Below are positions 1 through 64,000 of a stretch of 64,000 nucleotides of DNA, in pieces. Numbering within the stretch: the stretch's first letter is position 1; every line of letters begins with the position of its first letter. The DNA comes from Candidatus Latescibacterota bacterium (GTDB taxonomy: Bacteria; Latescibacterota; UBA2968). The notes under the pieces are model-generated. The model was not told the origin of the DNA. It did no database searches and saw nothing but the letters and a program-made list of their open reading frames with translations. The translations under genes and the position numbers were made by a program. The DNA is taken from assembly GCA_965198115.1 (NCBI GenBank), contig OZ240241.1, forward strand, positions 4,704,001 through 4,768,000, given 5' to 3'.

Positions 1-2
1 GG

Positions 3-722
3 GACATCGCGAGTGACGAAGAAGAGGCCTTCATCCTGACCGAAAAGGCAGCTCGTGCGTTCGGTTGGAACAACCAGAACGCCCTGGGAAAGACGCTCGG
101 CCTTCCTCTCCTCGAGAACCGGAACGGGAGACCGAGAGGCCGTGTGATCGGTGTGATCAAGGACTTCCACCTCAACCCGCTCTATCAAACCATGCAACCC
201 GTCGTCCTACTCATCTGGACCCGACAGCTCAGGCATATCTCCCTGCGCTATCGCGAAGGCGACCGTGATGCCGTCATCAAACACATCGAGAAAGTGTGGA
301 ACCGCCACGAAACGCTGCGTGAGCCAAACTATGACGACATCGAAGAAATACTGCAGTGGGACTACTGGCAGGAAAGGCAACTCATCAGTATGTCCCGAAT
401 CTTCGGGGTGGTCGCACTCGGCGTGGCCTGCATCGGGCTACTGGGGCTCACCGCGTTCTCGACCCATCAGCGACTCGCCGAAGTCGGGATTCGCAAGGTG
501 CTGGGCGGTCGCCCACTCGGCCTGGTCGCGCTCCTGACGAAAGAAGTGATCGCCCTCGTCGCCGTCGCCAACATGGTCGGGGTACCTTTCGGCTACTGGT
601 TGGTCACGAACTGGATGCAGGTCTTTCAGTATCGCGTCGCATTCAGCCCATTGACCGCTGGGTTCTATCAGACGCTGTCTGCGGTTAGGACGAATCCTGT
701 GGATGTGCTGCGCGCGGAGTGA
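3..722 (+). CDS. ABC transporter permease (MacB/FtsX family), 5'-truncated by window edge
   Basis: Frame is open from position 3; motifs VIGVIKDFH, IGLLGLTAF..QR..EVGIRKVLG and C-terminal NPVDVLRAE are typical of FtsX-like permeases. Confidence 0.9.
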   Translation, partial: DIASDEEEAFILTEKAARAFGWNNQNALGKTLGLPLLENRNGRPRGRVIGVIKDFHLNPLYQTMQPVVLLIWTRQLRHISLRYREGDRDAVIKHIEKVWNRHETLREPNYDDIEEILQWDYWQERQLISMSRIFGVVALGVACIGLLGLTAFSTHQRLAEVGIRKVLGGRPLGLVALLTKEVIALVAVANMVGVPFGYWLVTNWMQVFQYRVAFSPLTAGFYQTLSAVRTNPVDVLRAE

Positions 723-931
723 GATAGCAAACCAACGTACCCTCCTGATCTGGGCGGACTGGTCACAGCGTCGTGCGGAGCACGGGGATCAGCGAATGTG
801 AGGTCTGTCGTTGGGCCCGGTTTTACCGCCCCGCTAAGACCGGGCCCCCTGATCGTATCTGGTTCGGCAGATCCAAACCGATCAGCCGCTGCGATAGATG
901 ATGCCCTCGACGCGGCCGCCCGAGAAATCCA

Positions 932-1519
932 ATGACCATTGCGAATCTTCCGCTTAATACCGATCGACTGAGTTTACGAGAATTTAGAACGAGTGACGTG
1001 GACGGACTGTTCCGTCTCTACCGTCTCCCAGAGACATCTCGATATGAGAGCTGGAACTCTTTGGATAACGAGAGGGAGGCCTCGGAAATCGTTCAGTTTT
1101 GGATCCAGCAACAAAGTCAGGATCCCAGGAAAGGGTATACACTTGCTATCGAACTCAATGAGTCGGAGACGTTCATCGGACTGATCGGCTTGGATCGTGG
1201 GTTCGGTGTAGAGACGAGTGATCGGCGCACCGGCTTTGTTGGATTTCGACTTTTCCCGGTTTACTGGAATCGGGGCTATGCCACTGAGGCACTCGGTGCC
1301 GTGCTGACGTGGGGGTTCGAGTCCCTGGGTCTGCATCGAGTACACTCCGGCTGTGTCGCCGAAAACCTTGCGTCATCACGCGTACTGGAGAAGGCCGGGA
1401 TGCGACGTGAAGGAATCACGAGAAAAAGCTTCCCGATCGACGACGATTGGTATGACTATCACGTCTATTCCATCCTGAGTGAGGAGTTCGCTTTGGATAG
1501 GCGAGATGCCGACAGATAA
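932..1519 (+). CDS. GNAT N-acetyltransferase, RimJ/RimL family
   Basis: TDRLSLREF, YWNRGYATEA, N.AS.RVLEKAGM.REG motifs. Confidence 0.9.
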   Translation: MTIANLPLNTDRLSLREFRTSDVDGLFRLYRLPETSRYESWNSLDNEREASEIVQFWIQQQSQDPRKGYTLAIELNESETFIGLIGLDRGFGVETSDRRTGFVGFRLFPVYWNRGYATEALGAVLTWGFESLGLHRVHSGCVAENLASSRVLEKAGMRREGITRKSFPIDDDWYDYHVYSILSEEFALDRRDADR

Positions 1520-1706
1520 GCGGCAACCGAGCTTCCACGTCCTTCTCCCCCACCCCTCTCTTAGATGCCTGGCCCTAACCAGCGTAATTTCAGCGGTCTA
1601 ACTGTTGTCCTCTTCAGGCGTCAGTGGATTCTTGAGTCGTCTGTTCCATCCACAGACCTTGGACTAGGCCCGGGCCAACAGACAACTGTGGGCAGAGCGC
1701 GAAAAC

Positions 1707-3094
1707 GGTCAAGTCCCATAGTCAGTTGAAACTCATCGGGCTCCGTGGTATTCATGCTCTCTGCCGAGCATCTTGATTGTCGCCGAGATTCAGGTTGTTT
1801 TTCAGTGCTTGCCTGAGCAGCGGGAGGTGTTTGTATCCGCTCACGCGTCGCAGGCGTGGTTCGATGTCGAGGAGTGCGGCCGCGACCCATCTGTGTCGCT
1901 GAGGAGAGTTGTTCCAGCGGTTGACCTTCCGTATCAGGTTGCCGGTCATGCTGTTGAGCGCCTCGATGCAATTGGTGGTTCGGAAGCTTCGCTTCAAGAA
2001 CGGGAGCATCCCCAGCCGGTGGAGGGTCAGGGTTTCCTCCAGTCCTTCCTCGAGGCTTGCCACGGCAGACTGATTCATCAGCTTGAGTTCGGGTTTGAGT
2101 GATTCGAGTGCGGCCTTTGCCTCCTCGTAGGTGTCGCAGTCATAGGCTTTCTGAAGTTTCCGTCGAACTCTTGGACGTTCTGCCTCCGGGAGGTAGCTGA
2201 CGACGTTCTCGCGCTTGTGCCACTGACAGCGATGCACGCACACATCCCCTTTGAGGGCTTTGGTGACGGCACTGCGGAGTCCCTTTGAGCCGTCCAGCAC
2301 AACGAGAAGGCCCTGGTCGTAGCACAGGCCTCTCCGGATGAGATCCTGGATCAGCTGACGGCAGATCCGTTCGTTCTCCGTCGCCGATTCGACGAAGCCC
2401 AGGGGGATCTTCTGGCCGTCCGTCGTGACGCCCGGAGCGATCACGATCTCTTCGTCGGCAAAGCTCTTTCCGTCGATGAACAGGGCGACCAAGTCGTAGT
2501 CGTCGAGCGGTCGTTCCTGGAACTGCTTCAGCTTCTTTGCGGTGGCTTTGATGAACCGTCGCGAGACGGAGGATGCCGAAATTCCGAACGCTTCGGGTAC
2601 CGACTCTGCACAGGCTCTGTAGTTGCGACAGGAGATTCCCTTGAGCACACGAAGCAGCAGCTTCTCATCCATCGCTCTGGGCCTCTGCATCCCCCGGTAT
2701 GCGGCCAGAGAAACCTCCGTATCGGACTCGACGTCGCGCACACGGGGAACGGCCACCGGCAGCTTCTGGTCCATCAGATACACGGACCCTTTCTGGCTTC
2801 CCCATCGACGATGCGACTGCTCTGAACCCTTACGCGCATACCGAACGCCTGCGAGCTGCTCCACCTCCTGCTGGAGCACGTCGGCAACGGCCTCCAGACC
2901 CAGCGGAATCAGCGCCCGGATCACCGATAAACGCGTCTCCAAATCCATAACGTCTGACCCAACCTTGACTTCGCCATCCCCTGCAAATAGCTTCTCCATC
3001 GTGGGCTCCTTTCTTACGGGTACACGCTCTCACACGTCTACCCACAACGTAAGTTTGGAGCCCTTTAAGTTTCAACTAGGATAGGGACCTCACC
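1707..3094 (-). mobile_element. IS256-family insertion sequence (type A)
   Basis: Imperfect terminal IRs GGTCAAGTCCC..AGTTGAAACT / GGTGAGGTCCC..AGTTGAAACT; 8-bp target duplication GCGAAAAC at 1699-1706 and 3095-3102. Confidence 0.93.
1752..2999 (-). CDS. IS256-family (Mutator-like) DDE transposase
   Basis: LFIDG, VVLDG.KGL, RCQWHK, RTTNCIE motifs; 415 aa. Confidence 0.95.
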   Translation of the reverse strand: MEKLFAGDGEVKVGSDVMDLETRLSVIRALIPLGLEAVADVLQQEVEQLAGVRYARKGSEQSHRRWGSQKGSVYLMDQKLPVAVPRVRDVESDTEVSLAAYRGMQRPRAMDEKLLLRVLKGISCRNYRACAESVPEAFGISASSVSRRFIKATAKKLKQFQERPLDDYDLVALFIDGKSFADEEIVIAPGVTTDGQKIPLGFVESATENERICRQLIQDLIRRGLCYDQGLLVVLDGSKGLRSAVTKALKGDVCVHRCQWHKRENVVSYLPEAERPRVRRKLQKAYDCDTYEEAKAALESLKPELKLMNQSAVASLEEGLEETLTLHRLGMLPFLKRSFRTTNCIEALNSMTGNLIRKVNRWNNSPQRHRWVAAALLDIEPRLRRVSGYKHLPLLRQALKNNLNLGDNQDARQRA

Positions 3095-3281
3095 GCGAAA
3101 ACCTCTCGATTAAATAGCCCGGGAACGCTGTTTGCATTCCAAAGGCCATCCTGCCATTCCAGAGTATCCCAGACGTTGCGGATGAGCTATCCGCGCATTG
3201 TCAGCGGGGCCGATCGGTAATACACAATCTCGTTCTGGATGTGTATCATTCCGTCGACCCTACCCACTCTCTGATCAGGAG

Positions 3282-3641
3282 ATGGCGATGCAACAAGCCA
3301 AACAGCGCCTGGAACAGTGTCTCTCCAGGTTCCGCGCTGGCACCCTCACAGAACAGGATCTGGAGCAGGCTCTGAAGTGTCTGGACGAACCAACCTGCCA
3401 GCGTCTGCTCTACCTCCAGGCCAACAACACCTCCGTCACGTCACAAATCGAAGGCATGTCGCTCGTGGACGATGAAGGTGTACACGACGGCCCGGACAAC
3501 CCCGACGACTGGCCCTACCAGACGGTATACGAAGCCATGCAGGATGGCTGGCGTATCGTCGACTTTCCCGAAATGACGCTGATGCTCGTCGGCGAGGAAG
3601 AAACGCACGGTCTCGGATGTGAATTCATCCTCGAGAAGTAG
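3282..3641 (+). CDS. Conserved-looking hypothetical protein
   Basis: AGGAG before ATG 3282; C-terminal WPYQTVYEAMQDGWRIV..GLGCEFILEK; first gene of a co-oriented run. Confidence 0.7.
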   Translation: MAMQQAKQRLEQCLSRFRAGTLTEQDLEQALKCLDEPTCQRLLYLQANNTSVTSQIEGMSLVDDEGVHDGPDNPDDWPYQTVYEAMQDGWRIVDFPEMTLMLVGEEETHGLGCEFILEK

Positions 3642-3719
3642 GCGTTGCCTAATATGCACTATGTACACTGGTTCTCCTGAACCACCGAACACTGAACACC
3701 TCCAAAGAGGGCTCAAACT

Positions 3720-4571
3720 GTGGCCGACAGAACCTACGACTGCGAACCGACGTTGACAGATCGAGACGTTATCGAGTTCTGTCAGAATGGATTCCTCATC
3801 CTCGAGGGCGTCGTTCCCGACGATGTCAATCGAAAGACCCTGGACTTCGTCGACGAGCACCCCGTCCTCGAACCGGTCGAGATCCTGGAAGAGGACTGGT
3901 TCGTCGAGGGCGTCATCCTGAACCCGCAGGCGGCCGGTGCTGTCCGGTCGCTTCTGGGTGCAGACTTCAAGCTGCCCGCGATGTTGAGCAACCACCGCGT
4001 GGAGTGCCCAAGAACCATGACCGGCGGCTGGCACCGCGACGGCGGAGCGATCGAAACGACGCGGCTCGATTACTTGCAGGTCTTTTATTACCCCGCAGAT
4101 ACGCCCGTCGATAAGGGGCCGACCGAACTGGTACCCAGCTCACACTTGCTCCACGCCAAGCGTCGTTTCATGAGTCACTACGGCGGCATTCGAAAAGGCG
4201 TGCGGACCGCAGCGCCGGCCGGTTCGATCTTCATCACCCACTACTCGATCTGGCATCGAGCCGTAAGCTCCACCGCCAGTGGCATCCGCAACCTTCTCAA
4301 ATACAACTATTTTCGGACGACGCCCCCGAAGCGTGACTGGATCGTGGACCCATCCCTCGACTTCGCGAATGTGAGTTTCCGGCCGGAGGTCTCCGTGTTC
4401 GAGAAATGGTACGACTCGATCCAAGTCGCCCGCCTCTTCCAGTGGCTGTGCGGCCTGGGTGGCGATTTCGAATTCAAGGGCGGCCAGTCGTGGCCCGTCA
4501 CGGCTGGAGGCGCCCGCACCTCTCACGAAGGCATGCCTTCGGCCCTTGCCCCTTCCCAACGCGAACAATGA
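3720..4571 (+). CDS. Phytanoyl-CoA dioxygenase (PhyH) family Fe(II)/2OG oxygenase
   Basis: F.QNGFLIL, WHRD, GPTELVPSSH, distal WHR motifs. Confidence 0.88.
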   Translation: MADRTYDCEPTLTDRDVIEFCQNGFLILEGVVPDDVNRKTLDFVDEHPVLEPVEILEEDWFVEGVILNPQAAGAVRSLLGADFKLPAMLSNHRVECPRTMTGGWHRDGGAIETTRLDYLQVFYYPADTPVDKGPTELVPSSHLLHAKRRFMSHYGGIRKGVRTAAPAGSIFITHYSIWHRAVSSTASGIRNLLKYNYFRTTPPKRDWIVDPSLDFANVSFRPEVSVFEKWYDSIQVARLFQWLCGLGGDFEFKGGQSWPVTAGGARTSHEGMPSALAPSQREQ

Positions 4572-5392
4572 CCAAACCCGTCTACTTCGTCCACATCAGC
4601 GATTCGCACCTCGGGTCGGATCCCGAGTTCGAATACAAGAGCCGGCATCCCTACCCGAACGCCACGAAACTGGTGGCCGCGATCAGAGCGTTGCCGATCT
4701 CGCCCGACTTCGTGATGCACACCGGCGACGTCGCCAATGGTCGTCGCTCGACGTTGGGCGCCCCTCCAGCCTATCGGCTGGCCGAAGAGATTTTCGGGAC
4801 GCTGGATTTGCCTATCTACTACGCGGTCGGCAATCACGACGATCCCGCGGAGATTCTGAAGTTGAGGATGGGTGAGAAAACCTCCGTGATGGAAGCCGAC
4901 GAACCAATCGTATCCTACGCTTTCCAGGTAGAAGACGAGCGATTCGTCGTCATTCACTCACAGGGTCCTCACGAGGAAGTTGGAGGTGGAGGTCGGCTTC
5001 CCGAGGGGCAGTTGGCGTATCTGGAGGATCAGCTGACGGATGGTGTCCGCACGACCATTTTCATCCACCACTGCCCGCTCGATTTGGATTCGGAATGGTT
5101 CCGTGATCGCGTCGATATGGCCGACGGGATCGAGCTTCATCGAATGTTGATAAGCCATCGTGATACGGTTCGAGCTGTTTTCTTCGGCCACATCCACCGA
5201 GGTGTCCAGATCATCAGAGATGGCATTCACTACTGTAGCGTCGGAAGCCCCTTTATGGGTCTCAACTACTGGCCAGAAGTGGATGAAACGGATGTGGACC
5301 TGGCGCTGCCCCTTCCTTACAACCTCGTGACGCTCACCGGAGACGCAACCATCGTCAAGGAACACTCCGTGCCCCATACAGAGGCTGAATGA
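4568..5392 (+). CDS. Calcineurin-like metallophosphoesterase (CpdA/Icc-like)
   Basis: HISDSH, HTGDV, GNHD, HH, GHIH motifs; ATG 4568 overlaps the upstream stop (ATGA). Confidence 0.9.
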   Translation: MTKPVYFVHISDSHLGSDPEFEYKSRHPYPNATKLVAAIRALPISPDFVMHTGDVANGRRSTLGAPPAYRLAEEIFGTLDLPIYYAVGNHDDPAEILKLRMGEKTSVMEADEPIVSYAFQVEDERFVVIHSQGPHEEVGGGGRLPEGQLAYLEDQLTDGVRTTIFIHHCPLDLDSEWFRDRVDMADGIELHRMLISHRDTVRAVFFGHIHRGVQIIRDGIHYCSVGSPFMGLNYWPEVDETDVDLALPLPYNLVTLTGDATIVKEHSVPHTEAE

Positions 5393-6446
5393 CACGCAAA
5401 GACACAGCCAAATTCTGGAGCAGAGCCTTTATGGCCGATGAAGAGCGACCATTGAAGGCGGCTGAAGAAGACCTCATCGCGGTCACAGTCACGCGTGGGG
5501 AATCCCGTTGGGACGGGACGTGCGATGTGGCCCGAATGGGGGCCCTCGTCGATCAGAACGCCAGCGTGCTCGACACCATCGGTCCGGCGCTCGTCAACAT
5601 CACGAGCTCCACACGCGGGTGCGTTGACGCATTGCGATTCCTGCTCGAACGGGATGTGCCGTTCCTGATCGAAGAATACCGTGCAAAGGAAGGGAAGCAG
5701 TACGAGTACGACGTGATGCACGAAGCGTCCTGGGCTGGTTGCGTCGATAACCTGCGTGTGCTGTTCGAGTCAGGCGTAGCGGATGCGACGGGCACCGCGA
5801 ACCCACACACCGGTTGGCCCGACAACGTGACGCTGCTCTACTGGCCGGCCGTCTTCGGAACGGCTAACCAGCGCGATGGGGTGAGGATGACGGAGTTGCT
5901 GCTCGAGCACGGTGCAGATCCGGAGATTCGGATCAAGGGCAACGGAGAGCGCGGGAATACCGTCCTCCAGGAGGCCGTCTCACCCGGAGCCGACCCGCAT
6001 TGGACGGATGGCAAGCGGGAGGTGGCGAAGGTCCTGCTCACGAGTGGCGCACACTACGATGTCTTCTCGGCGTGCGCGTTGGATGACACCGACCGACTGC
6101 TCGAACGCGTTGAGGAAGATCCCGATGTCGCCACATCACTCGGTGAAGCCGATACGACGCCGCTCCACTGGGCAGGACGGGCAGGGTCGCTCTCGTGCGC
6201 AGAGTGGCTGTTGAACCACGGGGCCCAGGTCAACACTCGCACGAAAGCCAAACGCACGGCGCTGCACCTCGCGGCGGAAAACGACGCGGCAGAGGCGATC
6301 GAACTGCTGGCTGAACACAACGCCGATCTGGATGTGCAGGACACCAAGGGCCGCACCCCTCTCCATCGCGCCACCTACCAGGGCCAGGTCAATGCAGCAG
6401 AGGCGCTCATCGGTCTCGGGGCCGATACAGAAATCGAAATGAAATC

Positions 6447-7820
6447 GAGCTCAGGTCAATAGGTGTGTAAAAGAAATCAGGCGGCCATCTTCCCGGCTTC
6501 GACCTGCGGTCCGGTTGAGTGTTTCTGATCGTAGACTTGTTGTAGCAAGTGTGGCGCGGTGAGTTTCCTGAATCGGCTCTCTGCGACCTTGAGCGTACGC
6601 CAGATGAGAGTCGTGGCGTTCCTGACTTTCTTGAATCGCCTGGCGGCGTTTGTGCGAAGCCGAACGGAAGCAAAGGGGCTCTCGACGACGTTCGTGGTTC
6701 TCAGGTGTTTCCAGTGTTCCTTCGGGAAGTCGTAGAACGTGACCATCCGATCCCAGTCTCTTTCGAGCGTCTCCACGGCGGCAGGGAACTGTGAGCGATA
6801 CCGTGCGGCAAAGCGTTTCCGGAGCTTCTCGGCCTCCTTTTTCGTGCCGGCATAGGGGATCTGGACGAGCAGTGCGCGGGCTTCAGCCTGTGCACGCTTG
6901 GCGACCTTGTCGAGCACGTTGAGGATCTTGTGGTTCCAGCACCGTTGTTGCCGGCTCTCTGGCCAGACCTGATCAACGGCCGCCCAGATGCCCATATTCC
7001 CGTCCGCGGCGATCAGGACAGGATGTTCGAGCCCGCGATCCCGGAGATCCCGGAGCACCGTGAGCCAGGATTCTGTAGACTCTCGATAACCGGGTTCTAT
7101 CGCCAGGATCTCCTTGCTGCCGTCGCTCATCGCGCCGATCACGACCAGCAGACACGCCTTCTCGCGCTCGAGCCCGGCTTTGACGTAGATGCCATCAGCC
7201 CAGGCGTAGACCAGTTCGCGATTATCCAGACGCCTTTCTTTCCAGTCCTGGAAGTCGACCTCCCACTTCCCTCGAAGACGAGCGATCGAGGTCGGCGAAA
7301 GCGGCGCGCCATCACCGAGCAGCGCACGCAAAGACAACTCGAAGTCGCCCTGGGAGAGACCGTGGAGATAAAGGTCGGGAAGCAGATCTCCAATGGCCCT
7401 GGTTCTCCGGGCGAACAGGGGGAGGATGCGGCTTTCAAACCGCTCTTCCAGACCACGAACCCGGGGACGCCGGACCTTGATCGTTCCGCAGCTCGTCGAG
7501 AGACGCCGGGGCTTGCCGTAGCCGTTCCTGTAGCCCCTGGAGCTATCGACCTCGGCTCGGCGCTCATACCACGACCGGCCCAAAAACGCGGTCGCCTCCT
7601 CCTCCAGAATGGACTGGAACCGGCCCTGGATCTCTTCACGGATCCAATCGTCAACCGTCTCCCACGTCGGCATGGACTTCAATGGGGCTCTATGCGTATG
7701 TTCCTTCACGGCGATCCTCCTTCCCAACCGGGCCTCTCACCCGGTTTTGTGTGAATCAACTATCTCACGGGAAGGGTAGGGTCGCCCTTTCTCTTTTTCC
7801 ACACCTTTTGATTATAGCTC
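6447..7820 (-). mobile_element. IS256-family insertion sequence (type B)
   Basis: IRs GAGCTCAGGTCAATAGGTGTG / GAGCTATAATCAAAAGGTGTG; 8-bp duplication ATGAAATC at 6439-6446 and 7821-7828. Confidence 0.93.
6477..7727 (-). CDS. IS256-family transposase
   Basis: GYRNGY, WADGIY, ADG, QRCWNHK, LRTTNVVES motifs; 416 aa. Confidence 0.95.
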   Translation of the reverse strand: MGRRIAVKEHTHRAPLKSMPTWETVDDWIREEIQGRFQSILEEEATAFLGRSWYERRAEVDSSRGYRNGYGKPRRLSTSCGTIKVRRPRVRGLEERFESRILPLFARRTRAIGDLLPDLYLHGLSQGDFELSLRALLGDGAPLSPTSIARLRGKWEVDFQDWKERRLDNRELVYAWADGIYVKAGLEREKACLLVVIGAMSDGSKEILAIEPGYRESTESWLTVLRDLRDRGLEHPVLIAADGNMGIWAAVDQVWPESRQQRCWNHKILNVLDKVAKRAQAEARALLVQIPYAGTKKEAEKLRKRFAARYRSQFPAAVETLERDWDRMVTFYDFPKEHWKHLRTTNVVESPFASVRLRTNAARRFKKVRNATTLIWRTLKVAESRFRKLTAPHLLQQVYDQKHSTGPQVEAGKMAA

Positions 7821-7905
7821 ATGAAATCGGGTAAGAATCCACTGGAAATCGCTCGCAAGGACTGCAAGTACCTCAAGCCCTAGTAGGGTCACTGCCAACT
7901 GATTT

Positions 7906-8274
7906 TCACTCGATATCCTGCCCCACCACGATTTCCAGTCCGTTACAGTCCACGACTGTAAAATCCCGGACCCCATAGTCGCGATCCTGGATGTCGGACT
8001 CGATAGTGGCACCCGATTCTCTGAACTGCGAGAGCATCTCATTCGCGTTCTTCACCCACAGGAAGAGCCTCACGCCTGTCGCAGGGTCATCGCTTCGCAC
8101 AAAATGCAAGGCTGCATTATCTCGCCACACCACGCAATAGCGATCTGACCCATAGTCGTACTCGAAGCCAAGTACGTCTCGATAGTACTCAGCTGTTACC
8201 CGAGGGTCCTGGACCTGGATGATCGGCGCCCCCTGAATGACCTGTTTCACGTCGGATTTCGGTGGCTCTGGCAT
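7906..8274 (-). CDS. VOC (glyoxalase/bleomycin resistance) family protein
   Basis: YYRDVLGF and YGVRDFTVVDCNG motifs. Confidence 0.85.
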   Translation of the reverse strand: MPEPPKSDVKQVIQGAPIIQVQDPRVTAEYYRDVLGFEYDYGSDRYCVVWRDNAALHFVRSDDPATGVRLFLWVKNANEMLSQFRESGATIESDIQDRDYGVRDFTVVDCNGLEIVVGQDIE

Positions 8275-9319
8275 CTTCTTTCTCTTGAGCTATTTTGATA
8301 TGCGGCGAGAGCTTCTTAATGAACTCCATAGCCAAGCGACGTGAAAGATACTTCAAACGGAGCACCGACCTCGCGCAGATAGACACACCGACCCTCCTCT
8401 CTCACTTGAGATGGCGCAAGGGCTCGCGCGTATGGGGCGGCAACCAGGTGCTGGAACTGGCCGGCACAAGGTTCTTCGTAAAGAAGCTGCCCATCACCGA
8501 CCGTGAGTATGATAACGCCTTCTCCACCCGCAATCTTTATCAGCTTCCTACCTATTACAACTACGGCGTTGGCTCCGTCGGGTTCAGTCCATTCCGCGAG
8601 ATCTCCGCACACATCAAAACGACGAACTGGGTGCTCGACGGGGCGATCGAGAACTTTCCGCTGATGTATCACTACCGCATCGTCCCATCGTCTTACAAAG
8701 ACCCAGGTATGAACCGGAAGAATCTCGATGGCTATGTAAAATACTGGAACGGAAGCAAGCGCGTCGGGAGATACATCCAGGAAAGATCGAAGGCACGACA
8801 CGAAATCTATGTCTTCCTCGAGTTCGTCCCTCGCTCGCTCAGTAGGTGGTTGGGAAACCATCTCTCCGAAACGCCCAGCGTGATCGATCAGATGAAGCGA
8901 ATCCACGCATTCTTGCGCGATCGTGGCATCGTCCATTTCGACAGCCACCACAGCAACATTGTGACAGACGGGCATCGCGTCTATCTGACGGATTTCGGAC
9001 TCGTCTCGGACAAGACCCTCGATCTGAATGACGCCGAGCGCGCCCTCCTGAAGGATAACAGGTTCTACGACTGCGGGGAGTTTTTGGCCGGTTTGGGCAG
9101 ATACGTCATTCAGAGGTATGAGAACTTGACGGGACCCGTGAGGGCGCAGTTGGAGCGTCACTACGGGATGGAGGGAGAGACGCCCAGAAACCAGCGCGAC
9201 ATCATTAGGAACAACCTTAAAGAGATCTGCGAACGGGGGTGGTTGGATCTACCTCCAGCGCCCCGGGGTTTTCTTGGACACTCCGTTGACCTACAGTAGG
9301 TCGAAAAGGAGGGTCCACC

Positions 9320-9703
9320 ATGAACAAGGCTACCAGGGGATCGGTTGGGGCGGAGCGAGCGAGAGCGAGCGGAGGCCCAGCCGATCCAAGCGCGACTTCG
9401 CAGGGTCGTTTCTCCGTGAAGAAGAAGGCCGAAGCCGTATTACGTGTGATGCGTGGCGAGAGCCTCGACAGCGTCTCTCGCGATCTGGGAGTAACGGCAG
9501 CTAAATTGAGCGAGTGGCGCGATCAGTTCCACTCTGGCGCCCAGGCCGCACTACGCTCTCGTCCGAGCGACGAGCGTGACGAGAGGGTCAAGGACCTCCA
9601 GGCGAAGATTGGCGAGCTCACGATGGACAACGAGCTGCTGCAACAAAGAATCGATCGTCTGGAAGCCCGCCGCCCTTTGGCGCATCGGAGGTCGCGGAAA
9701 TGA
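9320..9703 (+). CDS. Transposase OrfA (HTH + leucine zipper)
   Basis: HTH (SLDSVSRDLGV..LSEWR) and LQAKIGELTMDNELL; AAGGAGG RBS. Confidence 0.9.
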   Translation: MNKATRGSVGAERARASGGPADPSATSQGRFSVKKKAEAVLRVMRGESLDSVSRDLGVTAAKLSEWRDQFHSGAQAALRSRPSDERDERVKDLQAKIGELTMDNELLQQRIDRLEARRPLAHRRSRK

Positions 9704-10593
9704 GTGAGGTCCTTTCGCCCTCCACGGGGAGACGCTACAGCATTAAACGCGTGTGCAAAGTGTTGCAGATACCCCGTTCCACGGTGCACAGCCAGCTTCG
9801 TCGTTCATCCGTAACCGATCTTCGGCAACCCCGGAAGCGAGGCCCGGTCGGAGCGGGTACCGATGAGGAATTGGTCTCCCTCATTCAGCAGGAGATCGAC
9901 GCGTCACCCTTCCACGGCGAAGGATACCGCAAGATCTGGGCCAGGCTTCGCTTTCACGGTATGCGGACGTCAAAGGATCGGGTCCGCCGGTTGATGCGTG
10001 AAAACGGGCTCCAGGCGCGTCCAGGACGGCGTCGCGAACGACGAGCCCACGATGGCACGATTACGACCGAGAAGCCCGATCAGATGTGGGGCACCGACCT
10101 GACTGTGACGCCCACGGTCGACGAGGGCAGAGCCTCCGTGTTTATCGCGATCGACCACTGCACGTGCGAGTGTGTGGGCATTCACGCCTCCAAGACGGCC
10201 AACCGCTTTGAGGCTCTCGAGCCGATCCGACAGGGCATCCGTGAACACTTCGGGGGCTTCGAAGAAAACATCGCCGAAGGACTGGAGCTCCGACACGATC
10301 ACGGGTCACAATACGTCTCTGACGACTTCCAGAACGAGATCGCATTCCTCGGCGTCCAAACATCGCCGAGTTTCGTGCGTGAGCCAGAAGGCAACGGATG
10401 CGCCGAGCGGTTCATCCGTACCCTCAAAGAAAACCTCCTGTGGGTTAGACACTTCAGTACCATCGAAGACCTGCGCCTCGCACTCCTTGAGTTTCGGGAC
10501 AGATACAACCACAGGTGGATCATCGAACGTCACGGCTACAAGACGCCCGAACAGGCTAGAAACGCACTCACGGCAACTCGAAAGGCCGCCTGA
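9700..10593 (+). CDS. Transposase OrfB (rve integrase DDE)
   Basis: GYRKIWARL, WGTD, HDHGSQY, NGCAERF motifs; ATGA overlap with orfA. Confidence 0.93.
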   Translation: MSEVLSPSTGRRYSIKRVCKVLQIPRSTVHSQLRRSSVTDLRQPRKRGPVGAGTDEELVSLIQQEIDASPFHGEGYRKIWARLRFHGMRTSKDRVRRLMRENGLQARPGRRRERRAHDGTITTEKPDQMWGTDLTVTPTVDEGRASVFIAIDHCTCECVGIHASKTANRFEALEPIRQGIREHFGGFEENIAEGLELRHDHGSQYVSDDFQNEIAFLGVQTSPSFVREPEGNGCAERFIRTLKENLLWVRHFSTIEDLRLALLEFRDRYNHRWIIERHGYKTPEQARNALTATRKAA

Positions 10594-10971
10594 ATACACT
10601 CACCCGAGTGTCCAGACAACCGCGGGCTTTACAGTGGTTGGATCTACCCGCACCGTATGTCGACGCCGTCGTCACCTACAGCGAGCCGGCTCGGATTCTG
10701 AACGATTTCTTCCACAAAATGGCCTCGGGAAACCGGAAGAACCACTCCTACGACCGTGCGAAGCTTCGACGATCACTCAGGCTATCCGGGTACATCGAAT
10801 AGCCTGTCACAGTTTCTCTGCAATAAGCCCGATGATGGACTGGACAGGAGACACACGGCGCATTTCCGATGGGGGATGGATCCACAGGACCAGGCTTCCC
10901 AATCGTACACCGAATGTCTTGACCTTCTCGATGTACTCGCCTCTACCGTTGTGTCCGTCATTCACCACGCA

Positions 10972-11018
10972 ACCCGGGTCTAGCGCCCCGGGCTAGGCTC
11001 TCCCGCCCCTTCAGGGCG
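10972..11018. repeat. REP-like double palindrome
   Basis: CCCGGG-N8-CCCGGGCTAG followed by CGCCCCTTCAGGGCG hairpin. Confidence 0.6.
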
Positions 11019-11082
11019 GAAACCTCCAGATCGCTGCGCACTCGCCGACCCCGCGTTGAAACGCTCTTTGAAGGAGCTCGAA

Positions 11083-11858
11083 ATGAAATCCATCGACCTG
11101 GATGTCCGGTACTACCATCTCACCCGCAAAGCTTACACCGATGAAAAGGACTTTCACCTAAATACGTTGAGCTTCAACTATCCGGTCGATGAGATTGCCC
11201 TCATCCAGGTAGACGTCTGGAGCGATCATTACGTGAAAACACACCTCGACCGTGGACAGGATATCACTCTGAATCGCATCAACCCTGTCGCCGATGCCCT
11301 TCGATCAGTCGGCGCGACCGTCGTCCACGCCCCCAGTCCCAACTGTGCAAAGCTGTATACGGCTGGACGCAATTCGCGGGGGACGAAGAGGTACACGGTC
11401 GATTGCCGACACCCAAAGACGAATGGCCGCCAGAGCCTTTCCGCGCCAAGACCGGCGAATATGAAAAATGGGCGCGTCCCAAGGACCCGCCCGATCAGCG
11501 CTACGACGACATCAACAAGAATCGCAGCATCATTCTCGAGGCCGCACCTAAAGAGGGCGATCACGTCATCGTGACCGGCGCCCAGCTTCATCGCCTGCTG
11601 AAGCACAAGAAGATCCTGCACCTGTTCTACGCAGGCTTCGCCGCCAATATGTGCGTCCCCTTTCGCGACTACGGAATGCGCGCCATGAAAGACCGAGGCT
11701 ACGACATCATTCTCATCCGCGACTGCACGACCGCCATCGAGGTCGACGCCACGGTTGACGACGAGATTCTCACGCAGGCCGCCGTCACCAACACCGAAAT
11801 GACCGTCGGCTGTAGCACATCATCCGCCGACGTCATCGCTGCTTGTTCAGCAGCGTAG
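11083..11858 (+). CDS. Isochorismatase/cysteine hydrolase family protein (one frameshift near 11360)
   Basis: ALIQVDVW in the first frame; YAGFAANMCV..RDCT in the second; AAGGAG RBS. Confidence 0.8.
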
Positions 11859-11966
11859 GACGGTCGCGCAGGCATCCGGCAGACCTGTAACAAAGATTCC
11901 CGCCTCTTCCTGGCGACGTCCCCACAGGAGCCCAAGGCGAGGGAGGGAACACTGACAATGGGTTTC

Positions 11967-13663
11967 CTACCAGTAACGCGTCTCGCTCCAGGATCCCCTC
12001 TCGAACAGAAACGACTCATCCGTAAGGTAGCTGGCGCACTCGTGATCGACGAACTTGCGCTCTCCCTTCAGATCCTCGCCAGGATTCTGAGCGTAGTGCG
12101 CGAGATAAATGATCCGAGCTGCTACGTGAAAGGCTTCAATCAGACTCGTATGGTCTTCAGGCAGGAGTAGGACGGATTGATAACTCTCAAGAAACGCTCG
12201 TCTTCTGTCCGGCGGTGCCCGTTCCAGATGAACGACCAGGCGATGTCGTAGAGATAGTATCCGAACACGAAGCTGTTGTAATCGATCGGGCAAGCTGCGT
12301 CTCCCGAGAAGACCACGGTACCGGGCATAAGCGTATATATGGGACCCCAGACCGGTCGAGATTCGCCCAGGTCATCAATCACGCCGGTAATCTTCTGCAC
12401 GGCATCTTCGACGACTGAAATATCTGAATCGGGGAGACGATCCTGTTCGGAAGCCCATCGGAGAACCTCGAGAGCCGTCTGCATCCTCGTCCGATCCATT
12501 CTCGGCAGCACGAAGCCATCCGGCCAGTCCCAATGACCAGCGTGCTGATGCATCTTTGCCGACATCACGCCAAGATTACGTAAATCCGAAACCGGTCGGC
12601 CGATGTTTTTCCGGTGGTTCTCCGCAACCTCGTCGCCCTCGACCCAGTCGAGAAGCGCACAGTTAATGGCCTCCCCATCGGAGACAACCTGGGTAACGAA
12701 GTCCCCCTCTTGATTCGGGATGGGCTGTTGCACGGTCAGGTCCGTGTCGCGGCCCATTGCATCGAACCATCGCAGACCGGATTCCAGAACGTCGGCCCGA
12801 TCCCGAATGCCAGTGAGACTATCGAGCGGATTCTCAACGCGTATCGGTGCAGGGTTGTAGACGTGGAGGGCGAACGTTTTTCCGCCGGATGTCAGACGAA
12901 AAGCCATTGGACCGCCGATCACGATCATATTGCGCACCAGCTCGGTCCCTCCGGTCTCGACATCGTAGTGGGTCATCGCTTGTTCGGCGACGCGAAGCGC
13001 TTCTTGCCGTCGCTCGTCACGGTGCTCACCCCGGCCGTATTCATACGCGCGATCGAACCAGGCCCAGGTCTTTTCGACATTCCGACGAACCTGTTGGACG
13101 AAACGGTCGTCGTTCGAGGGGGCTGTGTCACGAAGTGTCTGCACGTCCGACATCCTTTCCTTAAGTTTCTTGCGAGCTGATCGCAGACGGTTGTCTACCG
13201 TCGAAACCGGCACGTCGAGGAATGCGGCAATCGTCCTGCGACCGTAGTCACTCGTGTAGTAGAGGTGAAGGACCTGACGTTCCTGCGTGGGCAAACCGTT
13301 CAGCGCTGATTCGAGACGTGCCCGGGTCTCTCCTACGATGAGATCTTCGGCCGGATCGTCCGCATCGGTCGACAGGGCTTCTACCGGCACGAGGGTGGCG
13401 GATCGTTTTCGGAGTACCCGGTCGCAGTGCTTGTGGACGATGGTTCTGAACCAGCCGGGAAACGCCGCGGGCGACCTCAACGCTCGAAGATCCCGGTAGG
13501 CCTGAAGAAACGCCTCCTGGGCGACATCCTCGGACTGGTGGAAGTCGCCAAGGCACGCGCGGGCGTAGCCCACAGCCATATCCTGAAACCGACGCACGAT
13601 GCTCGTGAACGCCGCCACATCACCCGATTGCGCACGCGAAACGAGCTGGTCCAACTCTTTCAA
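11967..13663 (-). CDS. ECF sigma-70 factor fused to a phosphotransferase-like (homoserine kinase type II/APH) domain; frameshift near 12220
   Basis: Region 2 (EDVAQEAF, FPGWF), region 4 (VSTVDNRLRSARKKL), then LLDWVEG, AKMHQH, PIDY..GYYLYDIA; tail in ORF 11967-12293. Confidence 0.88.
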
Positions 13664-13759
13664 GGAAACTCCTGCTGTAGAAGGCCTCTATCTCTAAGGA
13701 CCCAGTATACCAAAATAGTTGTACGTGCTCTCCAGCGGAGCACGTCCGCGAGCCTCACG

Positions 13760-14847
13760 ATGACCTCATTCACCAGCCCGGATCTCCCAAGCCAGCCTGA
13801 CCGTCGCCCGGGCGAACTCGCCGATAAGGCTACGTTTCGACGGCTGAGTCGTTGGAAGCCAGCGCTGCCCACGCACTCGATCGAGGCGATTGTGGAAAAG
13901 CACGGGCTTCCCTCGATCGACGAAGGATCGGCCACGCACTCCAACGCGATGAACGTTGTCTACCGGTTGGATTCATCCGAAGAACGACTCTTCCTGAAGA
14001 TCCAACTTCGGGATCCGGGCGGCACGCTCGCGACCGAGAAAGAAGTGTTCGGCCTGATTGCCGGTCACACCCGCTTACCCGTGCCTGATCTGGTCATCCT
14101 CGACGAAGATCGCGACGTCCTTCCTCACTCCTTTCTCATCACCTCGACGCTATCGGGAGAGGGTGGACGTGATGTTTTCGAACGCACCGAGCGATCCGTA
14201 CGTCAGGCAACGATGGCTGCCGTTGGGCACGCGCTGGCTTCGATTCACTCGATCCCCGTACCGACCCATACCGGGATTCCGGGACAGCTGTTCTTTCTGC
14301 CGCATTGGAAGACCAACGTTGTCCGGATTCTGGAAGACACACGTTATCTGAGGGAAATCGAAATTCTGAGACCGGGATTCCCTGCCCTACTGGAGGAGCT
14401 GGTCACAGACCTGTCAATCCCCGATCTTGATGATGAACGGGCTCTGCTGTGGTGTGACCCGGTGCTGCACAACCTGATGGAGGATGTGGACGGAAACCAC
14501 GTTACGCTAACCGGTGTCTTCGATTTTCAGAAGGCTCAGGTGGGAGCCGGTTTTCTGACGTGCTTTACGCAAAGGGCGATCTGCGAAGATCGAACCCCCT
14601 TGGATTCTACAGTGACCCAACTGTGGAGGAAGCCTTCGTACGAGGATACACGGAAGTCGGCGGCAACCCTCCGCCGGAACCAACAGAGGTCGAGGCCCTC
14701 GTTCGTGAGCTCCTCTTGAAATCCCTGGCTGGGAAGTGGTGGCTGGATTGTCTCGGCATCCTTCATCCGAAAGTCGGAGAAAACCTCGACGACGCCGAGA
14801 CTGCCGCGAACCGACTCTTACACGAACTTCGATCGGGCGCCCTGTAG
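13760..14847 (+). CDS. Aminoglycoside phosphotransferase family protein (frameshift near 14550)
   Basis: N.VYRL, LFLKI, LASIH, CDPVLHN, GVFDF motifs; tail in ORF 14560-14847. Confidence 0.78.
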
Positions 14848-15103
14848 CCAAAGGAGAACGGATGGAAGAAACTCGTCTCGAAACCCCTCAGAACCGTTTC
14901 CAACAACAGTTCGGTACACCCAAAGCGCGCACGGCCGCCAAGGTTCGCGATCATATGTCGTCGTTCGTCCAGGAATACATCAGTCACGCTCCCTTCGTCG
15001 TCCTCGCGACCAGCGATCGGGAGGGGAACTGCGACACGTATTCTTAGGGTTTGCCACGAAATAAGTGCTGCACTTTTCAAGGTAATGATCTTACGCTCGG
15101 AGT

Positions 15104-16313
15104 GTGGACGTCGAAACTCTCCGAACGAAGTATGAAGCCTTGGCTCCGGTGCTGACGGAACGCACGCGTCGTCTGTGGGCCGCCACGGAAGCCGAAGCGT
15201 TGGGTCACGGTGGGATCGCGATTGTGGCTCTGGCGACAGGAATGTCCAGAGAGCGGATCTTTCGTGGCATTCAGGAGTTGAGGTCGGACGAACCTTTGGA
15301 CCCGGCTCGCATCCGGCGTCCAGGCGGCGGTCGTAAGCGGAAGGCCGACACGGACCCGACGCTGTGGCAGGACCTGAATGATCTGGTCGAGCCAACGACT
15401 GCGGGGTCGCCTGACGACAATCCTCTGAGATGGACATCGAAGAGCACTCGCAAACTGGCCGCCGAGTTGCAAGCGATGGGGCATTCGGTGAGCCCCAGGA
15501 TCGTTGCCAATCTCCTGCACGAACACGATTACACGCTGCAGGCGAATCGGAAGACAAGGGAGGGATCTGCACACCCGGATCGGGACGCTCAGTTCGTTTA
15601 CCTCGATGATCGGATTAGCCAGCAGCAGCAGCAGGGCCTTCCCGTTATCTCGGTGGACACCAAGAAGAAAGAGTTGATCGGCGACTTCAAGAATCCTGGC
15701 CGAGAATGGCGACCCAAGGGAGACCCGGAGCGTGTGAAGGTACACGATTTCATAGTGCCTGCTCAGGGCAAGGCGATCCCTTATGGAGTGTATGATCTGA
15801 GCCGTGATGAAGGCTGGGTAAGTGTCGGTATCGATCACGACACGGCCAGCTTCGCCGTGAATGCGATCCGAAGTTGGTGGAAGAACATGGGACGGCCCGC
15901 CTACGGCACTTCGACGCATCTGCTAATCACGGCGGACGCAGGCGGCAGCAACGGCGCCAAGACGCGGCTGTGGAAGTGGGAGCTGCAGCGCTTTGCGAAT
16001 CGCACTGGCCTGACGATCACCGTATGCCACTACCCTCCTGGCACTAGTAAGTGGAACAAGATCGAACATCGCCTGTTCTCCTTCATCGCTATGAACTGGG
16101 CGAGGCAAGCCCCTGGTCAGCCTGGCTGCAACCGTGAATCTCATTGCCGGAACGACCACTCAAGCCGGTCTCCGAGTACGCTCCGAGATCGACAAGCGAC
16201 CCTACCCTAACGGGGTCAAGGTGACCGATGAACAGATGACCCAAATCGATCTCACTCCGCACGATTTCCACGGCGACTGGAACTACACGATCCGGCCAAT
16301 GGCTCAACATTGA
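15104..16313 (+). CDS. ISAzo13-family transposase (frameshift near 16100)
   Basis: ISVDTKKKEL, HDTASFAV, TADAGGSNG, PPGTSKWNKIEHRLF; shifted tail ends FHGDWNYTIRP. Confidence 0.93.
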
Positions 16314-16331
16314 GATCGACCGTTTATTTAT

Positions 16332-17751
16332 GGCTATATTCGGATCTCTCAACGAGATGAAGTGGGTGAAGGTGCCGTGGTTCCTGGCATGGGGGCGCGG
16401 TTAGAGTGTGCGGAACCTCTTCGGAATCTGCTCAGGGATGTTTATGTCTCCGACGGTAAGGAAGATCATATCGTTGAATGCGTCGAGTGTGCGGAATCCG
16501 CTGGCTCGGTTCTTGACGATTTGGACGATTCGGTTGAGGCCTTCGGCGATGGCGTTGGTAAGACGCGTGTTCACGAATGCGAGGACGCCGAAGAAGTGCT
16601 GTCGCAGGGTCCTGACGAACTTTCGCAGGGGTTCAAGTCGACTTCTGAGTGCGGACGTCGTCCAGCATTTCAGGAAGCGTTCGGCAGCCCAGGGCGCTTT
16701 GTATTCCCAGAACTGCTCGAACTCGTCCTTGAGTCTCCAGGCTCTATAGATTCGGTAGTTCGCCTTCTCCAGTGCTTTGAGTGTCCGAGTATCCCCTCTG
16801 GAGCGTGTCGCTGAGTGCCGGTAGAGGAGCCATCGGAGGCCCTTCATGGCTTTGCGCTCATCCGGGGCAGCTTTACGCCACTGGTCCTTACGGACCTCGT
16901 CAACGGCGGCATTGAGAGCCTTGACGATGTGAAAGCGATCGAGGACCAGCTTGGCATTCGGACAGTGTTCCTGGATGGCTCCGATGTAAGCTTCGCTCAT
17001 GTCGCAGCAGGCCCACTCGATCTTGGATCTCCGGTAGGGACTGAGAGCCTCTGTGAAGAACCGATCGATCGTTTTACGCGCCCTGCCGCGGCCAACCCAC
17101 ACCACGCAGGAGCGGTCCAGATCGTAAACGAGCGTGGCGTACCTGTGACGCTTGGCGTAGGAGATCTCGTCGATCCCGATGGTTTTGAGCCCTCGGATAC
17201 GATGACCTTCACGAAGCCGCGTGATGGATCGGTGAAGGAGATCCGACAGCGTCGAGGCAGAGATGCGCAGTAACTCGGACGCCGCCTTCTGCGTCATGGT
17301 CTGGCAGTAGCGCAGCATGGCATACTCGAAGCGATACGTCACCCGAGAGAACCGCTCCGCCCACGGAATCTCCTCGACCACACGACCGTGGGTAGGACAC
17401 CGAATCTCCCGAGGATGGTAGAGAAGCCAGACCCTCCACCCGCACACCGGAATGTCACGCCACCGACGCGGATGGGGCATTGTGCGGACGATTTTACCTC
17501 GACGGCCGCACTCCGGACAACAACAACCATTCTTATGTGGCTTTACGGCGATGACGACGCAGCTTCTCCCCTCAAACCACCAGCTGACAACACGGAACCC
17601 CTTGAATCTCAGCAGTTTCGATAGTAATCTGCTCCCGGTCATAGGTCGCACCCCCTTCGCTTTGATTGTCCTACACACACAACCAAGCGTAGGGAACGAT
17701 CTATGACCTTGTCATTCTATAGTTTCACCGTTGAGAAACCCGGATAGAGCC
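16332..17751 (-). mobile_element. ISL3-family insertion sequence
   Basis: 23-bp IRs GGCTATATTCGGATCTCTCAACG / GGCTCTATCCGGGTTTCTCAACG; AT-rich 8-bp flanks TTATTTAT / TTATTTTT. Confidence 0.92.
16401..17678 (-). CDS. ISL3-family transposase
   Basis: CPECG..CPTH zinc finger, IGIDE, CDMS, DRFH, TNAIAEGLN..GFR motifs; start may be 17642. Confidence 0.95.
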   Translation of the reverse strand: MCRTIKAKGVRPMTGSRLLSKLLRFKGFRVVSWWFEGRSCVVIAVKPHKNGCCCPECGRRGKIVRTMPHPRRWRDIPVCGWRVWLLYHPREIRCPTHGRVVEEIPWAERFSRVTYRFEYAMLRYCQTMTQKAASELLRISASTLSDLLHRSITRLREGHRIRGLKTIGIDEISYAKRHRYATLVYDLDRSCVVWVGRGRARKTIDRFFTEALSPYRRSKIEWACCDMSEAYIGAIQEHCPNAKLVLDRFHIVKALNAAVDEVRKDQWRKAAPDERKAMKGLRWLLYRHSATRSRGDTRTLKALEKANYRIYRAWRLKDEFEQFWEYKAPWAAERFLKCWTTSALRSRLEPLRKFVRTLRQHFFGVLAFVNTRLTNAIAEGLNRIVQIVKNRASGFRTLDAFNDMIFLTVGDINIPEQIPKRFRTL

Positions 17752-18207
17752 TTATTTTTATTCGCGAACCCTAAGGGTGGGAAACCCGGCTTCGTCCGGG
17801 TCGTCGACGACCGTCACCTCATCGTTCCCGACGTCGCCGGCAACAGACTGTTCCAATCCTATCACAACTTGGATCAAAACCCGCACATCGGACTCCTCTT
17901 CTTGATATCCGGCCTCGATGAAACGGTCCGTGTCAACGGAACCGTCACCATTCTCGATCAGGAAGAGCTCCAACAGCGGCAGATCCAGATGTCCATTCAC
18001 AGTCCCGATGACAACGCCAAGCAGCTCCAGGGCCTGCTCGTGGAAGTCGATGAATCCTTCAGCCATTGCCCACGGGCGTTCAAATTTTCGAAACTGTGGG
18101 ACGTAGATCGAATCGACGGACACAGAGCCGAGCGACCCATCGGCGTGCGTCCAGTCGGCGGCTGAGTCAGCCACTGAGAAACCGAACGATCGCTGAAGGA
18201 GACGAAG

Positions 18208-18795
18208 GTGAGTGAGCGTAGACCGATCGCCCCCGATCTCGTCAAGGAATTCGTGCTGGCGGCGCACGGAAAACCGGACAGGGTTCGAGCCCTCTACGAC
18301 GGGGATCCGGGCCTTCTTCGCGCATCAATGGATTGGGGAGAAGGCGACTGGGAGTGTGGACTCGAAGCGGCGGGTCACATCGGTAACCAGGAGATCGCAG
18401 AATTCCTGTTGGCCAAAGGAGCCCCAATGACGGTTTTCAGTGCGGCAATGTTGGGTAGAGCTGAACTTGTTAAAGCCTTTGTCGACGCGGACCCCGAAAC
18501 CTCCCGCCGGCCTGGTGTTCACGGAATATCCTTGATGTATCACGTCGCTCTGTCCGGTAAAGTCGAAATCGCCGAGTTACTCTTAACCGAATCGCCGGGA
18601 TGCGATGAGGCGCTTCACGCGGGCGTCCGCTTCGGTCACGCGGAAATGGTCGCGTGGCTCCTCGAATATGCAACCGACGTCAACGTGGTGAACTTCCAGG
18701 GACTAACGCCACTATCTGCGGCCATAGAGAGAAACGAGTCGAAGATCGCGGAATTATTGCGGGCAAAGGGAGGGCGAGAGGCACCGGTTACGTAG
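18208..18795 (+). CDS. Ankyrin-repeat protein
   Basis: EFVLAAHG, IAEFLLAKGA, TPLSAA..IAELLRAKGG. Confidence 0.85.
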   Translation: MSERRPIAPDLVKEFVLAAHGKPDRVRALYDGDPGLLRASMDWGEGDWECGLEAAGHIGNQEIAEFLLAKGAPMTVFSAAMLGRAELVKAFVDADPETSRRPGVHGISLMYHVALSGKVEIAELLLTESPGCDEALHAGVRFGHAEMVAWLLEYATDVNVVNFQGLTPLSAAIERNESKIAELLRAKGGREAPVT

Positions 18796-18818
18796 TCCCA
18801 GATTCCTCGCCTCACATA

Positions 18819-19413
18819 GTGCGAGACGACAAACCGAAATGGGCGGGACGCGTTCAACGATTCAAAATCGCCCAACTCTACGAGAAGGACGCAGCCGGCA
18901 TCGTCGACGAAACCCTGATCGACGAGGTGGGTTTCGCGATCCTCGACCGTTGCATCGCGATCCTGACCGCCTCCCAAGCCCACGGCGGTCGAGTCCCCTG
19001 TCCGATCTGTGGCAAAGTCGTCTCACGTGAGTGGTGCGGTTCCGTTCAGTGCGAGGATTGCGATTGGCGTATCCAGTGGAAAGAGTATCACAAGACCTAC
19101 AAGCGCAAGCAGCTGATGGCCGGGAGGATGAAACCGTTCATCGAGGCCTACGTCGACGACTTTCAGAACCCCACAGCAGAAAATGACCCTCATCGACATC
19201 CTCATCAGCCGATACCACGGCGAATTCGAGCGGGATGAGGGGCGTCCCGGTGGGCTCAATCTGATCGGCGGTAAGCGGAAGGAAGTTAGAGCCTTCCTGA
19301 ACGACCTGGCGAAGGGAGCCCCACGACCCGGACGAGAGCAGACACATCAGGCCTGGGTCGAGAAAACCAGACAAGAGCGGAAGCCGGCGTTCGGAGAACC
19401 GGAGTCAGACTGA
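18819..19413 (+). CDS. Hypothetical protein with zinc ribbon (frameshift near 19170)
   Basis: CPICG..CEDC; continues in ORF 19183-19413; start uncertain. Confidence 0.6.
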
Positions 19414-19447
19414 GCGTTTGGGGTTTCACCACAGCAAAGGTGAGAAA

Positions 19448-20521
19448 ATGGCAGATCCAATCAGAATGGGCGTCATCGGATGCCGGGTCGGACGAACCTG
19501 GGTGGCGGGCGCGAGAGCTTGCGAGGATACGGTCGCCTGGGCCGTCGCCGACCTGAACAAAGAGCTGGCTCGAGAGGTGGCCGGCCTCAACGAGGTGCCG
19601 AACGTCTACGGCGACTACCGTGAGCTCCTCGCAGATGAGTCTATCGATGCCGTTGGCGTCGCCACCGCACCCGACATTCGCAAGGAAATGGTCATCGACG
19701 CGCTGCGAGCGGGGAAGCACGTACTCGCCCAGAAGCCTCACGGCCGCACGGCCGCGGATGTGGAAGAGATCAACGCCGTTGCCTTGGAGACCGGCAAGAC
19801 GCTCGTCTACGCCTATTTCATGAGGCATAACGCCGAGAACAAGGAGACGCGTCAGATCATCGCCGATGGTAAAATCGGGCAGCCGTACCACGCACGTGTC
19901 CACTACCACTTCCGGGAGCGCCGCGTCGACTCTACACCGCCACCCGGCCGCGAGTGGCTCTATCGGTGGGGCTTCAAAGGCGGTGCGCTGGGACAGCACG
20001 GCTCCCACTATCTCGACCAGGCCTGGTTTCTAATGGGCTGTCCACAACCGGAATGGGCCTTCGCCGTCAGCCACGCAGCGTTTCCGACCACGTTGGACGT
20101 CGAACGCCACTCTGAGGATTACCTGAGCTTTCTGGTCGGATGCGCTGGCGGCATCACGATCCAGATGGATGCGTCTTCCGTCATTCCGACGTGGAAGGAC
20201 CGGGCGTGGGATCTTCGGTTGCGCATTCTGGGCACGAACGGAACGATCGAATCGGAATCGATGTCCCTGCCGGATGGAATGAGACGCTCGGGAACGCGCA
20301 GGCTTCTCGGGTCGACTTACACCGAAGGCGATTTCGTCGACGAGTACGTCGACCACGAAGCTGGCGACTTCGACGCGGAGGTGAGCGATTTCGCGGCTGC
20401 CATACGCGGCACGCAACCACCCGACGTCTCACCCCAGGACGCCTTGACCTTCATGAAACTGCTCGACGCAATCTATCAGAGTGCCGAAACCGGTGAGAAA
20501 GTGACGATCGATGCCGGCTGA
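19448..20521 (+). CDS. Gfo/Idh/MocA family oxidoreductase
   Basis: MGVIGC, ATAP, AGKHVLAQKP, GGAL..GSHYLD motifs. Confidence 0.92.
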   Translation: MADPIRMGVIGCRVGRTWVAGARACEDTVAWAVADLNKELAREVAGLNEVPNVYGDYRELLADESIDAVGVATAPDIRKEMVIDALRAGKHVLAQKPHGRTAADVEEINAVALETGKTLVYAYFMRHNAENKETRQIIADGKIGQPYHARVHYHFRERRVDSTPPPGREWLYRWGFKGGALGQHGSHYLDQAWFLMGCPQPEWAFAVSHAAFPTTLDVERHSEDYLSFLVGCAGGITIQMDASSVIPTWKDRAWDLRLRILGTNGTIESESMSLPDGMRRSGTRRLLGSTYTEGDFVDEYVDHEAGDFDAEVSDFAAAIRGTQPPDVSPQDALTFMKLLDAIYQSAETGEKVTIDAG

Positions 20522-21977
20522 GAATGGGCGCCCCAACATCGTCTGGGTGATGTGCGACGAGATGCGTCACGATTCGCTCGGCATCCTCAGCGATGGCTAC
20601 GTGCAGACACCCAACCTCGACGCCCTCGCGCGGGAAGGCACGTTCTTCCGCAATGCTTACTGTGCCTCCCCCGTCTGCTCCCCCGCCCGTGCCAGCTGGT
20701 TCACCGGTCTCTATCCACACGCGCACCTCCAGCTCCGCAATTACGGCCCAAACGTGCACGACCAGCCCGGCTGTCGTATGAGGGACGACGCTGTGACGAT
20801 TGCCGACGTCCTAGCCGAACAGGGCTATCGATGTGGCAACGTCGGCGTGTGGCACCTCGGCGGCGACGAACGTGCCCAGCACGGCTTCGACGCCGGCTGG
20901 TGCATCTACCGCTACCTACCGAGCGACTACTCCGATCCTCTTTTCGAGTACTTCGAAAGCGAAGGATTGGCCAATCCCTACAAGAGCGATTGGCCGGGGA
21001 AGGTCCGTTACGGACCCAATTCCTTACCCTTTGGCACGATCGACGACATTCGGCAGAATCGCACAACCTGGACGATCGATCGAGCCATCGACTTCCTCGA
21101 TGAATCGGTCGACCACGAAGCGCCGTTCTTCCTCCTCTGCGGCGTTAAGGATCCCCACCCCGAAATGCTGGTCACACCCGAGCAGCTCGATCGCTATTCG
21201 GAAGGCGATGTCCCCCTGCCAGATTCCAGGCACGATCCACTGGACGGCAAGCCCGCCTATCAAGAACGCGCGAAATTCCGCATCCCACCTGGTTCGCTAA
21301 CGGATGCGGAGTATCGCCGAATGTTCCGCCACTACTACGCGCTGGTGACGCACATCGACGATCAGGTCGGTCGTCTTCTTGATCACCTCGACCGAATCGG
21401 TCAGCGCGAGAATACCATTTTCCTTTTCAACAGCGATCACGGCGAGCTGCTCGGTGATCACGGGTTCGTCGAGAAATGCCTCCTCTACGAATCATCCGTT
21501 CGTGTGCCCCAAATTCTCTCGTGGCCGGCCGGATTGCCCTCGGGCCAGGAGATCGAGACACCCATAGGCGGCGTCGATCTGATGCCGACTCTGCTCGACT
21601 TTGCCGGGGCTCAGTTGCCCGACCGGCTGGACGGCTGGTCGGTAGCGGACCCTCTGCGCGATGGGGTTGAGCCAGCGTCCGCCCCTGTTTTCGCTGAAAT
21701 CGCGTCGCAGGAAGCGATCTACGGAAACAGCCGGACCGACGAACACTTGAGCGCACACGTGATGCTTCTCGACGACGGCTGGAAGTACGTCCGTAACCGA
21801 CACGACATTGATGAGCTCTACGATCTCACACACGATCCTGGCGAAATGCACAACCTGGCCAAGCACCCCGAACACGAGGATCGGATCTCGGAAATGCGAG
21901 AACAGATCTCCACCATCGTGAGCCGAACGGGACCCGGTCTCTATGGCTGGTGTCTCGACACGCCCTGCCCTTCTTAG
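20511..21977 (+). CDS. Sulfatase (Cys/formylglycine type)
   Basis: RPNIV, QTPNLD, CSPARAS..TG, SDHG, ELYDL..DPGE motifs. Confidence 0.95.
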   Translation: MPAENGRPNIVWVMCDEMRHDSLGILSDGYVQTPNLDALAREGTFFRNAYCASPVCSPARASWFTGLYPHAHLQLRNYGPNVHDQPGCRMRDDAVTIADVLAEQGYRCGNVGVWHLGGDERAQHGFDAGWCIYRYLPSDYSDPLFEYFESEGLANPYKSDWPGKVRYGPNSLPFGTIDDIRQNRTTWTIDRAIDFLDESVDHEAPFFLLCGVKDPHPEMLVTPEQLDRYSEGDVPLPDSRHDPLDGKPAYQERAKFRIPPGSLTDAEYRRMFRHYYALVTHIDDQVGRLLDHLDRIGQRENTIFLFNSDHGELLGDHGFVEKCLLYESSVRVPQILSWPAGLPSGQEIETPIGGVDLMPTLLDFAGAQLPDRLDGWSVADPLRDGVEPASAPVFAEIASQEAIYGNSRTDEHLSAHVMLLDDGWKYVRNRHDIDELYDLTHDPGEMHNLAKHPEHEDRISEMREQISTIVSRTGPGLYGWCLDTPCPS

Positions 21978-21997
21978 CCTCCACGAGAACAACAACC

Positions 21998-22441
21998 ATG
22001 GCCGAGCCAGAATCTGAGAACGCCCGACAGACTGCCGTCGCCAGTGACGCGGACATCATCACCGTGAGGCCGCCGACCGAAGCGGCACAGACCAAGCAAA
22101 GGTTATCCTACTTCTTGGGGATATCCCAGGAAACGGCAGGCTCCAACGACCTCGCAATGAATCTCGTCATGATTCCTCCGGGGGGTGCTGCCGAGCCTCA
22201 CTTTCACCAAGGCTACGAGACGGCGATCTATCTCTTGAACGGACGTGTAGAAACGGCCTACGGCGTCGGGTTGGAGAAATCTGTCATCAACGAGGAGGGT
22301 GAGTTTCTCTACATTCCGGCGAACGTGCCCCATCGACCGCGAAACCTGAGCGAGACGGAACCCGCCCTCGCCATCGTGGCCAGAAACGACGGGAATCAGG
22401 AGGAAAGTGTCGTCCCATATGATCCGGCTGCGGATGGTTGA
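21998..22441 (+). CDS. Cupin domain protein
   Basis: PHFH..YETAIY..G and GEFLYIPANVPH motifs. Confidence 0.88.
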   Translation: MAEPESENARQTAVASDADIITVRPPTEAAQTKQRLSYFLGISQETAGSNDLAMNLVMIPPGGAAEPHFHQGYETAIYLLNGRVETAYGVGLEKSVINEEGEFLYIPANVPHRPRNLSETEPALAIVARNDGNQEESVVPYDPAADG

Positions 22442-22486
22442 TGGTTTTCCCTAATTCTCGATGCTCGATCATCCATTCTCGATGCT

Positions 22487-23266
22487 ATGCTAGACATTGA
22501 CCTCATCCCCTCCTCCGACCCGAAACGAGCAGCCGAAGTCTTCTTCCGAGACGGTTTCGTCGCTTTGACGGACGTCCTGTCTCCCGAACAGCTCGCATAT
22601 GCGCAGGAGGGAGCGGATCGTGTCGTTGTAGAACAGATGGCCGAAATCCCCCTCGAGGAAGCGAACCGGGGCTTCGCCCGCTATTCGTTCGGCACGCAAA
22701 TCCACCACCCCGAGTGGTCGCAGCTGATCGAATTGCCCACGGTCCTACCCGTACTCGACCAGATCTGGGGTGGCCAGGACTACGTCTGCTCGGGTGGCGG
22801 CGGCGACTACTCCACGCCGGGGGCAAGAATCCAGAAGCTGCACTCGGATATGAGCGAGTCGTTGAAGGATCCGCTCGGTCAGGTCAGCGTGTTCGATCTG
22901 CCGGCCCCCTTCATCGTCGTGAACTTTCTGATGACAGAATTTAAGGAGATCAACGGCGCGATCCGATTCGTCCCCGGCACACAGCGGACACGCGTGCGCC
23001 CGCCCGATCTCGAAGACGAACCCGAGCATTGGAAGCGATCGATCGTCTGCGCACCTGCCGGGACGGCGCTTGTCAGGGACGTCAGAACCTGGCACGGAGG
23101 TACACCAAACCGGTCGAACGAGAATCGCATTATGACCAGCACAGGCTACTATGCACCCTGGTATCGACGTCCCGGATTCGACCGGCCGTTGCCTTTGGAG
23201 CGATATCGAGAACTGTTAGAGAGAGGTCGGAGGATGTGTCAGGGCATTGTCGACTGGGAAGGGTGA
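22487..23266 (+). CDS. PhyH family dioxygenase
   Basis: FFRDGF, LHSD, NGAIRFVPGT, WHGG motifs. Confidence 0.88.
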   Translation: MLDIDLIPSSDPKRAAEVFFRDGFVALTDVLSPEQLAYAQEGADRVVVEQMAEIPLEEANRGFARYSFGTQIHHPEWSQLIELPTVLPVLDQIWGGQDYVCSGGGGDYSTPGARIQKLHSDMSESLKDPLGQVSVFDLPAPFIVVNFLMTEFKEINGAIRFVPGTQRTRVRPPDLEDEPEHWKRSIVCAPAGTALVRDVRTWHGGTPNRSNENRIMTSTGYYAPWYRRPGFDRPLPLERYRELLERGRRMCQGIVDWEG

Positions 23267-23281
23267 CTAAGGAGACGTCTC

Positions 23282-24184
23282 TTGTTCGAAGGCTTCGCAC
23301 AGACCCGCATCGACGCGAATGGCGTGTCCATCAACCTCGTGCACGGTGGTAACGGCCCGCCCCTGTTGCTTCTACACGGTTACCCACAATCCCACGTCGA
23401 GTGGCACAAGATCGCGCCCGACCTCGCTGCACACTACACAGTCGTGGCGCCTGACCTCCGCGGATACGGTGACAGCGATAAGCCTCAAGCCGATCCCGAA
23501 GACCTGGCCGTCTTCTGCAAGCGAACAACCGCCGACGATCAAGTGGCCGTGATGTCCCACCTCGGTTTTGACGCCTTCCACGTCGTCGGCCACGACCGCG
23601 GGGTCCGCGTCGGTCACCGAATGGCCCTCGACCACCCCGACCGCATCCGATCGCTCACATCGCTCGATGTCGTCCCTTCGCAGGCCGCCTTCGACCATAT
23701 GGACTACACGCTCTCGTTCGCCTGGTTCCACTGGCACCTGATGCGCCAACCCTACCCCTTGCCGGAAACGCTCATTGGCAACAGCGCGCAGACTTACCTC
23801 GACTTTCTGCTCGAGCGCTGGACTGGGATCGAAGGATCGATCACGCCTGAAGCTTACGCGGAGTACTGGCGCTGTTTCAGCGATCCGGACACCATCAGAG
23901 GCACCTGTGGCGACTACCGTTCGGTCGAACTCGATCTCGAGCACGACGAGGTGGATCGCGGTCGCAAGCTGAAGTGTCCGGTGCTGGTACTCTGGGGGAC
24001 GAGGATGGCCAAGCGCCCTGGCTGGCAGACCGGGAAAAGCCTGGACATCCTCGATGTCTGGCGCGAACGCGCCGAGAACGTACGGGGCAAACCGCTCGAC
24101 TGCGGTCACTTTCTGCCTGAAGAGCTTCCGGCCGAAACGACTGCGGAGATCCTATCCTTCATATCAGAGCAGGATGATATCTGA
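23282..24184 (+). CDS. Alpha/beta hydrolase, haloacetate (fluoroacetate) dehalogenase-like
   Basis: LLHGYPQ, GHDRGxRV, FHW, DYR, GHFLPEE motifs. Confidence 0.88.
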   Translation: MFEGFAQTRIDANGVSINLVHGGNGPPLLLLHGYPQSHVEWHKIAPDLAAHYTVVAPDLRGYGDSDKPQADPEDLAVFCKRTTADDQVAVMSHLGFDAFHVVGHDRGVRVGHRMALDHPDRIRSLTSLDVVPSQAAFDHMDYTLSFAWFHWHLMRQPYPLPETLIGNSAQTYLDFLLERWTGIEGSITPEAYAEYWRCFSDPDTIRGTCGDYRSVELDLEHDEVDRGRKLKCPVLVLWGTRMAKRPGWQTGKSLDILDVWRERAENVRGKPLDCGHFLPEELPAETTAEILSFISEQDDI

Positions 24185-24296
24185 CCTGACGTAGCCCAGG
24201 CCTGTCTGCGCAGAGCAGACGCAGAAAAAGACGAAGGCGCAGAAGGATCAGGAGACCCTCTGCGCCGTTCGGATTTCCTGCTACAGTTTGGACTTA

Positions 24297-24668
24297 TTAC
24301 GCCTTTTCCATCAACTCGATCTTGACGTTATCCGGGCCGTTGATGAACACGATCCGGAATCCGCCGGCATCCATCGGTCCATTCCAGATCTCGACACCAC
24401 ATTCCTCGATGCGAGCCAGCGTGGCGTCGAAATCATCCGTATCGAGACCGAGGTGGTCGTACCCCTGATAGCGGCCGAGATCCATATTGGAAAATTCGCG
24501 ATCAGTGATGGTCACGGTCACGCCGCCGAAATGCACGCGGATCCAGGTCGCACCGCCACGCTCGTAGGGCTCGTCGGCTTTCGCTTCGAACAGCTTCACA
24601 TACCAATCGGCGGCGGCGTGGACATCGGTTGATTCGTGGTGAACGTGGTTCAGGGAATACGATGGCAT
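24297..24668 (-). CDS. VOC family protein
   Basis: NHVH, GYDHLG, GPDNVKIELME metal-binding pattern. Confidence 0.88.
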   Translation of the reverse strand: MPSYSLNHVHHESTDVHAAADWYVKLFEAKADEPYERGGATWIRVHFGGVTVTITDREFSNMDLGRYQGYDHLGLDTDDFDATLARIEECGVEIWNGPMDAGGFRIVFINGPDNVKIELMEKA

Positions 24669-24850
24669 ATATTCACTCCTGTAGTAAGATGACGCTCGTG
24701 GCTACTTCTATGAAGCCTACAAGTTAATCATCTGAGACAACCCCGCCACTTCCACATTCACGATAACAGGTTCCAGACGGGACGAAGTCCATCGCCGAGG
24801 TCCCAAGCCGCCTTCCCCGACAACTGAACACTGAACACCGACAACCCTCT

Positions 24851-27547
24851 ATGCCCACCTGGACCACACAAGGCTTCGAAGCTTTCAACGCCGGCACGTT
24901 CGGCAACGCAGGGCACAACCTCTACGTTTCCCGCGCCGGCATTCTTCAGCGCATCCATCACTTCGACCTCGACCAGAACGGTCACCTGGACATCGTCTTC
25001 TGCAACAGCCAGGCGCACTACGAGATGCCGCCCGCCGGGGTCTATCGCGATCCCCTCGGTCAATGCGAATATCTCGAGCTTCCCGCCGACGGCGCACGGT
25101 CCGGCGCCGTCCTCGATCTTAACGGCAATGGCTTCGATGACTTCGTCCTGGGAAACCGTTATAACGGCGTCGACCCGTTCGTGAATGCCACGATCTACTA
25201 CGGCAGTCCCGAGGGATGGAGCGAACGAAGGATCCAACGACTTCCGGCCCCACGCTCTACGTCCGTCGCTGCCGGCGACTTCAACGGCGACGGGTGTCCC
25301 GATCTCGCCTTCCTGATCGCGGATGGTTTCTCACCGACTGCCGCCACCAAGGTCCGCCTCTTCTATCAGTCCGAGCTCGGATTCGAGCCGCGACGCTACG
25401 TCGACCTGAATATCGACGCTGATCAGATCGGCGCGGGAGATCTGGACGGGGACGGGATCGCTGAGCTGCTCGTTCGGTCGAGCGAGGGAGAGATCACGGT
25501 CTTCTGGGGTGCGCCTGACGGGATCGACACCTCGCGTCTTTCACCCCTTCCGATAGACGGGGCACAGATCGAGGACACGGTCAGCGACGCCGACAAGGCC
25601 TCGAACGAGTATATCCAGGATGCGAAACCACTCGTCCAGGTCATCCAGCTCGACGAGCAGCCCTATATCTTCGCAGCGCTTGCCGACAGTGCGTTGCTCG
25701 TCCCGGTGGGATCGGACCGGCGATTCGGAGACCCGCTCACCTTCGCCTGCGCGCAGCCACTCGCGGTCGCGGTCGGCAATGTGGGTGGTAACGGGCATCA
25801 GGATCTCGTGTTCGCGTGTCGCGAACTGACCGAAGAGCCAGAGCAGGAAAGGTCCTGGATCTACTGGGGCGAAAACGGCTACAGCGAGGATCGTCGTACT
25901 CCCCTGCCTACCTATCGCGCCTGCGATGTCGCCCTCGGAGACGTCGACGGGGATGGGTGCGATGACATCGTAATCTGTCACTGCTACACCCCCGACTGGA
26001 ACACGCGCGAGTCTCTTCTCTTCCGAGGAGGTCGGGAAATCGGCGAACCAGCCGGGCTGACCAGTCACGACGCAAGACGCGCCTTCGTTGCTCGCCCCAA
26101 GGGAGACGGCAATGCCGTTGTCGTCTTCGTCAACCATCAGGGTCGTCAGAAAACGGAGACCGTCGACATCTCCATCTACCCCGGAGAGGCCGACGGCTAC
26201 ACCGAGACCCGACGGCAGGATCTGCCCGGGTTCGGCGCAGTCTGTGCCCTTTGCTGCGACCTCGACGACGATGGGCGGGCCGATCTCATCCTCGTCAACT
26301 CCGCCCACAACACCCCATCGCGCGACCCCGGCTCCTTCATCTACCGCAACGACGGCGGATTCGCCGCGCCACCGACCTGGATTCTGCCGACCGAACTGCC
26401 TCACGGTGCGTGTTGCGCCGACTTCGACCGCGATGGTTACCTCGACCTCGTTTTCAGCCGTACCAAGGGAGCAGAAATTCAAATCTTCCACGGCGGGCCC
26501 GACGGACCCGGGCGGGAACCCGAGCGCATCCGGCTGGACGACGCCTTTACCTGTGCCCTGTTCATCTACACAGCTGATCTCAACAATGACGGCTGGCTCG
26601 ATCTCGTTCTCCCTCAAAGTACGACCGATCGCAGCCTGGTTCTGTGGGGCGGACCCGAAGGTTTCTCGGGAGACCGATGTCAGGAACTGTCGGTCTGGAA
26701 GGCCATCTGTGCGCGCGCCGCGGACCTGACCGGCAACGGTTATCTCGACCTGATCCTGGGTAGCGCTCCGCCGTCGATCGGCGCGCCCCACGACTGCTTC
26801 GTCACCATCTACTGGAACGGACCGGATGGTCTTTGCGAGGATAACCGGACGCTGCTGCCGGGGAACGGTATCGACTCCGTCGCAATCGGTGATTTCGACA
26901 ACGACGGACTACTCGACCTCTTCGTGCCCTCCTATTCCGACAGCAAGAACCGGGACCTCGATTCACTCATCTACTGGAATCGGCCTGGCCTTGGTTTTTC
27001 CGCGTCCGATCGTACGCGTCTCTTCACGCACGCACCCGCAGGCAGTCTCGCCGCGGACCTGAACGAAAACGGTTGGACCGACCTTGTCGTCGGCAATCAC
27101 AAGATCGAAGGCGACCACGTCGGCTGGTCGGCCGTCTATTGGAACGGGCCGGACGGCTTCTCAGAGAAGAACACCACACGACTTCCCTCGGCCGGTCCGC
27201 ACGGGATGTTCTGCGTGGACCCGGGCAACGTCCTGGATCGCGGTAACGAGGAGGTTTACACGTCCGCATCCTGCCGGCTACCCGGAGGGTCTCGTGTCAC
27301 GGCCATTTCCTGGGAAGCAGAGCTGCAACCCAAGACCTGGTTGAAGGCTCAGATCCGTTCCGGAACGAATCAGGAGACCCTCGAGGAGGCCTGGATCGGT
27401 CCCACCGACAGTGCATCCTGGTTCGATGAGAAAAACCCCGTGAACCTAACTCTCCAAGGGGAGTGGGTTCAGTACCGAATCGTGTTGGGCGCTCGCAACG
27501 GCGGCTGCACGCCCCGTGTGAAAGCTGTCTACGTCGAATGGGAATGA
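24851..27547 (+). CDS. FG-GAP/VCBS repeat protein
   Basis: More than ten DxN/DxDGxxDL motifs with IYWG/IYWN strands; 898 aa. Confidence 0.9.
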   Translation: MPTWTTQGFEAFNAGTFGNAGHNLYVSRAGILQRIHHFDLDQNGHLDIVFCNSQAHYEMPPAGVYRDPLGQCEYLELPADGARSGAVLDLNGNGFDDFVLGNRYNGVDPFVNATIYYGSPEGWSERRIQRLPAPRSTSVAAGDFNGDGCPDLAFLIADGFSPTAATKVRLFYQSELGFEPRRYVDLNIDADQIGAGDLDGDGIAELLVRSSEGEITVFWGAPDGIDTSRLSPLPIDGAQIEDTVSDADKASNEYIQDAKPLVQVIQLDEQPYIFAALADSALLVPVGSDRRFGDPLTFACAQPLAVAVGNVGGNGHQDLVFACRELTEEPEQERSWIYWGENGYSEDRRTPLPTYRACDVALGDVDGDGCDDIVICHCYTPDWNTRESLLFRGGREIGEPAGLTSHDARRAFVARPKGDGNAVVVFVNHQGRQKTETVDISIYPGEADGYTETRRQDLPGFGAVCALCCDLDDDGRADLILVNSAHNTPSRDPGSFIYRNDGGFAAPPTWILPTELPHGACCADFDRDGYLDLVFSRTKGAEIQIFHGGPDGPGREPERIRLDDAFTCALFIYTADLNNDGWLDLVLPQSTTDRSLVLWGGPEGFSGDRCQELSVWKAICARAADLTGNGYLDLILGSAPPSIGAPHDCFVTIYWNGPDGLCEDNRTLLPGNGIDSVAIGDFDNDGLLDLFVPSYSDSKNRDLDSLIYWNRPGLGFSASDRTRLFTHAPAGSLAADLNENGWTDLVVGNHKIEGDHVGWSAVYWNGPDGFSEKNTTRLPSAGPHGMFCVDPGNVLDRGNEEVYTSASCRLPGGSRVTAISWEAELQPKTWLKAQIRSGTNQETLEEAWIGPTDSASWFDEKNPVNLTLQGEWVQYRIVLGARNGGCTPRVKAVYVEWE

Positions 27548-27550
27548 ACA

Positions 27551-28615
27551 GTGGATCCTCTCAAAATCCCCGACGGTCACGAGGACATCACCCCCGAATG
27601 GCTCTCTCGCGTAGTGTGCATTCCTGTCGTTTCGTGCGAAGCTACCAAGATCGGCGAAGGTGTTGGCTTCGTGGGGCGTATCCTGCGAATCGAGATCGCG
27701 TATGAGAACGGCAGAGGCGAGGGTCCTCGCACACTCGTCGTCAAGCTTCCCGCCGCGGACAGGGATCTTCGCGAAAGGATCTGGCAGATCCACGAGAAGG
27801 AAATTCGGTTCTACAAAAACATCGCTGACGGAATGGAACTTCGAACCCCGAGGTGCTACTACAGTGCGGTCGACACGGAGAATCTCAAGTGCGTGCTACT
27901 GCTGGAGGATCTTGCACCGGCTCGGCCAGGAGATCAGCTCGCCGGTTGCTCGATCGAAGAAGCCGAAAACGTCCTCTTCCATCTGGCCCAAATGCACGCA
28001 TCCTACTGGGAGAACCCGCGTCTGAGGGCAATCCCGGACCTGCCTCCGTTCGATGCCCGAGCCGAGCGCTGGCAAGAAAATTATCCTCAGTGGTGGGAGT
28101 CCTTCGTTGAACAATTCGGTCACCAGATACCGAAGACCGTCCTTCCGATCGGCGAACAGCTCAAAGGGAAAACCCTGAAGATCTATCGACTGCTGATGAA
28201 CATCCCCAACACATTCGTCCACGGGGACTTCAGACTCGACAACATGTTCTTCTACGATAACGGCTCGATAGCCGTTATCGACTGGCAGGGATACGCCTAC
28301 GGGCCTGCGTCGTGGGACGTCACGAGATTCGTCGTTGGCAGTCTCGATCCGGAAGTCCGTCGCGATCACGAAGCGGGTCTCCTGAGATTCTACCACGAGC
28401 GGCTAGTCGATCGAGGCGTCGAAGGGTATGGATACGATCAGCTGACCGCCGACTTCCGCCTCACGCTGCTCGATATGTGGATGTTCATCGTCGCCGTCCT
28501 TGTGAACTTCGATATGGCCGTCAACGAACGATCTCGGGCGCTCGTGAACAGAGGGCTCGACCGCACTTGTACGGCGCTCCTGGACCACCGGGCCGATGAG
28601 ATAATCCCTTCCTGA
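27551..28615 (+). CDS. Phosphotransferase (ecdysteroid/choline kinase-like)
   Basis: LVVKL, EIRFY, LLLEDL, HGDFRLDN, IDWQ motifs. Confidence 0.9.
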   Translation: MDPLKIPDGHEDITPEWLSRVVCIPVVSCEATKIGEGVGFVGRILRIEIAYENGRGEGPRTLVVKLPAADRDLRERIWQIHEKEIRFYKNIADGMELRTPRCYYSAVDTENLKCVLLLEDLAPARPGDQLAGCSIEEAENVLFHLAQMHASYWENPRLRAIPDLPPFDARAERWQENYPQWWESFVEQFGHQIPKTVLPIGEQLKGKTLKIYRLLMNIPNTFVHGDFRLDNMFFYDNGSIAVIDWQGYAYGPASWDVTRFVVGSLDPEVRRDHEAGLLRFYHERLVDRGVEGYGYDQLTADFRLTLLDMWMFIVAVLVNFDMAVNERSRALVNRGLDRTCTALLDHRADEIIPS

Positions 28616-29070
28616 ACTCACCGTTTCCGACACAAGCCAGGGAAAATGATTCTTCACGCTTTAGTGTGGATCGATCAGAAACCGAGCGCTCCTGAAGTGA
28701 AAAGCCCGTCACCCACGTAATAGCGGCCCAGGTAGAGGCGGTACCGAGCAACGCTGCTGTTTCACCTCCAGATTCCGAGTCATCGACATAGCCGTCACCG
28801 AGCAGAATCGTACTGCCGGCGTGGGCCACAAGCCCCCGCGGCGGCCTCGGTAGAGGCGCCTGTCCCGAGTGGTCGCGTAAGCGGCTGTACCGAGGGAAGC
28901 GGGACTTTTCCAGTTTTCTCCGCGAAGAACCGGAAAAACAGATCGGCAGTTTGCGGAAACGGCAAGAATGGATACACTATTGAATGCGGATTCGGCAGGA
29001 ATGCAACGTCCTGCGTGCATTGAAAGTTGCGGAGGCGGTCAGCCGACCGAGAAACAGAAACGAGGAATGA

Positions 29071-30696
29071 ATGGATGACTTCACATATCGAGAGCTGATC
29101 TCGTTGGGCGAGGACGACACCTCCTATAGCCTGGTGACCACGGACTACGTTTCAACTGGAGAATTCGAGGGCCAGGAAATCCTCAAGGTCGAGGCCGAGG
29201 GTCTCACTGTGCTCGCCGATCGCGCGATTCGTGACAGCGCCCATCTCTTGCGCCCCGGCCATCTGGCCCAGGTTCGTAAAATCCTCGACGACCCCGAAGC
29301 GTCCGACAACGACCGTTTCGTGGCGCTCGAGATGCTCAAAAACGCCAACATCGCCGCGGGCGGCGTCTTGCCGATGTGCCAGGACACGGGAACGGCCATC
29401 GTGATGGGCAAGAAGGGCCATCGCGTATGGACAGAGGGCGAGGACGAAGCCGCGCTATCGCTCGGGATCACGAAGGCCTTTCAGGAAACAAACCTCCGCT
29501 ACAGCCAGATGGCCCCGATCGATATGTTCCAGGAGATCAACACGCGCAACAATCTCCCGGCGCAGATCGAGATCTACGCGGACCAGGGTAGCGCCTACAA
29601 ACTGATGTTTATGGCTAAGGGGGGCGGCTCGGCGAACAAGAGTATGCTCTTCCAGGAAACCCGTGCTCTCTTGAACCCCGACGGACTTCGCAAGTTCGTC
29701 GACGAAAAATTGCGAATGCTCGGAACAGCCGCTTGTCCCCCTTACCACCTCGGCATCGTCATCGGCGGGACCTCGGCCGAGTACACGCTTAAAATGGCCA
29801 AGCTTGCGAGTGCCCGGTATCTCGACAGCCTGCCGACAGCGGGCAACGAGCACGGCCAGGCGTTCCGGGATCACGAAATGGAAGCCCAGGTGCTCGAAAT
29901 GAGCCGCGAGCTCGGCATCGGGGCTCAGTTCGGTGGCAAATACTTCTGCCACGACGTCCGTGTCGTACGTCTCCCCCGGCACGGCGCATCCTGTCCCGTA
30001 GGCATCGCTGTTTCCTGTTCCGCGGACCGTCAGGTTCTCACGAAGATCACCCGCGACGGCATCTTCCTGGAGGAATTGGAAAGGGATCCGGCCCAATACC
30101 TGCCCGAAGTCGACGACAGCGAGTTCGAAGGGGAGGTCGTCCAAATCGACCTCACCCGTCCGATGAATGAAGTCAGGGCCGCCCTGAACCAGTACCCGGT
30201 CAGCACCCGGCTCTCTCTCACCGGCCCGATGATCGTTGCCCGCGACATCGCTCACGCCAAGCTCAAGGAACGGCTCGACAGCGGCGACGACCTGCCTCAA
30301 TACTTCAAGGAACAGTGCGTCTACTACGCGGGTCCCGCCAAGACACCCGAGGGACACGTGTCAGGTTCCTTCGGGCCGACCACCGCCGGGCGAATGGACG
30401 GCTACGTAGACGAATTCCAGGCAGCCGGAGGCAGTATGGTGATGCTGGCGAAGGGAAACCGCTCCCGACAGGTCACAGATGCATGTAAGAATCACGGAGG
30501 CTTCTATCTCGGCTCGATCGGAGGCCCAGCCGCACGACTCGCACAGGATTGCATCCGGAAGGTGGAGTGTCTGGAATATCCCGAGCTCGGAATGGAAGCA
30601 ATCTGGCAAATTGAAGTTGAGAACTTTCCCGCGTTCATCGTCGTCGACGATAAGGGCAACGACTTCTTCGCCGCCTTCGCCCACCCCAATGCATAG
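29071..30696 (+). CDS. fumA: Class I (Fe-S) fumarate hydratase
   Basis: [40 protein letters not shown] motifs; 541 aa. Confidence 0.96.
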
Positions 30697-30717
30697 CCCT
30701 CTGCTGAGAAACGGGGA

Positions 30718-31185
30718 ATGACAGATGGCAAAACCTGCCGAGAGCACCATGTCGCCCAGCTGAACATTGCGAAAATGAAGGCGCCGCTCGACGACCCCCT
30801 GATGGCAGACTTCGTCGATGCGCTCGATCCCGTAAACAAGCTGGCCGACGAGAGCCCTGGTTTCGTATGGCGTCTGCAGAGCGATGACGGGGCCGCTACC
30901 TCCTACCGACCCTTCGCCGACGATACGATCCTCGTCAATCTGTCCGTCTGGGAATCGGTCGAATCCCTGCAGGCCTTCTTCACATCTGGCTTACACGCGG
31001 CCGTGATGCGTCGCCGCCGCGAGTGGTTCGAGAAGATGGTCGAGGCCTATGCCGTACTCTGGTGGGTACCGGCCGGCCACATCCCCACGGTCGAAGAGTC
31101 CAAGAAAAAACTACAGCTCCTCCGGGAATACGGACCGACTCAGGAAGCGTTTTCCTTTGGACAGTTCTATCCTCGACCGATCTGA
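30718..31185 (+). CDS. DUF3291 family protein
   Basis: AQLNIA, SPGFVWRL, NLSVWES, RRREWF, LWWVPAGH, GPT.EAF motifs. Confidence 0.85.
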   Translation: MTDGKTCREHHVAQLNIAKMKAPLDDPLMADFVDALDPVNKLADESPGFVWRLQSDDGAATSYRPFADDTILVNLSVWESVESLQAFFTSGLHAAVMRRRREWFEKMVEAYAVLWWVPAGHIPTVEESKKKLQLLREYGPTQEAFSFGQFYPRPI

Positions 31186-31260
31186 AACAGATCCCGTTTC
31201 CCGAACGAATGATCCCGGGCATACGAATCGAGCGAACGGTCTCCCACAGCCGAGCGTTTA

Positions 31261-32004
31261 GTGAAAATCATCATCGTTACAGGTGGTAGCCGGGGCATCG
31301 GCGCAGCGACTTCGCGGCTCGCCGGCGAACGTGGCTACTCGGTTGGAGTCAACTATCGCGAAAACGCAGAGGCGGCGAATCAGGTCGTCGATGAAATCGA
31401 GAAAAACGGAGGAAAGGCCGTCGCGGTCCAAGCCGACGTCTCAATGGAAACGGATGTCGTACGGATGTTTGAAACGGTGGATGCTGAACTCGGCACGCCG
31501 ACGGCGCTCGTCAACAACGCGGCGATCCTCGGCCCGCGTGCACGGGTGGAGGAGCTCGATGCCGAACGCATCGATCGCGTCTTTGCGGTCAACGTGAAGG
31601 GGAGCTTTCTCTGTGCGAGGGAAGCGGTACGAAGGATGTCGACCCGAAATGATGGTGAGGGGGGCGCCATCGTCAACGTCTCGTCGGGCGCTTCGACTTT
31701 TGGATCGCCGAACACCTATGTCGACTACGCTGCAACCAAAGGGGTAATCGACACACTGACGATCGGCCTCGCCAAAGAGGTCGCCGACGAAGGCATTCGC
31801 GTGAACGGCGTCCGTCCCGGTTTCATCTACACGGACATCCACGCAACATTCGGCGAACCCGACCGCGTCGACCGAATGGCGAAAACCGTTCCGATGAAGC
31901 GGGGCGGGCAACCGGAGGAAATCGCCAGCGCCATCCTGTGGCTGCTGTCAGATGAAGCGTCCTACACGACCGGCGCGATCCTTGACGTAGGAGGCGGAAC
32001 GTAG
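31261..32004 (+). CDS. Short-chain dehydrogenase/reductase
   Basis: TGGSRGIG, LVNNA, YAATK motifs. Confidence 0.95.
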   Translation: MKIIIVTGGSRGIGAATSRLAGERGYSVGVNYRENAEAANQVVDEIEKNGGKAVAVQADVSMETDVVRMFETVDAELGTPTALVNNAAILGPRARVEELDAERIDRVFAVNVKGSFLCAREAVRRMSTRNDGEGGAIVNVSSGASTFGSPNTYVDYAATKGVIDTLTIGLAKEVADEGIRVNGVRPGFIYTDIHATFGEPDRVDRMAKTVPMKRGGQPEEIASAILWLLSDEASYTTGAILDVGGGT

Positions 32005-32144
32005 AAGCTTGGTGGGACGCGTCTGACAATTTCGTGAGCTCGAACGCGAACCGTCGTTTGCCCCGGTGTGTATCCCGAGCGAAATCGAGGGGCCCACCTC
32101 TTTGGTTACTGGTCAATGGTCATTGCGTCCTGTTCTCCGCGGCT

Positions 32145-32936
32145 TTAGCGGACGCAACCTTCGTAGCTCTCCCCACTGATCGGATAGTACTCCGGCCCCT
32201 CGCCATCCCCCGTAAACGTCGACTTCGCTGACATATATGACAACGCAATCGCGCGACGCCAGTTGTCTGATAGGTTCGGCGCCGTGTAGTGGGGCAGTAG
32301 GGAATGAAAAAAGAGCCCACCACCCGCCTGGACCGGCGCCAGCACCATATCGTCGAAGCTGTAATGATCCTCATCGACAACGAAGTCGTCTGTCACGCGC
32401 ACGTGTGGCAGGGGTCCGCGCTTGTGGGCGCCCGGCAAGACGCCCATACAGCCATTCTGCTCCGTCGCTGTGTCGACGGCGTACCAACACGAGCAGAGAT
32501 TCATCGGCGCGATCGACCAGTAGGGCGAGTCCTGATGCATTCCCTTCTGTGATCCTACCTCCGGTGGCTTCAGAAGCATCGCGTTCCGGAACATCTTGAT
32601 GTCCGGCCCCAGAATCTGCTGAATCACGCCGACGATGTTCGGATGCTTCCCCAACCCGTTGTAGAGATCGTCCCCTTCGACCAGTCCGTCGATCTTCCGA
32701 ATCCCGTCACCCGGATGGTCGACCCTCATCTCTCCGCGTTTTACCCGCGGCTCCACCTGAATCCTCAGCTTTTCCGTCGCACGATCCCCGTGCGTATATT
32801 GCCGCAAGCGATCCTGTAGTGCGGTCACTTCTTCAGGCGTCAGAAGATTCTCCACAATCGCAAAGCCATCCCGGTCGTAGGCTTCCAACTCATCATCCGT
32901 CAACGGCCGAGGTTCTTCGAGTCTAACCATCGTCAT
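32145..32936 (-). CDS. PhyH family dioxygenase
   Basis: YDRDGF, HQD..YW, NGCM.VLPG.H, PHYT..N.S..RR motifs. Confidence 0.9.
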   Translation of the reverse strand: MTMVRLEEPRPLTDDELEAYDRDGFAIVENLLTPEEVTALQDRLRQYTHGDRATEKLRIQVEPRVKRGEMRVDHPGDGIRKIDGLVEGDDLYNGLGKHPNIVGVIQQILGPDIKMFRNAMLLKPPEVGSQKGMHQDSPYWSIAPMNLCSCWYAVDTATEQNGCMGVLPGAHKRGPLPHVRVTDDFVVDEDHYSFDDMVLAPVQAGGGLFFHSLLPHYTAPNLSDNWRRAIALSYMSAKSTFTGDGEGPEYYPISGESYEGCVR

Positions 32937-33183
32937 TCTCCTTCGGGTGCAAACGGAAACAGGACAGGATCACGTCTTACAGAACATAAAGAATGGCTGG
33001 GCACCATTCTATCAACTCGTGAAAAATTCGATCAAAAGGACCTCGCAAGGGCCCACGCAGCCTCTGTTCGAATTGGCACCGTCAACCGCCCACCGTCCAC
33101 CATCTTCTACTATGGGACGAAGCCGTCACCCCTGTACTCTGTCATCTGAATCCTGACCTCTGAAATCTGACCTTCCAGGTTCT

Positions 33184-34652
33184 ATGCGCATCGCCATCGC
33201 TTCCTTCGGCCAGGAAACCAGCAGCTTCAGCCCCGCCCTCACGACGCTCGACACGTTTCGTCAGTACGGCCTGTATGAGGGACAGGAAGTGCTCAGGCAC
33301 TGTCGGGGCGTGCCCGCTGTCGGCGGCTTTCTGGAGGTTGTCGACGAAACGATCGATTGGGAACCCGTGCCCATCATCCACGGATGGGCGGGCGCCCACG
33401 GACCGCTCACACCCGACACCCTCGCCTTCTTCCACGACAAAACCGTCTCCGGTCTGCAGTCAGCGGGCAAAATCGACGTGCTTTACTTCGCCCTCCACGG
33501 CGCCGGCGAAGCGCAGAACGAACCGGATACGGAGGGTCACCTTATAGAGGCCGCGCGAGCCGTCGTCGGGCCCGACGTCCCCATCGTCATCTCACTCGAT
33601 CACCACGCCAACCTGACCGAACGGATGATGCGAAATTGCGACGCCCTCGTCGCGCATCGCACGCAGCCCCACGACCAGCCCGACACGGGTCGGCTCGCCG
33701 GAGAGATGCTCGTCGACATCGTCCGGGGCAACGTCGTGCCCACGATGGCCTACCGGAAGATTCCCCTCATTACTCATCAGGAACAGTTTCTCACATCCCG
33801 TGGGCCGATGAAGGAATGGTTCGACCTCGCCTGTAACATCGAAACACGCGATGGCGTCGTCTCCGCTTCCAACTTTCCGATGCAGCCCTGGCTCGACGTT
33901 CCCGAAGGTGGCTGGGCAACCGCCGTCGTCACGAATGGTGATCAGGTCTCGCAGAACGATGCGCCGAAGAACTCGCGCGAAAGGCGTGGGATCTGCGCGA
34001 AGCTTTCGTGGTGCAGGAATCCATTCCACCGGCAGAAGCAGTCCGACGCGCGGAAGCCGCCGCGAAGGGACTCGTCATCCTCTCCGACACGGGGGACAGC
34101 GTCTTCGGCGGTGCAACAGGCGACAGCACGTGCCTCCTGGCCGAAATGCTCGAACAGAACATCCAGTCCATCACCCTCGTTCCGATGACGGACGCAGCCG
34201 CCGTCACAAAGGCCGTCGAGGCCGGAGTCGGGGCCACCATCACCGTCTCACTCGGCGGCAAGCTGGACACGAACTTCTATCGCCCCGTCGACGTCACGGC
34301 CACCGTGGCCGCTATCGGCGGCGGGCGAATCGACGTCGAGGTCACCAGCCACGGCTCTTTCGATATGGGCCGCGCCGTCCTGCTCGAAGCGGGCCCCATC
34401 CATATCGCAGTCAGCGAACAACGGGATATCGGTGGCAACCATCCTATCGTCTATGAGCATTTCGGCCTCGACATCGCCGACGCCAAAATCGCCGTCCTCA
34501 AAACTGCCAGCAACTGGCAGTACTACGCGCCGTGGACGAGCGAGATCATCCGCGCCGACACGCCCGGCGCGACGATGAGCAACATCGCCGGCTTCGACTG
34601 GAAGCACCTCCCGCGCCCCATCTATCCCCTCGACCCCTATACGAGATTCTAA
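33184..34652 (+). CDS. M81 family metallopeptidase (MlrC-like), frameshift near 33945
   Basis: QETSSF, LHGA, LDHHAN, RTQPH, then LSDTGD..GG..GD in ORF 34008-34652. Confidence 0.88.
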
Positions 34653-34679
34653 GAGCCTGCACCAATCGCACCTTTGCCA

Positions 34680-34769
34680 CCGTTCATCCTGAGTGATCTC
34701 CGAGTGCAACAAACTTGTGCGTAGCTGCACTGTGTAGACACAGAGAAGATCGTATCGAAGGGCGAACGG
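34680..34769. repeat. CCTGAG..TCGAAGG-type palindromic repeat with internal cargo
   Basis: CCGTTC..GAACGG outer IR around ATCCTGAGT..GTATCGAAGG core. Confidence 0.6.
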
Positions 34770-34775
34770 TGCCCA

Positions 34776-36905
34776 TCACCGTCCTTCTGAACGCGCAGCC
34801 CTTTCTATCTTGTCTAAAAGCTCCCGCGCTCGAACATCGTTCGGGCGTCTCTCCAGAATCTTCCGAGCAAATCGATCCGCATCCGAGAAGCGACCCTCGG
34901 ACAGATGAATCATCGCCAGGTTGCCGAGTGCCGGTACGAACGAAGGATCAAGTTCCAGTAACCGATTGAACCTCGCCGTCGCCTCATCGATCCGCCCTTC
35001 CGCTAGATCCACGGTACCCAGATTCTGCAGCGCCATCTTGTGATCCGGATCGAACCGCAAGGCAGTCTCGAGATACTTCCTGGCCGTTGCCCGATCTTCG
35101 ACCTGGAAAGCATAAATATCGCCCAGGTTGTTCAGGGCCGCCACATCGTCAGGCAGCAGACGGACGGCCCGTTCGTAGGCGACGATCGCAGCATCGATAT
35201 GTCCCTGCGCGGATAGGACGTTCCCCAGATTGTTGTTGGCGACCACATAGCCCGGGGCGATGTCGATCGCTTTCACATACGCCTGTCGGCTCGGCTCCAA
35301 CTTGCCCAGTCTTTGCAGTCCGAGACCCAGGTGAAACCAGGCGAGCGCATCCGCGGGGTCGAGGTCGATCACGCGTTCGAACGCCACCACAGCGTCCTCG
35401 ATCCGCCCAACGTGGAGCAAGGCCTTCCCCAGGTAGTAACGACCCTGGGTGTCGTCGGGAAACGCCCTCAAACCGGTTTCCAGAGCCTGTATCCCTTTTC
35501 TCAGATACGTCGGATGCGCGTGCTTGGCCTCGTAGTAGCGCACGTAGGCCATCCCTTCCTGGAGATCGTCTTCGGCGAGTGCCAACGAGTCTGTTGCTAT
35601 CTCGAACATACCCCAGTAGGACGTGAGTATCGCGACGTTCCCCATCGTACGCGAACGCGCCTCCGCCACGGACACCGACAGAGGCTCGGGATGCGCCCGA
35701 ATCCAATGATCCGTGAAGTTGACGTGCAGAATGTTCGACGTTTCACCCTGGCGCATATGGCAGGCCACACAATCTGAGCCGGCGGAGTGATCCACGCCGA
35801 TGGTCGAAGTCGAAAGCGCATCGCTCGGATGGCAGGACCCACACGCTTGACGATACTGTGCCCTGGTCGTCTCACCCGGCGGACGATGCGGGTCGTCACA
35901 CGTCGTGCAAACCATCTCCCGATTCGACGCCCGGTAGCATCGGCTCATCATCATCCGCTCTCCGTGACTCGCGATCCCGAAGTCTCCCGTCACACTGAGC
36001 GGAGCCTGTCCTGAGCGGAGTCGAAGGGTCGAAGTGTCGGCGTCACGAACGAACACGCTCCGGACATCACCCAGCCGCATCCCGGGTCTGAAGGCCGTTT
36101 CCGAGTGGTCGTGCACGAGCGCTGACATCGCGCCCTGGAGGTGGCATTGCAGGCACACATCGACCTGCCGCGCCTTCGACAGATGCGCCGGATTCACGAT
36201 CGACGGATCGTAGGCCTCTGAGCGCGCGTCCTCTTTCTCACCGTAGTGACGATTGATGTGAAGCTGCCCCGGTCCGTGGCATCGCTGACACCCGATCCCT
36301 TCCGGCACGGTCGGGTATCGGTGCTCCGAAGCAACATTCGATGGTGCATAACTGTTGTGACAGTTCATACACTCCGGGACAATCGGCCGCCCGAACCGCA
36401 GGTTCCTCTCGTGATACCCTGGACTCAAGTCCCAGACGCCCTTTTGCGTGTACCACGTCAGCGGCATTTCATACAAGAACCCGTTCTGGCTACGGATGTA
36501 GGAGCGGTTGTGATTCCCGGAGCCGATGATGTAATCGACTCTGTACTCCAATTCGTGAACCACCCTTCCGTCCCCGTCGGTCCGAAACTCCCTTTGGTAC
36601 AAACCGTCCGCCCGTCGCAGGGGAACGTAGTGGAGATCGAGTGACGGATCGTAGATCGGGTCGATCCCATAGTCCTCGATCACAGGGGCAGTCGTCGCAT
36701 CGTAGAACGATCGTCGCATCCCCGACCGCTCGAACGTCTCCGCGATCTCCGAATGGCAAAACGCACACTCGGAATCGGCCACATAGGCCACGTCAGTCGT
36801 CAGGTTTAAAAGCAACTGCTCAGCGGCCGTCACCGACGAATAACAGAGCCCGCTCGCCACAGCCACGACGATCCAGAGCGTGGGATATGAAATTGGACGT
36901 ATCAT
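34776..36905 (-). CDS. Secreted multiheme cytochrome c (c554-like) with C-terminal TPR repeats
   Basis: Signal-like N-terminus; six CxxCH (CAFCH, CMNCH, CQRCH, CLQCH, CGSCH, CVACH) plus CTTCD; about 7 TPRs. Confidence 0.9.
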   Translation of the reverse strand: MIRPISYPTLWIVVAVASGLCYSSVTAAEQLLLNLTTDVAYVADSECAFCHSEIAETFERSGMRRSFYDATTAPVIEDYGIDPIYDPSLDLHYVPLRRADGLYQREFRTDGDGRVVHELEYRVDYIIGSGNHNRSYIRSQNGFLYEMPLTWYTQKGVWDLSPGYHERNLRFGRPIVPECMNCHNSYAPSNVASEHRYPTVPEGIGCQRCHGPGQLHINRHYGEKEDARSEAYDPSIVNPAHLSKARQVDVCLQCHLQGAMSALVHDHSETAFRPGMRLGDVRSVFVRDADTSTLRLRSGQAPLSVTGDFGIASHGERMMMSRCYRASNREMVCTTCDDPHRPPGETTRAQYRQACGSCHPSDALSTSTIGVDHSAGSDCVACHMRQGETSNILHVNFTDHWIRAHPEPLSVSVAEARSRTMGNVAILTSYWGMFEIATDSLALAEDDLQEGMAYVRYYEAKHAHPTYLRKGIQALETGLRAFPDDTQGRYYLGKALLHVGRIEDAVVAFERVIDLDPADALAWFHLGLGLQRLGKLEPSRQAYVKAIDIAPGYVVANNNLGNVLSAQGHIDAAIVAYERAVRLLPDDVAALNNLGDIYAFQVEDRATARKYLETALRFDPDHKMALQNLGTVDLAEGRIDEATARFNRLLELDPSFVPALGNLAMIHLSEGRFSDADRFARKILERRPNDVRARELLDKIERAARSEGR
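35987..36040. repeat. Nested CGTC-type palindromic repeat, in frame within CDS
   Basis: 30 bp identical to the reverse complement of 45943-45972, split by a 24-bp related unit at 36004-36027. Confidence 0.8.
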
Positions 36906-37068
36906 CGTTCGAGTAATAGTATGACATCCGGGAAGGGAACGAAGGAAGTGATCGTTCTCCGCCCGGGCCCAGCACTTCGGGATGGCTTTCAGATCGACGC
37001 ACCCCGCAGGCTGATCAGCCGGTATTCTCAGTGCCCTCAGTGTGCTCAGTGGCTGCCTCGGTCTTTCT

Positions 37069-37521
37069 ATGACAATCTACATCGACGCCGACGCCTTTCC
37101 CCGCCCACTACGTGACATCTTGCTCCGTGCGTCAAGGCGTTTATCCATCCCCGTCACCTTCGTAGCCAACCGATACATCCGGCTTCCCGAATCGGACCTC
37201 CTCACGTGTGTCGTCGCACCCGAGGGTCCCGACCAGGCCGATGACAGGATCGCCGAGCTGGCCTTGGAAGGAGACCTCGTCATCACCGCCGACGTCCCCC
37301 TCGCCGATCGCGTGATCGCTAAGGGAGCGAACGCACTCGACCCACGTGGCACTCTCTACACACCGGACAACATCAAAGAGCGGCTCGCCACCCGAGACCT
37401 GCTGTCCGACCTCCGCGATACGGGCCTGGTTACGGGCGGCCCAGCGGCCTTCAACCCCAAGGACGTGCAGTCCTTCGCCGACGGACTTAATCGATTTTTG
37501 TCCACGATGAGATTCGGTTAG
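37069..37521 (+). CDS. yaiI: YaiI/YqxD (UPF0178) family protein
   Basis: IYIDADAFP, VAN, ADD.I, GDLVITADVPLA, PRG motifs. Confidence 0.92.
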   Translation: MTIYIDADAFPRPLRDILLRASRRLSIPVTFVANRYIRLPESDLLTCVVAPEGPDQADDRIAELALEGDLVITADVPLADRVIAKGANALDPRGTLYTPDNIKERLATRDLLSDLRDTGLVTGGPAAFNPKDVQSFADGLNRFLSTMRFG

Positions 37522-37647
37522 CGGGGATCCAAGGCAGTTGCTTTTCTGACCCCGAAGGGATCGAGTCCCTCAGCCCAGTTTTCCAAGGATTCGGTGAACC
37601 CTTGGCTCGGTGACAACCCCTCCGTGTTGCCCGCAATGACCAATATG

Positions 37648-37679
37648 AAAAAGCCCGCCAGGATTCGCTCCTGACGGGC
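37648..37679 (-). terminator. Intrinsic terminator of the helicase gene
   Basis: 11-bp stem GCCCGTCAGGA/TCCTGGCGGGC followed by T5 on the minus strand. Confidence 0.8.
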
Positions 37680-37702
37680 CTCCTTAGATCTTCGGCGTTA
37701 GG

Positions 37703-39010
37703 TTACCGACTGGTTCTTCGTCCTCTTCCGTATCGTGGCGTTGGCGGGGCGGTCTTTTCCACTTCCTGCTGTCGACCACGCCCATTCCTGACGGCCCGAC
37801 TTCGCACCTTGCCATTCGTCTTCGGACCCCGTGATTTCGGTGCCGGTCTGACCATCTGCATCGTCGCGATGGCCTCACAGTGAAACCGATGATCGTTGTG
37901 ACACGTCAGCGGGATTCGTGTCAGTTTCTCGATGTCCCTCAGGAGCGGCACCTCATCGTGCGCGCAGAAGGACAATGCCACCCCCGATGCGCCTGCCCGA
38001 GCCGTTCGCCCGATTCTGTGAACATAGCTTTCGGGTTCATTCGGAAGCTCATAGTTGATGACGTGCGTGATGCCTTCGACATCGATACCCCGCGCCACGA
38101 TATCCGTCGCGACCAACACCTTCGTGTGGCCGAGGTGGAACGACGCCAACGCCTTCTGCCGGGCGCCCTGCGTCTTGTTCCCGTGGATCGCATCGGCCTT
38201 AATTCCCTTCCGCGACAGCTGAGCCGACAGTCGGTTGGCCTTATGCTTCGTGCGTGTGAAAACGAGTGCTCGACTGAAATCCAACGTCCCCAACACATCG
38301 GTAAGCAGGGCACGCTTGTCCGACTGGTCCACGAACATCACCTTCTGGTCGATCGAGCCCACGACGGTCGCTGGCGGAGCCACCTCGACCCAAACCGGAT
38401 CGTCGAGCATCCCCGAGGCCAGGTCGATGATCTCCCTCGGCAGAGTCGCCGAGAAGAGCATCGTCTGACGTTTCTTGGGAGTCGCGGATACGATTCGTCG
38501 AACATCCTGAACGAACCCCATATCCAGCATTCGGTCCGCCTCGTCCAAAACGAGTATTTCGACACGGTCGAGTCGAACGACTTTCTGACCCATCAGGTCC
38601 AGCAGTCGCCCCGGAGTCGACACAAGAATGTCCGGATCTTTGCGAAGACGCTTGATCTGCGCCCCCATCGGAACACCGCCCATCACGCATTCCGTATTCA
38701 GCGCGATGTGGCGACCATACGCGCGGAAGCTGTCCTGCACCTGCAGCGCTAGTTCGCGCGTCGGCGCCAGGATCAGTCCGCGTATGAATCGCTTGCCCTT
38801 CGACCCTCGCTCACCCAGTGTGTGCAGCATCGGAAGTGAAAAAGCGGCCGTCTTTCCCGTGCCTGTCTGGGCGGTGCCCAGCACATCGCGACCCTGCAGG
38901 ACCGCAGGAATGGCGTCGGCCTGAATGGGCGTCGGCTCTGTATAGCCCTCGTCCTTCAATGCCTGGAGGATAGACGGGTGCAGCTGTAGATCTGAAAACT
39001 TGGTACTCAT
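37703..39010 (-). CDS. rhlE: DEAD-box ATP-dependent RNA helicase, RhlE-like
   Basis: Q motif, AQTGTGKT, PTRELA, TPGRL, DEAD, SAT, ARGID, HRIGRTAR; basic C-tail. Confidence 0.93.
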   Translation of the reverse strand: MSTKFSDLQLHPSILQALKDEGYTEPTPIQADAIPAVLQGRDVLGTAQTGTGKTAAFSLPMLHTLGERGSKGKRFIRGLILAPTRELALQVQDSFRAYGRHIALNTECVMGGVPMGAQIKRLRKDPDILVSTPGRLLDLMGQKVVRLDRVEILVLDEADRMLDMGFVQDVRRIVSATPKKRQTMLFSATLPREIIDLASGMLDDPVWVEVAPPATVVGSIDQKVMFVDQSDKRALLTDVLGTLDFSRALVFTRTKHKANRLSAQLSRKGIKADAIHGNKTQGARQKALASFHLGHTKVLVATDIVARGIDVEGITHVINYELPNEPESYVHRIGRTARAGASGVALSFCAHDEVPLLRDIEKLTRIPLTCHNDHRFHCEAIATMQMVRPAPKSRGPKTNGKVRSRAVRNGRGRQQEVEKTAPPTPRYGRGRRTSR

Positions 39011-39160
39011 ACTTCTCCTGTCTTGGATAGACCCCTCGGGGCTATCTCGTGCCCGAGACTAACGGCGGCTTTCTCTCGTGCGGGTTCTGACAGGACCTGA
39101 AGCGAGGAACGACGCAGGAAATCTTCGGAGGTAAAAAGGTGGGTTACTTAACTTGGCCAT

Positions 39161-39189
39161 AACCTACAGATAAATCGTGGTTTAGACAA
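39161..39189 (-). promoter_or_regulatory. Putative sigma-70 promoter of helicase
   Basis: TTGTCT-N17-TAGGTT on the minus strand. Confidence 0.45.
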
Positions 39190-39257
39190 GGGGTGTTTGC
39201 AACTTTTCCGGATCCGGGCGATGTCCTACCTTGGGTGAACCTCGAAGGATAGTGGCT

Positions 39258-39920
39258 ATGAACCGATTATCGTCCTCGAAACGGCCTTGCATTTTCGCGA
39301 TTTACGGCCTCGTATCCACCGTAGTGATGTTCGGGACAGCTTCGGGACAGCCCGGGCCCGCACGACAGCCGCCGAACCCAGTCCGGCATCCCTTGCTCGT
39401 TGCCCGTCAGACCTTTTACGATGCGGTCGAAAACAAGCAGCTGATCGACGTCGGCGTCGAGAGATTCGAGCGCCTAGCGGAGTCGGACCCCGATCTGGCC
39501 GTGCGGGCAAGTGCCTATCTGGGATCCCTCAAGGGGCTCAGGGCGAAACACGCGATCTTCCCGCTGAGCAAGATCATCTGGGTACGGCGGGCACTCAGGC
39601 AGCTCGATGCCGCACGCGCAGACGCGCCCGACGACCTCGAAGTCGCTTTCTTACGGGGCGTCATCTGTCATCATCTTCCGTTTTTCTACGGACGACGTGG
39701 CGACGCGGTAGCCGATTTTCGATACATCATCGACCGCCTGCCTGATTCACACACCAGGTATGACATCCGAATACTGAACGACATCTTCAACGTCGTCATC
39801 GAAAAATCACGTCTTCGACCGGAAGAAATCTCTGAGGCCGTAAGGCTCCGCGAGGAACTGAACTATCCCAAACTCCCAGCGAAACGGCACGAATTACTGG
39901 CACAACCCCGCACGAACTAA
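39258..39920 (+). CDS. Hypothetical exported helical (TPR-like) protein
   Basis: Hydrophobic N-terminal segment; LDAA..APDDLEV.FLRG..LPFF helix pattern. Confidence 0.65.
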   Translation: MNRLSSSKRPCIFAIYGLVSTVVMFGTASGQPGPARQPPNPVRHPLLVARQTFYDAVENKQLIDVGVERFERLAESDPDLAVRASAYLGSLKGLRAKHAIFPLSKIIWVRRALRQLDAARADAPDDLEVAFLRGVICHHLPFFYGRRGDAVADFRYIIDRLPDSHTRYDIRILNDIFNVVIEKSRLRPEEISEAVRLREELNYPKLPAKRHELLAQPRTN

Positions 39921-40210
39921 CACCCTGTCCCCCGAGGGTGTCTCTATCGATCTTAAAAGTGGCCCCGAGGCCACTTTTGCACCTGGGAATAAGCTCATTT
40001 GTTATAACATACTGTTTAAATTACGCTTACAATGTATATAGTCTTCCTGAACACCGACACCGCCTGCCCGCCGCAGCCCGTAGGGCGAAGGTGGGAACAC
40101 CCACACCCCACTGATATGCCTCTGGCTGTAGCATCGTTCGAAACACTTCGCGCAATCCCCACGTCTGACAGGTGTCGAAACGGATCCGAACCACTGCCCT
40201 GGAGGTAACG

Positions 40211-41018
40211 ATGAAATCTTCAGTCAACGTGTCTCGATTCACCCTAACCCTCTTTCTGCTCCTGACGTTCGGCTGCGCTTCGATCGTCCAATCGAGCGAT
40301 CGCGCCAGCGTCACTCGGGAGGACGAGATTTCGCAATCGGTCGACGGGGCCATCTCCCTCTCGGCGAAAACTCACAACGGATCGATCAAGATTTCCGGCA
40401 CGGACGGTGACGCCATTTTGGTGAAAGCGCTGATCAAAGCCAAGGCACCCCGCCGAACGACCGCAAAGGACCTGCTCTCGCAAACTCGCGTGAAGCTACG
40501 ACGCTCGGGATCGAAATGGGTGGTCGATGTCGAGAGGCCCAAGACAAGGAACAATCAGTCCGTCCACGTCGACGTCGAGGCGCCGAGAGGATTGGCTTAC
40601 GAATTCAAGACCCACAATGGCGGAGCCACCGTCGTCGACGTCGCCAGTGTGAGTGGAACGACGCACAACGGCGGCATCAAAGTGAACGACATCGCCGGTG
40701 CGGTTGCTGTAGAATCCCACAACGGCTCGATTCGCGCTTCCAACCTGGGTGGCGCAATCTCGATCGAGACACACAACGGTTCCGTCACTGTTCAGCTCGA
40801 CGATGTGTCGAGCTCAACCTGCGCGATCGAAACCCACAACGGCAAGATCGATTTCGACGCGCCCGATGACTTCTCCGCCCAGGTAAGCGTCAGAGCCCAC
40901 AATGGAAGCATCACGACCGGTTTTCCCGTTACCGTGGTGGGTACTCGAAGGCACGATCGGCGCCGGTGAAGGACAGCTGAGCCTCAAGACGCACAACGGC
41001 TCTATCAAGATCAGATAG
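40211..41018 (+). CDS. DUF4097/putative adhesin beta-strand repeat lipoprotein (frameshift near 40945)
   Basis: GGAGG RBS, lipobox LTFGC, eight xHNG repeats, the last in a shifted frame ending 41018. Confidence 0.82.
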
Positions 41019-41049
41019 ACGCCACCGAACCCACGGGCCCATCCATTCA

Positions 41050-41074
41050 CGCCGTCGGACTCAGTCCGGCGGCG
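41050..41074 (+). terminator. Hairpin, probable terminator
   Basis: CGCCGTCGGAC-TCA-GTCCGGCGGCG; weak U tract. Confidence 0.5.
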
Positions 41075-41182
41075 TTGCTATATTGGGGATTCTAGAAAGA
41101 AGAAGGTCGACCGATGGGAGCCGCGACTTTCGACATACTACTCACTCGGTGTTTCGTGGTTCCTTGGTGTCTTGGAGTCTTA

Positions 41183-41220
41183 CTTGTCCTGAGTAGCAAC
41201 CGAAGGTTGCGTATCGAAGG
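41183..41220. repeat. CCTGAG..TCGAAGG-type palindromic repeat
   Basis: CTTGTCCTGAGTA-GCAACC GAA GGTTGC-GTATCGAAGG. Confidence 0.65.
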
Positions 41221-41229
41221 GGTGTTCAA

Positions 41230-41969
41230 GTGTCTCTACAATTCTTCACGATCGCCGAACGCCCCGATCTTCGTGATCGCCTGAGCGAAGTCATCGACGC
41301 CGTCTGGCCTGAGTATATGTTTCACGATCCAATCGCGAACAGGAACTGGCCTCGACTGTTCGACGATTTCCCCGAATACCAGACCGTGCTCCTGGACGGC
41401 GAGGCGCTCGCTGGCGTCGGGAATTCGATCCCATTCGCCTGGGATGGTGTGTCCGAGGAACTCCCCGAGGAGGATGGGACTGGGGACTTGAAACGGCGAT
41501 CCGCGACTGGGACTGCGACCGGAAACCAGTCACCCTCCACGGACTCCAGATCGCGATCGCGCCTGAATTCCAGGGCCGGCGGCTCAGTCACCGGTTCGTC
41601 GAACGTCTCCGCAGCCTCGCAGTCGACAACGGGCTTGCTCGACTCATCCTTCCAATCCGTCCCACTCTGAAGCATCGCTATCCCCTCACCCCGATCGATC
41701 GTTACATCACGTGGGAACGGGACGGTGCCCCCTTCGATCCCTGGTTGCGGATCCACGTTCGCGCGGGCGCCCGAATCATCAAGCCGTGCAAGAGAGCGAT
41801 GACCATCCCGGGGACGGTTTCCGAATGGGAAGCCTGGGCTGATATGGCTTTCCCCGAATCGGGCACCTACATCGTGACCGGCGCGCTGGCTCCCATCCAG
41901 ATCGATCGCCAGAACGACACCGGACTCTACATCGAACCGAACGTCTGGATCGAACACCCCCTTCCTTGA
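41230..41969 (+). CDS. GNAT-like acetyltransferase (frameshift near 41470)
   Basis: WPEYMFHD; after the shift one frame reads IAPEFQGRRLS..PIRPTLK.YP..DPWLRIH..YIEPNVW. Confidence 0.8.
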
Positions 41970-41972
41970 GAA

Positions 41973-43253
41973 ATGACTCTATCGACGACTTCACGTACGG
42001 GACTCTTCCTCGACCTCGGGGATACCCTCGTCCGAACCCGAGACGACGAAATCCACCTGACCGCGGACGGACGCGTCACCTTCCTGCCGAACGTGATCGA
42101 TCTACTCAGATCCCGTGCTACCGACTTCGACACTGTCTTCGTCATCACGAATCAGTCCGGGATCGAAAGAGGATACCTCACACCAGAAATCTCCAATGCC
42201 ATATGCGAGCAGATCGATCAGGCAATGCACGGTAAACTGACCGACTTCTGGGCGTCGCCTCTCAAGGCATCGGCCTATCGGAAACCGAACACGGGAATGA
42301 TCCTGGGCCTCGCAGATAAGCACTACATCGACCTCGAACGATCGACAATGGTCGGCGACTCGGAGAGCGACCGTCAGGCTGCTGAAGCTGCGGGAATCGG
42401 GACGTTCCTCTGGGCGAATGAGTTCTTCGGTTGGGAGAATGAGGACGGTGCAGAGGGAACGGAAATACTGACCCCTCGCAGTCCCCTCCACGAAAACGAA
42501 GTCTTCAAACGGGGCGACGTCGTCATCAAAGACGCCAGTGAGTGGACTGCTTCCGTGCATACGTTGCTGCGCCATCTCGAAGCACGTGACTTCCCCGCGC
42601 CACGGCTCGTCGGATCGGGTCGAGACGAGACCGGTCGAGAAACGCTCTCATACATCGACGGCGATGTGGGATGGACTGGCGCACTCAGTCTCGAAGACGC
42701 CATCGCGATCGGTCAGATGATCCGGCGTCTTCACGATGCGACGGCAACGTTCACCCCGCCACCCGATGCGGAATGGTACCCCTGGTGCGGCCGATCGCTT
42801 GGCGGACCCGATCGTGTCATCGGCCATTGTGATATTGCACCGTGGAACATCATCTGTCGCGATGGTCGGCCGGTCGCGTTCATCGACTGGGACTTCGCCG
42901 GACCCACGGACCCGCGAGTCGACCTCGCCCAGGCCTGCTGGCTTTCGGCCAAGCTACACGACGATCTCGTCGCGGAGCACGAGGGATTGCCGCCACTGGA
43001 AGATCGGGCCAGGATCCTTCGCGCCATCGTCGACGGATACGGTCTGTCCGCGGATCAGCGTGCCGGCTTCATCGACCTCATCATCGAATTCATCATCCAC
43101 TTCAATGCCTGGCAAGCCGACGAATTTCACATCACGTCGCAGCAGCATCCCTCCGACCCCATCATCGGTTGGGCGTTCGCCTGGCCATCCCGTTCCGCGG
43201 CCTGGATCCACCGCCATCGAAGCACCCTTCAGAACGCGCTCACCAGGGAGTAG
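41973..43253 (+). CDS. HAD-IIIA phosphatase fused to APH-like phosphotransferase
   Basis: DLGDT, ITNQSG, RKPNTGM, MVGD; then HCDIAPWN and IDWD. Confidence 0.82.
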   Translation: MTLSTTSRTGLFLDLGDTLVRTRDDEIHLTADGRVTFLPNVIDLLRSRATDFDTVFVITNQSGIERGYLTPEISNAICEQIDQAMHGKLTDFWASPLKASAYRKPNTGMILGLADKHYIDLERSTMVGDSESDRQAAEAAGIGTFLWANEFFGWENEDGAEGTEILTPRSPLHENEVFKRGDVVIKDASEWTASVHTLLRHLEARDFPAPRLVGSGRDETGRETLSYIDGDVGWTGALSLEDAIAIGQMIRRLHDATATFTPPPDAEWYPWCGRSLGGPDRVIGHCDIAPWNIICRDGRPVAFIDWDFAGPTDPRVDLAQACWLSAKLHDDLVAEHEGLPPLEDRARILRAIVDGYGLSADQRAGFIDLIIEFIIHFNAWQADEFHITSQQHPSDPIIGWAFAWPSRSAAWIHRHRSTLQNALTRE

Positions 43254-43440
43254 CCATCGACAGTTCGAAGAAGATCGAAATCCGATACCCGAGTAATGAC
43301 ATCTGATCTAAGAGATCTCAAGTATCGGATATCTCTGATCGGATCTCTGGTATCGTCCCTTCGTTTCTTGTCTTCCTCCCACGTCCGATCTCTCTCTATC
43401 TTGTTGTTCTCTTGGCCAGATCCTCACTCAGACTCACGCA

Positions 43441-44325
43441 ATGGCTCATAGCGTCTTTATCTACGGTACCCTGAAGCGGGACTTCCCCAATCACGACGAC
43501 CTAGGACTGTCCCCGTATTACGTTTCGGAAGCCAGGACTCTCGTCTCGTATCCTCTCTACGTGACGGGCCGTTGGTATTCCCCCGCCGTCGTCGACGAGC
43601 CTGGTTCGGGGTATCCGGTGACCGGCGAAGTCTACGAAGTCGACGATGCGACGCTCGCTCGAATCGATGCGCTCGAGTCCGTCGGCAGACCCGGCGGGTA
43701 TCGCCGGCTATGCGTGGAGATCGAAACGGGACAGCAACGGGAAGAGGCCTTCATCTACGTGATGGACCGACACGATCTCGAGGTGATTCATTGTGAAGAA
43801 TGCGGCAGCTATCTGGACAAACGCTACATCCATCGTCGAAAACGTCCCACGCCCCCGTGCGAATCCGTCAAAGACATCGCATTCATTGCGCACGACCCGA
43901 TGGCCTACGAGGACGTGACGGTTCGGCTCGAGTCGACGCGTCCCGCCGATCACGGACGAGCCTTCGTGCCCGCTTACAGTATGGGCGTTTACGATTCCGA
44001 AGGCGCGGTCCGTTATGGACAGATCACCTTGCGCGTGGGGGAAACCGACAACATCGTTCAATACGCCGGTCACGTCGGCTACGGCATCGACGAACCCCAT
44101 CGTGGGAAAAAACGGGCGGCCAAAGCGTGCTTCGCAATCCGCCCCCTCGTCCGAAAACATTACGTTCAGCTCATCATCACAACTAATCCCGACAACCGAG
44201 CATCCCAACGAACCCTCGACCGCATCGGCGCCCGACACATCGAAACCGTCGACGTCGACGAGAACAGCCCGACCTTCCTGATCGAAGGAAGTCGCAAAAA
44301 GATGCGCTACCTCTGGGCCCCGTAG
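43441..44325 (+). CDS. Gamma-glutamylcyclotransferase (AIG2-like) fused to GNAT acetyltransferase
   Basis: VFIYGTLK, VTGEVY, IDALE; then GHVGY.I..HRG, DNRAS. Confidence 0.82.
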   Translation: MAHSVFIYGTLKRDFPNHDDLGLSPYYVSEARTLVSYPLYVTGRWYSPAVVDEPGSGYPVTGEVYEVDDATLARIDALESVGRPGGYRRLCVEIETGQQREEAFIYVMDRHDLEVIHCEECGSYLDKRYIHRRKRPTPPCESVKDIAFIAHDPMAYEDVTVRLESTRPADHGRAFVPAYSMGVYDSEGAVRYGQITLRVGETDNIVQYAGHVGYGIDEPHRGKKRAAKACFAIRPLVRKHYVQLIITTNPDNRASQRTLDRIGARHIETVDVDENSPTFLIEGSRKKMRYLWAP

Positions 44326-44538
44326 CATAAAGGCCTAAGCGGCCATAACAGCTGTTGACAGACGTCCGTCGTCAGTTGTCAGACCTTATCTGAGCACACA
44401 TCCGGTTGCCATCGATGTTACGAAATGGCAACCGCGGGGAACTACCGGATAGCCTCCCCGGATAGGGTCGGGATCTCCCGGTCGAGTCACATCCGTGTTC
44501 ATCTGTGGTTCCCGTCTTGTCTGGCAAGAGGCACAGCT

Positions 44539-45839
44539 TTGAGTTCGAAATCGGGAAAACCCAACATCCTCATCATCCTCGCCGACGATCACGGCTGGGG
44601 CGACGTCTCCTACCACGGCGGCCCCCACCTGCTGACGCCCAACATCGACCGAATCGCGAACAGTGGCATCCGACTGTCTCACTTCTACGCCAACTCATCC
44701 GTCTGCTCGCCCAGTCGTGCCGCCCTGTTGACCGGCCGCTACCCCGACCGGGTCGGGGTGCCAGGGGTGATCCGCACGCATTCCGACCGCAGTTGGGGCT
44801 ACTTGAGCCCGTCAGCAGTGATCCTGCCCACCGTCCTCAAAAGAGCTGGATACCACACCTCCCTGATCGGCAAATGGCACCTCGGACTCGACGGTGACAG
44901 CCATCCGTGTCACAGAGGATTTCATCATTTCAAGGGTTTCCTCGGCGATATGATGGACGACTACCTAACCCATCTGCGTCACGATATCAACTATATGCGG
45001 CTCGACACGATGGAGATCCATCCAGAGGGTCACGCAACGGATCTGTTCACCCAGTGGTCGGATCGACTATATCGAAGAACGAGAAGATCACGACCAGCCC
45101 TTCTTCCTTCTTCTCGCTTATAATGCCCCACATACACCCATCCAGCCGCCCGACGAGTGGGTCGAAAAAGTCCGAGAGCGAGAACTGAACGCTTCCGACG
45201 AACGCGTCCGATACGTCGCCCTCATCGAACATATGGATGCAGGTATCGGCCAAGTTCTCGATACGCTCGATGCGACAAACCAGCTGGAAAACACGCTCGT
45301 CATCTACACTTCGGACAACGGAGGCCAAATGACAGTCGGGGCCACCAACGGACCTTACCGAGGGCAGAAGGGCGAAATGTACGACGGTGGCATCCGCGTT
45401 CCGGCCTGTGCAATGTGGACGGATCACATCGAACCCGGATCTGAAACCGACCAGGTTGCCCTCCTGATGGATCTCTTCCCGAACGGCCTGTCTCGCGGCT
45501 GGCGCGGAGTTCGATCACGAAATCGAAGGCCGGTCTATCCTGCCGACGCTCCTCGGCCACGCACAGGACCTGGGCGACCGCGTGCTCTACTGGGTACGGC
45601 GCGAAGGCGGCTCGGACTTTTATGGACTCACACAGCAAGCTGTGAGGAAGGGAGGCCTCAAGCTGCTGCAGAACCGGCCCGACAGTCCACTCGAACTGTT
45701 CGATGTGGACGTCGATCCGTACGAATCGAGCAACCGCATAGATGATCAGGAACAATCCGAGACAATGACCGCCATCCTACGCACCGAGATCCAAAAGGCA
45801 GGCGCTGTCCCCTGGCAAAAACCTGACGATCCAGAGTGA
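44539..45839 (+). CDS. Sulfatase (frameshifts near 45060 and 45480)
   Basis: KPNIL..ADD.GWGD, CSPSRAALLTG, GKWHLG, SDNG, ELFD..DPYE across three frames. Confidence 0.9.
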
Positions 45840-45942
45840 TCCAGCGCATTTCTCATTAGCAAAGGTCTTAGATCGGATTCTGTTCTGGCTTTCTGTTGAA
45901 ACAATTTGATTACTTGGAATCGGAAAGGAGCCGTTCCGACTA

Positions 45943-45972
45943 CCGACACTTCGACTCCGCTCAGTGTGACGG
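45943..45972. repeat. CGTC-type palindromic repeat, free intergenic copy
   Basis: CCGACACTTCGACTCCGCTCAGTGTGACGG; matches the copy inside the cytochrome gene. Confidence 0.75.
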
Positions 45973-46070
45973 TGCGTTGCCGGGCATTGTTTTGGCTCGA
46001 ACACTTGGTTGTAACAGCCAGGCAATGTTATTGTTGCTGCGAATCGTTTCCTGACAACTGAGGTTTCTCA

Positions 46071-47513
46071 ATGGGCATCCTACACGGGAACATCGTCGAC
46101 GCAGAGACCGGTCAACCCATCAGCGCCAAAGTCCACGTCCTGACCTCGAGCGGCCGCTTTTGCCACCCGGAGGACGCGATGCTGAAACGGGGTCCCGGTA
46201 CACCCTTCTTCTTTTGCGAAGGGTCGTTCGAAGTCACTGCGAATCGTGGACGGATCGACGTCCTTGTCGAGCGCGGGACCGAATACGAGCCGCACCGTGC
46301 CGTGGTAGAAATGCCTGCGCACGGCGCGAAAGACGTCGAGATTCGGCTAAAACGCTGGTATCACCCGCAAGAATCCAACTGGTACCCCGGCAACACCCAC
46401 ATCCACTACGATGAAAAAGAGACGCGCCCCGACGACCGTCTCGCCATCGACAGCAGCGTCGAGGGCTACAACGTCACCGTCGTCAGTGTGCTCGACCGTC
46501 GACAACTCCCCTATGCGAGCAACAAGTATCCGATCGGCGTGATGAACGAATTCACGACCGCTCACCACGTCCTCGACATCGGCGAGGAGAACCGGCACTA
46601 TGGCGAACATTCGCCCTGGGGAATGGGCTACGGCCACGTGATGTTCCTCAAACTCCGGAATCTCGTCCAGCCCGTCAGCAGAGGTCACATCCTCACTGCC
46701 CAGTTCGATCCCGACTATCCTCCCCTTTGCTTCTGCTGCGACGAAACACGCGAGCAAGGTGGCATCGTCATCTGGTGTCACAACGGCAAAGGACTGGAAG
46801 CTCCGATCGCCGCCGTCCTCGGCAAGCTCGACGCCTTCAACCTGTTCGACCCCTTCTGGGCGGATCCCGAGTACGATATTTGGTACAAACTCCTCAACTG
46901 CGGCATCCCCCTCCCCGCGTCAACCGGAACCGACTGGTTCGTCTGCTCCAACAACCGCGTCTACGTCAACACCAAGGCGGATTTCTCCTACGAAAGTTGG
47001 ATCGACGGAATGAAATCGGGCAACACATTCATCACAAACGGTCCCGCCCTCGACCTCCGAGTCAACGATCACGAGATGGGACAGACCGTCGACCTCGGAG
47101 GCGCCGGTGATCTCGACATCGAAGGCACCTTCACGTCCTTCTATCCCGTCCACAGAATCGAAATCATCCACAACGGCCACCTCGTTCACGCAGAGTCGTG
47201 GCCCGAAGGCAAGAGAGAGGGCAACATCCGCCACAAGATGAATGTCGAACGCGACGGCTGGATCGCCCTTCGCGCCTGGGGCGATCACCGGGACAGCTTT
47301 GATCAGTCCATCTACGCCCACAGCAGCCCCGTCTATTTCGATTGCGGCGTCGTCCCCGCCGAGCGAGAGGAATGCGTACAGCACTTCCTGTCCGGAATCG
47401 AAGAATCGTTCAAATGGATCGACAGCTACGGCCGCTACAGCAACGACCAGCAACGTGAGGACGTGAAAGAATTGTTCAGGAAGGGAAGAGACGCCTACAG
47501 TGCACTGCTGTAG
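46071..47513 (+). CDS. CehA/McbA-like PHP-fold metallohydrolase
   Basis: RGTEY, WYPGNTHIH, GEE, GH, WY.LLNCG, GTD, TNGP, AHSSPVY motifs. Confidence 0.82.
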   Translation: MGILHGNIVDAETGQPISAKVHVLTSSGRFCHPEDAMLKRGPGTPFFFCEGSFEVTANRGRIDVLVERGTEYEPHRAVVEMPAHGAKDVEIRLKRWYHPQESNWYPGNTHIHYDEKETRPDDRLAIDSSVEGYNVTVVSVLDRRQLPYASNKYPIGVMNEFTTAHHVLDIGEENRHYGEHSPWGMGYGHVMFLKLRNLVQPVSRGHILTAQFDPDYPPLCFCCDETREQGGIVIWCHNGKGLEAPIAAVLGKLDAFNLFDPFWADPEYDIWYKLLNCGIPLPASTGTDWFVCSNNRVYVNTKADFSYESWIDGMKSGNTFITNGPALDLRVNDHEMGQTVDLGGAGDLDIEGTFTSFYPVHRIEIIHNGHLVHAESWPEGKREGNIRHKMNVERDGWIALRAWGDHRDSFDQSIYAHSSPVYFDCGVVPAEREECVQHFLSGIEESFKWIDSYGRYSNDQQREDVKELFRKGRDAYSALL

Positions 47514-47545
47514 GCCGGATCAGCTTGGCAATTGTACTCGTGTAC

Positions 47546-47654
47546 AAAGGGCTAAAGCCCTTCGCTAAGAGAGCGAACCCGGCTGAAGCCGCCTATTGTC
47601 AATCAGCCCGCTTCAGCGGGCTTTGCGTTCGTAGCGTGGGGATTCATCCCCGCG
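47546..47654. repeat. GTAG-type REP doublet (REPIN-like)
   Basis: AAGGGCTAAAGCCCTT, AGCCCGCTTCAGCGGGCT and GTAG-CGTGGGGATTCATCCCCGCG palindromes in inverted arrangement. Confidence 0.7.
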
Positions 47655-47722
47655 TGCTCTGGAACGATCGTTCATTGACCGGGTTTTCCGGTTTCGGCCA
47701 GGCAAAGTAAAGGCGAGTTCCT

Positions 47723-49073
47723 TTGAGCCAACCCAACGTCATCTGGATCTTTGGCGATCAACACCGCGCGCAGGCAACCGGTTATATGGGCGATCCCAAC
47801 GCGAGAACGCCCAATCTCGATCGAATGGTCGCCCAGGGCGTCTCCTTCAGGCAGGCCATCTCCGGTTGTCCGTGGTGCACACCCTTCCGTGGCTCCCTCA
47901 TCACCAGCCGCTACACGCATCGTGCCGTCCAGCGCACCCCACAGGCGCTCGACACGAGCCTGCCCACGATCGCCGATACCTTCAACGAAAACGGCTATCG
48001 AACGGCCTGGTTCGGCAAGTGGCACCTCACTGGCGACAACGGCTTGATTCATGTCCCTCGTGAGGCTCGCGGACGTTTCGAGACCTGGATCGGTTACGAA
48101 CAACAACGCCCAGTACAAGTGCTGGGTCCACGGCCACGACGAAGACGGCCGCGACGACACAGATCCATTGCAGGAAAAACTTGAAATCTACGAAACCGAC
48201 GCCCTAACGAATCGCTTCATCGACTACATCGAAAAACGAAAGGACGGCGATCCTTTCTTCGCCGTCCTCAGCGTCCAGCCGCCGCACGGACCCTATGTCG
48301 CACCCCCGGAGTACGAGGCGCACTACAGTCCGGAATCAATCGTACTCCGTCCCAACGTCCCGGATCTACCACGGATCACAGACCGAGTTCGGAAGGATCT
48401 CGCAGGATACTACGCACAAATCGAAAACCTGGACTGGAACGTCGGTCGTATTCTCGACACCCTGGAGAAGCTCGGACTCTACGACAACACACACGTCTTC
48501 TTCTTCAGTGACCACGACGACTCACACGGCTCGAACGGCTCGAACGGCTACTTCGCGAAGAGCAATCCTTTCGAAGAATCTCTGCGGATCCCGTGTATCG
48601 TTCGACCCGCCGGTGGTCGGCGTGTGATCGAATCGAGCGACGCGGCCTTCAACACGGTCGACTTCGCACCAACCACGATGGGGCTATGTGGGATCGACAA
48701 ACCGAACTGGGCGGAGGGCACCGACTACAGCCATCACGTCATCACCGGTCGTCCGCAACCCGAGTCGGAACCAACGTCCGCTTACACTCAACAGTGCGTT
48801 CGCAAGCAGGCCCACTTCGATCGAACCTGGCGAGGCATCCGCACCAACGACGGATGGAAGTACATTTGCATCGAGGGCCAGCCATTCGTGATGTTCAACC
48901 TGAACGAGGACCCCTACGAGACGGTCAACCTCGCCTTCCAGCACGGACACCTTGAAAAACGCCAGGAGCTGCAAACCGAGCTCGCCACCTGGATCGAGCG
49001 CACGCACGATCAGTACCCATTGCCAGAACTGTATGGGGCGACCCACGTGTCGCCCCATAGCCCACGCACGTAG
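47723..49073 (+). CDS. Sulfatase (frameshift near 48100)
   Basis: QPNVI, RTPNLD, CTPFR, GKWHL; then PPHGPY, SDH, FNL.EDPYE. Confidence 0.9.
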
Positions 49074-49105
49074 ATACGCCATCGTCCGCCAATGGAGCCG
49101 TTCGA

Positions 49106-50119
49106 ATGAACCGTGCCACACGCTTCACCCTATTGATGGTCCTCGTCACGTCTGTTCCCGCGTGGGCCTGGAATGATACCGGCCACAGACTCGTCGCTCT
49201 TATAGCCTGGGAACAGCTGCCACAAACCAGTCGCACCGAGATCGTCAGCACCCTGCGCACCCACCCTCGCTTTGCCACAGATTTCACCCTCCCCACCGAC
49301 ATCACGAAGGCCGATCGGACGACCCAGGACCGCTGGCTCTTCGCCCACGCTGCGACCTGGCCCGACATCGCCCGGGGTCTCGACGGTGAAGAAAGGAAAA
49401 CTTACCATCACGGCACGTGGCACTGGATCAACGTCCCGTTCTACCTGACCGACGCGGATCACGAAGAGTTGGAGCCCGATCTGCCCACCAACCTGGAGCT
49501 GACGTGGGACGAGGACGTCCACGGCGCTGGCCGGCTCAACGTCGTCCAATCCATCGCGCGTTCCAGACACATTCTCAAACAGAAAAGCGCTTCCTCATCC
49601 GAGAAAGCGCTCGCCATCTGCTGGTTGTTTCACACGGTTGGAGACATCCATCAGCCCGTGCACTCGACCGCTCTGTTCACGAGTCGGCGATTCAGACGCG
49701 GCGACGCGGGCGGCAACGGCATTACGATCGAAGGCGTCGAGGACCTGCACGCCTTCTGGGACGACCTGGCCACCGACGTCGTGACGCTCGCGGATCACGA
49801 CGCCCTGATCGATCGGTTCACATCCGACGCCGGGGTCGTTCGGCAAGCGGTCACCGGCGCCCAAACGACGGAAACGGTCGGTTGGCTCGACGAAAGCCAC
49901 GACCTCGCCCGCGACGTTGTCTACAACGACCTCATCCTCGACACCGTGGCCGCGAACGAAGCCGTCTATGACACGTCCAAGTCCTGGCGCGACCAACCTT
50001 ATCTTCCCGAGGTCGCGCTATCGGATCATTACCGCCGTCGAGCCGAACGCGTCGCCATTCGCCGCCTCGTCCTCGCCGGCCACCGCCTCGCCGTCGTACT
50101 CAGAGAGGTTGGATTTTAG
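49106..50119 (+). CDS. Secreted S1/P1 nuclease
   Basis: Signal peptide then W..GH, WPD, WHWIN, H.VGDIHQPVH, D.GGN, LHAFWD, AGHRLA motifs. Confidence 0.93.
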   Translation: MNRATRFTLLMVLVTSVPAWAWNDTGHRLVALIAWEQLPQTSRTEIVSTLRTHPRFATDFTLPTDITKADRTTQDRWLFAHAATWPDIARGLDGEERKTYHHGTWHWINVPFYLTDADHEELEPDLPTNLELTWDEDVHGAGRLNVVQSIARSRHILKQKSASSSEKALAICWLFHTVGDIHQPVHSTALFTSRRFRRGDAGGNGITIEGVEDLHAFWDDLATDVVTLADHDALIDRFTSDAGVVRQAVTGAQTTETVGWLDESHDLARDVVYNDLILDTVAANEAVYDTSKSWRDQPYLPEVALSDHYRRRAERVAIRRLVLAGHRLAVVLREVGF

Positions 50120-50132
50120 TTCACGCTCGTTA

Positions 50133-50180
50133 TCCGGGGTTCTCCGAACCCGGGCTATCGACACGACCCCGTTGGGGTCG
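50133..50180. repeat. REP-like double palindrome
   Basis: CCGGGGTTCTCCGAACCCGGGCTA and CGACCCCGTTGGGGTCG; same architecture as 10972-11018. Confidence 0.6.
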
Positions 50181-50240
50181 AAAACGAGACATTTCAGTTT
50201 CTCGCAGCCTCCCTCAGATCTTTCGCGTCTTTGAGCCTTA

Positions 50241-51502
50241 GTGCATGGTTTCATAAACATTATTACGTATGTCCTGAACATTATTTGTAGCTTATGTTCT
50301 CCTTCAAAAGGAGGAGAACAATGCCAAGACGTTCGCCTTATGTGGTGCTACTGTCTGAGAAGGAACGGGTCGACCTCGAGCGAATGGCTGGACAATATAC
50401 GTTACCGTATTATCAAGTGATCCGATCGAAAATCGTGCTTCTCGCCGCCGAGGGATTATCCAACAAGATTATCGCCCAACGGTTGGATGTCCCGCGTCCG
50501 ATCGTAAGCAAATGGCGTAAGCGCTTTTTCGAAGAGCGTCTTTCGGGACTCGAAGATAGATCTCGTCCCGGGCGCCCGCCCGGTTTTCCCCCCTCAGGTG
50601 GTCGTTCAGATCAAGGCGCTGGCGTGTGAACTACCGAGCGAGAGCGGGATACCGCTCTCGCGGTTCAGCTGTTCCGAGATTGCCGCCGAGGCAGTGCAAA
50701 GGGGCTTCGTTGCCAAGATCAGCGGCGCCACTGTCTGGCGCTGGTTGAACGAGGACGCGATTCGTCCTTGGTATCATCGCTCCTGGATTTTCCCACGGGA
50801 CCCGGACTTCCAAACCAAAGCAGGTAGAGTCCTTGATCTGTATCACCGCCAATGGCAAGGAAAGCCTTTAGGGCCGAGGGAATATGTACTTTCTGCCGAC
50901 GAAAAGACCAGTATTCAAGCACGAGCTCGCAAGCACGTTACCCTACCGCCAGCCTCGAACAGAGCGGCACGCGTTGAAACACGAATACGAGCGGAAAGGA
51001 GCCCTGGCCTATCTGGCTGCTCTCGACGTGCACAATGGTCGAATCTTCGGTCTCTGTGAGTCTTCTTCGGGTATCGAGCCCTTCAACCGGCTCCTGAGCC
51101 TGATCATGAGCCGGAAACCCTATTGCTCGGCAAAGAAAGTCTACCTCATCGTGGATAATGGCTCCTCGCACCGAGGGCAAACATGCATCGACCGTATCCA
51201 GGGGAAGTGGCCAAACATCCACCCCGTTCACCTTCCGATCCACGCAAGCTGGCTCAATCAGATCGAGATCTACTTCTCGATCCTCAAACGCAAGGCTCTG
51301 ACACCTATCGAATTTGCATCGCTCGAAGAGCTTGAGGCAAGAATCCTCGGTTTTCAGGAACGCTACGGACGTATCGCCACACCCTTCAAATGGAAGTTCA
51401 CACGAACAGATCTCGCGGAGATGATCGACAAACTCAGGTTCTACGATACGCCCTTGGCAAAGTCTGCTTAGAATACGTCACCGTATTTGAGAACAGGAGT
51501 AC
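50241..51502 (+). mobile_element. IS630-family insertion sequence
   Basis: TA duplication (50239-50240, 51503-51504); imperfect IRs ending ..ACGTAT. Confidence 0.85.
50321..51471 (+). CDS. IS630-family transposase (probable programmed -1 shift at TTTTCCCCCC 50584-50593; extra shift near 50980)
   Basis: HTH..WRKRF..RPGRP, SADEK, IVDN.SSH, HASWLNQIE, PFKW motifs. Confidence 0.92.
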
Positions 51503-51566
51503 TAAGCGTCTTCGCGTCCCTGGCGTGCATTCTGCGTAATGTAGCCATTCGTCTCGGTGTAACTAT

Positions 51567-53699
51567 ATGTCCGATACGCCTATAATCTGTCTGATCACCA
51601 TCCTCATCGTTTTCACCATCTTTGCGTGGCCGACCCTCGATCACGAGGCCCGCGACGCTAGAATGCTCCAGGTGATCTCGCTCGATGAGGCCGGATTTCT
51701 GAACGTTGTCCAAAATCTCCACGAAACAGGCGATCTGTCGATCGGCCATTTCACCTATCCAGCGCTATACCCCTACCTCGCCCTCATCATCGCAAAAGGG
51801 CAGGGTCTATTTGGAGCCATCACCGACGCGGCAATCATCAAGTCTCTACGTCTGATCTGCCTGGCAGCCGCGCTCCTTACTCTTCTGCTCGCCTATCGCA
51901 TCGGTGCATCCGCCTTCGACCGCGAAACAGGTGTAACGGCCGTTGCCCTCCTCGCCTCGGTCCCCGTCTTCTTCCGCTGGTCGGTCGAAGCGCACCCCGA
52001 TCTGCCACAGCTCGCTTTCCTGACCGCCGGCGTGTACGCCCTGTCACGTGCAGCCAAGCTCGAAACCCTGGGTGACCTGATTGCATCATCGTTATTCGCC
52101 GGTCTCGCCTTCGGCACAAAGTATGGGGGGTTCCTGCTGGTTCCGGCCATCGGGTTCGTGATTTTCAGGGTCGCCACCGATTCACGAACGAAACTTCAGG
52201 CGGGCCTCGCCTGTCTTCTCGTCTTCGCGGCAGCGTTCACGCTCACCAATCCCTACGTCATAGGGAATTGGGACCGGTTCACAGCCGATCTCTCCTTCGT
52301 CGGCAGAATCGTATCCGACGAACCGGATGTGTCACCACTCGCCTGGTTTGGGATTCTCTTCTCACCAGCCATCGGTTTGTTCATCGGAGTGCTACTCGCG
52401 TTAACCTGCGTTTTCTCTCTGACCGGCAAGGGCCCCCTCGCCCGACGAGAAGATCATCTTGTGCTCATCGTATTCGCGGCCACTTGCCTTGTCTTCCTCT
52501 TGATCCGAATCAGGTTCATCCAAGGACAGTATCTGTTGCCGGTCCTACCTGTCTTCGCCGTGGTGGCCGCAAGCGTCTTGCCCAGCCGATGCCGGGCGTG
52601 GGGGCTGCCGGCCAGTGGACGAATCGCTGTTGTCCTCGCCGTGGCCGTCGTGCAAGCCAGCTTCTCTCGCGATGCGTGGTCCGCGCGAGTCCGCGACCTC
52701 ACCGAGGATCCCATCATCGCATCCGGTCTCTGGCTCGAAGAAGCGTATGGATCGAACACCACCATTCTCTTCGACGCCTACGCGTATGTACCCTCGAAAT
52801 TCACCCGCGCGCAGAGCGTGTTCGGACCGTCCTATTCCTTGATCCATCTCCTTGCGCCTGACCTGCTCCTTACCCGATCGAGCATCCGCGATCGATATCG
52901 GAGCCCCGACACGCCCACCGACTTCCGTCTGACCGACGACGCAGCCGAGGCCGCGGACTTCCTCTACCTCCAGAACCAGCGCTACCGAGACATCCACGAC
53001 ACCTACAGCTATCTGGAGAACGGTGTGATCCCGGAATACAGCCTGGTTCGCGATTTCGGTGACGTCACCCTCTACGCCCGACGGGAGCGTGTCGATGCCG
53101 CTCGGTGGGATCGAATCCAGCACGCGCACACAACCGGCACCCTCCCGGCCGTCGCCGCTGCGGGATCGTTTATGTCATTTGGAACCCTGCACGCCACGGC
53201 GGGCAACTACCCCCAGGCCTCCATCCAATACCGAAAGGCGGTCGAAGCCCTTCCCGACAACGCGATGGCCAAGGACCACCTCGCGGCGTCGCTCGCCCAT
53301 CAGGACAGCGTTGAAGTCGCCTGGTCGTTGTGGGAGGAAGCAGAGACGCACTCGAACGACACGGCAAGCATCTGGATCCGCGCCGGCTGGGCGCTCTATG
53401 CGTCAGGCCACTACGAGGCTTCGCGAAACGCCAGCCAACGCGCCATCGAATCGGCACCTGAACATCCTTACCCGCGATTCAACATCGCGCTTGCCCACCT
53501 GGCCGAGGGCAACGTCACAGCTGCGGATTCAGTCTATTCCGCCGCCCTCGAGAACCACGAACTACCTGAAGCCACCGCCAACATTCTCGCTGAACTCAAA
53601 CAAAACGAGGGCCTCTCCCTCGAAGGAATAGCCCTCGTCAATCGCTTGCTGGTGGAACGGGGAAGTTCAGGACGAACCCAGTCCGATCATCCTGAGTAG
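51567..53699 (+). CDS. GT-C membrane glycosyltransferase (family 39, ArnT/PMT-like) with C-terminal TPRs
   Basis: DE motif after first TM, multiple TM helices, GLAFGTKY, TPR-like tail. Confidence 0.82.
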   Translation: MSDTPIICLITILIVFTIFAWPTLDHEARDARMLQVISLDEAGFLNVVQNLHETGDLSIGHFTYPALYPYLALIIAKGQGLFGAITDAAIIKSLRLICLAAALLTLLLAYRIGASAFDRETGVTAVALLASVPVFFRWSVEAHPDLPQLAFLTAGVYALSRAAKLETLGDLIASSLFAGLAFGTKYGGFLLVPAIGFVIFRVATDSRTKLQAGLACLLVFAAAFTLTNPYVIGNWDRFTADLSFVGRIVSDEPDVSPLAWFGILFSPAIGLFIGVLLALTCVFSLTGKGPLARREDHLVLIVFAATCLVFLLIRIRFIQGQYLLPVLPVFAVVAASVLPSRCRAWGLPASGRIAVVLAVAVVQASFSRDAWSARVRDLTEDPIIASGLWLEEAYGSNTTILFDAYAYVPSKFTRAQSVFGPSYSLIHLLAPDLLLTRSSIRDRYRSPDTPTDFRLTDDAAEAADFLYLQNQRYRDIHDTYSYLENGVIPEYSLVRDFGDVTLYARRERVDAARWDRIQHAHTTGTLPAVAAAGSFMSFGTLHATAGNYPQASIQYRKAVEALPDNAMAKDHLAASLAHQDSVEVAWSLWEEAETHSNDTASIWIRAGWALYASGHYEASRNASQRAIESAPEHPYPRFNIALAHLAEGNVTAADSVYSAALENHELPEATANILAELKQNEGLSLEGIALVNRLLVERGSSGRTQSDHPE

Positions 53700-53770
53700 A
53701 CGCCTCGCCAGATCCAACGTACGCGACATTTCTAAAGGAGTGTGATCGTCATATCGAAGGACGATCGGAC
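53681..53770. repeat. CCTGAG..TCGAAGG-type palindromic repeat with cargo; supplies the upstream stop codon
   Basis: GTCCGATC..GATCGGAC outer IR around ATCCTGAGTA..ATATCGAAGG. Confidence 0.6.
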
Positions 53771-53808
53771 CCTTCTCCCTACTCACTCTCCGTCCTCTTC
53801 CCTTTCCC

Positions 53809-54216
53809 CTACGGCGTCAGCAACGGAATGACGCGTCGCCCGAAGCGGCGATAGCTCCTGAAGTCACTGTCCAAGGTAAACACCCTGTGATCCGGATACA
53901 ACTCGGACATTCGCACGAGACACGCATCCGCGAGCGACATCGGTTGGTCTGCGTATTTCTCCAAGAGTTTCAGAACTTCATCAATCTCAGCTTCCAATGA
54001 AAAGGAGGCCTTCAGGAAGCCTCGCTCCAGCATCGCCCTCAGGCCCGCTGCACCGCTGAACGTTCTGCGTTCGAGTAGGTGAAACGATTCGGTCAACACC
54101 GCCTCGCAAGTAAGGAGTGGCGGCGCAAGCGGATCTGCAGCCTCTATACACCAGTGGTGATAAGGCTCGCTGGGATTGAGTAATGAAACGATGGGTCCAG
54201 CGTCAGCGATGGTCAT
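53809..54216 (-). CDS. vapC: VapC-family PIN domain ribonuclease toxin
   Basis: ADAG, VLTE, SLADA, TLDSDF: acidic PIN active-site residues all present; 135 aa. Confidence 0.92.
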   Translation of the reverse strand: MTIADAGPIVSLLNPSEPYHHWCIEAADPLAPPLLTCEAVLTESFHLLERRTFSGAAGLRAMLERGFLKASFSLEAEIDEVLKLLEKYADQPMSLADACLVRMSELYPDHRVFTLDSDFRSYRRFGRRVIPLLTP

Positions 54217-54473
54217 TTCTTTCGACCGGTGCCGAGGCTGTCTTCACCCAGATCCTCGAGATACTTGGGGTTCGTAGAAAGGTCCGCAGGCCCGTCTACG
54301 GTACCAACGAGATCTCGTATTAGATCCAATGCAGATTGATTCTTTTCGCTCTTTGTCAAGTAGGTCACCAGGGCCTCTCGAACGAGGGAAGACTTGCTAA
54401 CACCCTGTCTCTGTGCCTCGTAAACAATTTCTTTATCGAGCGAATCCGGAACCTTGATCGTAATCGCCTTCAT
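54213..54473 (-). CDS. CopG/ribbon-helix-helix antitoxin (copy 3)
   Basis: KAITIKV..EAQRQGVSKSSLVREAL; C-terminal GPADLSTNPKYLEDLG. Confidence 0.88.
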   Translation of the reverse strand: MKAITIKVPDSLDKEIVYEAQRQGVSKSSLVREALVTYLTKSEKNQSALDLIRDLVGTVDGPADLSTNPKYLEDLGEDSLGTGRKK

Positions 54474-54754
54474 TTTTGACTCCTCCTCTGCAACTGGAGA
54501 TGTCCCAAGCTATCTGTCCCAAAGTCCTCCATATATTTCGGATTCGTTGAGAGGTCACTTGGACCTTCACCGTCTGAATCCAACAAGTCTTTGATACGAT
54601 CGTAGACCGAGGGCTCTGAAGAATTCGATGGTTCTGCCAGGTAGGAGGCCAGGGCCTCTCGCACGAGTGACGACTTGCTGATCCCCTGCCTCTGTGCTTC
54701 GTATCTGACTCTCTCATCTATTTCTTCGCTTACTTTGAGCGTAATCGTTTTCAT
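54470..54754 (-). CDS. CopG/ribbon-helix-helix antitoxin (copy 2)
   Basis: KTITLKV..EAQRQGISKSSLVREAL; C-terminal GPSDLSTNPKYMEDFG. Confidence 0.88.
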   Translation of the reverse strand: MKTITLKVSEEIDERVRYEAQRQGISKSSLVREALASYLAEPSNSSEPSVYDRIKDLLDSDGEGPSDLSTNPKYMEDFGTDSLGHLQLQRRSQK

Positions 54755-55026
54755 CGCTCCTCCGCATTCGAATACCCGAGACTGTCCCGACCGAGTCCTT
54801 CCAGGTGTTTCGGGTTAGTAGATAGATCTCCCGGGCCGTCAAACGATCCGATCAGGTGCTTCATCCCTCCATAGACCGACTTTGGTTCATCCTGCTTCTT
54901 GCCATCTCCCAAATAGGCAGCCAGGGCCTCCTTGACGATAGACGACAGGGATACTCCCCTGCGACCCGCCTCGAGCCTGAGCTTCTCCTCGATTTTTTCC
55001 GGAATTCTGATTTTCATCGTCTTCAT
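54751..55026 (-). CDS. CopG/ribbon-helix-helix antitoxin (copy 1)
   Basis: KTMKIRI..EAGRRGVSLSSIVKEAL; C-terminal GPGDLSTNPKHLEGLG. Confidence 0.88.
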   Translation of the reverse strand: MKTMKIRIPEKIEEKLRLEAGRRGVSLSSIVKEALAAYLGDGKKQDEPKSVYGGMKHLIGSFDGPGDLSTNPKHLEGLGRDSLGYSNAEER

Positions 55027-55046
55027 CGCACAGCTCTTTCCATTTC

Positions 55047-55093
55047 GTATTACCGTCTGCGCAAAAGGTATTACCTTTGTAGGGTGGCGTCAA
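55047..55093 (-). promoter_or_regulatory. Promoter/operator of the TA operon
   Basis: TTGACG-N17-TACCTT on the minus strand; palindrome AAAGGTA-T-TACCTTT (55064-55078) and a second GTATTAC box 21 bp away. Confidence 0.7.
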
Positions 55094-55380
55094 TCCCTGC
55101 TGTTCTCTGACTTCCACTCTCTGATCTCCGTCTCCCCACGACAAACCTGCGACCCTGCAGGTGGTCTTGGACGAATCTGATTAAACCGAGCGGGAGATCG
55201 GTAGAGGATCCTCCTCCGCTGAAGCTTCGGAGGACAGGGAGAGCGGGCGAACTGTGGTGAAATGCGGGTTAATCGACCGTTTCGCTCCGGCATTCTCTTC
55301 TTTCCCCACAAACTGCCGCTTCTTGTATAAGAAAATCTAAAACTTGTGACGGGTGTCACTAAATTAGGATCCTGTGCCTA

Positions 55381-55410
55381 TTGATGCACAATCAGCTTCA
55401 GACATATAAT
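55381..55410 (+). promoter_or_regulatory. Putative sigma-70 promoter
   Basis: TTGATG-N18-TATAAT. Confidence 0.55.
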
Positions 55411-55527
55411 TGAGGTGCAAACCTTGAGTCGGGAACATCTGAGCCCAGCTTCGTTGTATCGGGACAGCGGAGTGGCACCCAATGCGGTCGTGATGTTCCG
55501 CGATAACGTTTCCTCTGAGCGTTAAGC

Positions 55528-55576
55528 AGCCCCAAGTAGGCCTTGCAGAGGGGCCTGCGTGGGGCTTTCTGTTTTT
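55528..55576 (+). terminator. Intrinsic terminator located upstream of the surface-protein genes
   Basis: AGCCCCA..GTAGGCCTT/GGGGCCTGC..TGGGGCT stem followed by TTCTGTTTTT. Confidence 0.75.
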
Positions 55577-55624
55577 GCGTTGGGAGCTTGTGGGTTTCGG
55601 ACTTTCCGACCGCAGACCAACCAA

Positions 55625-57396
55625 ATGACAAGCCGTTATTCCCTCGCCTTCGTCTGCTGCCTCATTCTCGTCTGCCTGACGTGGACACCCAGGTTGCACG
55701 CTGCAGCCATCTCTTGGGACGGCGGCGGCGACGGCATCAGTTGGGATGATAACACCAACTGGAGCGGGGACGTCCTACCTGGCGGCGCCGATGACGTGAC
55801 CATCAACGTTGGCGGTACTCCAACCATTCTGCACTCCACCGGCACCACTACGATCAACAGCCTGTCTTGCGACGAGAACCTCATCCTTTCAGGCGGATCG
55901 TTGGATCTCGCGGCTGCCTCAACCATTACTGCGAACGGCGCACTCTCCCTGACAGGTGGCACCTTGACGGGGGCCGGCACGTTGACGGTGAACAGTGCGA
56001 TGACGTGGTCGTCCGGCGCGATGAGCGGCACCGGCACCACAGAGATCGCCGGCGGCGCGACGCTGACCATCTCCACCGCCACCGCAAAGACGCTCTCCCA
56101 GCGCACGCTCTCGATCCTGAACACCGGCATCGCCAACGTCACCGGCACCGGACAGATCGGCTTGCAAACCTCCGCCGTCATCGACAACCAGGCCGGCGGC
56201 ACCTTCGACGTCCAGGTCGACGCCAACATCGCCCACACCTTCGGCGCGGTGGTCACCATCAACAACGCCGGCACCTTCCAAAAATCCGGCGGCACGGGCA
56301 CCACACAAATCGGCGGCGGCATCGCGTTCAACAACACAGGATCCGTAAAAGTCCAGATGGGAACCCTCGATTTCGCCGGCACATTTTCAAGTTTCTCGGG
56401 TACAACCCTTACTGGCGGAACCTACGATGTCTCTGGCATATGCAGTTTCCCAGCGCCGACATCGTCACGAACGCGGCCACCATTATCCTGGATGGTGCAG
56501 GTTCACTGATCGAGCCCACGGGCGGGGGCGCCGATGCCATCACGAACTTCGCGACGAACGCGGCTGCCGGCAGTTTCGAGATCAAGAACAGCCGCAATTT
56601 CACGTCGGCTGCGGCCCTGAGCAACGCCGGAACGGTCACGATCGGCACGGGCTCGACATTGACCGTACCCGCCGCCGCCAATTATACGCAGACGTCCGGA
56701 ACGACGACCGTCGACGGCACGCTTACGACAACTGGTATCGTCGACATTCAAGCGGGTTCATCGTTGCTCGGCACCGGGAATGTCAACTCGAACACGACCA
56801 ACGCGGGGTCTACTGGACCGGGAACTTCCGCCGGTCAATTGACGGTGACCGGCAACTACACACAAACATCCGCAGGCACGCTGGATATCGAGCTCGGCGG
56901 CACCACCGTCGCCACACAGTACGATCAGCTGATCGTCACAGGCACGGCTCCCACTTTCAGATGGATCGAGGTTTACGCGGCCAATGGAACGATCAACACC
57001 TCCGACCGGCGCAGGAAGCGCGACATTCGGGACATCGACTACGGGCTGGATGAACTGCAGAAGTTGAAACCGGTCCGATACCGCTGGAAAGATCATCCCG
57101 AACGGGGAGAGCGACTCGGGCTGATCGCGCAGGATGTGCAGGAGGTGATTTCAGAAGTCGTCAACGTCGGAAACGACAAGGACCAAACGCTCGGGGTGTA
57201 TTACTCGGATCTAATTCCGGTACTCATAAAGGGGGTGCAGGAACAGCAGGCAATGATCGAGAGACAGGGAAATGAAATCGAAGAACTCAGGAAGATGGTT
57301 CGTGAGCTCGGCCTCAAGACGGCGGGTGCTGAAGCGGACGTCGATCCAACTTCGGTGTCGCTCGAAAGGGTAACTGACAAAAACGATAAGTCATGA
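55625..57396 (+). CDS. Secreted Gly/Thr-rich beta-helix protein with C-terminal peptidase S74 (intramolecular chaperone) domain; frameshift near 56440
   Basis: Signal peptide, WDGGG..W..NW cap, autotransporter-passenger-like repeats, then RW..VYAANGTINTSDRRRK..LKPVRYRWK..GLIAQDV..YSDLIPVLIKGVQE and coiled coil. Confidence 0.85.
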
Positions 57397-60300
57397 AACC
57401 ATCGATGCGCACCATCATTCTCACGGCTCTGGCACTGATCTGGAGTCTCACCTCCAACGCACTCGCCCAGATCAATCAGCCGCGCACTGTCGTCTCCAAC
57501 GGTGGCGAGAAGTCCACTGCCGCGGGCCAGATCCTGCACAGCACCTTTGGCCAGGTGTTCGCCGGGACGACCAGCAACGCCTCCAACACAAACGAGATCG
57601 GGTTCTGGCACACGCTCTATCAGAACAACCAACCGATGGCCACACCACAGACGGTCGGCACGAACGAGGACACGGACGTCACGGTCACCCTCGGCGGGAC
57701 AGATGCCGACGGGGATCCCTTGACGGCTCTGATCTCCACGTTGCCGGCGAACGGATCCGTCTATCAGACGCCGGATGGAACGGCTCGCGGCGCCCAGATC
57801 ACGAGCGTGCCCACAACCGTCACTGACGCATTGCGCCGCATCATCTACGTCACCGCCTTGAACGGCACGGGCAACGGCCACGGAAGCATCGGCTTTAAAA
57901 TGAACGATGGATCGCTCGACTCACCCGAGGCCACCATCACGGTCGATGTAACCGCGGTCAACGACGCGCCCACCCTCAACGCTATCGCCAACCCGTCGCA
58001 GATCCAGGAGAATGCTGGCCAGCAAACGGTCAACCTCGCCGGCATCGGTCCTGGAGGTGGCACCGACGAATCCGGCCAGACCCTGACGGTCACTGCCACG
58101 TCCAACAACACCAGTCTGATTCCCAACCCGACAGTGACCTACGCGAGTCCAAACAGCACGGGCAGTCTCGTTTACGTGCCCGCCTCCAACCAGGATGGCT
58201 CGGCCGTCGTCACCGTCACGGTTGCGGACAACGGAGGAAACGCCAACGGGGGCGCGAACACCATCAGCCGGACCTTCACGGTATCCGTCGCCGACGCGAG
58301 CGCGCCACCTCCTCCACCTCCACCACCGCCACCACCGCCACCCGCGAACAACCCGCCGACCATCGCTTCTATCGCCCCCCTGTCGGCGGTTCAGAATACG
58401 CCCATCACCTTCAACGTTCCGGTTTCCGACGAGAACGTGAGCACCACCGACATCATCGTGTCGGGGCATGACGCGTCCCTGATTCCGACCGTACAGATTT
58501 TGAGAAAATCGATCACCGTCACCCCGATCGATGACGTCTTCACGACGACCATCAGCCTCGTCGCCAGAGACGCAAGCGGCCAGAATTCATCCCAAGTCAC
58601 CGTCATCCTCACCTGGACACAGCCTCCCAACGAATTACCAACATTCGTCGATGGATCCTTCTTCCCTCCCGACGGAGCCGTAGACCAGTCCACTTCAATC
58701 TTCCTTTCGTGGGAAGGCCAGGACGGCGATGGCGACGCCCTGCTGTTCACCGTATTAACCGGCCCGTCAGCCGATGACCTGACCGTCCAGGCCGTCGATC
58801 TGACCGACACGACCTTCCTCCTCGACAACCTCGACCATCTCCAGACCGTCCATTGGCAGATTACCATCGACGACAGCAAGGGCGACCCGGTCCCCGGACC
58901 GATATCATCGTTCACGACCCTACCCCCGCCCATCGTCGGTCCCATCACCTTCATCAGTTTCCAGCCCGCCGACGGCGCCACGGACGTCTCGAGAGCGGTC
59001 GAGCTTCGGGGCCAGCCGGACATACCGGAAGGCACACGGTGACGTATTCCGTGCGGCTCGGCGACGCAAGCAACGAACTCGTTACGATTGCAGAAAACCT
59101 GACCGAGCCCCGTTTCTCGGTACTGCGGGCGCATTCCAGCAGCACGTTCTGGCAGATGGTGGCCATCAGCGGAGAGGAAGTTTCCGAGGGCCCGATTCTC
59201 ATGTTCACAGTAGTCGGGGATACACGAGCGCCCACCCTCCGCGGTGACGCTGTCGACATCGGGCCGACCACCGCCCGCATTATCGGGACAGCGGACGAGT
59301 CGGTGACCGGCGAAGTCCGGTTCGGACGCCAACCCGATCTGTCGGATGGAACGACGGTCACGTCGGACGCCGGCTTGGGGCGCAACGTGTCCGTGGACCT
59401 GACTGAACTGACCGATGGCGTCTACTACTATGAGGTGATCGGGATCGACGGCTCCGGCAACGTGGGCCGAAGCGCCATCCGCAGCTTCAGCCCCTTGCGT
59501 GCAGCCGATACAACCCCTCCGGTCTTTCTCGCCGGCCCCACCGTGGAAGGGATCGAGGATGTCACCGCCGTCGTGCGCTTCCGGTTGAACGAACGGTCGG
59601 CCGTCGAAGTCGCTCTTTCGGGCAATGGGGTCCTTGAGACGATTTCATCGGACCCCGCATTGATTCACATCATCAGACTCGACGGCGACCCGTCCACCGA
59701 ATACGAGATCGTCGTGACCGTCACCGACGCGGCCGGAAACGAGGCGCAGAGCCCTGTAATCACCTTCCAGACCAGGGAGTCGCCCGACATTGAACCGCCC
59801 GTCTACGTCCAGCGGCCCCAGACCGACCGTTCCCACATCGGCGCCATCGCGACGTGGGAGGTCAACGAACCCGTCTTTGGCGAGCTCAGATTCGGGCCGG
59901 CGTCGGGAGACCTGACAGAATCGGTATCCACCCTCGCGCCCGGGTTCGTTGTCTCCCTTGAAATCACTGATCTCGAGCCCAACACGACCTACGCGTTCCA
60001 GGCCGTGTCGACGGACCTTTCCGGAAACGTTCTGACAGGCGCCATTCGCACCTTCACGACCTTCGCCGCCCCTGACACGACACCGCCCATTGTCATCCAA
60101 GGGCCATCCGTGCGTGGTCTCTTGCAGGATCAGGCCATCGTCGCCTGGAAAACGAACGAGACCGCCTTTTCCCGCATCGTCTTCGACACTGAGGACATCT
60201 CTCTCCGGTCCTTCCGCACGCCCCTCAGCACGGAAGCCAAGACCGAACACGTACGGCGTCTGACCGGTCTCGACGCGGCCACACGATACAACTTCCAGGT

Positions 60301-63300
60301 CGTCAGCATCGATCCGGCCGGAAACATCAGCACCGTTGACGGCGGCGCGTTCAATACGTCGGCCGAGCCCGACACGACGCCACCCCGGCTGATCGTTGCG
60401 GCTACCGTGACGGAAATCAGGTCCGACGGGTTCACCGTTTTCTGGGAGACCGACGAACCTGCCACCACCGAACTGCTCCGGGAGCGCGTGGTCACGGGCA
60501 ACGACCCGACCCCGGGCGATCCGATCCGCCGGATCGTGGAAGATCTGGTTCAAAGCCACAACATCTCCCTCTTTGGTCTGATCCCGGACTCGGACTACCG
60601 GCTCACCATCCGATCTCTGGATGCGACCGGCAATGAATTCATCGCTGTGCTTCCGGTCGTGCATACCGCGCTGGAGTCCGACGTCGATCCGCCGGTCATA
60701 ACCGTGCATCCCTTCGTCCTCGGGCTCTCGGAAGCGACAGCTCAGATCGCCTGGCGCACCGACGAGCCGGCCACCGGCTTTGTCGAGTTCGATGTGCTTG
60801 CCGATTTTTCAACCTCGCGAACCGTCGGCTCAACGAGACCCGTCAGTAACCACGTCATCACATTGACTGGCCTGGAACCACAAACTCGACATTTCTACCG
60901 AACCCTGTCGGCAGACATCTCGGACAACGGTCCAAACGTCTTCCCCGCGATCGAGAGCGATCCTCTCGAATTCACAACCCTGGCGACACCCGATGTGACC
61001 CCACCCGAAATCGCGGAGGGACCCTTCGTCCTGTCGAAAGACGATGCCTCGGTCACCCTGAAGTTGGTGACGAGCGAACTGGCACGGACCCTATTCGTCT
61101 TCGGGACCGACCCGGAGGACCTGTCGCGCAGCCTGTCGGCGCCCGAGTTCACGATCGAACACATCGAAACGCTGACCGGTCTCGACCCGGCCACCGAATA
61201 CCACTACCAGGTCCACGCCTTCGACGTAGCAGACAATGGGCCTGCTATCAGCGTCATCCGGACCGTCGCGACCGACGACGTTCCCGATACGCGTCCACCG
61301 GTGATCATAAGCGGCCCATCGTCAGATGTGACAGCAACGACCGCCTCGATCGTCTGGGCTACGGACGAAGTGACTAACTCCCTCGTCTTACTCGAAGGGC
61401 GACAGGTTGCGGGCGATCCGAAGACCGAAGGGCATCGGGTACTGGTCACCAATCTGGCACCGGAAACGAGGCATTCCTACATCGTCATCTCAGCCGATCC
61501 TGCCGGAAACGAGTCCCGTAGTATCGAAAAGTTTTTCCGCACGCAAGCCGAGCCCGACATTGAACCGCCCATTGTCCTAGAGGGACCGTCTATCCCCTAC
61601 CTGTCAGATAGGCAAGTCACCTTCTGCCTTCTGACCAATGAGCCCTCGAGCACAGAACTCGTCGTGGGAACGGAAGAGGACTTCGTGACGCGGCCTCTGC
61701 CGTCGGTTGTCCGCAGAGACCTGAAACGATTCCGCTGCATCACGATGGGCGGGTTTGGAAGTGGAATGCCGCACCTCTTCCGGATCGTGGCGACCGATGG
61801 AGCAGGCAACCAGACGGTCATCGGGGATCCGCGGGGCTTCACACGGAAAGCCGGCGTCGTCACGAAGTTCCTCCAGGTACCGGGTGGGACCGGCAGCTTC
61901 GTCACAACGACCGAAGAGGATACGCAGAGACCCGCCATCCTCCGGGGTCCGCACGCCGTGGCCTCCACCACGACGACGCTCACCATCGAGTGGGAGACCG
62001 ACGAAAGCAGCGACAGCGGCATCGACTTCGGGATCGACGACATGGGCTTTCGCGTGGAAGCGGGCGAAGACGTCCTCGTCCACCGGATGGTCATCACCAA
62101 CCTGCTGCCTGGAACGACCTATCAGTATCAGGTCGGCTCGACAGACCCTGCGGGCAACGCTTCTACGAAAGGCATCTTCCTGGCCAGAACGGCGGCCGTC
62201 GAGGATCAGGCGGCCCCGCGGATCGTGGCTCCTCCATCGGTCATCTACCTGACCGAACGAAGTGCCGCGCTCGCCTGGCAGACGGACGAGGCTGCGGAGA
62301 CCTTTGTCGAATTCGGAACCGAAGATTTCGATAAGCAGATTGCGACACCCGACTTCGTCACCGACCATCGGATCACTCTCACGAATCTCGCGCCGTCCAC
62401 CACCTATCGTTACCGCGTCCAGGCCACCGTCCGCTGGCAGACCAACGAGCTGTCGGACAGCGCCGTCCGGTTCGGCGTGGGGACGGACCTCGGCTTCGAG
62501 GCGTTAGGCCTGATCGTCGGTTCCGCCCGCGATGTCATGAACCACGAAGTCCATCTTACGAATCTCGAGCCCGACACCGACTACGGCTTCGCCGTCCAAT
62601 CCGTCGACCGAAGCGGGAACGGTCCTACGACCTCCGACGTCTTCTTCTTCCGAACGACCGACGCGGCCGACGAATCGCCCCCATCGGTTCCGGCCGACCT
62701 TCGCGTACGCGCTGCCGAAGGCGAAGTCGTCGTCGCGTGGACCCCGGTTTCCGATTCGGACGTCGCCGGCTACGACATCCTGCGAGCGATCGGCGAGGAC
62801 GATCTGACTGAAGTGGTCACCCTCGTGCCCGGCCCCGAATACAGAGACGATGGACTCGACCCGGACCTCACCTACCGCTATGCGGTCCGGGCGGTCGATG
62901 CCGCGGCGAACGCCAGCGAGCTATCGGCCATCATCGAAGCCACGCCCGACGGATCGGGCCGGCCTTCCGCGCCTTCACCCTTGCCCCCATCCGGAGAAGG
63001 ACCCCTCCTCCAAGTCGGCAACGCCGAAAGCGAGGCCAACCTCACCTACAACTTCGAAGTCGCGCTCGACGAGGGCTTCGAAGAGATCGTCGCGCAGGCG
63101 TCCGGCATCCCCGAAGGTACCGGCGGCCTGCAGACGAATGTCACCGGCTGGCGGGTGGATGTAGCCCTCGAAGCCGAGCAGACCTACTTCTGGCGCGCCT
63201 GGGCTTTTGACGGGGTCTTCGACGGAGCCTTTTCGGCAGTGGGCGAGTTTGTTGCGGGAGAAGTCGCCATCGCCAACCCGGGAGACATCGACGGAGATCT

Positions 63301-63463
63301 CACCGTCGGGTTCACCGACTTCCTCGTTTTCGCGAGTGCCTTCGGATCAGCAATCGGAGAGGATCGCTTCGTGCCCCTACTCGATTTAAGTGGAGATGGT
63401 CGGATCGATTTTTCCGACTTCCTGCAGTTCGCGATGCTGTTCGGAACGGCCTACACCGGGTAG
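57393..63463 (+). CDS. Giant secreted protein: cadherin/Ig-like domains, poly-Pro linker, about 13 FN3-like repeats, C-terminal dockerin/EF-hand-like motif; frameshift near 59010
   Basis: Signal peptide; TNED, DADGDPL, VNDAP; P12 run; repeated DTTPP..W.TDE..H..LTGL.P.T.Y..D.AGN; terminal DIDGDLTVGFTDF..DLSGDGRIDFSDF. Confidence 0.88.
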
Positions 63464-63731
63464 TGTGGCGTGGCCGTAGCCCCCGAGATGGGCCCGAGGT
63501 CAAAGCTTGCTATCGGATGTCATTCAGGATGGACCTGAGAAGCTGAGCGGGGGAGGAGAGAGCGGGAGAATGCGAAAGGCGTTACTACTGAAGATGATCG
63601 AAATTTCTTTTATATCTCCTGAGCGATGGTCTCAACCGGTTCTCATCGACGTTGCGTATGGTGGACGTAGAGCACCAGCAGATCACTTCCCCGAATAGGG
63701 CCACGATCGTCAGGCTTCCACACATTCGTGT

Positions 63732-64000
63732 TCATTTGTGGTTCCCTGCCTTCAGGTCTTCCAGCTTGTTCGCTTCGTTCGTCAACACCACATCGATGCC
63801 CATCTCGACGTAGGCTCGCGCGTCTTCCAACTCGTCCGACCAGAACAGATTGTTGATCAGACCCTCTTCGTGCGCGTGGGCAGCCCCCTCTGCTGTCACC
63901 TTCCGCGAGAACTGAAGCCGGGAACACGCATACTTCAGCGAACGATCGATCTGTTCGTCCGGTGTGCTTTGAGCACACAGACAGCAGCGTGTCACATCGG
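63732..64000 (-). CDS. Glycerophosphodiester phosphodiesterase family, C-terminal fragment
   Basis: AH..GL..N.FW.D..MGIDVVLTN terminal barrel motif; runs off the window. Confidence 0.65.
   Translation of the reverse strand, partial: DVTRCCLCAQSTPDEQIDRSLKYACSRLQFSRKVTAEGAAHAHEEGLINNLFWSDELEDARAYVEMGIDVVLTNEANKLEDLKAGNHK

What the first reader, a model, noticed from the sequence alone, without database searches (positions are those of the whole stretch)
53809..55026. Three paralogous RHH antitoxins stacked in front of one VapC toxin, all translationally coupled
Seen: four minus-strand genes joined by three consecutive ATGA stop/start overlaps (54751-54754, 54470-54473, 54213-54216). The three small proteins are intact and diverged, and share an RHH domain plus the motif GPxDLSTNPKx(L/M)Ex(L/F)GxDSLG. 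The PIN toxin keeps its acidic catalytic residues. Known: VapBC loci are normally one antitoxin plus one toxin, with the antitoxin C-terminus binding the toxin and the RHH beta-strand reading the operator. Inference: preserved coupling with substantial divergence argues for a selected 3:1 antitoxin array rather than a recent duplication or assembly stutter. Copy 1 has a different recognition strand (TMKIR vs TITLK/AITIK), and the middle segments differ in all three. The array could be a bank of antitoxins against related VapCs in trans, heterodimers tuning conditional cooperativity, or several stress/phage sensors wired to one nuclease.
Basis: partly seen in the sequence, partly recalled or inferred. 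Interest (0 to 1): 0.82.

Follow-up and report, generated by a model that had tools for sequence, protein, structure and literature searches.

The report
Three-antitoxin VapBC toxin operon
A bacterial self-poisoning module that normally pairs one antidote gene with one predicted RNA-cutting toxin here carries three intact, long-diverged antidote genes in a row, of which the one next to the toxin likely does most of the work while the two extras look partly relaxed or specialised.

Summary
Confirmed: three intact ribbon-helix-helix antitoxin genes (44-51% identical) precede one VapC26-like PIN toxin, joined by ATGA overlaps behind one promoter-like site; sequencing-run contigs match letter for letter. 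The 3:1 layout is rare: 2 of 179 related loci have two copies, none three. The copies are old (synonymous sites saturated, one clade rejected, p 3e-7), each closer to proteins of other genomes. But coupling is weak evidence of selection: the overlap is the family default (87 of 125 antitoxin-toxin junctions), so duplicating the gene reproduces it. No other toxin of this family is in the genome, so there is no resident target in trans. The toxin-proximal copy A3 is family-typical with the strongest ribosome-binding site; A1 has unusual DNA-reading residues, A2 an unusual toxin-binding segment; upstream copies in two other arrays also look degraded. Best reading (0.55): an ordinary VapBC26-like operon with old, partly redundant extra antitoxins. 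Division of labour (0.2) or an anti-addiction bank (0.15) remain open. Precedent: SpoIISABC (two paralogous antitoxins). A family operator, paired GTAWTAC, emerged. The scan's index showed no earlier report of this. New variant of a known kind; interest 0.38.

The parts
55065..55093 (-). Promoter-like site: -35 TTGACG (55093-55088), 17 nt spacer, -10 TACCTT (55070-55065); predicted, overlaps operator box 1
   Evidence: Read by eye from the leader printed; 8 of 12 consensus matches, below the threshold of the scan, which did not list it
55064..55078 (-). Predicted operator box 1, palindrome AAAGGTA-A-TACCTTT with core GTAATAC
   Evidence: GTAWTAC lies in 109 of 158 family leaders vs mean 1.1 (max 5) in 200 shuffles
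55047..55053 (-). Predicted operator box 2, GTAATAC, 21 nt from box 1
   Evidence: family spacing mostly 21-22 nt; this is the only exact paired site (10-20 nt gap) among 246 GTAWTAC boxes of the 8.4 Mb genome
54751..55026 (-). A1, RHH antitoxin paralogue, 91 aa; unusual DNA-reading residues (K5, R7, L27, K32); weak ribosome-binding site
   Evidence: model with two long helices and a low-confidence C-terminus
54470..54754 (-). A2, RHH antitoxin paralogue, 94 aa; typical RHH, D in place of a near-invariant G plus a one-residue insertion in the presumed toxin-binding segment; ribosome-binding site in the tail of A1
54213..54473 (-). A3, toxin-proximal RHH antitoxin, 86 aa; family-typical in both halves; strongest ribosome-binding site, in the tail of A2
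53809..54216 (-). T, VapC26-like PIN-domain toxin, 135 aa, four acidic active-site residues intact
   Evidence: TM 0.84 to 5x3t_B
53606..53622 (-). Terminator-like hairpin about 190 nt past the toxin stop, inside the end of the convergent gene; weak
   Evidence: 4 found in the region vs 2.2 +/- 1.4 in shuffles

Best explanation
This is a four-gene operon of three intact paralogous ribbon-helix-helix antitoxin genes and one VapC26-like PIN toxin gene, in which the toxin-proximal copy A3 is likely the main antitoxin and repressor and A1 and A2 are likely old, partly redundant extras under loosened constraint. Shown: gene layout, folds, intact toxin active site, single paired GTAWTAC site, age and non-monophyly of the copies, rarity of the layout. 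Inferred: one transcript from the promoter-like site; RHH dimers of A3 and A2 repress it at the paired boxes; the C-terminal DL-GS..GP-DLSTNPK segment folds onto the toxin and blocks its active site, as the VapB26 C-terminus does; free toxin would cut a translation RNA, the 23S sarcin-ricin loop being the best guess from VapC26/VapC20. The extras would raise the antitoxin:toxin ratio. Likely origin: duplication of the antitoxin gene between its two ATGA ends early in one lineage of this module, which yields coupled copies without further selection, followed by divergence, some exchange between copies and loss of different copies in different descendants.
For: A3 scores at the 84th percentile of 250 relatives in the C-terminal segment and the 24th in the RHH; A1 9th and 4th; A2 15th and 46th. 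Anti-Shine-Dalgarno pairing with the genome's own 16S tail: A3 -12.2, A2 -9.5, A1 -4.9, T -3.8 kcal/mol. In the two other arrays held as DNA the upstream copy is the odder one: L116 upstream 1st/2nd percentile and broken by a frame change vs 10th/87th downstream; L082 upstream 4th/2nd vs 28th/2nd. P0001 is a gene call running from an A2-like piece through frame changes into an A3-like protein. Antitoxin tree: A3 with P0006/7/9/10 (99/98), A1 with P0005/8 (90/91); toxin tree puts T, P0122-P0125, the L116 and L118 toxins and two more in one lineage (94/96). L118, in that lineage, has a single antitoxin that groups with the L116 upstream copy. Overlap is the family default. Fold and active site; target of VapC26/VapC20 from passages of PMC5175351.
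Against: A1 and A2 keep the whole GP-DLSTNPK motif and open frames; neutral drift of 0.3-1.0 changes per site left these frames open in only 1.4-7.7% of 2000 simulations each, and three neighbouring genes are split by frame changes that the run contigs confirm, so the extras are not simply dead. Strong ribosome-binding sites sit in the tails of A1 and A2 (13% and 5.5% of coding 19-mers do as well). Relative-rate tests of A1 against P0005/P0008 were not significant (8 tests, p 0.09-1.0). The antitoxin lineage has modest support (81/72). The neighbourhoods of the closest proteins (P0005-P0010) could not be read. The odd residues of A1 and A2 fall in complementary halves, which fits division of labour as well as relaxation.
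Confidence: 0.55

Rival explanations
1. Division of labour: A1 has become a toxin-binding protein that no longer reads the operator, A2 a repressor that binds the toxin weakly, A3 does both; mixed RHH dimers would uncouple neutralisation from autorepression and set the activation threshold.
For: A1 departs at strand positions 5 and 7 and helix-B positions 27 and 32 (K5 in 0 of 262, K32 in 1 of 262; no relative among 262 departs at more than 2 of these 4, 1 of 142 further proteins at 3) while its nearest relatives P0005/P0008 keep them. A2 has D at a column that is G in 259 of 262 with a typical RHH. One operator pair for three repressors.
Against: The four positions were picked after seeing A1; two of the changes are conservative (K to R, R to K); 1 of 142 further proteins also has D at the A2 column; A3 still has both halves, so no function depends on the split; rate tests not significant; L116's upstream copy is broken as assembled.
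Confidence: 0.2
2. Anti-addiction bank: antitoxin alleles from related modules were collected at one locus by recombination, and each neutralises a different incoming VapC variant of the same lineage.
For: Copies are not a clade. An A1-type protein (P0005) and an A3-type protein (P0007) share their longest-contig lengths, 8,116,192 and 1,421,101, with toxins P0123 and P0125, which are sisters apart from T; if these are pairs, A1-type proteins go with a different toxin variant. The module is patchy: not found full-length in 60 nearest relatives, operon GC 52.8% vs 59.1%. Anti-addiction by orphan antitoxins is discussed in PMC7354431 (passages).
Against: The family is nearly absent from the mobile collections searched: 5 viral hits, all RHH-only, and 1 partial hit in 72,556 plasmids. 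No resident target. The pairings rest on contig lengths only. Ancestral duplication with differential loss explains the same trees.
Confidence: 0.15
3. A1 and A2 are now non-functional passengers that have not yet picked up a stop or frameshift.
For: Low family percentiles, weak ribosome-binding site for A1, broken upstream copies in L116 and, as called, P0001; the genome carries 67 near-identical copies of one insertion sequence and split genes nearby.
Against: Both frames open, core motif invariant, pN far below pS; the strong ribosome-binding site before A2; the sister copies in L082 show dN 0.19 vs dS 1.34 with both frames intact.
Confidence: 0.08
4. Assembly artefact or very recent triplication.
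For: None found.
Against: Copies 44-51% identical, synonymous sites saturated; run contigs span the locus unchanged; one clade rejected.
Confidence: 0.01

Closest known systems
VapBC26 of Mycobacterium tuberculosis (PDB 5X3T; PMC5737657, passages; PMC5175351, passages)
   Same: Nearest solved relative of T by sequence (E 1.4e-6, only hit at E<=1) and fold (TM 0.84); same four acidic residues; VapB26 is the second-best solved match of the antitoxin profile (RHH part, E 6e-5); antitoxin gene upstream; palindromic operator.
   Different: 26% identity only; the match to VapB26 covers residues 1-43, not the DLSTNPK segment; different operator sequence; one antitoxin there, three here; RNA target of T untested.
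SpoIISABC of Bacillus (PMC4926146 abstract and passages; PMC4526809 abstract; PMC4803016 passages)
   Same: One toxin with adjacent paralogous antitoxins born by duplication, independently in two lineages; one copy more relaxed; reason for the extra copy open.
   Different: Membrane toxin, antitoxins unrelated to RHH proteins, two copies not three, fixed in all Bacillus species studied, and described with separate promoters; here the layout is rare and one promoter-like site is seen.
Tripartite type II modules PasABC, omega-epsilon-zeta, PaaR-PaaA-ParE (PMC4803016, passages) and FaRel with two antitoxins (PMC11782079, passages)
   Same: More than two genes per module; repression and neutralisation can be carried by different proteins.
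   Different: Their extra components are not paralogues of the antitoxin.
Orphan antitoxins / anti-addiction (PMC7354431, PMC2701414, passages)
   Same: Surplus antitoxin genes without their own toxin, read either as remnants or as guards against incoming modules.
   Different: Here the surplus genes are inside the operon of a homologous, intact module.

Membership tests
VapBC type II toxin-antitoxin | PIN-domain toxin fold | tested here: met
   Model pLDDT 96, top fold matches VapC26 and VapC20; Pfam PIN E 2.4e-4, 1.5 bits under cut-off
VapBC type II toxin-antitoxin | Acidic active-site residues | tested here: met
   D5, E43, D97, D116 present; E43 and D97 invariant, D5 and D116 in at least 90% of 97 aligned relatives; equivalents
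VapBC type II toxin-antitoxin | Small DNA-binding antitoxin gene upstream of and overlapping the toxin gene | tested here: met
   RHH_1 above cut-off for all three; family antitoxin followed by a T homologue in 160 of 179 loci
VapBC type II toxin-antitoxin | Operator repeat in the promoter region | tested here: met
   Paired GTAWTAC boxes, 109 of 158 leaders vs about 1 by chance; binding itself not tested
VapBC type II toxin-antitoxin | Two genes, one antitoxin per toxin | tested here: not met
   Three antitoxin genes; this is the variant feature, the other features hold
VapBC type II toxin-antitoxin | Toxin inhibits growth and is neutralised by direct antitoxin binding | not testable with these tools
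VapC20/VapC26 sarcin-ricin-loop cutters | Cleavage of the 23S rRNA sarcin-ricin loop | not testable with these tools
   Only fold and sequence proximity
SpoIISABC-type toxin-antitoxin-antitoxin | Membrane-bound SpoIISA toxin | tested here: not met
   T is a soluble PIN protein; not a member, only the same logic
SpoIISABC-type toxin-antitoxin-antitoxin | Each paralogous antitoxin neutralises the toxin alone | not testable with these tools
   Needs single-copy rescue

The most novel reading that the evidence does not exclude
A selected multi-antitoxin VapBC in which three paralogues have split the job (A1 neutraliser blind to the operator, A2 repressor with weak toxin grip, A3 both) or guard against different toxin variants, with mixed RHH dimers setting the firing threshold of one ribosome-cutting nuclease; a natural test bed for how antitoxin specificity and conditional cooperativity evolve after duplication.
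Probability: 0.3. Interest if true: 0.65.

Novelty: new variant of a known kind. Interest (0 to 1): 0.38.

Why it matters
Type II modules are treated as two-gene units, and pair-finding pipelines would drop the extra genes as orphans. Three paralogues at about 50% identity in front of one toxin, with single-copy relatives of each type, give a small, cloneable system for asking what happens to an antitoxin's two functions after duplication. If the extras are just redundant and fading, the case is a curiosity. The by-product, a sharply defined operator (paired GTAWTAC, 21-22 nt apart) for a widespread RHH/VapC26-like family with no dedicated Pfam or NCBIfam model among the hits, is directly testable.

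Tried and rejected
Complex prediction of T with the A1 C-terminus: tool not available, no result. Cluster look-up for P0001 and P0005-P0013: database switched off, so their sources and neighbourhoods stay unread. Sequencing-run search listed no RNA holder, which says nothing on expression. IQ-TREE codon run printed a tree but no omega; pairwise counts were used instead and dS among the window copies is saturated, so no ratio can be given. The first tree (140 rows) was a quick tree in place of an unfinished careful one; conclusions rest on the careful 35-row tree (rows chosen by me from the neighbourhood seen, so the AU test concerns that subset). Script flagged L124, L125 and L134 as multi-copy; dropped because their second hits are 17-40 bits and 670 bases or more away, past the toxin or not adjoining; L116 was not flagged (split hit) and was added by eye. 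Tails of A1 and A2 as toxin-gene remnants: no toxin-like reading seen by eye in other frames. Tail of A1 as a relic of the leader (GGTATTCG vs GGTAATACG): resemblance only, no operator box inside the array. Gene conversion between A2 and A3 in helix B: 11 of 17 same-residue codons identical vs 10 of 30 elsewhere, a hint only. Enrichment of arrays in this lineage: 1 of 2 vs 1 of 177, Fisher p 0.02, kin not independent and numbers tiny. 'Longer' protein search: 9 hits, of which only P0246 was read (one unit with an N-terminal extension). Viral and plasmid collections: no full-length member. Synteny with the same-genus genome G001: best match to the flanking gene only 28% identical, so no empty site could be defined. 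Scan index: 5 look-ups, two unrelated notes. Literature: searches; PMC8790059, PMC3141249, PMC12654330 checked by passages and irrelevant. Supplements were not read; TA-survey tables (e.g. of PMC2701414) could list such arrays.

Full report
1. Observation. The four genes, their lengths, the three ATGA junctions, the shared motif and the strand differences are all as reported. A1, A2 and A3 pass the Pfam RHH_1 cut-off; T is PIN-like just under cut-off; no NCBIfam model reaches its cut-off for any of the four. Contigs of two runs of one sample, which may be the source DNA, span the locus in one piece with no difference. The genome is one 8.43 Mb contig; tblastn finds no further copy of the antitoxins or the toxin, and a 97-sequence toxin profile finds only T.

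2. The toxin. The only solved sequence relative at E<=1 is VapC26. The model (pLDDT 96) matches VapC26 at TM 0.84 and VapC20 at 0.80-0.82 ahead of all other PIN folds. D5, E43, D97 and D116 are conserved in the family and correspond to the VapC26 active site D4, E42, D97, D116 (PMC5737657, passages). VapC26 and VapC20 cut the 23S sarcin-ricin loop (PMC5175351, passages); that T does the same is an inference from 26% identity and fold.

3. The family is a common two-gene module. The antitoxin profile finds 1289 proteins at E<=0.001 and 2366 representatives at 50% clustering. I counted copies per locus in 80 species-genome loci (best 80 of 491), 19 full-strength loci from the window's phylum (168 genomes) and 80 metagenome loci (best 80 of 393 from 36 of 64 parts scanned). 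Of these 179 (not de-duplicated between collections; 164 have at least 350 bases upstream), 160 have a T homologue and 2 have tandem antitoxins: L082 (two intact copies, 63-base spacer) and L116 (upstream copy broken by a frame change, ATGA-coupled to the second). None has three. Two further samples of 401 genomes gave 17 and 46 matches; the only adjacent pair was L082 again (at most 14 candidates scored per genome). Two gene calls point to further tandems that I could not read as DNA: P0001, an A2-like piece running into an A3-like protein, and P0250, two distant units in one call. The module was not found full-length in the 60 nearest relatives, and the operon is 52.8% GC against 59.1%, consistent with a patchy, acquired module.

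4. An operator. GTA[AT]TAC lies within 60 bases upstream of 109 of 158 distinct family leaders, against 1.1 in shuffles, usually paired 21-22 bases apart. The window has two boxes before A1 and none inside the array; this is the only exact paired site in the genome. A -35/-10-like site overlaps box 1 (by eye, 8 of 12). So the four genes are predicted to form one autoregulated unit.

5. Age and origin. Synonymous sites are saturated between the copies (pS 0.78-0.81, pN 0.29-0.36), as far as against L116. A careful tree of 35 rows places A3 with P0006, P0007, P0009, P0010 (99/98), A1 with P0005 and P0008 (90/91) and A2 unresolved in the same lineage (81/72); one clade for the three is rejected (p-AU 3.4e-7). 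The toxin tree recovers the matching lineage (94/96): T, P0122 (75% identical), P0123, P0125, P0124, P0130, P0136 and the L116 and L118 toxins. In this lineage the window has three copies, L116 two, P0001 probably two or more, L118 one. The L082 pair are sisters outside it (100/97), an independent duplication with dN 0.19 and dS 1.34. Early duplication with differential loss fits; stepwise collection of alleles fits too. A2 looks mosaic (13 of 17 N-terminal residues as in P0005/P0008, 22 of 23 in helix B as in P0006).

6. Coupling is weak evidence. The -4 overlap joins antitoxin and toxin in 87 of 125 distinct loci and 131 of 160 antitoxin genes start ATGA. A duplication between these two ends gives coupled copies automatically (inference). 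What does suggest selection on expression is that the tails of A1 and A2 hold ribosome-binding sites for the next gene (-9.5 and -12.2 kcal/mol, against -4.9 for A1 and -3.8 for T; 13% and 5.5% of coding 19-mers reach the first two values).

7. The copies are unequal. Against 250 relatives, A3 is at the 24th (RHH) and 84th (C-terminal) percentile, A2 at 46th and 15th, A1 at 4th and 9th. A1 has K at strand position 5 (S or T in 93%, K in 0 of 262), R7, L27 and K32 (1 of 262); A2 has D where 259 of 262 have G, next to an inserted residue. That positions 3, 5 and 7 face DNA is recalled RHH knowledge, not from a call. These positions were chosen after inspection, the relatives are not independent, and relative-rate tests were not significant. 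The upstream copies of L116 and L082 also score low. Against plain decay: the frames are open, the core motif is invariant, neutral simulations keep such frames open in under 8% of runs, and neighbouring genes are split by frame changes that the run contigs confirm.

8. Targets in trans. The 12 other PIN genes each have an adjoining small upstream ORF and are unrelated to T at the sequence level. The family gave no full-length hit in the viral or plasmid collections. A resident bank is therefore unsupported; guarding against incoming variants is open.

9. Comparison. It works like VapBC26 and meets the testable VapBC features except the one-to-one gene count. The closest logic in print is SpoIISABC, one toxin with two duplicated antitoxins, each able to neutralise it, one more relaxed. 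Five searches of the held library showed no VapBC with tandem paralogous antitoxins and no three-copy case; the library lacks most subscription papers and I read no supplements.

10. Verdict. Real, rare, old; most likely an ordinary VapC26-like module with partly redundant extra antitoxins (0.55); division of labour 0.2, anti-addiction bank 0.15, passengers 0.08, artefact 0.01. New variant of a known kind, interest 0.38; the most novel reading has probability 0.3 and would deserve 0.65. Binding of any copy to T is untested.

Noticed in passing
window 50294-51471 (+): Insertion-sequence-like element (HTH plus DDE_3, in three overlapping frames; IS630-like is my recalled label) with 67 matches over 1 kb at 99-100% identity in the genome and about 85-fold contig depth: a recent burst.
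   Followed up: partly
window 47723-49073, 55559-57396, 57393-63463 (+): A sulfatase, a repeat protein ending in a Peptidase_S74 domain and a large Ig/FN3-repeat protein each appear split over two frames; run contigs covering these stretches show no indel against the window, so the breaks look real in that sample.
   Followed up: partly
Leaders of 158 family loci (L006-L195): Family-wide candidate operator: paired GTA[AT]TAC boxes 21-22 nt apart, often with TTGAC upstream; not looked up in the literature by name.
   Followed up: partly
L082 3001-3972 (genome G168): Independent two-antitoxin version with both copies intact and sisters; the genome has 6 matches to the family.
   Followed up: yes
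L116 about 208-1145: Two-antitoxin version in the window's lineage; upstream copy changes frame mid-gene (error or decay not resolved) and is ATGA-coupled to the second.
   Followed up: yes
Proteins P0262, P0335: Antitoxins with the C-terminal toxin-binding-like segment repeated twice behind one RHH.
   Followed up: no
Toxins T, P0123, P0125: C-terminal 49 residues nearly identical while the N-terminal halves differ strongly: strong constraint or mosaicism.
   Followed up: no
window 49106-50119 (+) and 51567-53699 (+): S1/P1 nuclease; PMT_2 membrane glycosyltransferase with TPR repeats, convergent with the operon.
   Followed up: no
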